A stretch of DNA of 64,000 nucleotides, taken from an uncultured cyanobacterium. GTDB taxonomy: Bacteria; Cyanobacteriota; Cyanobacteriia; Pseudanabaenales; Pseudanabaenaceae. Each line of letters starts with the position of its first letter. The first letter of the stretch is position 1. The notes below the pieces were generated by a model that worked only from the letters and a program-made list of their open reading frames with translations, made no database searches and had not been told where the DNA came from. Positions 1 to 64,000 of the stretch are shown piece after piece. The position numbers were made by a program, and so were the translations under genes. Location: positions 3,104,001 through 3,168,000 of the forward strand of contig OY969811.1 in NCBI GenBank assembly GCA_963703315.1, written 5' to 3'.

Positions 1-660
1 TTCACGCTCAACTTGGAACTTACCGCCACGAGTGATCAAGCGAAAAATTTCATCGTCTTGAGGTTCTAGACCCTGTGGCTCTAGGGGCAGTAGGGTTTGG
101 ACTACTGGACGAGAGCTAATCAAGGACACAAAACGAGTGTAAATCAACTCAACGCGATCAATTACACCAGACAAAAATGCTGAGGTAATTTCATCTTCGA
201 TCGCATTGGCTTCAGCCGCATTAGGAATTTGGTTGAGGTTCGTAAATTTAGCAGCGATCGGTTGATCACGACGGCTAAAGTATTGCGTAGCTTTACGACC
301 GACTAAGATAAAGGTGTAATTAATACCTTGTTCTTTTAATTCCTTAGCGCGAGCTTCGGCACGACGAATAATGGTTGAGTTATAGCCACCACAAAGACCG
401 CGATCGCCTGAAATTACCAGTAGACCAACGGTTTTTACAGGACGCTTTTCGAGTAAGGGCAGACTGACATCCTCGAAGGAAATGCGCTGCTGGAGACGGT
501 AAAGAACTTGTGCTAAGCGATCGGCAAAAGGACGGGTTGCCAAAACTTGCTGCTGAGCGCGTCTGACCTTTGCGGCGGCAACAAGGCGCATTGCTTCAGT
601 AATTTTGCGAGTATTCTTAACACTGCCAATGCGATCGCGGATGGATTTGAGGTTAGCCAT
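1..660 (-). CDS. atpC: ATP synthase F1 gamma subunit (5' part; runs off window start)
   Basis: Not in ORF track. Manual minus-strand translation from ATG at 660: [36 protein letters not shown]...[12 protein letters not shown]..., open to base 1. Named atpG in E. coli. Confidence 0.97.
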
Positions 661-820
661 GAAACTAAATTGCTACTTGCTATGGGAATACTATGAAAAA
701 TTGGGTATATCACGGGAGACATACAGTATCTTAATAAAAAATTGCGCCATCAAACTGCAAACTGTTTTATATCCTTAAATTTTTGCCAACAAACTTTTAA
801 TTTTCTTCTAACTGAGTGAC

Positions 821-1672
821 ATGATTGCTTCTCCATCCTTGTTTACATTGACTAGCCAAATCAACCCTGTTGAGTCACCTGACGATCTGCTGGAAATTGC
901 GGGGCGTAAGTTCCGATCGCGGTTAATGACTGGTTCAGGTAAATACACCAGTTTTGACGTGATGCGCCAAGCGATCGCCTCTAGTGGTTGCGAAATCGTC
1001 ACTGTAGCAGTGCGGCGAGTGCAGACCAATGCGGCGGGACATGAAGGACTTGCCGAAGCGATCGATTGGAGCAAATATTGGCTATTGCCCAACACGGCGG
1101 GCTGCCAGACTGCTGAAGAAGCGGTGCGCGTGGCAAGACTAGGGCGTGAGATGGCGAAGATTTTAGGACAGGAAGATAATAATTTCGTGAAGCTAGAAGT
1201 TATTCCTGATCTCAAATATTTGCTGCCCGATCCGCTTGGTACTTGTAAAGCTGCTGAACAATTGGTGAAAGAAGGCTTTGCGGTACTGCCCTATATCAAT
1301 GCTGACCCCAGACTCGCGAAAACCCTTGAAGAAATTGGTTGCGTGACGGTGATGCCTCTAGGCTCGCCCATCGGTTCGGGTCAGGGCATTAATAACGCCG
1401 CCAATATTCGGATCATCATCGAAGAGTCGAAAATACCCGTTGTCGTGGATGCAGGAATTGGCGTACCTAGCGAAGCCGCCGCCGCAATGGAGTTAGGAGC
1501 CGATGCTTTATTAATTAATACCGCGATCGCCTGTGCGAGTAATCCTGTAGCAATGGGTCGGGCGATGGGCATGGCTTGTGAAGCAGGACGCACCGCCTAT
1601 CTATCGGGCAGAATTCCTGTCAAAGCTTATGCCAGTGCTAGTTCGCCCTTAACAGGAATCGTCAAAAACTAA
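821..1672 (+). CDS. thiG: Thiazole synthase
   Basis: [35 protein letters not shown] and VVVDAGIG motifs. Confidence 0.97.
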
Positions 1673-1699
1673 AAATGGCTCCGCCATTTTTAGTTTTTG
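1663..1699. terminator. Perfect hairpin (17-bp arms, TCC/GGA loop) between convergent genes; likely bidirectional terminator
   Basis: caaaaactaaaaatggc-tcc-gccatttttagtttttg; the arms contain both stop codons. Confidence 0.75.
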
Positions 1700-2808
1700 G
1701 ATAAGGCATGATATTGGGCGATCGCCATATCGTAAATCTGACTCAACCTTTGAGCATGAATCGCAAGGGTAAATTCTTCATGAAACAAAGCATTACCAGC
1801 GATCCCAATGGCACGGGCTTTCTCAAAATTAGTAGCTAGATCAGTAATAGCCGCCGCTAACTGCTCTACGTTATTCGGGGCAACTAAAAGTCCCGTCTTT
1901 CCATCCTGAATATGCTCAGGAATCCCCCCAGTGGCGCTAGCAATCACGGGACGAAATCGCACATAAGCTTCCAGTGTGATCAGTCCCGCAGGTTCTGGCC
2001 ATACACTAGGAAAAATGACCGCAAAGCTTTGACGGTAGAGGTCTTCTAATTTTTCGCTCTGACACCAGCCATGCCAAGTCAGGCGATCGCCAATCTGTAA
2101 GTCTTCAGCTAGTTGACGCACCTGTGGCATTGCCCAGCCTTCACCCGCAATATCAAGATGAATCTGTGGATCTAGCAAAGGCATCGCTCTCAGCAACCAA
2201 TCCAAACCTTTATCAGGGACAATTCTGCCTGCAAAGAAAATATGTTTTTTGTCATGTACATCTTGATCAAGGGGCTGATGCGATGCTTGAGGCGCATTAA
2301 TTCCATACTTCAAGGTTACGACCTGCGATGCAGGTAAGCCGTTAGCGATTAACTGCGATCGCACATAGTCACTATTAGCAATCACCGTAATTTTTAACTT
2401 TTTGAGTGCATTCAAGGCACTATAGGCTCGCTTGAAATTATAAGTAATTTTTTGTGGACGGCGACTGCCACAGCCATCGATCAAATGCCCCCATGTACAT
2501 CCCAAAATAGACATTTGGCGATCGCACACTTTCCCCTGTGTTAGCAAATACTTAGAACCACTAGGACAATAGGGATTATGGTTATGCAAAGTGAAAACCG
2601 CAGGACATATATTTTTTAGATCTTCAAGTATGCCTGCATCATGAATATGTAGTAGTGGATATTGACTTTGATCAATATTAGCTAAAGATGGAAGTACATT
2701 CTGAGCATACATATCTGGCAATGTCGCCAAAAGTCCATCTAAATATGACTTGATTCCACCACCAGAAGCGGCTCCCGTAGCACAATGCTGAACCTTATTC
2801 ATAAACAT
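1690..2808 (-). CDS. Glycosyltransferase family 4 (GT-B fold)
   Basis: FAGRIVPDKG and PSVWPEPAGLITLEA...PVIASATGGIPE motifs. Confidence 0.9.
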   Translation of the reverse strand: MFMNKVQHCATGAASGGGIKSYLDGLLATLPDMYAQNVLPSLANIDQSQYPLLHIHDAGILEDLKNICPAVFTLHNHNPYCPSGSKYLLTQGKVCDRQMSILGCTWGHLIDGCGSRRPQKITYNFKRAYSALNALKKLKITVIANSDYVRSQLIANGLPASQVVTLKYGINAPQASHQPLDQDVHDKKHIFFAGRIVPDKGLDWLLRAMPLLDPQIHLDIAGEGWAMPQVRQLAEDLQIGDRLTWHGWCQSEKLEDLYRQSFAVIFPSVWPEPAGLITLEAYVRFRPVIASATGGIPEHIQDGKTGLLVAPNNVEQLAAAITDLATNFEKARAIGIAGNALFHEEFTLAIHAQRLSQIYDMAIAQYHALSKN

Positions 2809-2815
2809 TCATAAA

Positions 2816-3751
2816 CTAGATTAGCTTTCCTATTGATCGTGGTAAAAGTAATTTAAGAAGTCTCCGAATACCACCTAAGCTAAAGCGTTTAGACAAAGGA
2901 TGGTACTCGCTAAAGTAAACATCTACAGCTTGCTTGCGCTTACCTGAATTAATTAACTGGACGATCGCTATTGGTGCAGATCTTTTCAGTTCATATTCTT
3001 TAGCCCAAGCAATTTCGTCAGGAACATCAGTATTTAAAATATTCTGAAAAGATTGGGCGGCTGAATCAGTTTTCAACGAAATTGCATCACTACTAAGTCG
3101 ATATTTAGCCGTATATTTATCTAAAAAGAAAAAGTTTGGATATTTAATACTAAGTCGTAAACTAAAATCAAAATCCCCTCCATTACCTATTTCTTTATAG
3201 GAACGGTACTTTACAGACTTAGCGGCTGAAGCCAGAACCATGTAGCCATCACTGGGAAACTGATGTAAAATCGCAACTTCCAAAGAAGACTTTTGTAATC
3301 CAGCGCGATCGCTAGTACGAAAGAACACCTGATTGAGATTTTCACTGCGATCTATATCAATAACGCCATCTTCAGAAATGATATATTGCTTACCATAGGC
3401 TGCCACCAAATCTGGATAGATATCCCAGCAACTACTTAGTTCTTCTAGTGCTTCTGGCAGTAATAGATCATCATCATGCAGAAGGACAATTTTATCGCCT
3501 TTTGCAGTTTCATAGAGAAAGTTAACATTTGCTGCCTGACCTAGTGAAGGAGAATGCCGAGTATAAACAATAGGGATTTTACAATCTTTCTTAAGATCTA
3601 AAACTAAATTCTCAGTTATATTGTCAGGAGAGTCATCACCAATGATGATCTCCATAGGCTGAAGAGTTTGTTCAATTACTGACTGTAAAGCTTGTCTAAA
3701 GAGTTTATCTCTTTTATATGTAGGGATACAGACAGATATGGATAATTTCAT
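2816..3751 (-). CDS. Glycosyltransferase family 2
   Basis: SVCIPTY, IIIGDDS and LLHDDD (DxD) motifs. Confidence 0.9.
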   Translation of the reverse strand: MKLSISVCIPTYKRDKLFRQALQSVIEQTLQPMEIIIGDDSPDNITENLVLDLKKDCKIPIVYTRHSPSLGQAANVNFLYETAKGDKIVLLHDDDLLLPEALEELSSCWDIYPDLVAAYGKQYIISEDGVIDIDRSENLNQVFFRTSDRAGLQKSSLEVAILHQFPSDGYMVLASAAKSVKYRSYKEIGNGGDFDFSLRLSIKYPNFFFLDKYTAKYRLSSDAISLKTDSAAQSFQNILNTDVPDEIAWAKEYELKRSAPIAIVQLINSGKRKQAVDVYFSEYHPLSKRFSLGGIRRLLKLLLPRSIGKLI

Positions 3752-3876
3752 TGGGTTTTCTGATTTTAATTCTTCTGGGAATTGATTTCACTATTTTTAC
3801 TTCTGATAAAGTCTAATATACAATACGTCTGATGTGGGTTCAAAATACTCAAGTGATAGGAAGCGTTTATTTAGAT

Positions 3877-4866
3877 ATGTCAAAATCAATAAGAACAACT
3901 TGCCTAATTAATAGCTTTAACTATAAAAGCTACGTTTGTGAAGCGGTCGAAAGCGCACTATCCCAAACCCATCCTTTTGATGAAATAATTGTTGTGGATG
4001 ATTCCTCTACGGATGGTTCTGATGTTTTTTTACAGAGTGAGTATGAGCAAAATCCGAACGTCAAAATTATTATCCACGAACAAAATCAAGGACAGTTAGG
4101 AGCCGTAACTACGGGTTTTTTACAATCAACAGGCGATATTATATTCTTCCTTGATGCCGATGATATTTATCATCCCCAATATCTAGAAACTGCTTTGAAA
4201 ATATATAATGAGAATCCTGTATGTGACTTTATTTTCTTTAAGATGGCAGCTTTTAAGTATCACAAAGAAAACTATCAGGCTCCAACTCAGTTACAAATTT
4301 CTCAATATAGAGACTATATTCAAGACCGTGGATACTCTGTAATTCTTACTATGGAGGAACACACATTTGTTGGTAGTGCCAACTCAGGAAATTCCGTTTA
4401 TAGAAAATATTTAAATGAAATTTTACCCTGTACCTGTATTGGGAATTATCGAATGTGGACTGATAACTGCGTACTCTTTGGCTCTTCACTTCTAGGAGCA
4501 AGAAAGTTTTTTGTCGATCTTCCGATGATTGGCTATCGTAGACATTCAAATAATGACTCTAACAATGTATTTTATTTAGATAGATTCAAGTATTATCAGA
4601 GTCAACTTGCGACAATTCGTTTTTTCACATTTCTGCTCACAAAAACAAACTTAGACCGTTCTCAAATCTCTAGATTCGCTCCCTATGAATTCAAAACTAT
4701 CGACAATCCAACTTGGGAACTTTTCTTTACTTACTTCAAGATCATGTTACGCAATCCATCAAGTGTTCCGCTTGCAGCATGGCAATGGAGTAAGCTGTAT
4801 GGATTAGCAATAATGCTGAAGCATATGCTAAATAGATCATCAAAGAACGTCAAAAAACTAGGCTAA
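3877..4866 (+). CDS. Glycosyltransferase family 2
   Basis: LINSFNY, IIVVDDSSTD and FLDADD motifs; start placed at MSKSIR (track start 3832). Confidence 0.88.
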   Translation: MSKSIRTTCLINSFNYKSYVCEAVESALSQTHPFDEIIVVDDSSTDGSDVFLQSEYEQNPNVKIIIHEQNQGQLGAVTTGFLQSTGDIIFFLDADDIYHPQYLETALKIYNENPVCDFIFFKMAAFKYHKENYQAPTQLQISQYRDYIQDRGYSVILTMEEHTFVGSANSGNSVYRKYLNEILPCTCIGNYRMWTDNCVLFGSSLLGARKFFVDLPMIGYRRHSNNDSNNVFYLDRFKYYQSQLATIRFFTFLLTKTNLDRSQISRFAPYEFKTIDNPTWELFFTYFKIMLRNPSSVPLAAWQWSKLYGLAIMLKHMLNRSSKNVKKLG

Positions 4867-4949
4867 TGCTCAAGTTAGGAGACAATCACCAAATGCAAAG
4901 CAATAGCGATAGTCTTACCTAGTCGCTTTAAGGAGTTACCTTAATATTT

Positions 4950-5978
4950 ATGAATAATTATCCTTATAGACTCAAAGTTGCGAAAGTCCCCGAAGAAGTG
5001 CAGAGACCTTTATGGTCAGTCATGATTCCGACATACAACATGAGTGCTAACTATATACGCGAGACTCTTGCTAGCGTACTTGCACAGGATCTTGGACCAG
5101 ATATGATGCAGATAATGGTTGTTGATGATCACTCTTTGAAAGATGACCCCGAAGCGGTTGTTAAGGAAATCGGGAATGGTCGAGTCGAGTTTTATCGGCA
5201 AGATGCCAATGTCGGTCAGATAAAAAACTTTCAAACTTGTTTAGAAAAAGCTCGCGGTCGATTAATTCATCAACTTCATGGCGATGATCTTGTATGTGAT
5301 GGTTTCTACAGAAAACTGTCGATCGCATTTGAAGAACATCCTGAAATTGGCGCTGCTTTTTGTCGTCATATCATCATGGATGAGCATGGAAATACAATAC
5401 GGGTGACAATTCTAGAACAGCCAGAGAGTGGAGTTTTACCTGAAGATTGGGTTGAAGAGTTGATTGGATTTCAACGAATTCAAACTCCTGCTATAGTTGT
5501 GCGGCGCGATGTCTATGAAGAGCTAGGTGGATTTGATAGTCGTGCAGGCATCGCTCAAGACTGGGAAATGTGGGTGCGTGTTGCTAGTAGTTATCCAGTA
5601 TGGTACGAAACTGATATTCTCGCTAAGTGGCGCAAGCATCCTAGTTCTACTACTTCTAACAACATACGCAATGCAACTATGATGCGCGATATCGCACGGG
5701 TGATATCGATTTTTAAAGAAGAAAATATCTCTGGTAGAGTTACTGATGCTCTGGTTAAGCATACAAAACAAAACGGTGCTTTCGATGCACTTTCCAAGGC
5801 AGACTCTTTGATAAATGCTGATAATGCTTATGCTGCAATCAATCAGATTAAAGAAGCCGTGATAATGCGTCCGAGTTTTAAGACAATTCGTTCTGCGGGA
5901 AGAATTATTTTGCTAGATGGCTCTCGTTGGTTATGGCGTAATTTGCTCAGAAAGTTGCGCGGAAAGTTAAAAAATTAG
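4950..5978 (+). CDS. Glycosyltransferase family 2
   Basis: SVMIPTYN, VVDDHS, LHGDD and GGFD..QDWEMW motifs; 12-nt convergent overlap with menA. Confidence 0.9.
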   Translation: MNNYPYRLKVAKVPEEVQRPLWSVMIPTYNMSANYIRETLASVLAQDLGPDMMQIMVVDDHSLKDDPEAVVKEIGNGRVEFYRQDANVGQIKNFQTCLEKARGRLIHQLHGDDLVCDGFYRKLSIAFEEHPEIGAAFCRHIIMDEHGNTIRVTILEQPESGVLPEDWVEELIGFQRIQTPAIVVRRDVYEELGGFDSRAGIAQDWEMWVRVASSYPVWYETDILAKWRKHPSSTTSNNIRNATMMRDIARVISIFKEENISGRVTDALVKHTKQNGAFDALSKADSLINADNAYAAINQIKEAVIMRPSFKTIRSAGRIILLDGSRWLWRNLLRKLRGKLKN

Positions 5979-6890
5979 GCTGATGCTAAGGCAAGAGCCA
6001 ACGACAAAATGTAAAGCAACAGCAATAAATCGACAGTTTAGTAATAAATCGGCGCGTTCATGGTTCTCACCAATAAACATACATAATTTCCATGCGATCG
6101 GTAAGCTGACTAGCACGATCGCTGTCCAGATCGGAAATAAGTTAAGGGCGATCGCCAGAATTGTAATTCCATAAATGACACCACAGAGCCAAGGCAAAAG
6201 CTGGGCTGAGCGCTTAGTTCCTAGACGGACAACAGGCGATTTTTTTCCTGCCGCCAGATCATCAGCAACTTGATTAAAGTGTGAACAAAATAAAATCAAA
6301 CTTGTAATAATGCCAACGATGATTGCCGCAGATAAAGAGCCAGTTGACCAAGATTTAGTTTGACTGTAATAGGCGGCGGAAACTCCTAAAGGTCCAAAGG
6401 CAAAGAAGCATAAAATTTCACCCCATCCCTGATATCCCAACCGAAAGGGGGGACCTTGATAGATATAGCCCAGAAAGCAACAAATAGCAATCATCCCAAT
6501 TACGACCAAATCCTGCTGTAAATAGGAAATAGCTAGTACACCGATAATGCCAAGGACTAGACAAATATTAGCGATCGCAAAAATTAGGTTTTTCTTTCCC
6601 GTGAGATTAACTACTGAATGGGCTTTGTTAACATCAATTCCTGTCTCTGCATCAAATACATCATTACAGAGATTTTCCCACACCAAAATCAAGACGGCAG
6701 AAACCAAAAATGTTAAAAAAATGCTCCAGTTAATTGCCCCAGTATCCCGATAGGCGATCGCTGTACCTGTAGCGATTGGTACGATCGCCACACTATACAT
6801 AGGAAATTTAATCGCTGCCATCCATAGTTTACGGTGATCAGGACGGGGATCACGGGATAACTCAGGGGAATCAATGAGACTTTTTACCAT
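5967..6890 (-). CDS. menA: 1,4-dihydroxy-2-naphthoate phytyltransferase (UbiA family)
   Basis: AAIKFPMYSVA, NDVFDAETGID and YQGPPFRLGYQGWGE motifs; multiple TM helices. Confidence 0.93.
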   Translation of the reverse strand: MVKSLIDSPELSRDPRPDHRKLWMAAIKFPMYSVAIVPIATGTAIAYRDTGAINWSIFLTFLVSAVLILVWENLCNDVFDAETGIDVNKAHSVVNLTGKKNLIFAIANICLVLGIIGVLAISYLQQDLVVIGMIAICCFLGYIYQGPPFRLGYQGWGEILCFFAFGPLGVSAAYYSQTKSWSTGSLSAAIIVGIITSLILFCSHFNQVADDLAAGKKSPVVRLGTKRSAQLLPWLCGVIYGITILAIALNLFPIWTAIVLVSLPIAWKLCMFIGENHERADLLLNCRFIAVALHFVVGSCLSISLIF

Positions 6891-7072
6891 ACAGACTGAA
6901 ATTAGGCTAAAAGAATTGGCGATCGCTTAAATATGATTTCAGTAGTTTAACGTGAATAGGGATAGGTTCTGGTTATCCTGAAATTATTGGTGTTGCATAT
7001 AAAATCAGGTTTATGATTGAGTCTCAAGTCTCAACTATAAAAGTTTACAAATTTTATAAAATAGGTTTATTT

Positions 7073-7534
7073 ATGGTGATCGCAAAAACTGATAATCCCA
7101 AAAAGTTCTTACAGGTTTTCCAAATTACCTGCTTGTCTCTCCTGCTCTGTATTTGTACTTTTGCGTTTAGTACTCCAGCTTGGGCAACTGTGCAAATAAA
7201 GCTGACTGAGATGACCTATGAGCCATGTACAGGCGAGGCTGGCAAAAATATGGTGCTAGGTGGCGGCGTAATGTCGGCAAATTGCTTTATGGTCAAAGGT
7301 ATTGCTAACAATACGTCAGGCAAAGTTGTTTACAATGCGGATATCTTTGGGCGCATTTATGATGCTAATGGTAATGATGCGATGCCAGAGCGCACTAGAT
7401 TGGGCGCAGTTGATGAATTACCGATCGGTAAAAGTGAGTTTCAAATCATGGTGGGTATTCCTGCGGATCAACCTGAGCCACTTCAGTTAAAGCAGTTTAA
7501 AGCTTCAGGATTTGCAGGCAAGGTCAGACGCTAG
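7073..7534 (+). CDS. Conserved cyanobacterial secreted/lumenal hypothetical protein
   Basis: Signal-peptide-like segment ending PAWA; VYNADIFGRIYDA and LKQFKASGF motifs. Confidence 0.7.
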   Translation: MVIAKTDNPKKFLQVFQITCLSLLLCICTFAFSTPAWATVQIKLTEMTYEPCTGEAGKNMVLGGGVMSANCFMVKGIANNTSGKVVYNADIFGRIYDANGNDAMPERTRLGAVDELPIGKSEFQIMVGIPADQPEPLQLKQFKASGFAGKVRR

Positions 7535-7544
7535 TTTGAAACCC

Positions 7545-7601
7545 CTTGATAATCCCAAAACACAAAATGGCGTAGCCATTTTGTGTTTTGGGATTATCAA
7601 G
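7545..7601. repeat. Perfect intergenic hairpin, 27-bp arms, GTA loop
   Basis: cttgataatcccaaaacacaaaatggc-gta-gccattttgtgttttgggattatcaag. Confidence 0.9.
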
Positions 7602-7719
7602 AACATTTGACGGTTAGTGCCGCCACTGCTTTAGTTGTGCGATCGCGTTAAAATGGAGATTCGTCAGTATGGCAAAATCTAAAGTTCTACTCTAAAGTTC
7701 TCAGAATCGATACAAAAAT

Positions 7720-7995
7720 ATGGCTGTCAAAGTTTTAATTCCCACTCCTCTACAACAATTAACCAACAACCAAGCCACCGTAGAATGCGCTGGCGCGTCA
7801 GTTCAAGAAATCATTGATTCATTGGAAACAAATTGTCCGGGTATCAAAGCTCGTATTTGTGACGAACAAGGTAATCTCCGCCGTTTTGTTAATTTTTATG
7901 TCAATAGTGAAGATATTCGCTTCCTTGATGGAGCAAATACTGCTCTCAATGATGGTGATGAAGTAAGCATCATTCCTGCGATCGCAGGGGGCTAA
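7720..7995 (+). CDS. MoaD/ThiS-family ubiquitin-like sulfur carrier
   Basis: 91 aa; C-terminal IIPAIAGG di-glycine. Confidence 0.92.
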
Positions 7996-8034
7996 TAATA
8001 ACAAAAGGGGATGCCAAGCATCCCCTTTTGTTTA

Positions 8035-8337
8035 TTAATTAAGCATTTCGGTAGCAAGATGTAACATCAAAATTGCCGCTTCCTTCTTGAGATCTGGCTC
8101 TTTGGTTTTGCCTCCCCAATTTTGTAGCCATTTGCCTAACCCACCAAACGCGCCGCCGAGCCATTGCCCCACCTGAGCAAAAATCTGCTGTGGTCCTACA
8201 CCAGTTAAAACTTGGATTGCAAAAATAACGGCAACCACAAGGAAAGCAGTTTTAAAGCTGGCTTTAATCACACTGAGTAACCACCAAAACAGCAGTAGTG
8301 AAACGATTAGTGCACCGATTACTAGGGGCAAATTCAT
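8035..8337 (-). CDS. Small membrane hypothetical protein
   Basis: Two hydrophobic helices, GVGPQQIF motif; start placed at MNLPLV. Confidence 0.7.
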   Translation of the reverse strand: MNLPLVIGALIVSLLLFWWLLSVIKASFKTAFLVVAVIFAIQVLTGVGPQQIFAQVGQWLGGAFGGLGKWLQNWGGKTKEPDLKKEAAILMLHLATEMLN

Positions 8338-8415
8338 AGAGTTTTTTCCATCCCATCTCAATTTCAAAGAGTTTATTTGATTTTGGCATGATCCTGTCAT
8401 TGCCAAGTTCTCATC

Positions 8416-9063
8416 ATGTCTCAAGATTTACAACTTTATCAGGCTAGTCTAGATATCTCGTCAATTGAGTACGATCGCCTCTGGCAATTTCTATCAGAGG
8501 ATGAGCGATCGCGTGCTGTTCAATTCAAACGCAATGCTCTGAGACGTAATTTTGTGGCGGCAAGAGGCAATCTGCGAACAATTTTAGCGCACTGGCTAAA
8601 TTGTGAACCGAGGGAAATTCAGTTTGGTTATGGCGATCGCGGTAAGCCCTATTTACAAAATGTTCAAGAACTTTATTTTAATTTGGCACATTCTCAAGAT
8701 TTAGCGATTTATGTGGTGAGTAGCGATCGCGAAGTTGGGATTGATTTGGAATACATCAATTCTAAATGTGATGTTGTGGGGATTTCCAAGAGATATTTTT
8801 TGCCATTGGAGCAGCAAATTATTCAAAATTGCAATCAGAGTCTAGCTATTCAATCTTTTTATCAAGCATGGACTCTCAAAGAAGCCTATGGCAAAGCGAC
8901 AGGACAAGGGATTGCGAATATTCTTGAGAGTATCGATGTCTCACCATTACTAACAAGGTCTCTCGGTAAAACATTGCGGATTGGAAATTGGAGTTTAAAA
9001 CTGCTTAGTACAGAATTGGAACTAGAGGCAAATTACACAGCCGCTTTATGTATAGCAGAGTGA
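8416..9063 (+). CDS. 4'-phosphopantetheinyl transferase (Sfp/HetI type)
   Basis: GKP, FNLAHS, VGIDLE and WTLKEAYGKATGQG motifs. Confidence 0.93.
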   Translation: MSQDLQLYQASLDISSIEYDRLWQFLSEDERSRAVQFKRNALRRNFVAARGNLRTILAHWLNCEPREIQFGYGDRGKPYLQNVQELYFNLAHSQDLAIYVVSSDREVGIDLEYINSKCDVVGISKRYFLPLEQQIIQNCNQSLAIQSFYQAWTLKEAYGKATGQGIANILESIDVSPLLTRSLGKTLRIGNWSLKLLSTELELEANYTAALCIAE

Positions 9064-9103
9064 GTACTCAAAACGATAGAACAAGGGGCTTCAGCCCCTT
9101 GTT

Positions 9104-9853
9104 CTATCCTTGACGATGTAAAATCTTACCTGCTAGCATCGCGGCTCCAAATCCATTATCGATATTCACCACACCTACACCTGTCGCACAGGAATTGAGC
9201 ATGGTTAATAATGGAGCCAGACCATTAAAACTTGCGCCATAACCGATACTGGTCGGGACTGCCACAATCGGACAATTTGCTAAACCTGCTACCACACTGG
9301 CAAGCGCTCCTTCCATTCCTGCCACCACAATAATCACATCGGCATCGGCGATCGCCCCTTGATGACTGAGTAACCGATGAATCCCTGCCACACCCACATC
9401 CCAAAGTCGTTTAACGGTAAAGCCACATAGTTCTCCTGTGACGGCAGCTTCTTCCGCGATCGGCAGGTCAGCAGTTCCTGCGGTGAGAATTGTCATAGTG
9501 CCTTGCTTCTTCATGGTGGATTCACCGAGGCAGCAAATTTGGGCGATCGGGAAATATCGCAAACCACGCAATGATGGCTGAATCTGCTCATAAACTGTGG
9601 ATGAAATTTTAGTTGCCATCACTAATGGATTTTTCGATTCCATCACCCGCATGATCTGCACGATTTGGTCAGGAGTCTTGCCTAAGCCAAAAATCACTTC
9701 TGGAAAGCCTGTCCGCAAAGCTCGATGGTGATCGATCTTGGCAAAATCTCCCACCGACTCATAGTGAAGATATTTCAATGCTTCTACAGCTTTCTCTGGA
9801 CTAAGTTCCCCCTTTGCAACTGTCTCTAACAGTTGTCTCAAGTTATCGTGCAT
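9104..9853 (-). CDS. larB: LarB/CpmA (PurE-like, NCAIR mutase-related) protein
   Basis: AKIDHHRALRTGFPEV, AGTADLP, DVGVAGIHRL and NIDNGFGAA motifs; start placed at MHDNL. Confidence 0.88.
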   Translation of the reverse strand: MHDNLRQLLETVAKGELSPEKAVEALKYLHYESVGDFAKIDHHRALRTGFPEVIFGLGKTPDQIVQIMRVMESKNPLVMATKISSTVYEQIQPSLRGLRYFPIAQICCLGESTMKKQGTMTILTAGTADLPIAEEAAVTGELCGFTVKRLWDVGVAGIHRLLSHQGAIADADVIIVVAGMEGALASVVAGLANCPIVAVPTSIGYGASFNGLAPLLTMLNSCATGVGVVNIDNGFGAAMLAGKILHRQG

Positions 9854-9988
9854 ACATAGTTTACAGGTTCTAATTTTATATAAATTCAAGAAAGAGGGGC
9901 AGCGCTCTATGTTGCTTTTCTCACGCACCGAGCATTCTTGAAAAGCGCTATAAGCATAAGGTTTTTTATTTTACTATGCGTCCCTAAG

Positions 9989-10093
9989 TATAGCTACAAG
10001 TTAAGACATAAAACCCATTCATAGAGTTGCGGCGCGGAGCGCCGCAACTCTATGAATGGGTTTTATGTCTTAACATAACTGACTACAGCTATA
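9989..10093. repeat. TATAGC...GCTATA-bounded miniature element with a perfect hairpin (36-bp arms, 10000-10074, GGA loop)
   Basis: Direct reading; related copies at about 23574-23655, 32982-33074, 39651-39759, 49193-49263 and 51329-51426. Confidence 0.75.
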
Positions 10094-10190
10094 TAAACAT
10101 TATTGGGTTCTTGTTACCGATGCTACTTTTCTGAAAACCTAGAAGCGGCTTAATGATGGCAGACCTAAATAGAGCTATCGTTAATTTTTC

Positions 10191-11111
10191 ATGCGTTTGG
10201 AACAGTTACAGGCTTTTTTAGCAGTAGTAGAAACGGGAAACTTTCAACAGGCTGCCCAGAAATGCGGTGTTAGTCAATCCACTATTAGCCGACAGGTGCA
10301 GTCTTTGGAGGCAACTGTCGGTTTGTCACTGTTTCATCGTCAGGGAAATGCGAAATTAACTTTGGGGGGTGATCGCCTCCTACCTCACGCTAAAAAAATT
10401 TGTCAGATCTGGGCAACTGCTGAGCAAGAGTTAATCGATTTACAGGCTGGCAAACAAACTGAGCTTTGTGTCGCGGGGATTCCTTCTGCTTGTGCCTATC
10501 AGTTACCGCCGATATTACAAAAGTTTTCTAGAGCTTATCCAAATGTGCAATTGCGGGTAACGACATTAGGTAGCGATCGCGCTTTGAAAGTTCTCAAAGA
10601 TGGCTTAATCGATATTGCGATCGTGATGAATAATCCATTTTTGAATGCCAGTTCGGACATGGTGGTGACCAAACTATATGAGGAGGAGATTCAATTATTG
10701 CTCCCTATTCAGCATCCACTTAGCAAGAAAGAAGTGATCAATTGGAAGGATCTTAATAACTTCCCCCAAGCTGTATTTAAGGATGGCTACGGATTGCAGC
10801 GTCTTGTCCAAGATCAGTTTAATCGTCAGGGGATTCGTTTAAATGCAGCATTAGAATTGAATGCTCTGGAAGCTTTTCGGGGTGTAGTCAAGCAAGGAAG
10901 TTTGATCGCTCTCTTGCCTGAAACTTTTTTGGTGGAGTTACGCAATGATCCAGACTTGATCGTGCGATCGCTGCATGAGCCAAATCTGACTCGCGAAATT
11001 GTACTAGTTACCACTAGCGATCGCATTCAAATTCCGCCAATTCAATATTTTTGCAAGCTTGCGGCGGAGATGACGCAACAGCCAATTCCTATAGTAAGTA
11101 GCTCAGCATAG
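10191..11111 (+). CDS. ntcB: LysR-family regulator of nitrate assimilation, NtcB
   Basis: MRLEQLQAFLAV..TGNFQQAAQKCGVSQSTISRQ HTH and LGSDRALKVLKDG; followed by a cnaT-like gene. Confidence 0.8.
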   Translation: MRLEQLQAFLAVVETGNFQQAAQKCGVSQSTISRQVQSLEATVGLSLFHRQGNAKLTLGGDRLLPHAKKICQIWATAEQELIDLQAGKQTELCVAGIPSACAYQLPPILQKFSRAYPNVQLRVTTLGSDRALKVLKDGLIDIAIVMNNPFLNASSDMVVTKLYEEEIQLLLPIQHPLSKKEVINWKDLNNFPQAVFKDGYGLQRLVQDQFNRQGIRLNAALELNALEAFRGVVKQGSLIALLPETFLVELRNDPDLIVRSLHEPNLTREIVLVTTSDRIQIPPIQYFCKLAAEMTQQPIPIVSSSA

Positions 11112-11251
11112 TTATAAACTAAACCCAAATTGTTATGCCGTCCGCGTAGCAGGCGGCATAACAATTTAAAATCTTAAATATCAAAGAAGATAGCTCTTCG
11201 CGCATCCTTCCTGATTTGACCGACTTTTGCATTAAATTCACACCTAGAGTA

Positions 11252-12313
11252 ATGAGTAAAGAATTTCGCGAATTTGTGCGTAAAGTTGGTAGCGGTACAC
11301 ATACCAGCAAAAGCTTAACGCGCCAAGAGGCAGAACGAGCCACAATCATGATGTTGCAAGGAGAAGCAACTCCTGCTCAAATTGGGGCATTTATGATTGC
11401 CCATCGGATTAAGCGTCCCACCAGTGAGGAATTGGCGGGAATGCTCGATGCCTATAAGTTACTGGGGGCAAAGGTGGCGGCGATCGCCAATGACAAGCAA
11501 GTTTTGGTACTGGGATCGCCCTATGATGGCAGATCCAAGACTGCCCCCGTGAGTCCGACCACTGCAATTGTCTTAGCGGCGGCGGGAATTCCTGTGCTAA
11601 TGCATGGCGGCGATCGGATGCCCACAAAGGAGGGATTACCTTTTATCGAAATCTGGCAAGCCTTGGGACTTCATTGGCAAGATTTAGAAATTGCTCAAGT
11701 GCAGCAAAATCTAGAGCAGCACCATCTCGGTTTTGTCTATCAACCCAAACATTTTCCTTTAGCTGATGATCTGGTTGCCTATCGCGAACAAATTGGCAAG
11801 CGCCCACCCTTTGCTACGCTTGAGCTAATGTGGTCACCCTATCAAGGCAAGCAATTGATCGTGTCGGGCTTTGTGCATCCACCGACGGAGACAAATATCC
11901 GTGAAGCTTTTGCTCAGCATGGGATTACCGAATTTGCGACTGTGAAAGGATGGGAAGGAAGTGTAGATTTACCACGATCGCGTACGGCGATTATTGGTAT
12001 TAATCATGGCGATCGCTTTGAGCGCTTGACTCTATCTGCCAGAAGCTATGGATTTAGTGCTGAAGATCCTGCGATCGCTGATGCTTCTGAAATTGCGGCA
12101 AAAGTCACCTCTGCGCTCAAAGCCGAACCTTCGGAATATCTCAACTCAGTATTCTGGAACTGTGGATTTTATCTCTGGCTTTATGGATTACATGGTGAGA
12201 TTGGAGAAGCGATCGCCTACGCCCAAGAAATTATCAGCAGTGGCGCAGCATGGCAAAAGTTACAGGATTTACAAAGCAGTAGCCCTGTAATAAATTACGG
12301 GCTAAAAGCTTAA
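11252..12313 (+). CDS. cnaT: Anthranilate phosphoribosyltransferase-like protein CnaT
   Basis: TrpD/YbiB-like (ATPAQIGAFMIAHRIK, PYDGRS, MHGGDRMPTK); downstream of ntcB. Confidence 0.75.
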   Translation: MSKEFREFVRKVGSGTHTSKSLTRQEAERATIMMLQGEATPAQIGAFMIAHRIKRPTSEELAGMLDAYKLLGAKVAAIANDKQVLVLGSPYDGRSKTAPVSPTTAIVLAAAGIPVLMHGGDRMPTKEGLPFIEIWQALGLHWQDLEIAQVQQNLEQHHLGFVYQPKHFPLADDLVAYREQIGKRPPFATLELMWSPYQGKQLIVSGFVHPPTETNIREAFAQHGITEFATVKGWEGSVDLPRSRTAIIGINHGDRFERLTLSARSYGFSAEDPAIADASEIAAKVTSALKAEPSEYLNSVFWNCGFYLWLYGLHGEIGEAIAYAQEIISSGAAWQKLQDLQSSSPVINYGLKA

Positions 12314-12370
12314 ACCCGTTGAAACGGGTTGATTAGAGAAGAGTTTTAGTTTGCTGATCGCTTTGCAAAG

Positions 12371-12438
12371 CCCATAAATTTAATGGCGGCAAAGCCGCCT
12401 CAAGACCCATAAATTTAATGGCGGCAAAGCCGCCTCAA
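12371..12438. repeat. Tandem duplication (35-bp period) of a small hairpin unit
   Basis: cccataaatttaatggcggcaaagccgcctcaa at 12371-12403 and 12406-12438. Confidence 0.9.
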
Positions 12439-12440
12439 AT

Positions 12441-13733
12441 TTATGGTTTCTGCTCTTTGAGCATTTTTGTATATTCTTGATCCGTCAAATCCTGCTCGGT
12501 GGTATAAGCGAGATTATTTTGATCGATCGCCTCTTGCTTCATTGCAAAGGTACGCGCAAAATCTAGCTTTTCGCGCAGGGTTGCTGATGGCTTTTGCAAC
12601 TGCTCAGCACTTGCTGCACGTTTTTGGTTGCGATCGCCTATACCTTTATTCAGATATTGCAAGACAAAATAGCGTACCGCAGGCGTGGACAGGAATAGCA
12701 CGGCATAGCCTAGCAGGAAGCCATAAGCCGCTTTGATGAAACCTAGAAATCCAACTAGAGATTTAGCCAATCTGGGATCGCCCAGTAAACTGCCAAGATA
12801 TAGCGAGGCAACTAGATAAAAAATACCTAAACCGATCGCTAAAGCAATCTTGCCTTGAGAGGCTTGGCTAAACTGCCAAAGCTTTTCTTGTAAATAAGAA
12901 CTAGTAGTTTTAGCTTTGCGCTCTGAGGCAACTTTTTGTAATTCGGGGAATTTATAGGCAATGGTTCCTGCATCGCTAACTTCGGGGAAGCCGTTAAATT
13001 TTGACAGCACAGGAATTACAAAATATTCATCACCCTCTAGACGGCTAGTTTCATCGAGATAAGGCGCAATTTGTTCGGCAACGACCACACCATTGTTGCT
13101 ACGAATCATGGCAGCAATATCGCGCCAACGACGTTCTTCGAGATCGGCGTTAGGGTTGCCATCGCCAAACAAAAATGAAAATACGCTTTCTAAAAAGCCC
13201 ATTTCATCGGGATCGCGTTGACGGATGCGTTCTGGCTCGTAGTAGTAGGGATCAAACATAATGAACGGATTACCGAAGGGATTGCCCCAGCCGCCGAGCC
13301 AAATAAATCCACCGCCACCACCGCGATTATCACTACGGCGATCATTGCGATCGTTGTCGCTGCGACCTTGACTTTGCAAAGCGATCGTGGCGGCAATAAT
13401 GCCCAGTACCACGATCAAAATCGAGACAATCAGCAAAATGCCAAAGGAAATACGGATCGCGTAAAATACCCATTTCCAAACACCCTTAAGCCATTCCTTG
13501 ACCTGTAGCCAAAATGAACGACTGACAAGGACTTGACGAAAATTTGGGGCAAATTTGTAGGCAATCTCGCCCGACTCAGCAACTTGGAGATTACCACCAG
13601 TTTCTGAGGCAAGCGCCAATACTTCACGCTGTGCTGTATTTAAATCAAGTCCAGACTGTGCCGCCACATCGCCTATCGTGACCCGATAGTTGAGCTTTTC
13701 GACGGCTTCCATCACTGCTGTACGCGGAGCCAT
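12441..13733 (-). CDS. Conserved cyanobacterial/plastid-type membrane protein
   Basis: RVTIGDVAAQSGL, FLESVFSFLFGDGNPN and FPELQ motifs; TM segments. Confidence 0.8.
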   Translation of the reverse strand: MAPRTAVMEAVEKLNYRVTIGDVAAQSGLDLNTAQREVLALASETGGNLQVAESGEIAYKFAPNFRQVLVSRSFWLQVKEWLKGVWKWVFYAIRISFGILLIVSILIVVLGIIAATIALQSQGRSDNDRNDRRSDNRGGGGGFIWLGGWGNPFGNPFIMFDPYYYEPERIRQRDPDEMGFLESVFSFLFGDGNPNADLEERRWRDIAAMIRSNNGVVVAEQIAPYLDETSRLEGDEYFVIPVLSKFNGFPEVSDAGTIAYKFPELQKVASERKAKTTSSYLQEKLWQFSQASQGKIALAIGLGIFYLVASLYLGSLLGDPRLAKSLVGFLGFIKAAYGFLLGYAVLFLSTPAVRYFVLQYLNKGIGDRNQKRAASAEQLQKPSATLREKLDFARTFAMKQEAIDQNNLAYTTEQDLTDQEYTKMLKEQKP

Positions 13734-13864
13734 TTGCTTTCACTAATCTAACTTCTAGACCTATTATGATTTAAATACACAAGATTTGAGTCATGCTCTA
13801 TGCAACTCAATGTGCAACTCAATGTGTAAACTAATTTTCGGCAAGCAGTTTTAGGATATTTGTC

Positions 13865-14665
13865 ATGCAGCAAGAACCCATGCGATCGCCTGCAAATCAA
13901 GATTTTAGTTCCGAGTCATCAGGGGATAGTGACTCTGAGTTTATGTTAACTCCTGAGCAGGAAGCAGCAATGCTATCTGAGTTTGGTGCTAGTGACGACT
14001 CCCAGTACGACCTCCAAGATCCAGATGCTGAAACCAAGCAGGAACAGGATGTAGTGCAGGAGTCTGGCACAACTTCTGAGTTTCGCCATTTTCATAATCA
14101 TTATATTGGCAATATGGAATTGCTTGCTGATAAACAAACCGTGATGAAATATTTTGATGCTCATCAGGGTTGGTTTCGGCGGTGCGCCCATCCTTTTAAA
14201 GCTGATCCGATTGGGGAAACTGGTTATGCGATGGGTATCGGTAAGGTAGGAGCTTTAGGCTTTCAGGTTGATGCAAGGGTGGGGCTAAATTTGTTGCCAC
14301 CTGACGAAAATACTGTTTATCGGATTGTGACCATTCCCATTCCTGAGCAAGTACCACAGGGCTATGAAGTTGACTTTCAAGCGGAGATGCGTTTAGAAGA
14401 GAAAAACTTAGAATTGCGAGCAGGGGAAAAGATTGGGTTCGATCCATTGATCACCAGTGTAGAGTGGGATTTAAATCTCACGGTTTCCTTACATTTTCCT
14501 GCTTTCATTCAGAAACTAGCTAAGGATATGATTCAGAAAACAGGTGATAGTGTGTTGGGTTTTATCGTGCAGCGTGTTTCTAAAAGCTTGACGGCAAAAG
14601 TGCAAGATGATTTTCATAAGACCCACGAAATCAAAGTTCCTAAACAGATTAAGCTCAGAAGATAG
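13865..14665 (+). CDS. DUF1997-family protein with acidic N-terminal extension
   Basis: YFDAHQGWFRRCAHP motif. Confidence 0.75.
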   Translation: MQQEPMRSPANQDFSSESSGDSDSEFMLTPEQEAAMLSEFGASDDSQYDLQDPDAETKQEQDVVQESGTTSEFRHFHNHYIGNMELLADKQTVMKYFDAHQGWFRRCAHPFKADPIGETGYAMGIGKVGALGFQVDARVGLNLLPPDENTVYRIVTIPIPEQVPQGYEVDFQAEMRLEEKNLELRAGEKIGFDPLITSVEWDLNLTVSLHFPAFIQKLAKDMIQKTGDSVLGFIVQRVSKSLTAKVQDDFHKTHEIKVPKQIKLRR

Positions 14666-14730
14666 CCCTTACCCCTAGCCCCTCTCTTTTAAAGCCAAAT
14701 ATGCTTCGCATATTTGGCTGATTTAAAAAC

Positions 14731-15426
14731 ATGATCTACACCTTTGCGATTTTACTTGCACCAGCATCAGAAAATTTACCATTGGGAATTACAGGTAAGC
14801 CAATTCAATATTTGCAATGCGATCGCCTGATTGCGGCGATTGAGCCAGATATTGATATTGAAGCGCTGAAACTATTGCCAGAGCAATCTTTGATGCAAGT
14901 AATTATTCAGCACGATCGCCTCATTTGTGAATTGTTTAATCAGCGCACGCTTTTACCTTTGCGATTTGGAACTGCTTTTGTTTCCATTAGTGCGTTGGAA
15001 ACCTATTTGCAAGAAGAGAAGGAAAGATTATTCGCAAGTTTACAGAGACTAGATGGCTATGCAGAATTTCTAATTACAGGTTCAGCGATCGCGCCCAAAG
15101 TAGAAGCTGCCACAAACCTCAAAGGCAAAGATTATCTCCTAGCTAAGCGATCGCAATATTTGCAACAGGAACAATGGCGATCGCAGTTACAACAAGAAGT
15201 TCTCGATTATCGACAGACAATTACCGACAACTTAAATTCTGCTCTCGATAAAGCCGAATTTCAACACGTAGAAACTCAAGGTTCTGAAGACGTTCGTGTT
15301 TATGCCTTATTGCCGCGATCGCAGGTCGAGTCTTTACAAGATGCATTGCGATCGTGGGAAGAGAAACATTCTCATTGGCAGATTTCATGGAGTGATGCTT
15401 TACCGCCCTATCATTTTTTGAATTAA
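14731..15426 (+). CDS. GvpF/GvpL-family gas vesicle protein
   Basis: HDRLICELF..TLLPLRFGT and C-terminal PPYHF motifs. Confidence 0.85.
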   Translation: MIYTFAILLAPASENLPLGITGKPIQYLQCDRLIAAIEPDIDIEALKLLPEQSLMQVIIQHDRLICELFNQRTLLPLRFGTAFVSISALETYLQEEKERLFASLQRLDGYAEFLITGSAIAPKVEAATNLKGKDYLLAKRSQYLQQEQWRSQLQQEVLDYRQTITDNLNSALDKAEFQHVETQGSEDVRVYALLPRSQVESLQDALRSWEEKHSHWQISWSDALPPYHFLN

Positions 15427-15611
15427 TGGATTTATAGGCGATCGCTTGGCTAACTTGCCCAGTACTTGATCTCGCGATCTATAATGCTGATAAATCCTCT
15501 CGTAATCTAACCCTATATCTCAAGATCTGCTAACTCAAATTAATCCATTTTAGTTTAGCTAAGTCAGGCATTTATCTTGTAAAACTTAAGTAATATTAGA
15601 GGAGGTAAGTA

Positions 15612-16859
15612 GTGATTGAAAAATTGATAACAGATAACAACCATGAACAAGCACTAATCTCCTATGAAAAGAAATTACAAGATCATCCTGATGATTATGA
15701 AGCATGGAACAATCGAGCTATTGCTTTAGGCTATTTAGGTAGACATGAAGAAGCACTCACATCCTATAACAAAGCAATACAAATAAACCCTAATGCATCT
15801 GAAGTATGGCATAGTCAAGGATGGGAACTAGTTAATTTAGGCAGAAATGAAGAAGCAATCACCTGCTTTCATAAAGTACTAGAGATCAGTCCTGACAACA
15901 ATTCAGCATGGTACAACTTAGGTGTTGCATTAGTTAATTTAGGTAGATATGAAGAAGCAATTCCAGCTTTTAATACAGCAGTAAAACTTAGTCCTGCCAA
16001 ATATGAAGCATGGCATAACCAAGGATGGTCACTAGTTAGTTTAGGTAGATATGAAGAAGCAATCAACTCATTTGACATGGCTTTACAACTTAATCCTGAT
16101 GTAAACGAGGCATGGCATATTCGGGGTATTGCTTTAGCTAATGTTGGTAGATACGAAGATGCAATTAGATCATATAAAAAGGCTTTGCTAATCAATCCTG
16201 TCGCATACCGAGCATGGTATAACCAAGGAACTGCGTTAGCTAAAATAGGAAGGTATGAAGAAGCGATTTTATCTTTATTTCAAGCTATACAAATCAAGCC
16301 CCAAGAAGACTTTCTTTGGAATGGAATAGAAGCTTTATTATTTGCGATTAAAGAGCATTTTAAATCTTTAGGCGAAGTAGAGAGTAGATCAATAATAATT
16401 CAAGCATATAAAAATGGGATTAGAATCCTTGAGCAAATAGGAGATCAGCAACGTTTTCTCAAGTTTTCTTATCAATTAGGAAAAGTATTGTTAGAGATAG
16501 GAAACTATACCGAAGCAATTGAAAATCTTCAAGCCTGTGAGCAAATCTCTCAAAAGTTAAATGATATTCCTACCCTAGCTTTAACCTTATTTGATTTAGC
16601 GCGACTATATCACCTTACAGGTAGGCTAGAACAAGCGAGACTATATTTTAAGGACTCATTACGACTGTTTAGGCGATTACAAGATCCCGAAAAAATTGCA
16701 GCAGCAACATTAGCTTTGGGCAATTTAGAAATGCAAATCGGTAAGATTTCTCAAGCTTTAACTCACTTAAAAGAAGCAGAAACTTATTATCAATCTCAAG
16801 ATGACTCTGATCGTTTACAAGAAGTTAATTACTTACTCCAAATCCTACAAGCAGCTTAA
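15612..16859 (+). CDS. TPR repeat protein
   Basis: About 6 canonical 34-aa repeats (AW.N.G..L..LGRYEEAI), then longer C-terminal TPR-like helices; GGAGG RBS before GTG. Confidence 0.9.
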   Translation: MIEKLITDNNHEQALISYEKKLQDHPDDYEAWNNRAIALGYLGRHEEALTSYNKAIQINPNASEVWHSQGWELVNLGRNEEAITCFHKVLEISPDNNSAWYNLGVALVNLGRYEEAIPAFNTAVKLSPAKYEAWHNQGWSLVSLGRYEEAINSFDMALQLNPDVNEAWHIRGIALANVGRYEDAIRSYKKALLINPVAYRAWYNQGTALAKIGRYEEAILSLFQAIQIKPQEDFLWNGIEALLFAIKEHFKSLGEVESRSIIIQAYKNGIRILEQIGDQQRFLKFSYQLGKVLLEIGNYTEAIENLQACEQISQKLNDIPTLALTLFDLARLYHLTGRLEQARLYFKDSLRLFRRLQDPEKIAAATLALGNLEMQIGKISQALTHLKEAETYYQSQDDSDRLQEVNYLLQILQAA

Positions 16860-16862
16860 ATT

Positions 16863-18107
16863 ATGTCACCTAAAAAATCTCGACTTGGCGGTTATCTAGA
16901 ATCCCTCAAAAAATGGGAACTACGAGAAAATCCGTTTCACGCAACCCCGCCCGATGATCCACAACTACTAGCTCAAATATTTTATGGGCGCGATCAAGAA
17001 TTAGATATTGCCATTCCTACACTCTATGAAGGTAATAATATTCTAGTGAGAGGCACTTGGGGCATTGGTAAAACAGCTCTCATCCTCAATTTAATCTATC
17101 AACTACAACAAGAAGTAGCCGCTCAAGAGGAAAAGATGCTGGTACTTTATCTGAGTAGTATTCCAGCAGATAAACCTGTGGATTTTTATCGATCCTTATT
17201 AATGGCGATCTCAGACAGTTTAAAAGAGCAAGATTCCGAAGCTCAGGACATTGTCAATAGTCTGTTAGGTTATTCGATCCAACGTACTAAAACTTCTACT
17301 GAAGGCAAAGTTCAATTGTGGTCAATATCCTTTAGCGTCAAAGATGAAACTCCTTCTAATCCACTTACGCCAAATACTAACGCTGATCCTTATCCTTTAC
17401 TAATGCGACTATTAGATAAAGCCGAACAGAGATATAATCGCATAGTTTTTGCGATCGATGACTTTGACAAAAAAGATCCCATTGTTGTCCAAACCATTCT
17501 AGAAGGAAGCCTCGACCTTTTCCGTAATAGTAAAAATCGTGCGTTTATCATCACAGGCAGAGGTTTTACCGATCTCCAAGAAGCAACCTTAAAAGCTTTA
17601 GGCATCTTTTCAGAAGATATTAACCTTCCACCTATGGCTCCAGACGATCTGCGACACATAGCCATCAACTATCTTAATAGTGCCAGAATTTCTTCCCGTG
17701 ATGATTGTTATCCTTTTACTGACGAAGTGATGACGTTAATCACTGACTATGCCCAAGGATTTCCTCGCCAGCTAAACACCATTTGCGAGAAAGTGTTACG
17801 CCAAGCAGCATCTAAAGGATATGACGAAATTAACTTAGAAGCTTTTACAGATGTCTGGCAACTAGTCCAACAAGACTATACACGTTCCATTTCTCCTCAA
17901 TTACGTCATTTACTCTATGTCGCCCACCAAGCAGGAGGCATAAGTGAAGATATTGAAGATGAAGATTTAGCCAAACTAGATGCCTTAACCTATGTTTCGC
18001 TATTACCAAAACTCAAATCGATGGAAGATCTAGGAGTATTAATTCGTCGAGAAGATGAGGGCGGTATTCGTTTCTTACCATCCAAACTATTTCAACCGCC
18101 CACCTGA
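16863..18107 (+). CDS. P-loop ATPase (AAA+/STAND-like) with probable C-terminal winged helix
   Basis: FYGRDQEL, Walker A GTWGIGKT, Walker B IVFAIDDFD, GFPR; starts 3 nt after the TPR gene. Confidence 0.85.
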   Translation: MSPKKSRLGGYLESLKKWELRENPFHATPPDDPQLLAQIFYGRDQELDIAIPTLYEGNNILVRGTWGIGKTALILNLIYQLQQEVAAQEEKMLVLYLSSIPADKPVDFYRSLLMAISDSLKEQDSEAQDIVNSLLGYSIQRTKTSTEGKVQLWSISFSVKDETPSNPLTPNTNADPYPLLMRLLDKAEQRYNRIVFAIDDFDKKDPIVVQTILEGSLDLFRNSKNRAFIITGRGFTDLQEATLKALGIFSEDINLPPMAPDDLRHIAINYLNSARISSRDDCYPFTDEVMTLITDYAQGFPRQLNTICEKVLRQAASKGYDEINLEAFTDVWQLVQQDYTRSISPQLRHLLYVAHQAGGISEDIEDEDLAKLDALTYVSLLPKLKSMEDLGVLIRREDEGGIRFLPSKLFQPPT

Positions 18108-18224
18108 TACACAGCCTCATTTTGCTAATCACCACTTTCAAACTCAGCCCTTGAGATGAATGATAAAGCTGAGGTTGTTATATTGGAGATAATATTGCCT
18201 ATATAGCGATCGCCCCACAAGACC

Positions 18225-19442
18225 ATGACTTTTGCGACCACAGCCTCACCCACACATACCAATTTCAAGATTCGTGCTGATATCCTTGATCTGCAACCAA
18301 GCCTTGTCCAATGGCGGAGAGACTTTCATCGCTTTCCTGAATTAGGTTTTCAAGAAAAGCGGACATCTACAGCGATCGCAGAGAAACTAACTGCATGGGG
18401 CATCCCTCATCAAACAGGCATTGCTCAAACTGGTATCGTTGCCACGATCGCTGGGACAAAGAAAGGCAAGCAAAAAGTCTTAGCAATCCGTGCTGATATG
18501 GATGCGTTGCCAATTCAAGAAGAAAATATCGTTAGTTATAAATCGCAAATTGATAACATGATGCACGCTTGTGGTCATGATGGACACACAGCGATCGCCT
18601 TAGGTACTGCCAAATATCTCTGGGAACATCGTGCTGATTTTAGTGGAACTGTCAAAATCATTTTTCAACCTGCTGAGGAAGGACCTGGGGGCGCAAAACC
18701 AATGATCGAAGCGGGAGTATTAGAAAACCCTAAAGTTGATGCGGTAATTGGTTTACATCTTTGGAATAATTTACCCCTTGGAACAGTTGGTGTGAGAAGT
18801 GGTGCATTAATGGCAGCAACTGAATACTTCCATTGCAAAATTATTGGACGCGGCGGACATGGCGCACTTCCCCATCAAACGATTGATTCCATTTTAGTAG
18901 CTGCTCAAGTGGTAAATACTATTCATAGCATCGTATCGCGCAATGTTAGTCCTCTCGAATCCGCGGTGATCAGTATCGGTGAATTACACGCTGGTTCCGC
19001 TACGAATATCATCGCTGATTCCGCCAGAATTAGTGGCACGGTGCGATTTTTTAATCCTGAAGTTGGCGCAAAATTGGCATTGCGTTTGGAAGAAGCGATC
19101 GCAGGTGTCTGTGCAGCACATGGCGCTTCTTATGAGTTGAAATATACTAAGCTCTATCCTGCGGTAATTAATGATCATGCGATCGCGGAATTAGTTCGCT
19201 CTGTCGCGGAAACTGTCATCGAAACTCCCGCAGGTATCGTTCCCGAATGTCAAACGATGGGTGGTGAAGATGTATCTTTCTTTTTAGAAGCTGTAGCAGG
19301 TTGCTACTTCTTTCTCGGTTCTGCTAATCCAGATAAGGGTTTAGCCTATCCTCACCACCATCCTCGCTTCAACTTTGATGAGACGGCACTGGCAACTGGT
19401 GTAGAAATCTTTGCCCGTTGTGTCGAAAAGTTTTTGGGTTAG
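18225..19442 (+). CDS. M20 family amidohydrolase (N-acyl-L-amino acid amidohydrolase-like)
   Basis: RADMDALP, MHACGHDGH, FQPAEEG, GGEDV and HHPRF motifs. Confidence 0.93.
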   Translation: MTFATTASPTHTNFKIRADILDLQPSLVQWRRDFHRFPELGFQEKRTSTAIAEKLTAWGIPHQTGIAQTGIVATIAGTKKGKQKVLAIRADMDALPIQEENIVSYKSQIDNMMHACGHDGHTAIALGTAKYLWEHRADFSGTVKIIFQPAEEGPGGAKPMIEAGVLENPKVDAVIGLHLWNNLPLGTVGVRSGALMAATEYFHCKIIGRGGHGALPHQTIDSILVAAQVVNTIHSIVSRNVSPLESAVISIGELHAGSATNIIADSARISGTVRFFNPEVGAKLALRLEEAIAGVCAAHGASYELKYTKLYPAVINDHAIAELVRSVAETVIETPAGIVPECQTMGGEDVSFFLEAVAGCYFFLGSANPDKGLAYPHHHPRFNFDETALATGVEIFARCVEKFLG

Positions 19443-19492
19443 GCTTGAGGTTATTCCAATACCGCGATTTATAGATTTGTTAGGAGAGTTCA

Positions 19493-20125
19493 GTGATGAT
19501 TGCTCAACCACAATATACAAGCCCAGAAGATAATCAACTAATCATGTCACCTGAAGCCTATCTCGCATGGGAAAGTGAACAGGATAGTAAATATGAATAC
19601 GAAAACGGTAAAATCATTGCGATGACAGGTGGCACTATTCCCCATAGTCAGATTCCGCTTAATTTTGCTTCTTTGCTACTTATGCACCTGCGGGGTAAAG
19701 GCTGCAAGATCACTATCAGTGATGCTAAAGTCTTTGTCAAATCTGGGAAATATTATTATCCTGATGTAGTGGTTTCCTGTGATGAGCGCGATCGCTTCTC
19801 CCGTGATTTCTTGCAATATCCCACCCTCATCGCGGAAGTTCTATCACCAACAACGGAATCACGCGATCGCGGTATTAAGCAGCAAAACTATATGGCGATC
19901 GAGACGCTGCAAACCTATATCCTGATTACTCCCGAACGCCCCAGAATCGAAGTTTATCAAAGACTAGATCGGGCTTGGGAATATCAATCTATAGCGATCG
20001 CGCAGACAAGTTTCGATCAGGAAGATCCGCTAATCGCCATCACCAGTATTGATTTCCAGTTTCCTCTATCAGCACTTTACGAAAATGTTGATTTTTTTGA
20101 TGATGAACAAACTCTAGAAGAGTAA
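19493..20125 (+). CDS. Uma2-family endonuclease-fold protein
   Basis: YEYENG.IIAMTGG, YYPDVVV and EVLSPTT motifs. Confidence 0.9.
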   Translation: MMIAQPQYTSPEDNQLIMSPEAYLAWESEQDSKYEYENGKIIAMTGGTIPHSQIPLNFASLLLMHLRGKGCKITISDAKVFVKSGKYYYPDVVVSCDERDRFSRDFLQYPTLIAEVLSPTTESRDRGIKQQNYMAIETLQTYILITPERPRIEVYQRLDRAWEYQSIAIAQTSFDQEDPLIAITSIDFQFPLSALYENVDFFDDEQTLEE

Positions 20126-20200
20126 GCGGCGTTGAGGACTGTCTTATCCATTTATGTTACTCTCAAGATTAATGTCGAATAAAACTTTGAGGGAAAGCTG

Positions 20201-20701
20201 ATGACACAGGCTTACTTAGAGACACAGGATATCCACGAACCAGCGATCGCTAACAATTCCCTTGATTCACTTCCTGCGCTCTATGAATGTGACTTTAATC
20301 TCTGGATTGAGGCAACAGCCCAGCTATTGCGTGAGGGCAGAGTAGCAGACCTAGACGTGGTGAATTTAATTGAAGAAGTGGAATCGATGGGAAATAGTGA
20401 TAAACACGCTTTAAGTAGTGATTTAGTCGTGGTTTTACTACATTTGCTGAAATGGCAATATCAACCGCACAAACGTACAAGAAGCTGGGAAAAAAGTATC
20501 GCTGAGCATCGTCGTCGCCTAGATGAACGCTTTGAAGTTAGTCCTAGTTTGAAAAGATATTATTTGCAAATATTTGATAAATGCTATCGAAATGCAAGAA
20601 AACAAGCCAAAATTGAAACAAGATTACCTTTAGCTCATTTCCCTGAGATTTGCCCTTTTACTTCTGAGCAAGTGTGTGATGAAGACTTTTTGCCTGAATA
20701 G
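20201..20701 (+). CDS. DUF29-family protein
   Basis: LYECDFNLW, NLIEEVESMG, LLHLLKWQYQP and SPSL motifs. Confidence 0.9.
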   Translation: MTQAYLETQDIHEPAIANNSLDSLPALYECDFNLWIEATAQLLREGRVADLDVVNLIEEVESMGNSDKHALSSDLVVVLLHLLKWQYQPHKRTRSWEKSIAEHRRRLDERFEVSPSLKRYYLQIFDKCYRNARKQAKIETRLPLAHFPEICPFTSEQVCDEDFLPE

Positions 20702-20855
20702 GCGATCGCCTGTCAGTGCATCGCGAAGGATTTGGCATTGGTCAGCTAATCGGGTATAGGCTCTGAAACGTACATTTCATGCTGACAAAAAAGACTCAAA
20801 TACGTCGATCACGCTTTAACTGTCCAGTGCCATTTTCGGTGATCTTAGCGTGTTC
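20700..20855 (-). ncRNA. ssrS: Probable 6S RNA (cyanobacterial SsaA type); ends approximate
   Basis: Minus strand reads cgctaagatcaccg..ggcactggacagttaa...cgtttcagagcctatacccgattagctgaccaatgcc... Long-range pairing (ggcactgg/ccaatgcc, cagttaa/ttagctg); blocks resemble cyanobacterial 6S RNA as recalled; no ORF here. Confidence 0.65.
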
Positions 20856-21044
20856 TATTTTCTTGGATAATTTCAAACATAGGATTTTGTGCCTTTGGTA
20901 AATTTTCGGTTTTTATGTGTTTACTCTTGAGAAAAGGCGCTAGCCATGGGCATAAAAAAGACAAGAATTTATCTGTCCCTATGATGCTTAGAATAACTCA
21001 GAACTCAAAAAAAGCACTAAATTACAGGGAGTGAAAATTTACTA

Positions 21045-21566
21045 ATGGAAGAAATCAGTGCTGAACAACTAGCATCTCAACTATATCAAGAAGGAGTAAG
21101 CAACTTTGAGAGCGGTAACTATCAACAGGCGATCGCTTTACTCGAACGCGCCCGTGCTTTAGCAATTTTAGAAACCGTTTTGGGTGGCGAAATCTTAGTA
21201 TGGCTAGCTAATTCCTACGATGCTGTAGGCAAAACTGAGGAAGCGATCGCCCTCTGTCGAAGCCTTAAGAAACACACTGTCGGCGATGTTCGCAAATCAG
21301 CCCGTTATATGCTAGGGATTTTGACTGCACCACCCCTCAGCAAACTTGAAGGCGTTACTTCCGAAGTACCGATTTTACAATCGCCCGATACTTATCAATC
21401 TGCACCTGTCGCCAGAACCAAAAGCCAAACTAATACCAGTCAAAAGCCATTTCGTGAAGTTTCCCTAGACAAGCCCAATACTGATAGTAGTGGTACGAAT
21501 AAATTTCTATGGTTTGCGATCGCCACCACCATATTGCTGTTAGCCCTTTGGTCAAAATTTATTTAG
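21045..21566 (+). CDS. TPR-containing protein with C-terminal TM anchor
   Basis: TPR helices; hydrophobic C-terminus. Confidence 0.8.
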   Translation: MEEISAEQLASQLYQEGVSNFESGNYQQAIALLERARALAILETVLGGEILVWLANSYDAVGKTEEAIALCRSLKKHTVGDVRKSARYMLGILTAPPLSKLEGVTSEVPILQSPDTYQSAPVARTKSQTNTSQKPFREVSLDKPNTDSSGTNKFLWFAIATTILLLALWSKFI

Positions 21567-21798
21567 AGAAAGCGCTTTAGAGCGATCTTCAGTTAAAAAC
21601 CAAAAGAGAGTGGCGGCGCTTCGCGCCGCCACTCTCTTTTTGGTTTTTAGCGACAGTGCTTTAAGTGCTAGCGATATCAAACCCAAGATTGAATGCTATG
21701 CTAGCTTATACTTTTGTTAAGTTAATTAAAGCAAAATTCAAACTTAATCGATTGTGATATCGAGTAAATTTCAACTATTTCTGGGAGTAAATGGAGTG

Positions 21799-22713
21799 AT
21801 GAGGAGAGCGATCCCCGCACAATGGGTTAATTTAGGAATGCACCTGCTTTCAATGGCTTTCGGGCTATTTGGCTTGATTTTAGTACTACCAAATACTGCT
21901 TTTATTGAAAGCTTGTCCGAAGCTGGTTTGCAAGTCTTTTCATGGGGAATGCAAAATGGCGGTGCATCCTACATGATTTTTGGCGCGATCGCCGCATTCT
22001 TGTACGGTAAGCAAACGATTGGACTAAAACGTACCCTTGCCTTTTGTATTCCTGCGATCGGGATTTCTTTAAGTAGTGAGTTGCTTGGCACTAGCACAGG
22101 CTTCCCCTTTGGTGCATATTCCTATCTAAGCGGACTCGGTTATAAAATTGCCGATCTCGTTCCATTTACGATCCCTCTGTCATGGTTTTACATGGGATTT
22201 TCCGCTTTTCTTGTAGCTGCCACGCTGATGCGCTTCGGTACAGGTTGGGGCTATCGGATTGCAGCGATCGCACTGGGTGCATTGATGCTCACCTCATGGG
22301 ATTTTGTGCTTGATCCCGCGATGAGCCAAACTCCCTATCCTTTCTGGGAATGGCATCAAGCAGGGCAATTTTACGGAATGCCTTATCAAAACTTTTTTGG
22401 TTGGTTCGGCACAGGCTCATTATTCATGACCGTTGCTTCTCTGCTTTGGGGCAAGAACAATCAACCAATTCTCAATCGTCAGCAAATTCTGTTTCCTGCG
22501 ATTATTTATGCAGGTAACTTTGCCTTTGCCTTGATCCTCAGCTTTAATGCAGGTTTCTATGTACCCGCATTACTCGGTATTGTTGTTGGCGCATTGCCGC
22601 TAGCGTTGCTTTATTTCACAACACCTCATGGTGAAGTAGGTAATGATCAGGCGATCGCGACTGCTTCTAATAATACAACCGTAATCGCTGTCGAAACTGT
22701 TCCTACTCGTTGA
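21799..22713 (+). CDS. cruF: Carotenoid 1',2'-hydratase CruF (myxoxanthophyll pathway)
   Basis: ELLGTSTGFPFG, VPFTIPLSWFY, WDFVLDPAM and GMPYQNF motifs; start uncertain (21754 or 21799). Confidence 0.85.
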   Translation: MRRAIPAQWVNLGMHLLSMAFGLFGLILVLPNTAFIESLSEAGLQVFSWGMQNGGASYMIFGAIAAFLYGKQTIGLKRTLAFCIPAIGISLSSELLGTSTGFPFGAYSYLSGLGYKIADLVPFTIPLSWFYMGFSAFLVAATLMRFGTGWGYRIAAIALGALMLTSWDFVLDPAMSQTPYPFWEWHQAGQFYGMPYQNFFGWFGTGSLFMTVASLLWGKNNQPILNRQQILFPAIIYAGNFAFALILSFNAGFYVPALLGIVVGALPLALLYFTTPHGEVGNDQAIATASNNTTVIAVETVPTR

Positions 22714-22733
22714 TTAAACAAGCTCTACACAGC

Positions 22734-22786
22734 ATGATAAATAAAAAAGGGGTGGCGCTAAGCGCCACCCCTTTTTTATTTATCAT
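22734..22786. terminator. Perfect hairpin (25-bp arms, TAA loop) between convergent genes
   Basis: atgataaataaaaaaggggtggcgc-taa-gcgccaccccttttttatttatcat. Confidence 0.75.
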
Positions 22787-23478
22787 TTGCCTTGTAAATT
22801 TTTTAGTTCACGCAGAATAACCATCAAACCTTTATTTTGGTGGTCAAGCTGCTCTGAAATCTTATCCATGCGTTGCGTCAAAGAGTTAATTACCTGATCT
22901 TGATGATCAATTCGAGTATTTAACTCATTAAACCTTGCCACAACTTCGCGTTGGATTAAGTTTTCGATACCTTGGACTAGCAAAGTCTCAGTCGAGGTCA
23001 GTCGATTGACGATCATTTGCAAACTAGGTTCTTCACTATGCTGTGGCTGCACTTCTCTCGTCGCCGTAGGAGCAGAGCGAGACGTAGCTGAGGAAATTGG
23101 TGGAGCCGCATCGGGAGGTAAAAAGTTTTGAATGCGCGATACTAAGACATCGGCTTCAAAAGGCTTTTCGAGAAAATCAAACTCCGTAAATGGCTCAGGT
23201 ACGTGTTCAGTGACTTGTTCTTTGAGTCCCGAAATCATGATTACAGGAACTTTTTGTAATCCTTCAACACGACGGATTGCCTGTAAGGTTTGATAACCGT
23301 TGTATTTGGGCATCACAAAATCCAGCAAAATTAGGTCAGGGAAGGCTCTACGAGCAGCATCTAATCCTGATTTGCCATCACTTGCTTCTAAGACATCATA
23401 TTTGCCCGACAAAATGCTTTTAACCATTTTGCGGATCATGATGCTGTCGTCAATTACCAGTACTTTCTTTGCAGTCAT
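22783..23478 (-). CDS. Response regulator (receiver domain plus coiled-coil C-terminus)
   Basis: VLVIDDS, LILLDFVMP and KPF motifs. Confidence 0.9.
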   Translation of the reverse strand: MTAKKVLVIDDSIMIRKMVKSILSGKYDVLEASDGKSGLDAARRAFPDLILLDFVMPKYNGYQTLQAIRRVEGLQKVPVIMISGLKEQVTEHVPEPFTEFDFLEKPFEADVLVSRIQNFLPPDAAPPISSATSRSAPTATREVQPQHSEEPSLQMIVNRLTSTETLLVQGIENLIQREVVARFNELNTRIDHQDQVINSLTQRMDKISEQLDHQNKGLMVILRELKNLQGK

Positions 23479-23765
23479 GGATTTGAGCAATCCGCCCCAA
23501 ATAGCTATGCGAGACCATCATATTACATCACAAAATTTGATTAGTAGAAATATTTTCTGATCAAATTGAATTCTATAGCAATGCAAGTTTTGCTTAGGAC
23601 GTAAAACCAGAAGATGAGTTGCGACTCGAAGCGCCGCAACTCACTTCTTGGGTTTGGAGTTGAAGAAATCACGCTTTTGGCAAGAAATATTAAGGTTTAT
23701 GGAGACTGACATAATTGCTCTTGTATCATAGCCAAGTTGGTTTTATAGACTAATAGTGGCGACAA

Positions 23766-24554
23766 ATGCAGAAAAAAATCGCTGTAAAGCTCACGATCGC
23801 CAATATTCTGAATGGGGCAACGCGGGGTTTAGCCGTAACTGCCATTAGTGGCTATCAGAAATTTCTTTCGCCGCATAAAGGTTTTTCTTGCGCCCATCGA
23901 GTTTTGTATGGTTGCGAATCCTGCTCACAGTATTTTAAACGGGTAATTGCGGAGGAGGGGATTGGACAGGCGATCGCTAATGCGAAGGGACGATTTCAAG
24001 AATGTCGAGAAGCTAATCAAATTTTAAAAGCGCGTCGGGCAAAGTGTCGAGCAATACGTAAGTATTATGCGAGTCGGTTAGTCTCGCATAACTCAAATAT
24101 TATGGCGATCGAGTCAGGTGAATCTGGCAATCCTGAAAATATGCCTGAACCTGAAATACCTGATATTGACCAAGATCTTGGAGATCTTGAGCAAGATCTT
24201 GAAAATTCCGATACTCAAACCATCGGCGGTTCGCAATGGGAGCAAAAAAGGCGATCGCAAGCTAATCAACAAAACAATCAAACGGATGGGGGCAGTAATA
24301 ACAATTGCAATGATTGCGCGGATTGTGCCGACTGTGCTGATGGACTCAATGCGATTCCTAGTGATTGCATCAGTAGCGATCGCACCTGCGACAATCCTCT
24401 TGATGGTGCAAATTGTCCAGACTTAAGCTGTCCCGATCTCAATTGTGGCAATGCTGATTGTTTGTCAGGAATGGATTGTAGTGGGCTAGATTGCAGTGGC
24501 TTAGATTGTAGTGGTTTGGATTGTGGAGGACTAGACTGCGGCGGTTGTGGTTAG
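23766..24554 (+). CDS. YidD-like N-terminal domain fused to an acidic linker and a Cys/Asp/Gly-rich repeat tail
   Basis: AISGYQKFLSPHKGFSCAHR...SCSQY; tail ...DCSGLDCSGLDCSGLDCGGLDCGGCG. Confidence 0.75.
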   Translation: MQKKIAVKLTIANILNGATRGLAVTAISGYQKFLSPHKGFSCAHRVLYGCESCSQYFKRVIAEEGIGQAIANAKGRFQECREANQILKARRAKCRAIRKYYASRLVSHNSNIMAIESGESGNPENMPEPEIPDIDQDLGDLEQDLENSDTQTIGGSQWEQKRRSQANQQNNQTDGGSNNNCNDCADCADCADGLNAIPSDCISSDRTCDNPLDGANCPDLSCPDLNCGNADCLSGMDCSGLDCSGLDCSGLDCGGLDCGGCG

Positions 24555-24634
24555 CAGCAGCCAATATAGCTATCGCCAAATTTGACTAAGATTAAAACAG
24601 TAAGATAGACGCGATCGCCTAGTCATCAAAAACT

Positions 24635-25270
24635 ATGAGTCAACAACCTGTCACCATCGAAGACATCTACGCACTATTCCGTACCTCCCAAGCAGAATTT
24701 CAAGAAGAATTACGACTCTCGCGAGAGGAATATGATCGCCGTTCTGCCGAAGCTGATCGCCGTTCTGCTGAAGCCGATCGCCGCGCTGCCGAAATTGATC
24801 AATCCCTTGAGAAACTCAGAAAATCAGTAGCTGAAACAACCCGTGCGGTTAATGGATTGACAAGTCGTTGGGGTAGATTTGTGGAGGAGTTAGTCGAACC
24901 TGCGGTAGTTAGACTGTTTCAAGAGCGTGGCATCGATGTAAAAGAAAAACATCCTAGAGTTAGTGTAAAGCGGCAGGATGTGGCGATGGAAATAGATATC
25001 CTAGTTGTAGACACAACCGATGTCGTTTTAGTGGAATGCAAGTCTCGCCTCTCTAGGGATGATGTCAATGAGTTTCTTGAGAAATTACAAAAATTTAAAC
25101 TAGCATTTCCAGCTTATAAAAACTATCAAGCCTATGGTGCTGTCGCAGGAATTGAAATTAATGAAGGTGTCGATAGATATGCCTATAAAAAAGGGCTATT
25201 TGTGATCCGTCCCTCTGGCAATACCGTAGAAATAGTGAACGATGATCAGTTTCAGCCTATGACTTGGTAA
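24635..25270 (+). CDS. Coiled-coil + PD-(D/E)XK-fold protein (DUF3782-like)
   Basis: WGRFVEELVEP and EIDILV...VECKSRL motifs. Confidence 0.8.
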   Translation: MSQQPVTIEDIYALFRTSQAEFQEELRLSREEYDRRSAEADRRSAEADRRAAEIDQSLEKLRKSVAETTRAVNGLTSRWGRFVEELVEPAVVRLFQERGIDVKEKHPRVSVKRQDVAMEIDILVVDTTDVVLVECKSRLSRDDVNEFLEKLQKFKLAFPAYKNYQAYGAVAGIEINEGVDRYAYKKGLFVIRPSGNTVEIVNDDQFQPMTW

Positions 25271-25339
25271 GGCGAGCTAATTATGGGGCGATCGCGATAT
25301 CAGGGTTACAATTCTCTAAAGAGTGGATAAGATAAGACG

Positions 25340-27100
25340 GTGAGCTTGATGATTGAGCATGATGTATTAATTATTGGTGGTGGTTTAGCTGGTTCTAGGG
25401 CAGCACTGTCAGTAGCCCAAAACTATCCCAATCTTAGTGTGGGCTTAATTTCTAAAGTGCATCCGATCCGATCGCACTCAGTCGCGGCACAGGGCGGGAT
25501 CGCCGCCTCACTAAAAAATGTCGATCATGACGATTGGCTCACCCATGCCTTCGATACGATCAAAGGCTCTGATTATCTAGCCGATCAGAATGCGGTCAGA
25601 GTCTTGACCGAATCGGCTCCTGAAGTAATTATTGATTTAGAACATTTAGGGGTTTTATTTTCTCGCGCAGAAGATGGACGGATTGCCCAGCGCCCTTTTG
25701 GTGGACATACCTTTAGTCGTGCTTGTTATGCGGCGGATAAAACAGGTCATGCGATTCTGCACGAATTGGTGATGAATTTGCGGCGACTCGGCGGCACGAT
25801 TTACCAAGAATGGTATGTGATGGATTTGATTTATGAAGATGGAGTCAATGGAACGGAAGTCAAGGGCGTAGTCGCTTACAGTTTGGAAACTTCGGAGATT
25901 GAAGTGTTTCGGGCAAAGGCGGTATTGATGGCTACAGGGGGCTATGGAAGGGTTTTTAATACCACTTCTAACGATTTAGCCTCAACGGGAGATGGTCTAT
26001 GCTTAACGGCAAATATTGGCTTGCCATTGCAAGATATGGAGTTTGTGCAGTTCCATCCAACGGGCTTATATCCAGTAGGAGTGCTAATTTCGGAGGCGGT
26101 GCGCGGTGAAGGAGCATATTTGATTAATGATCAAGGCGATCGCTTTATGGCGAATTATCCGATCAGCAAAAATCGGATGGAACTCTCACCCCGTGATATT
26201 ACTTCACGAAATATTGCCTGTGAAATCATGGAAGGACGCGGGATCAATGGCGGTAATTATGTCTATTTAGATGTGCGCCATCTAGGAAGAGAAAAAATTC
26301 TCAGTCGGATTCCCTTTGCCCGTGAGGAAGGCTTGCGCTTAGCAGGTGTGGATTGCATCGATCATCCTCTGCCCGTGCGTCCTACGGCACATTACTCAAT
26401 GGGTGGCATCCCTACAAATATCGATTGTCAAGTGATTGGTGTGGATAGCAAGGCGATCGCAGGATTTTTTGCGGCGGGTGAATGTTCTTGTGTATCTGTG
26501 CATGGTGCAAATCGCTTAGGCGCAAATTCCCTACTGGAATGTGTGGTCTTTGGTAAACGTGCGGGTGAGAAATTGGGAGCTTATGTCAGCGATCGTCCAA
26601 TGCCCAAAGTCGATCCGCGTCCTTATTTAGTGGATGCAGAAGCGAAAATTAAAGGGATATTATCCAAACAAGGCAAATCACGCATTGCCGATATTCGGCA
26701 ACAATTGCAAGACACGATGACCGAGCATTGCGGCATTTTCCGTGATGATCAACGGTTGCGAGATGGCTTAGCAAAACTCCAAACTATTCGCGATCGCTAC
26801 GAGCAGGATTTATTAGTCGATGACCATAGCCCCGTATTTAATATGGAGTTAATGCAAGCGATCGAACTCAAAAGTTTGCTGACTGTAGGAGAGATCATTA
26901 TGTCTAGTGCTTTATCGCGCCAAGAGAGTAGGGGCGCACATTCCCGTGAAGACTTTCCCCAAAGGGATGATGTAAACTATCTCAAACATACCCTAGGCTA
27001 TCTAGAAAATGGTAAGGTAAAGACTAGCGATCGTTCCGTTGACATGAGCTTACAATTAATTGACCGTGATCGCTTTACCCCCCAAGAACGAAAATATTAG
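25340..27100 (+). CDS. sdhA: Succinate dehydrogenase/fumarate reductase flavoprotein subunit
   Basis: GGGLAG, RSHSVAAQGG (FAD-binding His), QFHPT and HGANRLGANSL motifs. Confidence 0.96.
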   Translation: MSLMIEHDVLIIGGGLAGSRAALSVAQNYPNLSVGLISKVHPIRSHSVAAQGGIAASLKNVDHDDWLTHAFDTIKGSDYLADQNAVRVLTESAPEVIIDLEHLGVLFSRAEDGRIAQRPFGGHTFSRACYAADKTGHAILHELVMNLRRLGGTIYQEWYVMDLIYEDGVNGTEVKGVVAYSLETSEIEVFRAKAVLMATGGYGRVFNTTSNDLASTGDGLCLTANIGLPLQDMEFVQFHPTGLYPVGVLISEAVRGEGAYLINDQGDRFMANYPISKNRMELSPRDITSRNIACEIMEGRGINGGNYVYLDVRHLGREKILSRIPFAREEGLRLAGVDCIDHPLPVRPTAHYSMGGIPTNIDCQVIGVDSKAIAGFFAAGECSCVSVHGANRLGANSLLECVVFGKRAGEKLGAYVSDRPMPKVDPRPYLVDAEAKIKGILSKQGKSRIADIRQQLQDTMTEHCGIFRDDQRLRDGLAKLQTIRDRYEQDLLVDDHSPVFNMELMQAIELKSLLTVGEIIMSSALSRQESRGAHSREDFPQRDDVNYLKHTLGYLENGKVKTSDRSVDMSLQLIDRDRFTPQERKY

Positions 27101-27124
27101 CCATTTTGAGAGTAGAAAGTAACT

Positions 27125-27985
27125 GTGGCGATCGAAGAATATACAAAACTGCTTGAACAAGGCGTGAATAGTTGGAATAAGTGGAGAGAGAATCATCCTG
27201 ATCTTCGGGGAGTCGATCTGAGCGAAATCCAACTAGAGGCGATCGATCTCACTGGGATTGACTTAAGTATGGCTAATCTTCGTGGTGCGAAACTACGCGA
27301 AGTTAATTTGTCATCGGCAAACTTGCGTGGAGCAGACTTGAGTATGGCAAATCTACGCGGAATAGATCTCAGTAGCGCCAATCTTAGTTCCGCGCAACTG
27401 AGTATGATTTGTCTGAGTGAGGCAAATCTCAGTCACGCTAATTTGAGTGGAGCCGACCTACGTGGCGCTAATCTCAGATTGTCTAAGCTGGATCATGCTG
27501 ATCTATCAAGGGTAAAGCTGAATATGTCGAGCTTAAATGGCGTTAGCATGATCGGCGCGATTCTGATTGGTGCAAATTTAAGTCGTGTGGAGTTACGAGA
27601 AGCAAATCTAGCAGGTACAGATTTTAGTAGAGCTAACTTGAGTGAGGCGGATCTGTCCCACAGTAATCTGAATGTGGCTACTTTGGTAGGTACAGATTTG
27701 ATTGGGGCAACGCTTGTAGATATTGATCTGAGCGAGTCAAATCTCTGTCGAGCTAATTTAATTGGCGCAAATCTCTATCGCGCAAATCTTTGTGGATGTG
27801 ATCTGATTGGGGCAGATTTGCGGGGGACAAATTGCAGTGAAGCTTATTTTATTGGGGCAGATTTAAGTCGCGCCGATCTCAACCGTGCTGAGTTTACTAG
27901 TGCCAATCTCAGTAAGACTAATTTTACGGGAGCAAATACTGAAACTACGGATTTTCAAGGCGCAATCTTACCTGATGTTTGGTAA
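27125..27985 (+). CDS. Pentapeptide repeat protein
   Basis: A(N/D)LxX repeats throughout; WNKWR N-terminus. Confidence 0.93.
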   Translation: MAIEEYTKLLEQGVNSWNKWRENHPDLRGVDLSEIQLEAIDLTGIDLSMANLRGAKLREVNLSSANLRGADLSMANLRGIDLSSANLSSAQLSMICLSEANLSHANLSGADLRGANLRLSKLDHADLSRVKLNMSSLNGVSMIGAILIGANLSRVELREANLAGTDFSRANLSEADLSHSNLNVATLVGTDLIGATLVDIDLSESNLCRANLIGANLYRANLCGCDLIGADLRGTNCSEAYFIGADLSRADLNRAEFTSANLSKTNFTGANTETTDFQGAILPDVW

Positions 27986-28000
27986 TACCAACCCAGTAAG

Positions 28001-28063
28001 GGCATATCTATAAATTTTTTGTGGTGCGGCTTCGCCGCACCACAAAAAATTTATAGATATGCC
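28001..28063. repeat. Perfect hairpin, 30-bp arms, TTC/GAA loop, overlapping the last 13 nt of the M23 gene
   Basis: ggcatatctataaattttttgtggtgcggc-ttc-gccgcaccacaaaaaatttatagatatgcc. Confidence 0.9.
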
Positions 28064-29325
28064 GCAGGATCGATCGGCTCACCATTAGCCCGTAACTCAA
28101 AGTGTAAGTGGGGACCTGTGGAAAATCCTGTGGAACCAACAGCCGCGATCGGTTGACCTTTGACAACAGCATCACCATCTTTGACATATAGCTCGCTACA
28201 GTGAGCATAGAGCGTCGTCATGCCATTCCCATGATCGATGATGACGGCATTGCCATAGCCACCATACCAGTCTGCGTAAATGACTCTGCCTTGGGCGCTC
28301 GCATAGATCAAGCTGCCAGTGTCTGCACCAAAGTCGATTCCTGAGTGAAATCTCTCCGTGCCGAGAATGGGATGTGTGCGCCAACCAAAATTGCTGGTAA
28401 CTTCGCCAATTGTGGGATACATCAGTTGTCCTGTCCCAGGGGGCAAGATTAAGCCAGAGTAAGGCTGGACTTTTGCGATGATGATTTGGGAAAGGCGACG
28501 AGAGTCTTCGGCTAGACGATCTTCGGCTTGTTCTAGGGCTTTACGATCGCTTTTTAAACGCTCAATCGTATTTTGTTGAGCAGCCGCCTCCGCTTCAATA
28601 TTCGATTTTTGATATTTCAGTTTTTGGGTTAATAGTTCAATCTCATTTTTTTGAGCAACTATTTGATTACGTTGCTTATCGACACGCTGCGATTTTTGGG
28701 TCAAATCACTAAGTAATTTGCGATCGCTGTCATAAATACGTTCAATCTGACGGCGGCGATCGGCAAACTGATTCAGATCGCGACTGCTGAGCAGCGTTAC
28801 CCACCATCTTTGTAATTGTTGTCGTTGTAAATAACGCAACCGTGCCGAGGTGGCATCCCGTTTTTTATTGAGGTCGTACTCTAGTTCTTGGAGCTTGGCA
28901 CTGAGAGTTTGTAACTGATTTCTGGCTTGACGGATTTTCTTCTCATTGTCTTGAATTTGGGCTTCGGTGACCCGCACGTTTTTTCTGAGCGCTGCTAGTC
29001 GAGACTCCGCAGGTTTTGTGAGCGCATTAATTTGTTCTTGTTGTTTTTGTAAGATTTGGCGCTGTTGATCGACAAAATTCTGGTAGTTTTTTAGCTCATC
29101 TACCGATTGCGCTTGGGCTGGTAACACTTGGAGCAAAGTTAAGCAGCAAGCGATCGCCACAACTACAAGTACTAATGTGAGGAACCGTCGCACAAGGAGA
29201 TGCCCAAAAGGTAAATGCCCAAAAGTCTGATCAATCCGATCAATATTTGAGGGTGTTTGGTAATTGCTCGAATATTTACCCGAATATTTGTCAGTTATAT
29301 TTTGCCAATGACGGCGATCGCGCAT
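28051..29325 (-). CDS. Coiled-coil + M23 peptidase (EnvC/NlpD-like)
   Basis: HSGIDFG, YAHCS, STGPHLHFE and DPAAYL motifs. Confidence 0.92.
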   Translation of the reverse strand: MRDRRHWQNITDKYSGKYSSNYQTPSNIDRIDQTFGHLPFGHLLVRRFLTLVLVVVAIACCLTLLQVLPAQAQSVDELKNYQNFVDQQRQILQKQQEQINALTKPAESRLAALRKNVRVTEAQIQDNEKKIRQARNQLQTLSAKLQELEYDLNKKRDATSARLRYLQRQQLQRWWVTLLSSRDLNQFADRRRQIERIYDSDRKLLSDLTQKSQRVDKQRNQIVAQKNEIELLTQKLKYQKSNIEAEAAAQQNTIERLKSDRKALEQAEDRLAEDSRRLSQIIIAKVQPYSGLILPPGTGQLMYPTIGEVTSNFGWRTHPILGTERFHSGIDFGADTGSLIYASAQGRVIYADWYGGYGNAVIIDHGNGMTTLYAHCSELYVKDGDAVVKGQPIAAVGSTGFSTGPHLHFELRANGEPIDPAAYL

Positions 29326-29499
29326 TCAGTCCACCAAGTATCCACGAACTAGGGCAAGATTTTAACCGTATTTTGCCATTAATAAAAGTCTATCTTTGGC
29401 TGAGGTTTCAATCTCGCGCCCCACAGTCTTTTATGGCTGTCGCCAGTTTTAAGAGAGTGGCGGCGCAAAGCGCCGCCACTCCCATTTTGAAAATTAAAA

Positions 29500-31215
29500 C
29501 CCACATTCCGCTCGTAATGGAAGGGTAAAATAATTAACTAAAGGTAAGGCACAAGAGCAAAAAGAGGAGGCAGGTATTAATACAGAGATGAAAGTAACGA
29601 ACCTAGACCATCTAGGGATCGTGGCAGGAATCATCGACGAGATGGGAATCGTGGAAGAAATAAACACGATAATCGGGAGAAGCTCAAGAGAAAAAGTAAG
29701 TGCAGGGGTAATTGTCAAAGCCATGCTAATGAATGGATTAGGATTTGTATCAGCCCCCCTGTATATGTTTAGTAAATTTTTTGAAGGAAAACCAGCCGAG
29801 CACTTATTGGGGGAAGGGATAACAGCCGAACAAATCAATGATGACCGCATCGGTAAAGTACTGGATGACTTACATGAAGCAGGACTGAGTGAGACATTTT
29901 TAGGAATCAGCCTGAAAGCAGTAGCGAAATACGATGTCAAGGTAGAAACAGGACATATAGACTCAACCTCATTTCACGTAGATGGGGAATATGGCAGAGA
30001 GGAAGAAGGGAGTATCGAAATCACACACGGATATTCACGCGACCATCGCCCCAACCTGAAGCAATTTATGATGAACCTGATCTGTGTAGGAGATGGAGAC
30101 ATTCCCGTAATGATGGAAGTGGTAAGTGGAAATCAAGCCGACAAAGCAAGATTTGCAGGACTATTACAAGAATTCAAAACCCAGTGGACATTTGAGGGAA
30201 TATGCGTAGGCGATGCAGCGCTATACAGTGAAGAAAATCTGGTAGCAATGACAGGACTAAAATGGCTAACCCGAGTGCCATTAAGCATCAAAACTGCAAG
30301 TGACTTAGTGTCAAGCACAACTGACCTACAAGAAAGTAAATTTAAGGGATACAGGACAGCCGAAACTGTGAGTGAGTATGGTGGTGTAAGACAGAGATGG
30401 ATTTTAGTTGATAGCCAAGCAAGACGTAAATCAGACATCAAAAAGTTAGACAAAAAGCTTGAGCAAGTCCAGCAAAAATGTCATCAAGATTTACACACTT
30501 TGGCGGGACAAGATTTTGCCTGTGCTGCTGACGCGATCGCTGCTGCTGAAAAATTATCAACCAAGATGAAATGGCATCAACTCGACCATATTCAGGCAGT
30601 AGAAAAACCACATTATGCGAAACGGGGTAAGCCACAACCTGATGCTATACCCACCAGCATTAGTTATCGGATTACTGCAACGGTGATTCCTATAGACTCA
30701 GAAATCTTGGCTCAGCAACAGCGTTGTGGCAGGTTTATTTTAGCCACGAATATTCTTGATTCCTTACAATTCACGGCTGATGATGCTTTACGGGAATACA
30801 AGGCTCAGCAGAGCACTGAGCGTGGTTTTCGTTTCCTCAAAGATCCTTTGTTTTTTACTTCGAGTGTTTTTCTCAAGTCTGCTAAACGCATTGAGGCTTT
30901 GGGCATGATTATGGCACTGTGCTTGCTCGTTTATAATTTAGCCCAACGTCAACTCAGACTTGCCTTAGCCATCGCTCAAGATACTATTCCTAATCAATTG
31001 GGTAAACCCACTAATTCGCCAACTTTGCGTTGGATTTTTCAATGTTTTATGGCGGTTCATTTAGTTTCTTTTCAGGGACTCACTCAAGTTGTTAATTTGT
31101 CTCCTCTTCGGATTCACATTTTGAATTTCTTTTCTCCCTCCTGCCAACGCTACTATTTGCTCCCTGCTCCTGTTTCGTAATTGTTTTTTTTCTTCCATTA
31201 CGAGCGGAATGTGGG
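29500..31215 (+). mobile_element. IS1634-family insertion sequence, 1716 bp
   Basis: Perfect 24-bp TIRs cccacattccgctcgtaatggaag (29500-29523 and 31192-31215); TTAAAA duplicated at 29494-29499 and 31216-31221. Confidence 0.93.
29588..31180 (+). CDS. IS1634-family DDE transposase
   Basis: LDHLGIVAG, HIDSTSF, GYSRDHRPNLKQ, GDAALY and ERGFRFLKDP motifs. Confidence 0.93.
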   Translation: MKVTNLDHLGIVAGIIDEMGIVEEINTIIGRSSREKVSAGVIVKAMLMNGLGFVSAPLYMFSKFFEGKPAEHLLGEGITAEQINDDRIGKVLDDLHEAGLSETFLGISLKAVAKYDVKVETGHIDSTSFHVDGEYGREEEGSIEITHGYSRDHRPNLKQFMMNLICVGDGDIPVMMEVVSGNQADKARFAGLLQEFKTQWTFEGICVGDAALYSEENLVAMTGLKWLTRVPLSIKTASDLVSSTTDLQESKFKGYRTAETVSEYGGVRQRWILVDSQARRKSDIKKLDKKLEQVQQKCHQDLHTLAGQDFACAADAIAAAEKLSTKMKWHQLDHIQAVEKPHYAKRGKPQPDAIPTSISYRITATVIPIDSEILAQQQRCGRFILATNILDSLQFTADDALREYKAQQSTERGFRFLKDPLFFTSSVFLKSAKRIEALGMIMALCLLVYNLAQRQLRLALAIAQDTIPNQLGKPTNSPTLRWIFQCFMAVHLVSFQGLTQVVNLSPLRIHILNFFSPSCQRYYLLPAPVS

Positions 31216-31319
31216 TTAAAACCCAGTAGCGCACGCGCAGCGTGCGCTACTGGGTTTTAATTACGCTGAGGTACTTAGACAATCGTAACTATCAATTCTT
31301 AACTTTTAATAACATTTCT

Positions 31320-31333
31320 GTATCTTTTAATAC
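31320..31333 (+). promoter_or_regulatory. Candidate NtcA box (GTA-N8-TAC)
   Basis: GTAtcttttaaTAC, about 135 nt upstream of the small gene at 31469; no well-spaced -10 box seen. Confidence 0.4.
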
Positions 31334-31468
31334 CGAACTGTACATATTTACTGTTTTCATGACATACTTGATCAAGCTAATAAACTTAGCTCTTAATAAA
31401 CAGCATTTAGCAAATTAATTTAAATACGGATTTAGTAAAACTGCTTGAAAAATTGCAGAGATAAAGCT

Positions 31469-31708
31469 ATGACAACCACTACGCACCAATATCAGTCTCA
31501 CACCACTAAGAATATTCGGCTGTCTCATTATCCTCAATGCTTACAACCATTGCCTTCTACATGGGTAACATTGCTAGAGCCACCCGCATCTACTTGCTAT
31601 GACGAAGCATTGTTAATGTGTCAATATCCTGATGGGCATTGGGCTGCATGGATACCTGATTTTGGTGATATCAAACTACATTCAGGGCAGTTTTGTCGGA
31701 TGTCATAG
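31469..31708 (+). CDS. Small conserved cyanobacterial hypothetical protein
   Basis: WVTLLEPP...YDEALLMCQ....WAAWIPDFG motif; start placed at MTTTT. Confidence 0.7.
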   Translation: MTTTTHQYQSHTTKNIRLSHYPQCLQPLPSTWVTLLEPPASTCYDEALLMCQYPDGHWAAWIPDFGDIKLHSGQFCRMS

Positions 31709-31790
31709 AAAAAGGGAAAGGGCGCTAAGCGCCCTTTCCCTTTTTCTATGACATAGTGAATGGATAAATTGCTAGATAATTTCCCCAATC

Positions 31791-32936
31791 ATGACGAAGC
31801 TGCTTAAAATCCATATATGGATTCCCGAACTCTTTGTCAGTAAAGGTGGGATTCAGGTTTTTTCGGGTTTTTTATTACAAGCGATTCAGACAATCTATCC
31901 ACAGGTAAAGCTAACTGTAGTTCTCAAAAATGATACGAATGAGGTAGTTAGCCAAAATTGCGATCGCCTTGCCGAAATTCAAACCTATTGTTGCGGTGCA
32001 ATCATTTCTCCTTTGCGAACCTTAGGATTTGCGCTCCAGTTACTCAGATTAGCGATCGCCCAAAAGCCAGATTTGGTGATCATGACCCATCTTAATTTTG
32101 CGCCGATTGCCTTCCTTCTCAAAAAAATAATTGGCACAAAATATATAGCGATCGCTCATGGGATCGAAGCATGGCAGATTCAAAGTCTATTACTCAAAAC
32201 ATCTCTGCAATCAGCAGATCTAATTCTGGCAGTCAGTAATTTTACTCGCGATCGCCTCTGTCAGGAGCAAGGTTTATCACTAGATCAGGTCAGAATTCTG
32301 CACAATACCTTTGATGCTACAGCTTGGGAAATCGCTTCTAAACCCCAATATTTACTCGAAAAATACGGTTTACGTCCCGAACAAAAAATCATTCTCACCG
32401 TCTCGCGTCTAGTCAAGTCAGAACAATACAAGGGCTACGATCGCCTCTTAGAAGCTTTACCGATTATTCGTCAGACTTTTCCTGATGTGCATTACATCAT
32501 TGTTGGTAAAGGTAGCGATCGCGATCGGATTGAGCAAATTATCAAGCAAAAAAATCTTCAAAATTATGTCACCCTCACAGGATTTGTTCCAGATAATGAT
32601 TTATGCGATTACTATAATCTCTGTGATTTATTCGCGATGCCCAGCAAAAGGGAAGGATTTGGCATCGTCTATTTAGAAGCCCTAGCTTGCGGTAAACCTG
32701 TCATTGCGGGCAATCTTGACGGAGCCGTTGATGCTCTGTGCCAAGGTGATTTAGGTGTATTGATTAATCCAGACAATCATCAAGAAATAGCTGAGACGAT
32801 CACCAAGATTTTACTCAAAAAATATGATCATCCAATGATTTATCAGCCTGAGATACTACGACAGAAGGCTATTGATACCTTCGGATTTGAGAAGTTTCAG
32901 CAAATTCTATCTAGTTATCTAACAACTCTCGTGTGA
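31791..32936 (+). CDS. Glycosyltransferase family 4
   Basis: GGIQ, AHGIE, YKGYD and EGFGIVYLEALACGKPV motifs. Confidence 0.92.
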   Translation: MTKLLKIHIWIPELFVSKGGIQVFSGFLLQAIQTIYPQVKLTVVLKNDTNEVVSQNCDRLAEIQTYCCGAIISPLRTLGFALQLLRLAIAQKPDLVIMTHLNFAPIAFLLKKIIGTKYIAIAHGIEAWQIQSLLLKTSLQSADLILAVSNFTRDRLCQEQGLSLDQVRILHNTFDATAWEIASKPQYLLEKYGLRPEQKIILTVSRLVKSEQYKGYDRLLEALPIIRQTFPDVHYIIVGKGSDRDRIEQIIKQKNLQNYVTLTGFVPDNDLCDYYNLCDLFAMPSKREGFGIVYLEALACGKPVIAGNLDGAVDALCQGDLGVLINPDNHQEIAETITKILLKKYDHPMIYQPEILRQKAIDTFGFEKFQQILSSYLTTLV

Positions 32937-33165
32937 GGAAGTGATGATGTCCTACGATCCTCGCAGGACATCATCACTTCCTATAGCAATAATTGAAAAC
33001 CCAAAAGATTGATAGCGGCGCTTTGCGCCGCTATCAATCTTTTGGGTTTTATGTCCTAAGCAAAACTTACATTGATAAGTAGCTAAGCGCAATTAAATAT
33101 AAAACCCCAAAACCTATGGCGCACGCTGCGCGTGCGCCACAGGTTTTGGCTCTGGTTTTTAATTA

Positions 33166-34003
33166 GGTAATGTGTCACATTTGTTGGAGCGTTCAATGGG
33201 ATTGAAACGAAAACTCATATCTGTTGATAAACAGACCAATGACAATATCATGCATCACAATCGATTTAGAAAAGCAAATCGTCTTTCTAGCTAAACGCTT
33301 AATCCTCGTTCTCAAAGTTAGATGCTTTCGTTCAATCTTCTGAGTATTTTTCTTGCCGATTAGGTGAGTGTGAGGATCAAGAATCCTTTCGTATGCACCC
33401 CATGCATCGGTGAAAAAATGCTTGATTCCAAACGGTTTTAGCAAATTCACGAGCTTAACCAAGGCTTCATCTTTATGCGGAGCTAAAACATAAGCTAAGA
33501 CCCTTCCAGTCACATGATCAATAGCGTGCCACAGCCATCTTTGCTGTTTCTTGCTGCCAACAAAACTCCACATCTCATCCATTTCTGCTTCTTCTACTTG
33601 ATAAAGGTCAACATCAAGCGTTTCTATGTCAAGTTGCTCTAGCAGAGAATAGTTTACAGATTCGATGTCTTCCTCTTTTTTTTTAACTCTTTGATGACAG
33701 TATTCGGACTAATCTTTAATACTCGACTTGTATCTCTAATGCCACTGCCATTGACCGCCATTTCTGACACTTGCTCTTTTACTTCTGGACGATACCCTTG
33801 ATAGGTGTAATCAAGAATAAACGTCTTTCGCATACATTCTATGTTTAAGCAAATGTATCGTTTTTTACCTGTGGCACTTTGTCCATGTCGGTGGATGTTT
33901 ACACCTCCGCAGGTTGGACATTCGACTACTTCAAATACCATCTTTTTTTCCTACTTATTCTTACCCTTGTTACTATACCTTCCAACAAGTCTGACACATT
34001 ACC
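33166..34003 (-). mobile_element. IS1-family insertion sequence, 838 bp
   Basis: Imperfect TIRs ggtaatgtgtcacatttgttgga / tccaacaagtctgacacattacc; 9-bp duplication ttttaatta (33157-33165 and 34004-34012). Confidence 0.93.
33193..33941 (-). CDS. IS1 InsA/InsB transposase joined by a -1 frameshift
   Basis: InsA zinc finger and HTH (33654-33941); A9 run at 33676-33684; -1 frame gives KEEDIESV...EMDEMWSFVG...TDAW...IERKHLTLRTRIKRL. Confidence 0.9.
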
Positions 34004-34050
34004 TTTTAATTATGCCCAGCTACTTATAGATTGCGATCTGGCTCATGTAA

Positions 34051-34153
34051 TACCAATTCACAAAAGTGTTGTCACACTTTTGTGAATTAAAAACCAAACC
34101 CAGTAAGGGTTTTTAAAACTAAAAATGGCGTAGCCATTTTTAGTTTTGGTATA
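34051..34153. repeat. TACCAA...TTGGTA-bounded element with two hairpins
   Basis: aattcacaaaagtg..cacttttgtgaatt and aaaactaaaaatggc-gta-gccatttttagtttt; the second has the same arms as the 1663-1699 hairpin. Confidence 0.7.
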
Positions 34154-34212
34154 AGGGCGATCGCTTAGACTAGATTAAGAATTGTTAATCAGTCATAGCC
34201 AGTGTTGAGTAA

Positions 34213-35718
34213 ATGAAAGCGCAACAGAAAATAATTGTAGTCGGGGCGGGAATTGGCGGCTTAACGGCGGCGGCTTTGTTGGCAAAGCGTGGCTATGAAG
34301 TCATTGTTTATGACTTAGCTCTTGTGGCTGGAGGCTGTGCATCCACATTTAAACGGCGCGGCTTTACCTTTGATGTCGGTGCGACACAGGTGGCGGGATT
34401 GGAATCTGGCGGGATTCACGATCGCATTTTTAAGGAACTAGAAATAGAACTTCCTGAAGCGACGTATTGCGATCCTGCCTGTGCAGTATTTTTGCCGAAT
34501 GAGAGTGAACCGATTAATGTTTGGCGCGATCGCAATAAGTGGAAACTAGAACGACAAAGGCAATTCCCCAATAGCGAACCATTTTGGGGTTTTCTGGAAG
34601 ATCTATTTTGGCGAAGTTGGCGCTTTCAGTCCCGCGATCCAATTTTGCCACCACGCAATCTTTGGGATGCGTGGCAATTAGTTAAAGCTTTGCGAATCGA
34701 TACTTTAGCAACAGTTCCCTATACCTTCTCGACAGTAGGCGATGCTTTACGGGGTTTTGGATTAGCAAGTGATAAAAGATTACGCACATTCCTTGATTTG
34801 CAATTGAAGCTCTACTCACAGGTGAATGCGGAAGAAACAGCTTTACTTTATGCAGCAACGGCTTTAGCAGTTTCTCAAACTCCTTTAGGTCTATTCCATC
34901 TCAAGGGAAGTATGCAGGTATTAAGCGATCGCCTGATTGAGAGCATTGAGCGTGATGGCGGGAAGGTGTTGATGCAGCACCAAGTTATAGCGATCGCTAA
35001 TCAAGGTAAAAGTAAAAAGGTAAAAGTAAAAAATCTGCGATCGCAAGAGATTTTTGAAGATAGCGCTGATCACATCGTGGCGAATGTGACGGTAAATAAT
35101 TTTGTGCAGCTTTTAGGAGATTTAGCCCCAAGAAGCTACGCTCAACGGGTTAAAAACCTTAAGCCTGCTTCAGTGGCTTTTGTGGTTTATTTGGGAGTGG
35201 ATCGTGCTGCGATTCCTGAAGACTGTCCGCCGCATTTGCAATTTTTGGAAGCCTATGAAGATTCCCAAATTAATAAACCACATTCTCTATTTATTTCCGT
35301 TAGCAAGGAAGGAGATGGTCGCGCTCCCAATGGAAAAGCAACGATAATCGCTTCTGAATTTACCGATGCAGAAGTTTGGTATGGAGACGAAGATTATCAG
35401 GAACTCAAAAAAAGATTTACGGAACGGGCGATCGCGCAGTTAAGTACATATTTCCATCTCAATGAAGAGACAATTATTCATATCGAGGCTGCCACTCCAC
35501 AAACTTTTGAACGCTATACAGGACGCGATCGCGGCATTGTTGGCGGTGTGGGAATGCGTGTTTCTACCTTTGGTCCCTTTGGTTTCGCTAATCGCACCCC
35601 ACTCAAAAATATTTGGCTAGTCGGTGACTCTACGCATCCCGGAGAAGGAACCGCAGGTGTGAGTTATTCGGCAATGACCGTAGTTAGACAGATCGAGCAA
35701 GCATCACGATCACAATGA
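34213..35718 (+). CDS. crtD: Carotenoid C-3',4' desaturase CrtD
   Basis: GAGIGGLTAAALLA, FDVGATQVAGLE and GDSTHPGEGTAGVSYSA motifs. Confidence 0.85.
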   Translation: MKAQQKIIVVGAGIGGLTAAALLAKRGYEVIVYDLALVAGGCASTFKRRGFTFDVGATQVAGLESGGIHDRIFKELEIELPEATYCDPACAVFLPNESEPINVWRDRNKWKLERQRQFPNSEPFWGFLEDLFWRSWRFQSRDPILPPRNLWDAWQLVKALRIDTLATVPYTFSTVGDALRGFGLASDKRLRTFLDLQLKLYSQVNAEETALLYAATALAVSQTPLGLFHLKGSMQVLSDRLIESIERDGGKVLMQHQVIAIANQGKSKKVKVKNLRSQEIFEDSADHIVANVTVNNFVQLLGDLAPRSYAQRVKNLKPASVAFVVYLGVDRAAIPEDCPPHLQFLEAYEDSQINKPHSLFISVSKEGDGRAPNGKATIIASEFTDAEVWYGDEDYQELKKRFTERAIAQLSTYFHLNEETIIHIEAATPQTFERYTGRDRGIVGGVGMRVSTFGPFGFANRTPLKNIWLVGDSTHPGEGTAGVSYSAMTVVRQIEQASRSQ

Positions 35719-35896
35719 TATAAATGCTAAAATCGACTACCAAACTCTAAAACCTGTGACGCACGCACAGCGTGCGCCACAGGTTTTAAAGTTGTTAAAT
35801 ATTTTGTTAAAAGTTTTGTAAAGCAACACTGTTAACAAAAATATTGCGATTTGTTTGATATTAAAGTGCTGTAGGGTTTATTTGAGGGTCTTGCTC

Positions 35897-36319
35897 GTGA
35901 ATGCAGCCGAACAAGCTAGAAATGTCGAAGTTGCGACAAAAATTGCCACGATTGTGAATTTGTTTAAAAACATTTATCCTGCTGCACGTTCTGACCTCAA
36001 ACCTTGGCTAAATAATGCGGATACGCGAAGATTGCTTGATCCAGACTCAATCGATGTTAGCTTTCATTTTCCGGGAGTAAGTTGGCGGCTCAAGGTTCGC
36101 AGCATTCTCTTTCAGATTCGGCTCTATGAAGATCCTGTGGATGGCGATTTACGGGCGATTGGGATTGAGGCGAGTGGACATGACTATAAGGGCGAACGTT
36201 GGCGCTTTTCGACGGTAGAAAATTGGCAATTTTTCGGTGATAAGTTACCGATGGATGATGGAGCCGAAAACCTACGTGAGTTTAGCCGCCAAACTTTAGA
36301 AATTTTCAATCGCAGATAA
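35897..36319 (+). CDS. Conserved cyanobacterial hypothetical protein
   Basis: (M)NAAEQA...DLKPW...DPDSID..FHFPG; GTG start. Confidence 0.75.
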   Translation: MNAAEQARNVEVATKIATIVNLFKNIYPAARSDLKPWLNNADTRRLLDPDSIDVSFHFPGVSWRLKVRSILFQIRLYEDPVDGDLRAIGIEASGHDYKGERWRFSTVENWQFFGDKLPMDDGAENLREFSRQTLEIFNRR

Positions 36320-36344
36320 TTGCGGCGCAAAGCGCCGCAATTAT

Positions 36345-36887
36345 CTATAACTTCTCAATGCCATGATCGAGAACTTCGTAATAAAGTGGTAAATATCCTG
36401 ATTTGATACCACCATCTTCCCTCGCTTTATCTAAGTTACCGCGCAGGGTATGACTATTGTGAACGCTGTAAATCTCATAGAGATCGCCGATAAATACATA
36501 GTCAGCCACATCAGTAAACTCTTCGCCCTTGACTAGTTGCCAGCGATCGTTCACATAGACAAAGTGATAATCTGCCAAGTCTGGACTAGATGAGGGACGC
36601 TCGACAGCGGCAGAAATTTCGGCAGTGTAGTGAGGATTTTTGTCTGTGGGAGGAATAACTTTGCTGGTGACATTGCGATAGAAGCAGCTTTCGTTATAGC
36701 AAAATCGCAACTTTGCCATTTTGTTTTTAATCAGTTCAAAGCGATCGATGATCTGATTAGAGCTAGGCTCATTTTCCGCCGATACATTGGGGACAAATGT
36801 GTTAGTGAAAGTTATGCCAAGACAAATCACACACATCAGGAATATCGTGGCAAGCGATCGCCACTGTTTGCTAGTCATAAAATTCAT
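36345..36887 (-). CDS. Secreted hypothetical protein
   Basis: N-terminal signal-like hydrophobic stretch. Confidence 0.65.
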   Translation of the reverse strand: MNFMTSKQWRSLATIFLMCVICLGITFTNTFVPNVSAENEPSSNQIIDRFELIKNKMAKLRFCYNESCFYRNVTSKVIPPTDKNPHYTAEISAAVERPSSSPDLADYHFVYVNDRWQLVKGEEFTDVADYVFIGDLYEIYSVHNSHTLRGNLDKAREDGGIKSGYLPLYYEVLDHGIEKL

Positions 36888-37010
36888 ATTTAAAACAGTT
36901 TAATATAACTTAATAATATCCTTTGATTCTAACGATTTAGCAGATCTTTTGATCACAAAACCCAAAAAGAAAGGTGCGGCGCGAAGCGCCGCACCTTTCT
37001 TTTTAGGTTT

Positions 37011-37679
37011 TTAAAACAAATCTTTGACAGCAATTTGCCCAAATTCGCGATCGCCTGTTTCGTCTTTCAAATTCACATTTACCAATTCTGTCTCAGCCAA
37101 GATTTGGGACTGCTGATATTTTGGTTCCTGATTTTCACGATCAGAAATCGGTTCTGTATAAACTTCCAATTGCCGATCGCGTAAATTGAGAATCCAATAA
37201 ATCGGAATCCCTGACCTTGCATAAATTCTTTGTTTAAAAGTGCGATCGCGTTCTAAAGTTGCATCAGAAATTTCAATCACTAAAGCAACTGCCTTTGCAT
37301 CAGGATGGCGATTGCGGTAGTCAGTAGTTTTGCCACGAATTACCACTACATCAGGTTCAGGCTCGCTATCACTGAGGCTGATTGGTTCCTGCGAGTCTAC
37401 ATACCAACCTTCAGGAATAATTTGCTCTAGTGCTTGCCGTATCAGTTTAGTGCTAATGCGATGTGGTGGATTTTTGGTCATTTTGGCAATTAATAAACCT
37501 TCTAGCAGTTCCAGTTGATCATCTTCATCAAGTATGCCTGCTTGCTCCATCCTGTGATATTGCGCGACCGTCATCCGCCAATATTGGTCAGTTTGATCAG
37601 CCGAAATCTTGGCTTCCGTTGCGATATTGACTTCAGGATTAGCAGTTGCGGTGGTGGCTAATTCAGCGATCGCGCTCAT
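37011..37679 (-). CDS. Uma2-family endonuclease-fold protein
   Basis: ELLEGLL, EPEPDV, IEISD and IPIYWILNL motifs. Confidence 0.9.
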   Translation of the reverse strand: MSAIAELATTATANPEVNIATEAKISADQTDQYWRMTVAQYHRMEQAGILDEDDQLELLEGLLIAKMTKNPPHRISTKLIRQALEQIIPEGWYVDSQEPISLSDSEPEPDVVVIRGKTTDYRNRHPDAKAVALVIEISDATLERDRTFKQRIYARSGIPIYWILNLRDRQLEVYTEPISDRENQEPKYQQSQILAETELVNVNLKDETGDREFGQIAVKDLF

Positions 37680-37748
37680 AGTTAACTCTGGGTTAATCTG
37701 TTCTATTGTCAGAATAACAAAAAGGCAGTGATTTGCACTGCCTTTTTG

Positions 37749-39443
37749 TTAATTCATGTTTTGGAAAGCGGCAAAGGGAAGGGCGGCGGCGATCGCCTTG
37801 GGCATTGCACCTGTTAAGGTTTTTAGAGCCATATCCCATAGTTTCGCAGGTTCGATATCAGCGCTAATCATTTGCCAGATTCGCATTAATTCTTCAGTAT
37901 GCAAACGATTATCTTCAGTCAGAGCTAGCAAAATACGGCGGCGGATATATTCACCATCTTTGGAAGTTAAGAACTTGAAGCCCATGCTCGCGGTGGGGAT
38001 AATATCAAACTGACCATCGGATTTGGCGATCGCTAATAAGTTCTCCAATCTTGACCACTGGAATTTATCATCTTTAAAGAGAACTTCCAATAATCTTGAC
38101 CTTAGACTGTCAGACTCATCAGTAAGCAATCTTCGCGCTACATAAGGATAGGCAACCTGCACAATCCGAAATTCAGGGTTGAGGCTGAGGGCAACACCTT
38201 CTTGAGTAATCACCGAGCGAATGATGAGTGCGAACTTAGCTGGTAAACAGAAGGGATAGTCATACATCACCTTCGAGAAGCGATCGGTCACGACCTTGAA
38301 GTTGAAGTCTTTGACTTTTTCCGACATGATATCGCCTAGCACCGATTCGAGGGCATTCACAATCGGCTTCATTTCAATATCTGGCTGCAAGAACCCAAGT
38401 CTCACATAGTCCTGTCCCAACTCGTCATAGTCTTTATTGAGCAAATGAACTACTGAATCCACTAATTGCTCTTTGGTTTCTAGATCCAATTGATCCATCA
38501 TCCCAAAATCAATATATGCCATCTTGCCATCATAGGTAGCAAAGAGATTTCCAGGGTGCGGGTCGGCATGGAAAAAGCCAAATTCTAGAAGTTGGCGTAA
38601 GCCAGACATGACACCGATTCTGACGAGATTATCGGTATTCAGTCCTGCGGATTTAATTTGTTCAATTTCATTGAGCTTGATGCCGTTAATCCATTCTAAG
38701 GTCAAGACTTTATGAGTGCTGTACTGACGGTATATCGATGGAACCTTAACATCGGGATCATTCTTGAAATAACCTGCGAACCTTTCTGCATTGGTAGCTT
38801 CATGGGCATAGTCAATTTCTTCAAACAATTTCAAGCCAAATTCATCAACGATCGCTTCTAAACTATTGCCAAGATTGAGGGGTAAAATCGGACTAACCCA
38901 GCCAGCTAGCAACCGTAAAATAAATAAGTCCAGAGTCAAGGTCGGAATCAATTTAGGACGCTGCACTTTTACCGCAACTTCTTCGCCTGAATATAGGGTT
39001 GCTTTATAAACTTGTCCTAAACTCGCTGCCGCAACAGGATCTTCAGAAATATTGCGATAAACCGTCTGAACGGGCTTACCTAATTCTGACTCAATAATCT
39101 CAAAAGCCTCTGTATTAGAAAATGGTGGTAACTGATCTTGGAGCTTGGTTAGCTCTTCTAAAAAGTCCACACGCACTAAGTCGGGTCTTGTGGATAAAGC
39201 CTGTCCGACCTTGATATAGGTAGGACCAAGAGCCGTAATAATTTGCCGTAAACGCTCGGCTAGTTTTGGCTGACTAACTGTGTTACCAGTCAGGACATCC
39301 CAACCAAAGGCTAGTCCAAAACTCAAAGCAAAATAAATTATTTTAAAAATTCGACCAATCGCTAACCAAGGACGACGACCGTAATATTCGGCATTGGCTT
39401 TGGCATCATAGCGATTTAGCTCTTCTAGGGGATGCTGACTCAC
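37749..39443 (-). CDS. ABC1/AarF/UbiB atypical kinase
   Basis: LGPTYIKVGQ, AAASLGQVY, VAVKVQRP, FFHADPHPGN and IDFGMM motifs. Confidence 0.95.
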   Translation of the reverse strand: MSQHPLEELNRYDAKANAEYYGRRPWLAIGRIFKIIYFALSFGLAFGWDVLTGNTVSQPKLAERLRQIITALGPTYIKVGQALSTRPDLVRVDFLEELTKLQDQLPPFSNTEAFEIIESELGKPVQTVYRNISEDPVAAASLGQVYKATLYSGEEVAVKVQRPKLIPTLTLDLFILRLLAGWVSPILPLNLGNSLEAIVDEFGLKLFEEIDYAHEATNAERFAGYFKNDPDVKVPSIYRQYSTHKVLTLEWINGIKLNEIEQIKSAGLNTDNLVRIGVMSGLRQLLEFGFFHADPHPGNLFATYDGKMAYIDFGMMDQLDLETKEQLVDSVVHLLNKDYDELGQDYVRLGFLQPDIEMKPIVNALESVLGDIMSEKVKDFNFKVVTDRFSKVMYDYPFCLPAKFALIIRSVITQEGVALSLNPEFRIVQVAYPYVARRLLTDESDSLRSRLLEVLFKDDKFQWSRLENLLAIAKSDGQFDIIPTASMGFKFLTSKDGEYIRRRILLALTEDNRLHTEELMRIWQMISADIEPAKLWDMALKTLTGAMPKAIAAALPFAAFQNMN

Positions 39444-39548
39444 GCTGTTAAATACCTTTTTTATATCCCATTCAAACTATCAGTATACAAAACTACATAA
39501 AATAGTTGTAATAATTTTTAAAGAGTTGCCGTAATTTTCATGCTTTCT

Positions 39549-39652
39549 TAAGTAGCTGGGCGCAATTAAATACAAAACCCAAAAACCTGTAGTGTACGCT
39601 GCGCGTGAGCCACAGGTTTTCACTCTGGTTTTTAATTATGCCCAGATACTTA
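39549..39652. mobile_element. 104-bp TA-flanked miniature inverted-repeat element (uninterrupted copy)
   Basis: taagtagctgggcgcaattaa...central hairpin...ttaattatgcccagatactta. Confidence 0.85.
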
Positions 39653-39798
39653 GCAATATCATTCGCAGTGAGTAGTTCCAGTCTTGTTAAAAACCAGAAG
39701 CGAGTGGCGGCGCTTTGTGCCGCCACTCGCTTCTGGTTTTGGGTTCGGGGACAGCTATAAAAAACTATTTTTGTGGTGCGGCTTTACTGCGCCATAAA

Positions 39799-41685
39799 TT
39801 AAGAGTTTGGGCGGATAAATTTTTGGATGCCAGTTGGTAAGTTTTGACGCAACCAATCCTTGACTTGAGGGAATTGCATTGCAGCTAAGCCACTACCCAA
39901 AATTAAAGCAACTAAAATCAAGATGATAATAAAAGCGCTATTAGTTTGCTTTGGTACTGCGAATTCCGTTTTGGCTGAATCTGGATCATCATCACTGATG
40001 TTAGATCCGAGATCTTCGGGGATTTCTGAATCTATGGATGTTAATGCGAGAGCGCCTGCTGGATCTTCAGCATCAGTCTTAATTCCTTCAGTATCGATAT
40101 CTTCTTCAATATTCTCAATAGTTGTAGAGATGTTACCTTCACTGACTTGATTTTCATCCGCATCGGCGGGGGCAAAGCGGCAGCGCATCAGGGCAACCGT
40201 AATATTGTCATGTCCATTTAGCTTATTTGCCTGATCGATCAAATCCTGACAACTGCGATCAAGGGGCTTATGATCATTCAAAACTGGCATTAAATAATCA
40301 TCACAAATTTGTTCGACGCGATCAAAATCGCTGAGACCATCTGAACAAAGTAGTAATACACAATCTTCATCAATCAAAAACCTTTGCACTCTTGGCACAA
40401 GCATATCTGATGATCTTGTGCCTAATGCCTGAATCAAAGCCCCGCCATCAATACGTTGGGAGGAATAAGCATAGAAGTTATAGCCGAGGGTGGTTTCGCG
40501 AGTAGCGACATCATCATCGAGGGTGACTTGACGCAAATTATCTTTGGTAATGCAATAGAGGCGGCTGTCTCCCACGTGGACGACGTAAACCTCATTGCTC
40601 ATCTTGCCGTGAGGACGTGGCATCACAGTCATCACCAGAGTGGTTCCCATGCGTTGTTGAGCATGACGTTGCTGTTGGTCATTAATCGCCACAATTTGAT
40701 TATTGACAACGCGAGTCACCATTTCTAGTTGGGCGATAAAACCTTGGGCGGAGAAGTCTGGATCGTTTTCAGCTTGATGTAATAAAGTTTTTAGCTGTTG
40801 TTCGAGGGTCTTGATTGCCAGTGAACTGGCTACTTCACCGCCTTCATGTCCGCCCAGACCATCACAGACGATCGCTAAGCGATCTCGTAAACTATCCGCC
40901 TGCTCGGTGCGTTTTTGACGCTTAATGTCAGGATAGCAAGCATCTTCGTTATGTTCTCGCTGCTGTCCTACATCGGTGGCACTGACGATGCGTACGGTGA
41001 GGGGTTGCTCCTCCATGATTTTGAGGGACATCTGATCGAGATAGGCGATCGCACTATTTACGTCATAGTCACCACGTCCCAAACTATAGAAAAACTCTGC
41101 GATCGGTTCGGCAATTTCAGGCTGAGCATGATCGAGCCACTGTACCCAAATATCGCCTAGTTGTGCTATCTGGACGGCGGCAACATCGGCTTGCAATTCC
41201 AGTAAGCGTACCCACATCCCATCGACACGTACCAATTTTGGCTCGATTAAGGTGCGAGTCATGTTTTGTTCAGCAAGGGGCTGCCACAGATTTAAGACTT
41301 GCCAGAGTAAATTAATTTGCCTGAGTGCTGATGCTTCTGCCCATGCTTCGGCTAAGGTTGGGCAAAGATTACCTTGACGATCAATCGGTACATTTTCTAA
41401 TAAAAATACTTCAGAAAGATTTAGCTCTTCTCCCAGTAGTAGCAAACCATAGGGGCGTGGTAAATGGAGGCTTAGCCGCGAAAGTTTCAGATAAGATACT
41501 ACATAGGTCTGAAATTCAAGGGGCAACTCAGGTAGTGTGAAAGCATCGGTATCCACAACTATTTGTGAGGACAGGACACGGTAGCGATCGCCAAGCAGGG
41601 ATTCGGGTGGAAATGCTTCGGTGTCTAATCCGACTGCCCAAAGATATTGCTGTTCAACTGCCGTAGCTTGCTCTTGTTTTTCCAT
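39799..41685 (-). CDS. PP2C-family Ser/Thr phosphatase with N-terminal extension and C-terminal TM helix
   Basis: REHNEDA, VCDGLGGH, HVGDSR, CSDGL and GHDNIT motifs. Confidence 0.92.
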   Translation of the reverse strand: MEKQEQATAVEQQYLWAVGLDTEAFPPESLLGDRYRVLSSQIVVDTDAFTLPELPLEFQTYVVSYLKLSRLSLHLPRPYGLLLLGEELNLSEVFLLENVPIDRQGNLCPTLAEAWAEASALRQINLLWQVLNLWQPLAEQNMTRTLIEPKLVRVDGMWVRLLELQADVAAVQIAQLGDIWVQWLDHAQPEIAEPIAEFFYSLGRGDYDVNSAIAYLDQMSLKIMEEQPLTVRIVSATDVGQQREHNEDACYPDIKRQKRTEQADSLRDRLAIVCDGLGGHEGGEVASSLAIKTLEQQLKTLLHQAENDPDFSAQGFIAQLEMVTRVVNNQIVAINDQQQRHAQQRMGTTLVMTVMPRPHGKMSNEVYVVHVGDSRLYCITKDNLRQVTLDDDVATRETTLGYNFYAYSSQRIDGGALIQALGTRSSDMLVPRVQRFLIDEDCVLLLCSDGLSDFDRVEQICDDYLMPVLNDHKPLDRSCQDLIDQANKLNGHDNITVALMRCRFAPADADENQVSEGNISTTIENIEEDIDTEGIKTDAEDPAGALALTSIDSEIPEDLGSNISDDDPDSAKTEFAVPKQTNSAFIIILILVALILGSGLAAMQFPQVKDWLRQNLPTGIQKFIRPNS

Positions 41686-42045
41686 GAAGGTTATTAATCG
41701 CTTGCCAAACTTAGTGGGGGATATAGTGAAAAGCTTAGGTAGATCTGAAAATAACAGGGTTACCTGAAAGTAACAGTATTAAACGTTTAGTCCATTTCTT
41801 CAAGAGACATTTGGCTATTGTAGCGAAACAAACCCAAGCTCATAGATATTAACTTATTGCCAGATTTCTCTAAAATTTAGTTATGGTAGTGACTATGCTG
41901 CTAATTAGCAAGAGTTAAACTTAACAACAAAACTGGAATACCTATTTTTTCTTCCATTTATTTTTCGATTTAATTTTCCGATTTAATTTTTGATTTTATA
42001 AAACCTCTTTTTCAATCCTTTAAATTTATTTCACTACTACATCCT

Positions 42046-43110
42046 ATGAAGCATCAACTGACCCATCGTGAACAAAAAGTTCTTTGGGCAACTATCGATC
42101 ACTATATCCAGACGGCGGAACCCGTTGGCTCCAAGGCTTTAGTATCCGAATATGACTTTGACATTAGCCCTGCCACGATCCGTAATGTGATGAATATGCT
42201 CGATCGCAGTGGTTTGTTATTTCAACCTCACACATCGGCGGGGCGCGTCCCCTCAGACTCTGGCTATCGAGTCTATGTCGATGAATTAATCGATCCTGCG
42301 AGTGAGCTAACCTACAGTACTCACCAGTTTCTCGCGAGTAAGAGCGATCGCCTCGGTAAGTCTAGTCTCGATGGAGTATTGCGCGATGTAGCCCAAATTT
42401 TGTCAACTTTAAGTGGCTGCATTGCCGTGATTACTGCCCCAAATATGCAGACAATGCGAATCAGACATTTGCAATTAGTGATGGTGGATCATTGCAAGGT
42501 AATGGCGATCGCGGTTAGTGACACTTACCACACTGCCTCGGTAACGATGGATTTACCTAGCGAAACTAAGCCCGAAGTTTTAGAAGGTGAATTAAATATT
42601 CTCAATAATTTTTTAAACGAACATTTGCGCGATAAAAACTGGTCAGAACTAAGTAGCGCTTTGCAATGGAACGATCTTGATCGTCAGTTTCAGCAATATG
42701 CGGTGTTGTTGCAGCAGTCTTTGCAGCAATTGATGAGATTATGCGATCGCACAGCTTTGGGACAGATGTTTATTAGTGGCTTAACGGAACTATTACGTCA
42801 GCCCGAATTTTCTAATCTCCGACAGGTAAAAAATATTGTGCAGTTACTAGAAGCAGATCGGGCTTCATTAATGGCACTCATTGTCGATCAACCCACTCCT
42901 TCCGCTAACTCTGTCAGTATTCGCATCGGTTCTGAAATCTCCATCGAGCCAATTCAGAACTGTACTTTTATTTCGAGTACTTATCTCTGTGATGATAAGC
43001 CAGTAGGGACGGTGGGTGTCTTGGGTCCAACACGTTTAGGATATACAAGGGCGATCGCCTCAGTACAGGCAGCAGCACTACATCTAACCGATGCGATTAG
43101 TAAGTGGTAG
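42046..43110 (+). CDS. hrcA: Heat-inducible transcription repressor HrcA
   Basis: YIQTAEPVGSK, SPATIRN, PHTSAGRVPSDSGYRVYVD and GVLGPTR motifs. Confidence 0.96.
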   Translation: MKHQLTHREQKVLWATIDHYIQTAEPVGSKALVSEYDFDISPATIRNVMNMLDRSGLLFQPHTSAGRVPSDSGYRVYVDELIDPASELTYSTHQFLASKSDRLGKSSLDGVLRDVAQILSTLSGCIAVITAPNMQTMRIRHLQLVMVDHCKVMAIAVSDTYHTASVTMDLPSETKPEVLEGELNILNNFLNEHLRDKNWSELSSALQWNDLDRQFQQYAVLLQQSLQQLMRLCDRTALGQMFISGLTELLRQPEFSNLRQVKNIVQLLEADRASLMALIVDQPTPSANSVSIRIGSEISIEPIQNCTFISSTYLCDDKPVGTVGVLGPTRLGYTRAIASVQAAALHLTDAISKW

Positions 43111-43236
43111 TCCTAAAAAGCTTATATACGCTGATTTAATCTCGAAAAAATGCGATCGCCCCACAAGATGCCATGCGATCCTTTAAACTGGAAGAGATCT
43201 AAGATTTTCTGTTTTTCTCAAATATTTTCAAAGCTA

Positions 43237-43677
43237 ATGCCAAGTTCGACCAATTTACCTGAAACTATTGATCGCATTGTCCAGCGATTTCAGAGGCTAT
43301 CCGATCCAAAACAACGTTATGAGCAGTTAATTTTGTACGGGAAGAAGCTGAGTGACTTTCCTGAAGCCTTGAAAACTCCTGAGAACAAAGTACAGGGTTG
43401 TGTTTCGCAAGTATATGTCATAGCGAAATTGGATGAAAATGAGCGAGTTATGTTTGCTGGTGACTCGGATGCTTTGATTAGTAAAGGTTTTGTTGGGTTA
43501 CTGGCAATCTGTATGGGGGGCTTAACACAAAAGGAAATTGAGTTGCTCACGCCCGACTTTATTAAAGACACAGGTTTAGTGGCAAGCCTTACCCCTTCAA
43601 GGGCAAATGGCTTTTATAACGTATTCAAAAAAATGCAACAACAAGCGATCAAAATTGAATTACCTAGCGTTCGCTAA
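43237..43677 (+). CDS. sufE: SufE-family sulfur acceptor
   Basis: KVQGCVSQV, GDSDA and LTPSRANGF motifs; start placed at MPSST. Confidence 0.92.
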   Translation: MPSSTNLPETIDRIVQRFQRLSDPKQRYEQLILYGKKLSDFPEALKTPENKVQGCVSQVYVIAKLDENERVMFAGDSDALISKGFVGLLAICMGGLTQKEIELLTPDFIKDTGLVASLTPSRANGFYNVFKKMQQQAIKIELPSVR

Positions 43678-43712
43678 GATAATCAAAAGCCTCGCAAAGC
43701 GAGGCTTTTGAT

Positions 43713-44819
43713 TTAGACTACTGCGGTAATTGGACTTGTTGTAGATACCATTGCTGCAAGCACTTGACTGGGGGAAACCGTGAAGGGCAAGCGATGAATA
43801 TCGGAATTTGGCTGACAGGCGATCGCCGCAATCTGTTCTAATTCTGCAAGCGTGACTTGGCTCAAACCTAAATCAGCGAGGGTTGTCGGTAAGCCAATCT
43901 CTTGATAAAACTTCAGCAATTGATGGCGTGATGAGGCGGCGAGTTGATTGCCTTGAAATTCTTCTAAACGCAGTTGGACAAGAATTCCATAAGCAACCTT
44001 TTCACCATGCAAAGTGCCATGAGTTTGATGCAGGTGAGTCAGCGCATTGTGAATGGCGTGAGCAGCAACGGTACGGCAATTTGCGCCTCCAATCCCACCG
44101 ATCGCCCCCGCTAGACATACGGTTGCATCGACGACTTCGCGCCATGCTGGACTGTTCGGATTAGCGATCGCCTCAGCCGATTTTTGGAACAAAATATCGC
44201 GGAGGATTCTCGCTTCTTGCACTGCCGCAATTACCATTGTTTTTTCACTGCTGCCACTGCTAACGGATGACTCGTACCATTTAGCGATCGCGTCCCCAAT
44301 TCCAGAAACGAGCGTACGTTTTGGAGCAGTAGCGATTACGTCATAGTCCACGATCATCATCTCAGGGCAGCGATCGAGAGTTACGTCATAGTCAAACGCC
44401 CCCTGAGCATCATAGACATTGCTGAGAGCTGTCCATGCCGCACAGGTTGCGCCAGTGGTGGGAACGGTGGCGATCGGTAACTGGCATTGATGGGCGACTA
44501 ATTTAGAAGTATCTAAAACCTTGCCGCCGCCGATACCAACAATGACATGGGGATTTTCTTGCTGGACAATGCGCCGCAACATTGCCAGATTTTCATCACT
44601 GCAATCTGCGATCGCAGGGGCATGGATAATTTCTAGATCGGTATTTTTGAAATAGCTAGTAGTGACTTGACTGGCAGTTTTCCCCGCAATCACTAAAACC
44701 TTATGTCCGTAGCGTGATAAATATTTTGGGAGTTGCGCTAAAATTCCGTTTCCCCGTAAAAGTTGTGCTGGTGCGATCGCCAAAATTGGTAATGCTTCCA
44801 CCATAGTTGTGTCTGACAT
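43713..44819 (-). CDS. Iron-containing alcohol/glycerol dehydrogenase family protein
   Basis: GIGGGKVLDTSK, GDAIAKWYE, AAHAIHN and HGEKV motifs. Confidence 0.9.
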   Translation of the reverse strand: MSDTTMVEALPILAIAPAQLLRGNGILAQLPKYLSRYGHKVLVIAGKTASQVTTSYFKNTDLEIIHAPAIADCSDENLAMLRRIVQQENPHVIVGIGGGKVLDTSKLVAHQCQLPIATVPTTGATCAAWTALSNVYDAQGAFDYDVTLDRCPEMMIVDYDVIATAPKRTLVSGIGDAIAKWYESSVSSGSSEKTMVIAAVQEARILRDILFQKSAEAIANPNSPAWREVVDATVCLAGAIGGIGGANCRTVAAHAIHNALTHLHQTHGTLHGEKVAYGILVQLRLEEFQGNQLAASSRHQLLKFYQEIGLPTTLADLGLSQVTLAELEQIAAIACQPNSDIHRLPFTVSPSQVLAAMVSTTSPITAVV

Positions 44820-44912
44820 TAGGTTAAGACATGGTAAACATAACTTCCATTCTATAATTTATTTCAAAAAACCAAAAGACGATGGCGCACGTGCGCCATC
44901 GTCTTTTGGTTG

Positions 44913-46289
44913 CTAATGCTCAGCTATTCTTTGTAGCTTCACCATGAAAAAGCCATCCATGTCATGCTCATGGGGTAGCACTTTCACCCAACCGCGATCG
45001 CTGACAAAATGAGCAGCAGGATTTTCGGCACTCGGTGGCACAATTTGCCAATCGGGATGGTTTTCGAGGAATTTGGTAATTACTTCTTCGTTTTCCGCAG
45101 GATGTAAGGTGCAAGTGCTGTAAACAATTACGCCTTCAGGTTTGACCCATTGGGTAGCCTTTTCAAGAATTTCCGCTTGAGTTTTGGCTAATTTGTAGGG
45201 TTCATCAGGGGTTTGTCGCCAACGGGCATCAGCATGACGGTGCAATGTTCCGAGTCCAGAGCAAGGTACATCTAATAAAACGCGATCGCACTTAAGATTT
45301 GCCGAGCCTTCGCCTTCGGGCAGTCCTGCAAATTCACGGGCATCGACTTCAATGGTCTGCACATTGGTGATCCCCAAGCGGGCAGTGTTTTGAGTAACTT
45401 TCTTGAGACGATTGGCAAGGCGATCGAGGGCGTAAACTTTGCCCGTATTTTTGAGGCGATCGCTAATATGGGTCGTCTTGCCGCCGGGGGCAGCACAGGC
45501 ATCAATAATAATCTCATTAGGCTGAGGATCTAATAGATAGGTAACTAACTGAGCGCTAGCATCCTGAACTGACCACCAACCTTCTTTAAATTTCGGTAAT
45601 TGGCTGACATCACCCGAACCTTGCCCCACCCGAATCCCCTCAGGTAGATATGGGATCGGCTGGGCTTCAATATCTGCTTCGGCAAAAGCCGCTAGGACTT
45701 GATCCCGCGTTGCCTGTAAAAGATTTACCCGTAAATCGAGATGGGGCGTTTGGTTAAACCAATTACAAATATTTGCGATCGCTTCCTGACCAAATTCTTT
45801 TTGCCATAGCTCGATCAACCATTCAGGATAGCTATAAAAACTGGCGGGATCAGTAATATTTGCGAGAATATCTTCTTTTTCTTTGGCTCTAAGGATGGAT
45901 CGCATCACCCCATTGGTAAACCCAGATAATCCCGTTAAATTATTTTCTTTAACCAGTTCTACTGTGGTGTGAACGATCGCCGATGACTTGATGCGATCGA
46001 GAAAACATAGTTGATAGATACCAATCTGTAAGATTATTAATAAATCTGGTGGTAATTTTGTAGTCGGTTTTTGTGAAAAGTTTTGCAAAACCGCTTGCAG
46101 AGTTTTCTGGCGGCGTGTACAACCATAAACTAACTCTGTAATCAGACGGCGATCGCTTTCTAGGAGGGTAATATTATCTTGTCGCGCCCTTGAAAGAGTG
46201 CAGTCTAGAGCTACATCAGCGTATGCATTGCGTCTTTGAATCAAGCGCAGCGCTTCTAAGGCAATTTGTCGAGAATTCTTACTCGTCAT
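44913..46289 (-). CDS. rsmB: 16S rRNA m5C967 methyltransferase RsmB (Sun/Fmu)
   Basis: NusB-like N-terminus; DACAAPGGKT, DVPCSG and YSTCT motifs. Confidence 0.95.
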   Translation of the reverse strand: MTSKNSRQIALEALRLIQRRNAYADVALDCTLSRARQDNITLLESDRRLITELVYGCTRRQKTLQAVLQNFSQKPTTKLPPDLLIILQIGIYQLCFLDRIKSSAIVHTTVELVKENNLTGLSGFTNGVMRSILRAKEKEDILANITDPASFYSYPEWLIELWQKEFGQEAIANICNWFNQTPHLDLRVNLLQATRDQVLAAFAEADIEAQPIPYLPEGIRVGQGSGDVSQLPKFKEGWWSVQDASAQLVTYLLDPQPNEIIIDACAAPGGKTTHISDRLKNTGKVYALDRLANRLKKVTQNTARLGITNVQTIEVDAREFAGLPEGEGSANLKCDRVLLDVPCSGLGTLHRHADARWRQTPDEPYKLAKTQAEILEKATQWVKPEGVIVYSTCTLHPAENEEVITKFLENHPDWQIVPPSAENPAAHFVSDRGWVKVLPHEHDMDGFFMVKLQRIAEH

Positions 46290-46510
46290 CGGCAGTTATA
46301 TCAGGTCAGGTTAAAGGGTTATCGAAAAGATTAAGTAACAGAGTTCCGCAATTATCAAAATTAAATAGTTGCACTGTAGACAAATGCAGTCATTATTTGG
46401 TATCTAAGAGCGTATATTCAGGCGATCTTTAATCATCTGTTACAAAGCTGTAAAAAAGCTTTAAATGTAGTAAAAAAGTGTGACGGTTACTGTGGGTGTA
46501 AGGAGAGGCA

Positions 46511-47611
46511 ATGGTTGATACTGGTGTGAGAGTTAGGAAAGCGAAATTTCCGACAGGAAGTAGCCTAGCACTTGGTTTAGCAATCGGTTTAATAAGTTTA
46601 ATTGTTGGTGTCGATCTTTTTTTGAATCCTAATATAAGTTCAAGCCTTTTGCTGCCATTTACGTTTGGAAGTGCTGGTGTTGCCTTCTTAGGAACTTTCG
46701 CCGTACCAGCTTTGCGTCGCCTCAAGGCTGGACAGATCATTCGTGAAGATGGTCCACAAGCTCACCTCAAAAAGCAAGGTACACCAACGATGGGCGGGAT
46801 CTTCATTATACCCGTCGGCATTTTATTGGGGTTGGTCTGGTCGGGCTTTAATGACAAAGTAATTGCTTGCAGCTTGCTAACTCTCTCCTTTGCCTTTATT
46901 GGTTGGCTAGACGACTGGAAAATTTTGCGCCGTCACTCTAATAAAGGTTTATCTCCTCGCGCCAAACTTCTATTGCAAGCTGCATTTGCGGCTTGTTTTT
47001 GTGCATGGCTAGGGCTAACTCAAAACTGGCAAGCGATCGCCACGCTTAATTTGCCTCTAAAATTCGTACTGCCCCTAGGTTTATTATTTTTCCCTCTCGC
47101 CTTGTTTGTATTTCTTGGTAGCAGTAACGCCACAAATCTTACCGATGGCTTAGATGGTTTAGCAGGTGGGACAGGGGCGATCGCCTTGTTTGGGATGGGT
47201 TTATTACTATTTCCCCAAAACAAAGAATTAGCCATCTTCTGTATGTGCCTCAGTGGTAGCTATTTAGGATTTCTATGGCACAATCGCTACCCTGCCCGTG
47301 TATTTATGGGCGATACAGGCTCACTCGCTTTAGGTGGGGCGCTTGCCTCGACTGCGATCCTTGGTAACTTGCTCTGGGCATTCTTGATCATAGGCGCAAT
47401 CTTTATCTGGGAATCGATTTCGGTGATTGCACAGGTTTCCTACTACAAAGCCACCAAAGACGAAACAGGTATGGGTAAGCGTCTGTTCAGAATGGCTCCC
47501 TTTCACCATCACTTAGAGCTTAGTGGCTGGCATGAATTACACGTAGTGAGGTTCTTTTATCTGACAGGTGGTTTTCTAGTGGGGATCACACTTTTAATTA
47601 GTAAACTGTGA
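46511..47611 (+). CDS. mraY: Phospho-N-acetylmuramoyl-pentapeptide transferase
   Basis: KQGTPTMGG, NLTDGLDGLA, FMGDTGS and MAPFHHHLE motifs. Confidence 0.97.
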   Translation: MVDTGVRVRKAKFPTGSSLALGLAIGLISLIVGVDLFLNPNISSSLLLPFTFGSAGVAFLGTFAVPALRRLKAGQIIREDGPQAHLKKQGTPTMGGIFIIPVGILLGLVWSGFNDKVIACSLLTLSFAFIGWLDDWKILRRHSNKGLSPRAKLLLQAAFAACFCAWLGLTQNWQAIATLNLPLKFVLPLGLLFFPLALFVFLGSSNATNLTDGLDGLAGGTGAIALFGMGLLLFPQNKELAIFCMCLSGSYLGFLWHNRYPARVFMGDTGSLALGGALASTAILGNLLWAFLIIGAIFIWESISVIAQVSYYKATKDETGMGKRLFRMAPFHHHLELSGWHELHVVRFFYLTGGFLVGITLLISKL

Positions 47612-47643
47612 TAAAAAAAGGCGGTGCTAAGCACCGCCTTTTT

Positions 47644-48129
47644 TTATGGACATTCTAAAGAATCTCTTGTATCGACACCTGTTTTCGGATTTGTGCCTTT
47701 AGCTTTAGTGCATAGCCATTTGCGCTGTCCACCATCCATAATTGCATCGGTGAAGTCTGCACCATCAATATTCACAAAATCAAAGGTACTGCGTAATAAG
47801 ATTGTCTCTACTAGCAAGGCATTACTGAGATCCGCTTTAGCAAAATCTGCTTGATCGAGCAATCCTCCTGAAAAGTCTGCACCTTTTAAATTAGCTTTGC
47901 GTAAAACCGAAGCGCTAAATACTGTCCCTCTAAGATCCGCATTCTCAAAGTTTGCCCCTTCCATATTGGCATTGGCAAATCCTGATCCCACTAGCACTCT
48001 TCCTGAAAAATCCCGTCCTTTTAACTGAGCATGACTAAAGGATAAGGTTTCAGCCTGAGCATCGCTGGGAGATGTGAATAAACAGGCGATCGCCATGACT
48101 ACAATGATTGCCAAGCGTAAAAGTGACAT
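47644..48129 (-). CDS. Lumenal pentapeptide repeat protein
   Basis: Signal peptide, pentapeptide repeats and C-terminal LC..A.GTNP.TG..TR.SL.C. Confidence 0.9.
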   Translation of the reverse strand: MSLLRLAIIVVMAIACLFTSPSDAQAETLSFSHAQLKGRDFSGRVLVGSGFANANMEGANFENADLRGTVFSASVLRKANLKGADFSGGLLDQADFAKADLSNALLVETILLRSTFDFVNIDGADFTDAIMDGGQRKWLCTKAKGTNPKTGVDTRDSLECP

Positions 48130-48365
48130 ATATGTATAGCAAAAATAATATTTGTATCTTACTCCCTTACAACCGAAAAGCAGGGGGCGCTTCGCGCCCC
48201 CTGTTTTTCAGAGTAGTTTCTACGTGAAACCCAAAAATACAGGCGATCGCTATCTTGTAGCGATCGCCTGAGCAAAATTGAGAATGTAATAAAAATAATT
48301 TACGGAGGACGAGTTGAAGAGATTGGAGATCTGACTACAAAGAGTCTAATTCTCAACTTTGCTAA

Positions 48366-48476
48366 TTAGTTTTCAACGTAGTTGAAAAGTAGACCCATCG
48401 CGAGGATGGGGAGAATTACACCAGCAAGAGGTACGAAGATGTAAGAAACGTAATAATGTGCGTAGTATCCAGTCAT
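48366..48476 (-). CDS. psaI: Photosystem I subunit VIII
   Basis: 36 aa MTGYYAHYYVSYIFVPLAGVILPILAMGLLFNYVEN, directly downstream of psaL. Confidence 0.85.
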   Translation of the reverse strand: MTGYYAHYYVSYIFVPLAGVILPILAMGLLFNYVEN

Positions 48477-48576
48477 GGTTGTGGGTTTCCTTGAATAAGA
48501 TATAAAGTTGTTAGGGAAGTGATTTGGTTGAAATTCACGTAGCTGGGAATTGTGGTTAGCAATACCAGAAACGAGA

Positions 48577-49050
48577 TTAAGACCAAAGTAAACCAAGGAA
48601 TTTTTGCATTGGTTCTAGATAGACGAGGAAGTATGCAAATGCAGCACCGCCAGCACCACCAACCAAGAAGCTGCTAGCAAATTCGCTCCAGCCAGAGGGA
48701 GTACCAAGATCGGCAGGAGCCTCAAGTGCAGAGCTAGATTGGAGTTTGGTTACGTGCTGACCATGTAAGGACAAACCAGCAGTCAAAATCATCACAAAGG
48801 CTAAAGTTGCCAACAATCCAGCAAGGCTACCCAATTCGGTATTTCTCAGAGGACCAAGCAAGGCAAAAGGTCCATAGATGAAGTAACCATGTGCCATGCC
48901 AACTTCTAGACCACGACGGCTAGGAGACAAGCCTGCACGGTAAGCGGGAAGATTACCGACAAATGCCTTAACGACCGCAGAATCGCTAAAGGGGGTAGAC
49001 AAATTCCCTAGTTGGGGATCGTTCTTGAAGGGTTTTACAAAATCTGTCAT
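48577..49050 (-). CDS. psaL: Photosystem I subunit XI
   Basis: NLPAYR.GLSP.RRGLEVGMAHGYF and GPLR motifs. Confidence 0.96.
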   Translation of the reverse strand: MTDFVKPFKNDPQLGNLSTPFSDSAVVKAFVGNLPAYRAGLSPSRRGLEVGMAHGYFIYGPFALLGPLRNTELGSLAGLLATLAFVMILTAGLSLHGQHVTKLQSSSALEAPADLGTPSGWSEFASSFLVGGAGGAAFAYFLVYLEPMQKFLGLLWS

Positions 49051-49258
49051 AAGTCTTTATTAAGTAAAGATTGCAGGGAGAAATTTGTCTTCATTTTAGG
49101 GAATAAGCGCGGGTGTCACTGCATAAAGGGTGCGTATCTTTAGAAAACTTCACAACCTCTAGTAAAAAATTGGCAAAGCCAATTTTTTACTTTATAGCAG
49201 TAGCTACCCCAAAAGAGAGTGGCGGTGATTCGCGCCACCACTCTCTTTTGAGGTTTAG

Positions 49259-49912
49259 CTATACAGATGCTGATGGACATAAATCCGCAAGTTCACAGCG
49301 ATCGCAGGCAGGTTTACGGGCATTACACACAGCACGACCGTGATAAATAATCCGAATCGACCAGTTTTCCCAATCTCGTTGGGGCAGCAGTCCCATCAAA
49401 TCCCGCTCGACTTTGATGGGTTCCTCAAACTTTGTAAGTCCTAATCTTTTAGTAAGACGTTTTACATGGGTGTCAACGGTTACACCTGCATTGATCCCAT
49501 AGGCATGGGCTAACACCACATTGGCAGTCTTACGGGCTACTCCCGCCAGCTTCAGCAGTTGTTCCATCGTGTTTGGCACTTGCCCGTTAAAGTCGCGCAC
49601 GATCATTTCACAGGCACTACGAATATTTTTAGCTTTGTTACGATAAAAGCCTGTGGAGTGGACTAATTCCATCAGTTCATCCAGATCGGCATTTGCCAAC
49701 GCGATCGCATCAGGATATCGTGCAAATAATTTCGGTGTGACCATATTCACTCGTTCATCGGTGCATTGCGCTGAGAGGATTACGGCGACTAATAACTGCA
49801 CAGGTGTTTCATAATCCAATGAACAAGTTGCATCGGGATACAACCGTTTGAGACGAATTAAGATTTCGTTAGCCCGAACTTTTTTAGATGAACGTTTGGT
49901 AATAATTCCCAT
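49259..49912 (-). CDS. nth: Endonuclease III
   Basis: LSAQCTDERVN, HhH GVARKTANVV, VDTHV and 4Fe-4S C-x6-C-x2-C-x5-C motifs. Confidence 0.96.
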   Translation of the reverse strand: MGIITKRSSKKVRANEILIRLKRLYPDATCSLDYETPVQLLVAVILSAQCTDERVNMVTPKLFARYPDAIALANADLDELMELVHSTGFYRNKAKNIRSACEMIVRDFNGQVPNTMEQLLKLAGVARKTANVVLAHAYGINAGVTVDTHVKRLTKRLGLTKFEEPIKVERDLMGLLPQRDWENWSIRIIYHGRAVCNARKPACDRCELADLCPSASV

Positions 49913-50635
49913 TTAATCGTCTGTTTTGGCGGTAGCGTTGGAGAGTAATTCGATTTGCCTTAATGGTTGCCAGTTGCGAATGTCCTCTAAAAGTGCAAGA
50001 TAACCATGCGTATTTGGGTGTAAACCATCCTGACAAAGGCGATCGCTCCTCCAAGTTTGACCCCGTTCTTGCCATAGATCGAATATATCTAAGTAGGGAA
50101 TATCTCGCATTTGGCAAGCTGATTTCGTGAATTCTTTATAGCGGAATTGATCTTCGTGATTGAAATGTAAGCAGTCGAGAAAAGGCATTTTTGACTCATC
50201 AACAGGAACCATGCCCACAAATATTACGGGACAGAGAGTTTGAGCTTTTTCGAGCAAATTGACAATTTCTAAAGTGAAGCGATCGTAATCCGTCATGCTT
50301 CTATTACTGTCACGCTTGCCCACTCTCGCTGAGTCATTGACACCAACGGACAAAATGATCAAATCGGGGAGCTTATTGCGAAGTTCGCCCCGCAGCAAAA
50401 ATTCTTGCTCCAATCGTTGGTTAACCTGTGCGGCTGTATCACCACGTACGCCTAAGTTATAAAGAATGTGACCTGTTTCTGTACCCATCCAGTGCCGCCG
50501 CAGTTGCTCGACCCATCCACCATTGATCGGATCACCATAACCATAGATCAAGCTGTCACCAAAGGCAGTGACTCTTAGAGAGTGATGGGTGCGGGAGGTG
50601 AAAGTGGAAGTTTTGAGAAGGTTTAAAGTCGTCAT
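49913..50635 (-). CDS. SGNH/GDSL hydrolase
   Basis: FGDSL, NLGVRG, GVND and DGLHP motifs. Confidence 0.92.
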   Translation of the reverse strand: MTTLNLLKTSTFTSRTHHSLRVTAFGDSLIYGYGDPINGGWVEQLRRHWMGTETGHILYNLGVRGDTAAQVNQRLEQEFLLRGELRNKLPDLIILSVGVNDSARVGKRDSNRSMTDYDRFTLEIVNLLEKAQTLCPVIFVGMVPVDESKMPFLDCLHFNHEDQFRYKEFTKSACQMRDIPYLDIFDLWQERGQTWRSDRLCQDGLHPNTHGYLALLEDIRNWQPLRQIELLSNATAKTDD

Positions 50636-50752
50636 CAGAAATGGCTTTAGAAATGGCGATTAGCCAAAGTGCAGGAAGTTGCTTTACAAAACTAAATCTA
50701 GGTTAGCGCAAATAAGTACTTTTACTTAATAGTTCATTAGTTTGATTTTTTA

Positions 50753-50853
50753 TAAGTAGCTGGGCGCAATTAAATATAAAACCCAAAAACCTGTGGCGCA
50801 CGCTGCGCGTGCGCCACAGGTTTTTACTCTGGTTTTTAATTATGCCCAGCTAC
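50753..50853. mobile_element. Third copy of the ~104-bp miniature inverted-repeat element (right end slightly clipped)
   Basis: taagtagctgggcgcaattaa...ggcgcacgctgcgcgtgcgcc...ttaattatgcccagctac. Confidence 0.85.
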
Positions 50854-50962
50854 AGAGAAAACCGTGTGCTGTAACGCTACTGCACAAACTACTGATCCTG
50901 TATGATCTTGTAGTTATTTTTCAAAAATTTAAAAAGCTTTCATACTACAGGAGTCCTTGATT

Positions 50963-51328
50963 ATGGCTAAAGTCAAAATTGCTACCACTAATGATGTCAG
51001 CGCTGACAAGGTTTTGAAAGTTAGTGCAAATGGTCAATCGGTGATTGTCGCTAAAGTCGGTGATAAGCATTGCGCGATCGCGAATAAATGTCCTCACTTT
51101 GGACTCCCTCTTGCTAAGGGCAAATTTGAAAATGGTGTGATTACCTGTCCCTTTCATGGTTCCAAGTTTGAAATTTGTACTGGCAAAAATGTGGAATGGG
51201 TAGAAAATTTCGTTGGCATTCCTCTACCAAATGTTGCTAAGAAAATGATTGCGATGGGCAAGGCTCCTACCGATGTAGCCAGTTTCACTGTTACTCAAGA
51301 AGGTAACGATCTGTTTATTGATGCTTAA
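50963..51328 (+). CDS. Rieske [2Fe-2S] ferredoxin-like protein
   Basis: CPH...CPFHG motifs. Confidence 0.92.
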   Translation: MAKVKIATTNDVSADKVLKVSANGQSVIVAKVGDKHCAIANKCPHFGLPLAKGKFENGVITCPFHGSKFEICTGKNVEWVENFVGIPLPNVAKKMIAMGKAPTDVASFTVTQEGNDLFIDA

Positions 51329-51546
51329 TATAGCAATGCTTGAGTGAGCTAGGACAAACTAAAACCCAAGAAGCGAGTTACGGCAATTCGCTTCTTGAGT
51401 TTTGTATCCTAATAAGACTGGCTATAGCTATAAAAAAAGACTTTACAATCTGGGCTAGAACTTGCTATGCTAGATACCCGTCGCCTAAATTAAAATGCGC
51501 CAAACTACAGCATAATAAGAACAATACTTGGCTACCTAAAATAAGC

Positions 51547-51738
51547 ATGACTCAAATAATCGTTGGTGAAAATGAAGGGATTGAGTCGGCACTACGCCGA
51601 TTTAAGAAAAAAATCCAAAAAGCTGGCTTACTAGCAGATATTCGTCGCTGTCAGTACCATGAGACAGCAGGTGAAAAACGTAAGCGTAAAGCTGAAAATG
51701 CTAAGCGCCGTGGTCGTTTTCGTCGTCGTGATGTCTAG
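51547..51738 (+). CDS. rpsU: 30S ribosomal protein S21
   Basis: [30 protein letters not shown] at 51547 is the plausible start (track ORF extends through a repeat). Confidence 0.95.
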
Positions 51739-51775
51739 AATCAAAAAAAGGCTGTGCAATGCACAGCCTTTTTTA

Positions 51776-52333
51776 TTAGTAACCCACACCCAATAATTTG
51801 TTTTCGCGTCGAAATTGGCTAGGTGTCATCACGTCTGTCCCCTTTGCCCACACCCCTAAATGCTCGGTTTGCGCCTTTGCCTCAAGCTCTTCATACCCTT
51901 GACAATCTTTTTCTTGGAGGCGATCGTAATGGGCAAGTCCGAGGGAAACCATCAACTTATTGGCATTTTGACCACCCGCCATCACTTCGCCGTAGTAACG
52001 CCCAAATTTATCTTTTTTAAAAACCCTGACATAAATTTCTTCATCAGCAAGAATATTTTGTAGTACCTTGCGAGAATGTTCACCTTCAGCTTGTAATAAT
52101 TCAGGTGCATCAATACAGGCGAGATGGATTTTATTTTTGATGCCCCGATCGACAAGAGTAATGTTATCGCCATCAAAAACCTTCACTCGCATCGGGATCG
52201 CCCCAAATTGTGCCAAGACAGGTTGGGCGGCGATCGCAAAACAAACTAAGTTGATAATTGCCATCAAGATCAACTGCTGCAATTTATTGACAAAATTTAC
52301 AAGGGACACTTTTAGGATAATTTTTAGCATCAT
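51776..52333 (-). CDS. Secreted thermonuclease (SNase-like) family protein
   Basis: DGDN, LACIDAPE, DKFGR and GVW...P..FR motifs; start may lie downstream. Confidence 0.85.
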   Translation of the reverse strand: MMLKIILKVSLVNFVNKLQQLILMAIINLVCFAIAAQPVLAQFGAIPMRVKVFDGDNITLVDRGIKNKIHLACIDAPELLQAEGEHSRKVLQNILADEEIYVRVFKKDKFGRYYGEVMAGGQNANKLMVSLGLAHYDRLQEKDCQGYEELEAKAQTEHLGVWAKGTDVMTPSQFRRENKLLGVGY

Positions 52334-52336
52334 TTT

Positions 52337-52837
52337 TTAGGTAGCAGCGATCGCAAATTCACCACGACATTTTGCGCCACCATCGGCGACCGCTAATTCA
52401 TGCAATGTAAAATCATCGCCAAGTTTATGCACTAGATGCTCAAGTAAAGCGCGGATCTCACCATCGGTTGTAGCTGTGGGTGGTGCGTCAGGGGCGATCG
52501 CCTCAAGAAAAATTGGTGACTTAAAGCAGCTTTGTAAATCTTCGGGTGCAAACTCCACATCCATCGTCACGCGAATGGGATCAAGTAGTCGCAATGCTTC
52601 CCCTTTTAAAATTTCTCCAATATTTAGATGAATCGCCTCAGCACATAGATCGATGTTTGTGATTGCTAACCCCTGATATTTTGCCCCTGCCCCAATCACA
52701 TTCGCCTTCGGAATATCACCGCTTAAAATCTGACGACTTTTACCAGCGATCTCAATTTCGAGGATATCGATATGCTCAACCTGCGATCGCAACCACAGTT
52801 TAATGATCGGAATTAATACAGAACTAACAACAGACAT
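52337..52837 (-). CDS. DUF2993/LmeA-like protein
   Basis: LWLRSQV, QILSG.IP and YQGL motifs. Confidence 0.7.
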   Translation of the reverse strand: MSVVSSVLIPIIKLWLRSQVEHIDILEIEIAGKSRQILSGDIPKANVIGAGAKYQGLAITNIDLCAEAIHLNIGEILKGEALRLLDPIRVTMDVEFAPEDLQSCFKSPIFLEAIAPDAPPTATTDGEIRALLEHLVHKLGDDFTLHELAVADGGAKCRGEFAIAAT

Positions 52838-53009
52838 GAATTTTTATAACCCTTTTTGGGTGAACCTTTTTGAGGTGATAGCGGTCAAAACCTATAAGTT
52901 GATAGCCATCGATATTGCCTCAATAAGTATAGATGCTCATAAGGTTAATTTTGGTAAGGGCGATGCAAAATTAAAACCGCTATAAGCCGAGAATGGATGT
53001 TGATAGTAG

Positions 53010-53621
53010 ATGTTCAAAACCATAACTACAAATATCGAAACTCCTAATCCCATTGATCCTGATCTACATTTGGTGCAAGCAAGCTTGCAGGGTGATCCCC
53101 ATAGCTTCAAACGGTTGTATCAACGCCATCAAAACAAGGTGCGTTCGACGCTATTTCAGCTATGTGGCTCCGATGGTTTAGATGATTTGGTACAGGATGT
53201 ATTTCTGAGGGCTTGGAAAGGATTAAGTAAATTTCGGCAATCTTCACAATTTTCGACATGGTTGTATCGGATTGCGTTTAACGTTGCTAGCGATCGCCGT
53301 AAAGCTTTAGCCAAGATGCGATCGCGCAATGTATCTGTCGAAGATGAACAACTAGAAAATCTCTCGGATGAGGCGAGCGCCCGTGATGGCAATCAACAGA
53401 CAGGCTTAACCCAAATGCATTATCAAGACATCATGCAACGTGGCTTAGCCAAACTTAGTGAAGATCATCGTGCAGTATTGGTACTCCATGATCTAGAGGA
53501 AATACCCCAAAAAGACATCGCGGAAATTTTGTCTATTCCCGTTGGCACGGTGAAATCGCGATTATTCCATGCCCGTAGTGCCATCAGAAAGTTTTTAGAA
53601 GCGCAAGGAGTCGAATTATGA
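53010..53621 (+). CDS. ECF sigma-70 factor
   Basis: DDLVQDVFLRAW, FSTWLYRIAFN and IAEILSIPVGTVKSRLFHAR motifs. Confidence 0.93.
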   Translation: MFKTITTNIETPNPIDPDLHLVQASLQGDPHSFKRLYQRHQNKVRSTLFQLCGSDGLDDLVQDVFLRAWKGLSKFRQSSQFSTWLYRIAFNVASDRRKALAKMRSRNVSVEDEQLENLSDEASARDGNQQTGLTQMHYQDIMQRGLAKLSEDHRAVLVLHDLEEIPQKDIAEILSIPVGTVKSRLFHARSAIRKFLEAQGVEL

Positions 53622-54058
53622 AAAATCCCAATTTCCAACATTCTCAAGAAAACTTTGATGGAGATCCTCGCGATAATTCTGATATGACTCTAGTGACTTT
53701 TCTCAAGCAACATAAATCGATCGCTCCTCCCCCTGCTCCCAACTTTGAGCAGCAGCTATTTGCCGAAATTAGCAAATATCCACAGCGATCCCCAAATCGA
53801 AAATTTAAGCGCTGGTTGCCTTGGGCTTTGGCGATCCCCGTAACCCTTGCTGCGGGCTTTGGGTTTAATTTGGCAACTAATCGATCGCAATTACAAATAG
53901 CAACTAATCAAATGAGTGAATCTGAGCAAGCAGCGATCGAACAAACGCTAATTAGCAGTTGGAATGTCAGTGACGATATGGCAATTCAGACGACAAGTAT
54001 AGCTACTGCATCAGATACACAACTGTTAATGGAACTATCGCCCCTTGAGTACGAGTAA
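53618..54058 (+). CDS. Probable single-TM anti-sigma factor
   Basis: ATGA overlap with the sigma gene; one TM helix. Confidence 0.7.
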   Translation: MKNPNFQHSQENFDGDPRDNSDMTLVTFLKQHKSIAPPPAPNFEQQLFAEISKYPQRSPNRKFKRWLPWALAIPVTLAAGFGFNLATNRSQLQIATNQMSESEQAAIEQTLISSWNVSDDMAIQTTSIATASDTQLLMELSPLEYE

Positions 54059-54106
54059 TTTTTTATTAATTCTTTTAGACCTTAAGAAATATAGCCTGAG
54101 AAATAT

Positions 54107-54730
54107 ATGTTTAAATCAAAAATCTTTCAATATTGCGCGATCGCTGCCACAGTCGTGGTTACCAGTGGCGTAATTGTATCTAGTACGGCTAGTTTACAAT
54201 CACAATCCTCATCACAATCCATAACCCAAGCCAAACTTGACCCTCAGCTAGCAAATCCTAATCAGATAGCAGAATTGCCAGATGAAATGGATAAGTTAGC
54301 AGAACGTCCCAATAGTCCCGATATGCCTTCAGGTCGGGTACTCAAACAGCTAAACCTTACTCCTGAGCAATTACAAAAACTCAAGGCAGTCCGTGAGCGC
54401 GATCAAACCAAAATGCGTGAATTGTCGCAACAGGTACGTCAAGCCAATAAGGAATTACGCGATCTATTAGCTAGTAATGAAAGTAGCGATGTGATTCGCA
54501 CTAAGCATAGTCAAGTGTTAGGTTTGCAGCAGGAATTACAAAAGCAACATTTCGAGAGGATGCTAGCGATGCGGGATATTCTCACCCCTCAACAGCGATC
54601 GCAACTCAATGAGATCATGCAAAAAAATCGCCCCAATCGCATGAAAGATGGTATGCGCGATCGCCTCGAAAAGCGTTTAGAAAATCGTAAAGATCGGCTT
54701 GATAATCTACGCGATCATTCAACACTATAA
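54107..54730 (+). CDS. Spy/CpxP-family periplasmic chaperone
   Basis: Signal peptide; LNLTPEQ and ILTPQQR (LTxxQ) motifs. Confidence 0.88.
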   Translation: MFKSKIFQYCAIAATVVVTSGVIVSSTASLQSQSSSQSITQAKLDPQLANPNQIAELPDEMDKLAERPNSPDMPSGRVLKQLNLTPEQLQKLKAVRERDQTKMRELSQQVRQANKELRDLLASNESSDVIRTKHSQVLGLQQELQKQHFERMLAMRDILTPQQRSQLNEIMQKNRPNRMKDGMRDRLEKRLENRKDRLDNLRDHSTL

Positions 54731-54946
54731 AAAGTTGCGGCGCTTCGCGCCGCAACTTTTTTAAATGCAAAAAGAGCATCGCCAAGCGATGCTCTTTTTG
54801 CATCAGTGTAAATACCTAACGCGAAGAAATTGTTAAATCCCCTTACCAAATCTAGAACTGCTCTTAAGATAGGTCGTAACTCTTATTCATACTTCTGTTG
54901 AGTTTTATAGAGATTCACGAAGAAATCCTGAATTTATTGAACTTGC

Positions 54947-55921
54947 ATGACTGACTCTTTAACTTCTTCCAAACCAGCACCATTGGCTGAAAACTTAACT
55001 AATCGCAATTCTCCCAGCCGATTTATAGAGCCAGTTGTCCTGATCCGTCGCATTGCCTTTGGAATTGCGATCGCTACTTGGATGGTGATGGCGATCGGTA
55101 GTGCTACCCGTGTGATGAATGCAGGTTTGGCTTGTCCAGACTGGCCTCTGTGTTATGGATCGGTGTTGCCTGCGGAGCAGATGAATCTGCAAGTATTTTT
55201 AGAATGGTTTCATCGCCTAGTTGCTTCCACTGTGGGATTTGCCACGATTGTGTTATTTGGGGCAGGTTGGTACTATCGGCAATCCTTACCGAAATGGCTA
55301 CCTTGGGCAACTTCGGGATCACTCTCTCTAGTAGTTTTTCAAGGGATTTTGGGCGGATTGACAGTAACGCAATTACTCAGGTTTGATATTGTCACAGCCC
55401 ATTTGGGAACGGGGTTGTTATTTTTCTCTAGTTTGTTAGCGATCGCCACAGCTTTAAGTAATCAAGCAGACTTAATGGATACGCTTCGCGTATCCATTAA
55501 GTCTGCTTGGTTGGGGTTATCCGCCGCAGTTTTAGTTTATTTACAAAGTATTCTCGGTGCGTTAGTTGCCTCTCAATGGGCGCTCCATCAATGTTTTGCC
55601 TCACAGGATATGTGTATTGTTTTAAATGCACATTTGATTGGTGTCATTCCTGCCACGATCGCTAGTATTGCAGTGGTGGTAATGGTATGGCTAACTAAAG
55701 CGATCGCCCCCATCCTGCGTTTAGTCGGCTCAATTGCAGGTTTATTAGTACTCGCTCAAGTGGCGATCGGCTATGCCACCTATAAATTGCATTTACAAGT
55801 CGAACCACTCACGATTGCTCACCAAGCTACAGGTTCAGCCTTACTAGGAACCCTTGTTTGTTTTACTGTGTTAGCCTTTAGAATCACGAAACAGAATCAA
55901 GCGCAACCTGCGATTCGCTAA
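54947..55921 (+). CDS. ctaA: Heme A synthase (COX15/CtaA)
   Basis: GLACPDWPLC, EWFHR and VTAHL motifs. Confidence 0.93.
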   Translation: MTDSLTSSKPAPLAENLTNRNSPSRFIEPVVLIRRIAFGIAIATWMVMAIGSATRVMNAGLACPDWPLCYGSVLPAEQMNLQVFLEWFHRLVASTVGFATIVLFGAGWYYRQSLPKWLPWATSGSLSLVVFQGILGGLTVTQLLRFDIVTAHLGTGLLFFSSLLAIATALSNQADLMDTLRVSIKSAWLGLSAAVLVYLQSILGALVASQWALHQCFASQDMCIVLNAHLIGVIPATIASIAVVVMVWLTKAIAPILRLVGSIAGLLVLAQVAIGYATYKLHLQVEPLTIAHQATGSALLGTLVCFTVLAFRITKQNQAQPAIR

Positions 55922-55958
55922 CTGTCATAACTGCGAAATATTTTAGGAGTTAAGCGCA

Positions 55959-56972
55959 ATGCCAGAAACAGCTATTCAAGAATTAACTATTTCCAAAGAA
56001 AATATCTTTGCACCCGCTAATCAATCGATGAATCGTAACTGGCGCGAGGTGATCCAAGATTACACCGAATTAACCAAACCTCGCATTATCGTCCTCTTAC
56101 TGATTACCACCGCAGGGGCAATGTGGATTGCATCAGAGGGACAAGTTGATGCATTTTTGATGTTCATTACAGTTTTGGGAGGGGCGATCGCGGCGGCTTC
56201 AGCCAATGCGATTAACTGTTTATACGATCGTGATATTGATGCCAAAATGGAGCGCACCAGTTGGCGACCAATTCCATCGGGTCGGATTAAACCTTTAAAT
56301 GCACTGATTTTTGCGATCGCCCTTGCCGTTATTTCCTTTACGTTGCTAGCCGTATATGCCAATCTCTTAGCTGCCTGTCTCGCCATGTCGGGAATCGCTA
56401 CCTATGTCGGTGTTTACACAATTTGGCTGAAGCGCTCTAGTACTCAAAATATTGTCATCGGTGGTGCAGCAGGAGCAATTCCACCTCTAGTCGGTTGGGC
56501 TGCTGTCACTGGCGAACTAAGTTGGGCAGCATGGGTTTTATTTGCGATTATCTTCGTCTGGACTCCGCCGCATTTTTGGGCTTTGGCATTAATGATTCGT
56601 GATGAGTATGCCAAGGTGGGTGTACCGATGTTGCCTGTGGTTAAGGGTGCAGAAGTAACAGCAAATCAGATCTTGCTCTATACATTACTAATCATTCCTG
56701 TATCTCTATTGCTGGTTTTTCCTTGCAATGTAATGGGGCTAGTTTATGGAGTGTCAGCCGTTGGACTGGGGGGAGCATTCATTTACAAGGCAGCGCAGTT
56801 ACTAAAAGAACCAAGCGATCGCACTGTGGCTCGTTCAGTCTTCAAATATTCAATCCTCTATTTAGCATTGCTTTGTGTCGCTATGGGAATTGATAGTTTG
56901 CCTGTTGCTCATATTTCTGGAGATCAGGCGATCGCCCTGTTACAAACTACGGTTGCGATTATCAAGCCATAG
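55959..56972 (+). CDS. ctaB: Protoheme IX farnesyltransferase (heme O synthase)
   Basis: [29 protein letters not shown] and WTPPHFWAL motifs. Confidence 0.96.
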
Positions 56973-57131
56973 GAAAGGTGGTCTTTCCAATCCTTTCAAC
57001 GAAGGATCATAGAGATGGTGGCGATCTCTATGATCTCTATGAGGGTTAGATTTACTTTGTTACAATCAAGATCGATAGTCAGAAAAGTTACTAACTTATG
57101 ACTGTTACCAAATTATATTAAGGAGTCCCAA

Positions 57132-57386
57132 ATGGATGCAATGACGACTCAACAAGCAAGCAATAACTTAGATAGATTGATCGATCGCGTAATTGACAAT
57201 GTACAGCCAACTATTCTTTGTAATGATAAGGGTAATAAGGCTATTTTGATTTCGCTAGACGAATTCTCTGCTTGGCAAGAGACTTTATATTTACTGTCTA
57301 ATCCCTTTAATGCTAAACATCTGCTTAGTTCAATTGAATCTGCAAAGACAGGTAAAATTCTGGAAAGAACCTTGATCGAAGAATGA
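57132..57386 (+). CDS. yefM: Phd/YefM-family antitoxin
   Basis: A..NL..LID.V and WQETLYLLSNP.NA..L motifs; AGGAG RBS; ATGA overlap with the toxin start. Confidence 0.88.
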   Translation: MDAMTTQQASNNLDRLIDRVIDNVQPTILCNDKGNKAILISLDEFSAWQETLYLLSNPFNAKHLLSSIESAKTGKILERTLIEE

Positions 57387-57865
57387 AACTGACATTTACA
57401 GAAGCTGGTTGGAATGATTACCTATGGTTTCAAGATACTGATAAAAAAATCCTCAAAAGAGTCAATCTTCTGATTAAACCCACATTCCGCTCGTAATGGA
57501 GGCCTAAAAATATTTACAACGAGACAATGAGGGTTTCAGCGATTTTCTGGAAAATTAATGATAATGACTCCTATTAGTACGTCATTATTGACAATATTAA
57601 GATAGTGTTATTTTTCTGACGAAAGCCCAAAATACTTACTGTATAAGGATTTGTTTTCTAAATATTTTTTTCAGTAAAATAAGAGCGGAATGTGGGTTAA
57701 AGATACTCTACGCAATCCTTTTGAAGGAGTGGAAAACCAGAACCATTGAAAGCCAATCTATCAGGCTATTGGTCAAGGCGCATTAATACAGAGCATCGAT
57801 TAGTTTATGAAGTATTAGAGGATAGTGTTTTAGTTGTTGCTTGTCGATTTCATTATCAAGACTAG
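57383..57865 (+). pseudogene. yoeB: Txe/YoeB-family toxin pseudogene (MITE insertion plus 1-nt frameshift)
   Basis: MKLTFTEAGWNDYLWFQDTDKKILKRVNLLIK [MITE] DTLRNPFEG(frameshift)[28 protein letters not shown]...ACRFHYQD*. Confidence 0.92.
57479..57696. mobile_element. 218-bp MITE with IS1634-type ends
   Basis: Left 22 nt identical to the IS1634 TIR; right end gagcggaatgtggg; TTAAA duplicated at 57474-57478 and 57697-57701. Confidence 0.92.
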
Positions 57866-57897
57866 AGCGAGATTTTAGAGCTACAAAAGAGTATAAG

Positions 57898-59280
57898 TTA
57901 AGGATTTTTAGAGTTGCGCGATCGCACAAACAACCAAATAAGAAAACCACAAATTGTGCCGATCGCTATACTGCCAAAGAAAACTATAGCTATGTAACTT
58001 AGGGGCTGATAGCTAGGCTCGTCAGTTTTGATGTTGGGAGGAAACTGAGCCAAAATAATGCTGCCAATTACTTGACTTGTGCCTAAGCCTGTACCGACAG
58101 CGAAGATGGTTTGGTTGAGTTTGCGATCGCTTTTGGCTTGTTCAATGTTGATGATGCCTTCAATATTGCGAACGGAGTTTTCGAGGGATTTTTGGGTTGG
58201 GCTGAGGCTGGCGAGATCGGCGGTAATTTGGGGGAGATATTTGTCGGTGACGATCGCTGTGAATTTCTCTAGGAATGGCTGATCGATATCTTGCTTGGAA
58301 TCTTCAAATTGTTTAAGCTGCTTTTGATAGTTTTTGAGATTGGTTTCGATGGTGTTTTTTTGATCTTCTAAATAAATTAGTTCTTCGGCATAGGTGGTCA
58401 TCAAGTTTAAGGTGGATTTTAAATCTTGTTGTAATGCGACTAAATCGGTTTTGGTACTGTCATCAGCGATCGCGATTTTGATTGGCTTTGCTGCATTTTT
58501 AAGGTTGGCTTTGTGATAGCGACTGCGAGAATATGACCAGATGATTTTGTGGCGATATAAAAATAGTTGCATTAGGCGAGGATAGAGATTAGAGATTTTT
58601 TCGCCGATCGCTTCAATCTTTAGATCGTGGGGAAAGAGACAAATTAGGAGATGTTTGCTTTGGCTGATATCGCCGCGATCGCTTGGTAGTTGCCATAGCT
58701 CGAAACAGTCCGCACCTATGAGTTTGGCTGATGTAGATTTGAGATGTTTTTTCCAGTTTGGTACATCAAAGATTTGCAGTTGGTTATAAATTTGCTCGGC
58801 TATTTGGGCAGGGTCTTGAGTGGGGCTGGTGAGTTGTCCCCAAACAAACCAAGTTTGACCGATGTGATTGGTTGATGGCTTGCCCTGACTGTGGAGATGG
58901 GAGAGGATATTTTGCTGGATTTTTTGGAAATTTGTAATGTCGCGGGGTGCATATTCTGGGATGGTGTCATCGCGATCACTGCTACAACCAACTTGGAGAG
59001 CATAGGTATCATTGATTTTGACTGGATAGTAAAAGCCAGCCAAAGGATCTGCAAAATCTTCGCAGGGGTTTGCGCCTAGTAATTCGATATAGTCGGAAAG
59101 TTCGGATTCAATTTGAATGAAATTTGATAATTGGGCAGGAGTTAGTTTTTTGCCATAGATTTGTTGCCAAAAATTTTCACAATTTTGTTTAATCTCATTA
59201 TCACTTTGTCCTAGCCCTTCGATGATGTCGTAGCTGAATAGATCGATTGTGGGATAGATAATGGTGTTAGGTTCTGTCAT
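57898..59280 (-). CDS. Hypothetical protein with soluble N-terminal domain, long helical/coiled-coil region and two C-terminal TM helices (CorA-like topology, no GMN motif)
   Basis: TM candidates TIFAVGTGLGTSQVIGSIIL and YIAIVFFGSIAIGTICGFLIWLFV, followed by a basic tail. Confidence 0.75.
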   Translation of the reverse strand: MTEPNTIIYPTIDLFSYDIIEGLGQSDNEIKQNCENFWQQIYGKKLTPAQLSNFIQIESELSDYIELLGANPCEDFADPLAGFYYPVKINDTYALQVGCSSDRDDTIPEYAPRDITNFQKIQQNILSHLHSQGKPSTNHIGQTWFVWGQLTSPTQDPAQIAEQIYNQLQIFDVPNWKKHLKSTSAKLIGADCFELWQLPSDRGDISQSKHLLICLFPHDLKIEAIGEKISNLYPRLMQLFLYRHKIIWSYSRSRYHKANLKNAAKPIKIAIADDSTKTDLVALQQDLKSTLNLMTTYAEELIYLEDQKNTIETNLKNYQKQLKQFEDSKQDIDQPFLEKFTAIVTDKYLPQITADLASLSPTQKSLENSVRNIEGIINIEQAKSDRKLNQTIFAVGTGLGTSQVIGSIILAQFPPNIKTDEPSYQPLSYIAIVFFGSIAIGTICGFLIWLFVRSRNSKNP

Positions 59281-59291
59281 AGGTACTTCAG

Positions 59292-59741
59292 TTACAAAGG
59301 AAAATTAGTGAGAAACTCATAAGCAGCTTGCACTGAATCGGCAGATTCCAAAATAGATTTTGCACTTTCTTCAAGAGCGCGATCTGTAATTTTTTCTAAC
59401 TTCTGTAAATGCAAAAGATTTTCTAGTGGGGTTTTATCTTGTAACTGACTGATATTTTCGATCGCTAAGCTTTCAGGGTTGTCTTTTACACCTGCTGCAT
59501 TTGGTTTAAAAGACCTTCCTTTGTTCCTTTCCTGAGATGGATCTAGCCATTTACGAGCAGTTATATATGGTTGAGTGAAGAGGGGATTTTGACGGGCGAT
59601 CGCATCAAGATTGCTGATGTTCTCATTGAGGTTTTTACCGATCTGGTTGAGGCGATCTTGAAGATCGGCTGCGAGTGGATCGGTTTGCTGGACTAGGGCA
59701 AATAGAAATGCTTTGAGGGTAACGGCTTCGTGATCTTTCAT
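59292..59741 (-). CDS. Small alpha-helical hypothetical protein coupled to the CHAT gene
   Basis: ATGA overlap (59738-59741) with the CHAT stop; 11 nt before the next gene. Confidence 0.8.
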   Translation of the reverse strand: MKDHEAVTLKAFLFALVQQTDPLAADLQDRLNQIGKNLNENISNLDAIARQNPLFTQPYITARKWLDPSQERNKGRSFKPNAAGVKDNPESLAIENISQLQDKTPLENLLHLQKLEKITDRALEESAKSILESADSVQAAYEFLTNFPL

Positions 59742-62572
59742 AGTCCTGTGATGGTGAAGGCTGACCAGTGATAGGGATGATTATATGGTTTTAAGTCTGT
59801 GGATGCAGAAATTTGATCAAGGTCATTTTGAGAAAGGTCATCAAGGCGATCACGCAACCAAGGAATCAAACTATGGTTAGTTGGTAGCTTATCGATTTGT
59901 TGGTTATACCATTTTCTTAGATCTTCATTGGTAATATTGCGTAGCCAATATTTGGCGGCGGCAATAGCCACATCTGCGGATTGATCTTCTTCTACATAGC
60001 GGCGGTGAAACTCGATCATTAGTAGAGCGCTAGATATGGATTCGACTGTCCAGAGGGTGCTGACGACATTGGCAACACCGCTATACATGAATGCGCTGAC
60101 GATGCCGATATATTCCTTAGTGATGGTTTGGTTGCCCGCGATCGCAGTTTCACAGGCACAGAGACAGGCGAGTTGATAGCTGCTGAGATCGAGGTTGCCG
60201 ATCGCTTTGAGGGTGAGGCGATCTCTACCACTGAGGGCGAGGGCGGAGTTGATCGGGCTGAAAAAATCATAGTAACCATGCCCTGTAAAGTGAAAGATGG
60301 TATGGGGTTGGGGTGTTGTGGCGGTGAGTTGGGCGGTGACTTCTGCAAGGGTGGTTTCGGCTTTGGCTCTGCGAGTTGATTCGCCATAAATCCGACAGAT
60401 TAGTTCCGATTCTGCTTCGGCGGCGGTGAGTTTGGGTAGATTTTGCTTTGTGCTGTCTTCAAGTGTGATGCTGCTGTCAGGGTTTTCGATGCTGAGGAGG
60501 CGTTTGTAATTGGGTTTTGGTTGGTTGAGAAGTTTGATGCCAACTTGAATGCTCGGTAAATAGGCGATCGTGTATTTAGGGTCAAAGAGGCTATCTAGGG
60601 GATAGAGGTGCAGGTCACGGTGAGGAATGAGAAGCAGTTGGGTACAGTGGGGAGAGTCTGCAAGGGCTGCTTCGATGTTAGTGATGTGGAGAACGGTTTT
60701 GAGTGTGGCAAGGCGTTCTTCCATTTGAAAGCGCCAAGGATGATTTTTGCCTTTTGCTTCGGGCTTAGCTTCCTGTGATTCAGATTTGGTTTTCTTACCG
60801 CCATAGTTAGCGTAATCCTTTTGCCATGCGGTCATCCAGTCGGTAAGTTGGTTGCGTTGGGTGAGGGGGGCGTTTTCGGTGGTTGGGGTTGGGAGTAAGT
60901 TGAGTGTGATTTCGGATGAGGCGTTGGGAGCGAGAATGAAGGTGGTGAGGACGTTGTCGCTGAGATGCCAATAGATTATCGCGGTGTTGGGCTTTTGCTT
61001 GAGGAAGGCGCACATTTGCGAATAGTCGGGGCTTGGTTCGGTGGTATCCGCTAAGAGTCCATCACGCAGAAAAGCATTTTTATCTTTTTCGGCAATTTCA
61101 AGGGCTTCTATCAGTTTGCCTTGTTGGATGTATAAGTTTACAGTCAATTCATTAAAGTAGGGTCTGAACTTCCGTTCAAAGATTTCTCTATTTCCTCCTG
61201 ATTTCCCTTTTAGTTGGGCTTCTAGAAAATCGGTTCCTTTCCGCAATAGTCCTTCAACTTTTTCGGTTTCGTGTAATGCTAAAAGGACGCGAATGTAGTC
61301 TTGTAAAGTTTCTAGATGGGCGGTTTCAAATTTTGGTGTCAGGGCTTTTAAAGAATTTTCGTAGCTGATGATTGCCTTCCGCCAAAGAGGGAAAGGATTT
61401 GTCTGGATACTACCATGATCATAATTAGAGATTCCTAGATAGCGATGTAATTGTCCCCAGCCCTCTGGTTCAGTTTCTTGATTAATATATTTGAATCCCT
61501 CATTGTAAGATACAAGGCTTCCCTGATAACCGCGCAGATCAAGTGCAGGATTTTGCATATCTTGTGGTAAAAGCTTGCCAAATAATTTTAGAAGTGTATT
61601 TTTTTCTTTACCTTCACTTTTTGAGGCAGCATTACCACGATTAGTCCATGCTCGCCACGAATTCCCTTTTGCAATCACCAATGCCTTGTCGAAGAAGATT
61701 ATCGCCTCTTCGTATCTATATAAGTATTCACAGAATAAAGCACCTTTGCTTATCCAAATATTCTCATTATCGGGATTAATACTGATTGCACGATCCAAAG
61801 ATATTATTGCCTCGTCATATCTTCCCAAACGAACTAGGCAAAATCCTTTGCTATGCCAAGCACTCTCATAATCAGGATTGATGCTAATAGCGCGATCCAA
61901 GGATATTATTGCTTCTTCATATCTTTCCAAATCAGCTAGGTAAACCCCCTTGTTATGCCAAGTACTCGCATAATCGGGATTAATGCTGATGGCGCGATCC
62001 AAAGATATTATCGCCTCTTCATATCTTCCCAAAGTAGCTAGAGAAGCTCCTTTGTTAAGCCAAGCGCTCTCATAATCAGGATTAATGCTGATGGCGCGAT
62101 CAAAGCATATTATCGCCTCTTCATATCTTCCCAAATCAGCTAGGGAAGATCCTTTGTTATACCAAGCAATCTCATGATTGGGATTGATGCTGATGGCACA
62201 ATCATAGGAAGTTATCGATTCTTCATATCTTCCTAAATTAGCAAGGGAAGCTCCTTTGTTAATCCAATTAATCTCATGTTCTGAATTGATGCTGATGGCG
62301 CGATCAAATGATATTATCGACTCTTGATATTTTCCTAAGTTAGCTAGTGAAGTTCCTTTATTATACCAAGCAGTCTCATGCTCAGGATTAATGCCGATAA
62401 CGCGATCATATGATTTTATAGCCTCCTCATAGTTTCCTAATTGATATTGATAGTTACCGTTATCATACCAAAATTCATAATCTTTAGTTCTGATTTTTTT
62501 TGAAGAAGTAGGCTTCTTTTGAGAATGCGAATCCTTTGATTTTTTGCCGCCAAATCCATTGCTGCTAGCCAT
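59738..62572 (-). CDS. TPR-CHAT (caspase-like) protease
   Basis: 8 TPRs, then CHAT motifs LLLIPHRDLHLYP, FHFTGHG (His), LCACETA (Cys), VSTLWTV and HPYHWSAFTITG. Confidence 0.93.
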   Translation of the reverse strand: MASSNGFGGKKSKDSHSQKKPTSSKKIRTKDYEFWYDNGNYQYQLGNYEEAIKSYDRVIGINPEHETAWYNKGTSLANLGKYQESIISFDRAISINSEHEINWINKGASLANLGRYEESITSYDCAISINPNHEIAWYNKGSSLADLGRYEEAIICFDRAISINPDYESAWLNKGASLATLGRYEEAIISLDRAISINPDYASTWHNKGVYLADLERYEEAIISLDRAISINPDYESAWHSKGFCLVRLGRYDEAIISLDRAISINPDNENIWISKGALFCEYLYRYEEAIIFFDKALVIAKGNSWRAWTNRGNAASKSEGKEKNTLLKLFGKLLPQDMQNPALDLRGYQGSLVSYNEGFKYINQETEPEGWGQLHRYLGISNYDHGSIQTNPFPLWRKAIISYENSLKALTPKFETAHLETLQDYIRVLLALHETEKVEGLLRKGTDFLEAQLKGKSGGNREIFERKFRPYFNELTVNLYIQQGKLIEALEIAEKDKNAFLRDGLLADTTEPSPDYSQMCAFLKQKPNTAIIYWHLSDNVLTTFILAPNASSEITLNLLPTPTTENAPLTQRNQLTDWMTAWQKDYANYGGKKTKSESQEAKPEAKGKNHPWRFQMEERLATLKTVLHITNIEAALADSPHCTQLLLIPHRDLHLYPLDSLFDPKYTIAYLPSIQVGIKLLNQPKPNYKRLLSIENPDSSITLEDSTKQNLPKLTAAEAESELICRIYGESTRRAKAETTLAEVTAQLTATTPQPHTIFHFTGHGYYDFFSPINSALALSGRDRLTLKAIGNLDLSSYQLACLCACETAIAGNQTITKEYIGIVSAFMYSGVANVVSTLWTVESISSALLMIEFHRRYVEEDQSADVAIAAAKYWLRNITNEDLRKWYNQQIDKLPTNHSLIPWLRDRLDDLSQNDLDQISASTDLKPYNHPYHWSAFTITGL

Positions 62573-62618
62573 TTTGATTTCAAACCTATTTAAGAAACTT
62601 GACTATAACTTCACACCT

Positions 62619-62882
62619 TCAAATTTTAACAACTGCTTCATCCAATCTCCACAAACTTAACCAAACACTAGTTTCATGATCGCCATAACCCCGCAACCAA
62701 AACACCATCTGCTGATCCCCACAGCGATCGCCCAAAAGTTTTAATAATCTCTGCTCATCCCAATTCGCCGCCACACCTTGCAGAACTTGCAGAAACATCT
62801 GCTCATATTCGCGATCGGTTAACGGAACAAGAGACGGCGATCCGTCCGACTTACCACCAAACAAACCCTTTAACCAACTCAT
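62619..62882 (-). pseudogene. Short ORF resembling the detached N-terminal domain of cyanobacterial TPR(-CHAT) proteins
   Basis: MSWLKGLFGG...LTDREYEQMFLQVLQGVAANW...FWLRGYGD followed by a 19-aa tail that looks unrelated; family assignment from memory. Confidence 0.5.
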
Positions 62883-62931
62883 CACGCACCCAGCCTCGCT
62901 ATAAGCTCCCAAAATTTTAGCAATTTTTTTC

Positions 62932-63089
62932 GTAGGGGCTAAGCATTCCCGCAAATATTTAAGAATTTTTAGACACCCTCAAATTGGGAATGCTTAGCCC
63001 AAAGCTAAAAGCAAAGAGGGTTTAGCATTTGCAGATCGAGATTTTTTATGGTGGATTTTGCGATCGCGGCGCAAATGCTAAACCCCTAC
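62932..63089. repeat. Pair of GTAG-type REP/REPIN-like inverted repeats
   Basis: gtaggggctaagcattccc...gggaatgcttagccc and gggtttagcatttgc...gcaaatgctaaacccctac. Confidence 0.75.
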
Positions 63090-63176
63090 ATCTGGAATGT
63101 GGGCGATTGGATGTATTTAATTGATGTGTTTTTGGCGATCGCTAAATAACTTAGTGCTGTAAGTTTGAATGAATGA

Positions 63177-64000
63177 CTAAAATCGATTTAAACTGACGGG
63201 ACAATTGGGCTTTTCAGTAGTTTCTACGGGGACAGGATCAGGAGGTAAAAGCGCGACAATATGGGGAACAGGACGAGGCTCATACGCCATTACGGATTTA
63301 CCGCGATAGGCAAGGGCAGCACTAGCTCCTGAATCAAGCATGACGACATCACGTAAACCAGCCTTTGCCAAGATTTTACCTAAGCCAACAGAATCAATCA
63401 TTTCCATCGTTACACCGATTACTGGTCTGCCAGAACGATCAATCCCCCAGAAGGCGCGATCGCGACTAGCATCAAAACCATAAAGCTTCCCAAAGGATTC
63501 GGCTGACTGTGGTTTACCATCACGCACTAGCCAACCTGCGGCAACAAAAGCATCGGTGACATCAGGTAGCTCGGCTTTTACAGCTTCTAGGGAGGTATGT
63601 TTAGCAGCATTAAAAGGAATGAACTTAATCGCGGTAGGACTAATTAAAACCAGTGGACGACCATTGAGTAGAGGGTTTTCACCTTTATTGCCAGTATTAA
63701 AAATCCCTGCATTACTAGAAAACTGGCTCATTACAGGACCAATCATCGTATTTCCATCAATACGTTCCAATGAGAAAAAGCCGCCATCTACTGCCGCGAT
63801 CGCATTGGGAGTCATGGCTAAAATTTCGGCAACCTGAGCGCGTTTGTCTGCATGGGTCGTAACTGCCCGACCACCATATACTAGGGTAAGGGGCAAGCCA
63901 TCAACGGTAACTTGTTTCTTCTCAACAGGTGTTGTGAAATTAATCGCACCATTACTGACAGTAGGCAAAAGTGAGATTTGGCTTGCAGAAGTTCCACCAG
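63177..64000 (-). CDS. Phosphodiester glycosidase (NAGPA/DUF2233)-like domain protein, 3' part; runs off window end
   Basis: AVDGGFF, RAFWGID and VMLDSGAS motifs; frame open beyond the track start to the window edge. Confidence 0.8.
   Translation of the reverse strand, partial: GGTSASQISLLPTVSNGAINFTTPVEKKQVTVDGLPLTLVYGGRAVTTHADKRAQVAEILAMTPNAIAAVDGGFFSLERIDGNTMIGPVMSQFSSNAGIFNTGNKGENPLLNGRPLVLISPTAIKFIPFNAAKHTSLEAVKAELPDVTDAFVAAGWLVRDGKPQSAESFGKLYGFDASRDRAFWGIDRSGRPVIGVTMEMIDSVGLGKILAKAGLRDVVMLDSGASAALAYRGKSVMAYEPRPVPHIVALLPPDPVPVETTEKPNCPVSLNRF

Follow-up and report, generated by a model that had tools for sequence, protein, structure and literature searches.

A mobile cyanobacterial cassette of a TPR-CHAT protease, a small helical protein and a predicted CorA-like membrane protein, likely a protease-gated cell-death defence

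Several bacterial systems in which a caspase-family protease or a CorA-like protein takes part in conflict or development have been described. In the accessible part of a survey of bacterial gasdermins, 43 out of 50 lie beside proteases, mostly of the C14 or CHAT type, some of them fused to TPR, WD40 or NACHT (10.1101/2021.06.07.447441). In cyanobacteria, the CHAT protease HetF cuts PatU3 between R117 and S118 (PMC9457339, accessible text); there, as in Craspase (Csx29-Csx30), a CHAT protease has a dedicated substrate. EACC1-caspase and Pepco, from what is accessible of PMC12642450, are switched by site-specific proteolysis, with sensors exchanged around a constant protease-effector core and a small protein as the pore. 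The CorA effector of type III CRISPR systems, a two-TM immune effector that is CorA-like only in its C-terminal part and has a distinct N-terminal region, binds the SAM-AMP made by Cas10 (PMC10600005). Lastly, CATRA systems, whose cluster is mainly actinobacterial, combine a TPR-caspase, a small protein and a larger partner with a variable effector position.

The locus described here, which has the same three-part layout as CATRA, lies in a window of 64,000 nt (the whole stretch of DNA analysed) from an uncultured cyanobacterium of the Pseudanabaenaceae. It consists of three coupled minus-strand ORFs: the protease and small genes share an ATGA overlap at 59738-59741, and an 11-nt gap (59281-59291) separates the small gene from that of the 460-aa protein, called M hereafter. 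A sequence-only reading had reported these positions, the overlap and the gap, and all are present. The features are as follows.

57132..57386 (+): yefM antitoxin gene (Pfam PhdYeFM, E = 7e-14), an island passenger outside the cassette
57383..57865 (+): yoeB-like toxin gene, an island passenger split at 57474-57701 by a MITE-like element
57898..59280 (-): M, 460 aa, the candidate effector, with a topology predicted to be CorA-like
59292..59741 (-): small protein of 149 aa with two helical lobes joined by a linker; candidate protease substrate and gate
59738..62572 (-): TPR-CHAT protease, 944 aa, with a basic N-terminal tail, 8 TPRs, a helical middle and a CHAT domain
62619..62885 (-): relic N-terminal domain in a separate frame, recognised by its match to the N-termini of cassette CHAT proteins
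62936..63085 (no strand): two hairpin repeats at the right edge of the island, their 15-bp arms perfect

The cassette is likely a mobile, protease-gated cell-death defence. Our main reading of how it would work, to which we give a probability of about one half, is that sensing by the TPRs activates the protease, which cuts the Arg linker of the small protein and so releases an M pore. The trigger would be a phage or another invader, and the cut would fall after a basic residue (R72 or K74 here). The uncut small protein would hold the cytosolic body of M shut; its cleavage would let M oligomerise or open, depolarising the cell. The cytosolic body of M would serve as a gated platform for oligomerisation, with a two-helix pore as its usual C-terminal output and, in some cases, an adaptor formed by the bacterial death-like domain bDLD1, which would recruit a second protease. 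Such a working logic can be likened to that of CATRA and gasdermin modules.

The protease has the architecture announced by the sequence-only reading: eight 34-aa TPR units (aa 30-301, the eighth one residue longer) precede a CHAT domain (Pfam E = 9e-36) with both catalytic motifs, His765 in HFTGHG and Cys807 in LCACET. Across the cassette CHAT domains, the His was found in 87 out of 88 and the Cys in all 88. Between close alleles the TPRs are 43-49% identical versus 65-67% for CHAT, so the TPRs diverge faster. The Csx29 equivalog model gave 34 bits against a cut-off of 300, and neither CRISPR effector nor het genes recur beside the cassette. Among the long ORFs of the window, no Cas7-11 gene was noticed.

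Relatives of M were found in 70 of 401 cyanobacterial genomes, and the family comprises 949 representatives at 50% identity. Linkage, defined as a protease within 2.6 kb upstream of M, was assessed for 120 M loci from 63 genomes. A same-strand CHAT gene ended at most 2.6 kb upstream in 93 of them, for a chance linkage of about 0.5% in the source genome; in 11 others a C14 caspase gene, mostly a divergent caspase-STAND-WD40 gene, took its place (10 divergent, 1 on the same strand). A caspase-family protease is therefore found upstream of M at 104 of the 120 loci, usually with the small gene in between. Lack of co-occurrence in other genomes would have refuted the sequence-only reading; the genes do co-occur, and they make up a real operon that is conserved in many cyanobacteria. 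At 9 loci, from two separate clades, the small protein is joined to the C-terminus of CHAT. Nine divergent or upstream genes were scanned and gave STAND matches with WD40, TPR or other C-termini. The caspase-linked M proteins form one clade (FastTree support 0.985) nested in the CHAT-linked ones; M and the small protein have thus stayed with a partner of the caspase fold while the sensor was exchanged. The partners also co-diverge: the nearest neighbour of M was also that of CHAT at 46 of 83 loci, and, when kin more than 60% identical were left out, it was in the CHAT top five at 52 of 83 (about 5 by chance). Same-genome paralogues were never nearest neighbours (0/56), the pattern expected for cognate sets. 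Matches of about 80 aa in genomes G405 and G058 (E about 1e-3 to 4e-4) were discarded as coiled-coil chance; a search for longer fused forms (917-2615 aa) gave none, which is weak evidence.

In two loci, bDLD1 replaces the two membrane helices of M. In the first (L150) the order is CHAT, M-bDLD1, small protein, bDLD1-caspase; the second (L151) encodes M-bDLD1-trypsin plus a bDLD1-iSTAND gene. In the accessible parts of PMC8195603 and 10.64898/2026.01.04.697583, STAND and bDLD1 partners are parts of conflict systems. The caspase-STAND-WD40 swap and the bDLD1 fusions bring new support to the immunity reading.

The AlphaFold model of the small protein (mean pLDDT 86, 50-60 in the linker) predicts two lobes, at about aa 3-66 and 95-146, and between them a low-confidence, probably exposed linker carrying E71-R72-N73-K74-G75. 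Neither a family nor a fold match was obtained for it, and neither it nor M received a family name from Pfam, NCBIfam or PADLOC; weak matches to SMC, MakE (E = 0.1) and CorA (E = 0.23) were taken as coiled-coil noise. In the subfamily to which the small protein of the window belongs, each of the 29 members has a linker Arg, and so does each of the 10 caspase-linked ones. An R followed by G, A, S or N is seen in 22 of the 29 (shuffle mean 12, reached by 0 of 500 shuffles) and in 8 of the 10 (shuffle mean 3.9, reached by 3 of 500). The cut that HetF makes in PatU3 likewise lies behind an Arg.

The same defence outcome could be reached with another wiring, in which the small protein serves as an adaptor or as a securin-like protease inhibitor and the protease cuts or binds M directly. 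What speaks for this unlikely variant is that the fusions at 9 loci join the small protein to the protease and never to M, that the Arg motif is absent from one large subfamily of small proteins, and that M-bDLD1 proteins have an R-G or R-F-G stretch directly before bDLD1. However, where the protease class changed, the small gene remained beside M (10 of the 11 caspase loci), the small protein diverges in step with M no less closely than with CHAT (Spearman 0.65 versus 0.61), and outside the TM region the M model shows no long cytosolic linker that is exposed.

The genomic context argues for mobility. In the source genome, ctaB and a phosphodiester-glycosidase gene bound an island of 6.2 kb, whereas only 92-162 nt lie between the same flanks in 6 of 13 same-genus genomes with both flanks paired (24 searched). 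The cassette occupies a site vacant in relatives, and the variable island of the earlier reading is confirmed. So are its REP-like repeats: they are the hairpins at 62936-63000 and 63018-63085, upstream of the cassette, the second arm occurring 8 times in the genome. Its toxin-antitoxin locus is present but broken, the yoeB-like gene (presumably so, by its position after yefM and its sequence features) being split by a 228-nt MITE-like inverted-repeat element, of which the genome has 15 near-identical copies. The relic of about 88 codons comes from another allele of the cassette's TPR-CHAT gene and is nearly identical to the start of the 1164-aa CHAT of another locus (L174). The single-protein search of the genome contigs gave two broken copies only, and no phage-borne copy was found in the phage records or viral contigs searched.

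A developmental or stress switch of filamentous cyanobacteria, with HetF-PatU3-like proteolysis controlling an ion channel rather than defence against invaders, seems improbable to us. HetF is a CHAT-TPR protease controlling cell division and heterocyst formation (PMC9457339, accessible text), the source genome has 17 CHAT genes, and a few families carry the cassette often (24 of 25 genomes in one, 26 of 46 in another; f3 and f7). On the other hand, its distribution is patchy: it was matched in 12 of 70 family genomes at differing sites, was found on 14 plasmid records and has decayed copies, and among the loci studied a single genome holds as many as four divergent paralogues. The STAND and bDLD1 partners cited above also run counter to a developmental role.

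It is quite improbable that the role of death effector falls to the small protein after its cleavage, as in EACC1 or Pepco, with M localising the complex as a membrane anchor or scaffold. In the accessible text of PMC12642450, pore formation is proven for small effectors linked to proteases, and CATASP is counted among protease-associated effectors. Here, however, the small family is highly divergent (15% mean column identity) and has no conserved catalytic or membrane segment, whereas M, the more conserved constant part, bears the swappable output slot. CATASP (PF20271) was found in none of 70 small proteins at E 0.05, among the best 25 of 37 families, nor in the own genome, where controls gave no signal either.

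The M model comprises an alpha/beta N-domain (about aa 1-220), a helical hairpin, a stalk helix (339-395) and two C-terminal membrane helices, which is the topology of CorA, Mrs2 and ZntB. The hydrophobic segments start at about aa 392 and 430, and two or three such C-terminal segments are seen in 101 of 114 family members; the two terminal TM helices claimed earlier are thus borne out, though the first is weak and Gly/Ser-rich. With Foldseek, all 25 matches listed were CorA, CmaX, ZntB or Mrs2, with low TM-scores and E-values from 1e-4 to 1e-2 (best 1.1e-4); the haemagglutinin and spike matches of a PDB sequence search (E above 0.005) were taken as noise. In CorA, Mrs2 and ZntB channels, a GMN or GxN after TM1 is the selectivity motif. 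As the sequence-only reading had noted, M has no GMN: the equivalent columns are variable across the family, and the conserved TM1 pattern is G-x-G-x-G/A where CorA would have GMN. No Pfam match to the CorA profile (PF01544) was found in M, hhalign gave probabilities of 1.6% (against 33 cyanobacterial CorA sequences) and 0.4%, and no CorA or CRISPR model of PADLOC matched. Since, in addition, a canonical CorA is encoded elsewhere in the source genome, M is not an ordinary CorA; its predicted likeness is one of fold, with modest scores. That M is an ordinary divalent-metal transporter with incidental neighbours is very improbable in spite of the Foldseek ranking, given these results, the protease linkage at 104 of 120 loci and the fact that M has lost its TM helices in L150 and L151.

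With EACC1-caspase and Pepco the cassette shares a presumed proteolytic switch and the exchange of sensors around a constant core. Like gasdermin operons (10.1101/2021.06.07.447441, accessible part), it pairs a candidate membrane effector with an adjacent CHAT or C14 protease whose sensors are repeats or NTPases; it differs from them by its separate small protein and by the modelled alpha/beta domain, long helices and two TMs of M, and no gasdermin family came up in the Pfam scans. M shares two TMs and a C-terminal CorA likeness with the CRISPR effector, but its constant partner is a protease. The likeness to CATRA claimed earlier stands for the layout, the protease being caspase-like and fused to TPRs, and weakly for language-model features: in an Atlas search with M, the CATRA-N + CATRA-C cluster was the third-best named match (0.88, 173 of 256 features), after MJ1566_N (0.91) and DUF3422 (0.89). 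It fails for the Pfam models. CATRA-N (PF20269) and CATRA-C (PF20270) matched none of 51 M proteins scanned (1 + 11 + 39), and these models and CATASP matched no cassette member scanned. CATRA-N was found in 0 of 301 cyanobacterial genomes, in a scan without positive control as no control genome gave a signal; 10 actinobacterial plasmids and the surroundings of 11 actinobacterial CHAT genes yielded no CATRA sequence. Unlike CATRA, the M family is cyanobacterial, its usual output is two TM helices and a caspase-STAND-WD40 version exists. Altogether, the sequence-only reading was partly supported: co-occurrence and a non-ordinary CorA stood, CorA likeness at the fold level only. No account of the cassette was found in the literature searched, where most subscription papers lay outside coverage.

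Few substrates are known for the numerous CHAT proteases and caspase-STAND proteins of filamentous cyanobacteria; for a large set of these the cassette offers a specific candidate substrate and effector, and it makes programmed cell death in cyanobacteria testable with three genes and two point mutants. If our main reading is right, a protease-gated CorA-fold effector would be added to bacterial immunity, with an experimental handle on the predicted CATRA logic. More tentatively, the cassette may belong to a hitherto uncharacterised inflammasome-like pathway of multicellular cyanobacteria, in which interchangeable sensor-caspases, either TPR-CHAT or caspase-STAND-WD40, would cut a securin-like gate and release an oligomeric platform derived from CorA. 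This platform would kill by a two-helix pore or, with a death-like domain at its tip, by nucleating another caspase. Caspases would in that case control two classes of executioners, gasdermins and proteins of the CorA fold, and a single immune superfamily descended from CorA would include CATRA, DUF3422 and MJ1566-like proteins as its distant branches.

The three open reading frames, with their ATGA overlap and 11-nt gap, lie where the sequence-only reading had placed them, and the first one does encode the proposed TPR-CHAT protease, i.e. 8 TPR units and a CHAT domain in which His765 and Cys807 are both present. For the 149-aa protein and the 460-aa candidate membrane effector (M) alike, no family of Pfam, NCBIfam or PADLOC passed the cut-off; the nearest named relatives of M were Pseudanabaena hypothetical proteins. 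Along the CHAT gene, third-codon-position usage and GC skew shift sharply between window positions 59738-61000 and 61650-62572, the TPR part being T-rich and the CHAT part C-rich, a composition that would be consistent with a mosaic gene.

A search profile built from 48 M proteins found matches in 70 of 401 cyanobacterial genomes (a probable chance match in one case) and matched 949 representatives at the 50% identity level. Within the organism's own family, 12 of 70 other genomes had a match, at differing chromosomal sites and often in decayed copies. There were 14 plasmid records with a match, several of them from near-identical strains; no copy was found in phage records or viral contigs. 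At two sampled loci (L001, about 2800-7300, and L182, about 100-4300), a truncated M gene adjoins a dense array of what we take, from their sequence features, to be toxin-antitoxin pairs; at a third, L174, the intact cassette is adjoined by genes presumed on the same grounds to be toxin-antitoxin and transposase genes.

That the cassette occupies a variable island was borne out: ctaB and the phosphodiester-glycosidase gene are 6.2 kb apart in the window versus 92-162 nt in 6 of 13 same-genus genomes (24 were searched, and both flanks could be paired from the matches listed in 13). The island also holds yefM, a broken yoeB-like gene, two hairpins and a relic CHAT N-terminus. A MITE-like insertion, of which the genome has 15 copies (97-100% identity), disrupts the yoeB-like gene; yefM stays intact.

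Additional features of the window
57474-57701: MITE-like element, 228 nt, 46-nt imperfect terminal inverted repeats, inside the yoeB-like toxin gene
62619-62885, minus strand: relic, orphan N-terminal domain from another cassette CHAT allele
16077-18107, plus strand: TPR gene, then P-loop ATPase-like ORF (414 aa)

The orphan domain suggests that the sensor end of the protease may have been exchanged or rearranged. The TPR and ATPase-like pair is possibly another conflict module.

Gene neighbourhoods were sampled for 120 of the 150 listed M matches, from 63 genomes, once the match in the window itself had been set aside along with weak fragments and second pieces. A CHAT gene on the strand of M, ending at most 2.6 kb upstream, was present at 93 of the 120 loci, against a chance expectation of about 0.5% estimated on the window's genome. 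The partner was a C14 caspase gene at 11 loci, 10 of them divergent; 16 had neither partner, and 7 of these hit a contig edge within 1.7 kb. The catalytic dyad of the cassette CHAT domains is nearly invariant (His in 87 of 88, Cys in 88 of 88). The scanned caspase partners are of the caspase-STAND type; at the C-terminus they have either WD40 repeats, TPR together with RelA, or a domain associated with CRISPR. A further caspase-STAND case lies on a plasmid (L154). Caspase-linked M proteins form a single clade within the CHAT-linked ones (FastTree support 0.985, a type of value that can overstate).

Partner and output variants at sampled loci (locus coordinates)
L060, 4886-10624, plus strand: caspase-STAND-TPR protein, 1913 aa, in fusion with RelA/SpoT, TGS and ACT domains; its gene diverges from the small gene and M pair
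L068, 4565-12024, plus strand: two caspase-nSTAND1 genes in tandem, with a Cas_APE2256 domain at the end of one and WD40 repeats at the end of the other
L153, plasmid NZ_AP017561.1, 117937-135310: divergent AAA_35 ATPase, TPR genes, small gene and M pair, then three tandem CHAT genes
L110, 6750-8867, plus strand: M fused behind TPRs, no adjoining CHAT gene
L150, 4334-9466, minus strand: CHAT protease in which four Clp N-terminal domains precede the TPRs, heading an operon of M-bDLD1, small and bDLD1-caspase genes

M is likewise fused behind TPRs in protein P0198; such fusions are possibly deletion products or protease-free sensor-effector fusions. In L150, a death-like domain of bacterial type (bDLD1; E 6e-8, over cut-off) stands where the two TM helices of M would be, and the small gene, then the bDLD1-caspase gene, follow. 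The M protein of its sister locus, L151, bears bDLD1 together with trypsin, and a bDLD1-iSTAND gene lies downstream of it. The bDLD domains are described as homotypic adaptors in counter-invader systems of multicellular bacteria (PMC8195603).

With the window included, 79 of the 94 loci with CHAT and 10 of the 11 with a caspase were found to have a separate small gene. At nine more, in two separate clades, the small protein is fused to the CHAT C-terminus (a profile identified seven, and the length and appearance of the tail the other two). The nearest neighbour of M was also that of CHAT in 46 of 83 loci; once kin above 60% identity were removed, it fell within CHAT's top five in 52 of 83 (about 5 by chance). 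Same-genome paralogues were nearest neighbours in 0 of 56 cases. Part of this co-divergence reflects shared descent of the cassette, and it is therefore a sign of long linkage, not of binding.

Our literature search brought up no description of the cassette among its listed results, and none of such a kind appears in the accessible portions of PMC7159879 and 10.64898/2026.08.12.744502. The cassette would work like gasdermin-protease operons (10.1101/2021.06.07.447441), EACC1 and Pepco modules (PMC12642450) and a CRISPR CorA effector (PMC10600005). STAND proteins that resemble Apaf-1 and carry a caspase at the N-terminus have been described in cyanobacteria (10.64898/2026.01.04.697583), in a text whose accessible part does not mention CorA. 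The proposed resemblance to CATRA held for layout, CATRA being the nearest known system in this respect, but the Pfam CATRA models gave no match and the cassette is consequently not classed as a member; CATRA had no match in the PMC12642450 supplement either.

The linkage, the intact dyad, the swaps and the fusions are direct observations; the folds of the cassette proteins are model predictions. The best explanation (probability about 0.5) is protease-gated cell death. The TPRs would bind a trigger and activate the CHAT domain, which would cleave the linker of the small protein, the putative substrate; M, once released, would oligomerise or open a pore, and the depolarised cell would be sacrificed for the benefit of the filament. 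Two variants keep the protease-dependent death, with the small protein acting as adaptor or protease inhibitor, or itself killing once cleaved; that one of the three readings is right we consider highly probable. A developmental role for the cassette is doubtful. A plain metal transporter is a very improbable identity for M: the bDLD1 swap, in two related loci, is the strongest sign that its cytosolic body may instead be a regulated platform of a conflict system. The cassette is a real, widespread and uncharacterised protease-effector unit.
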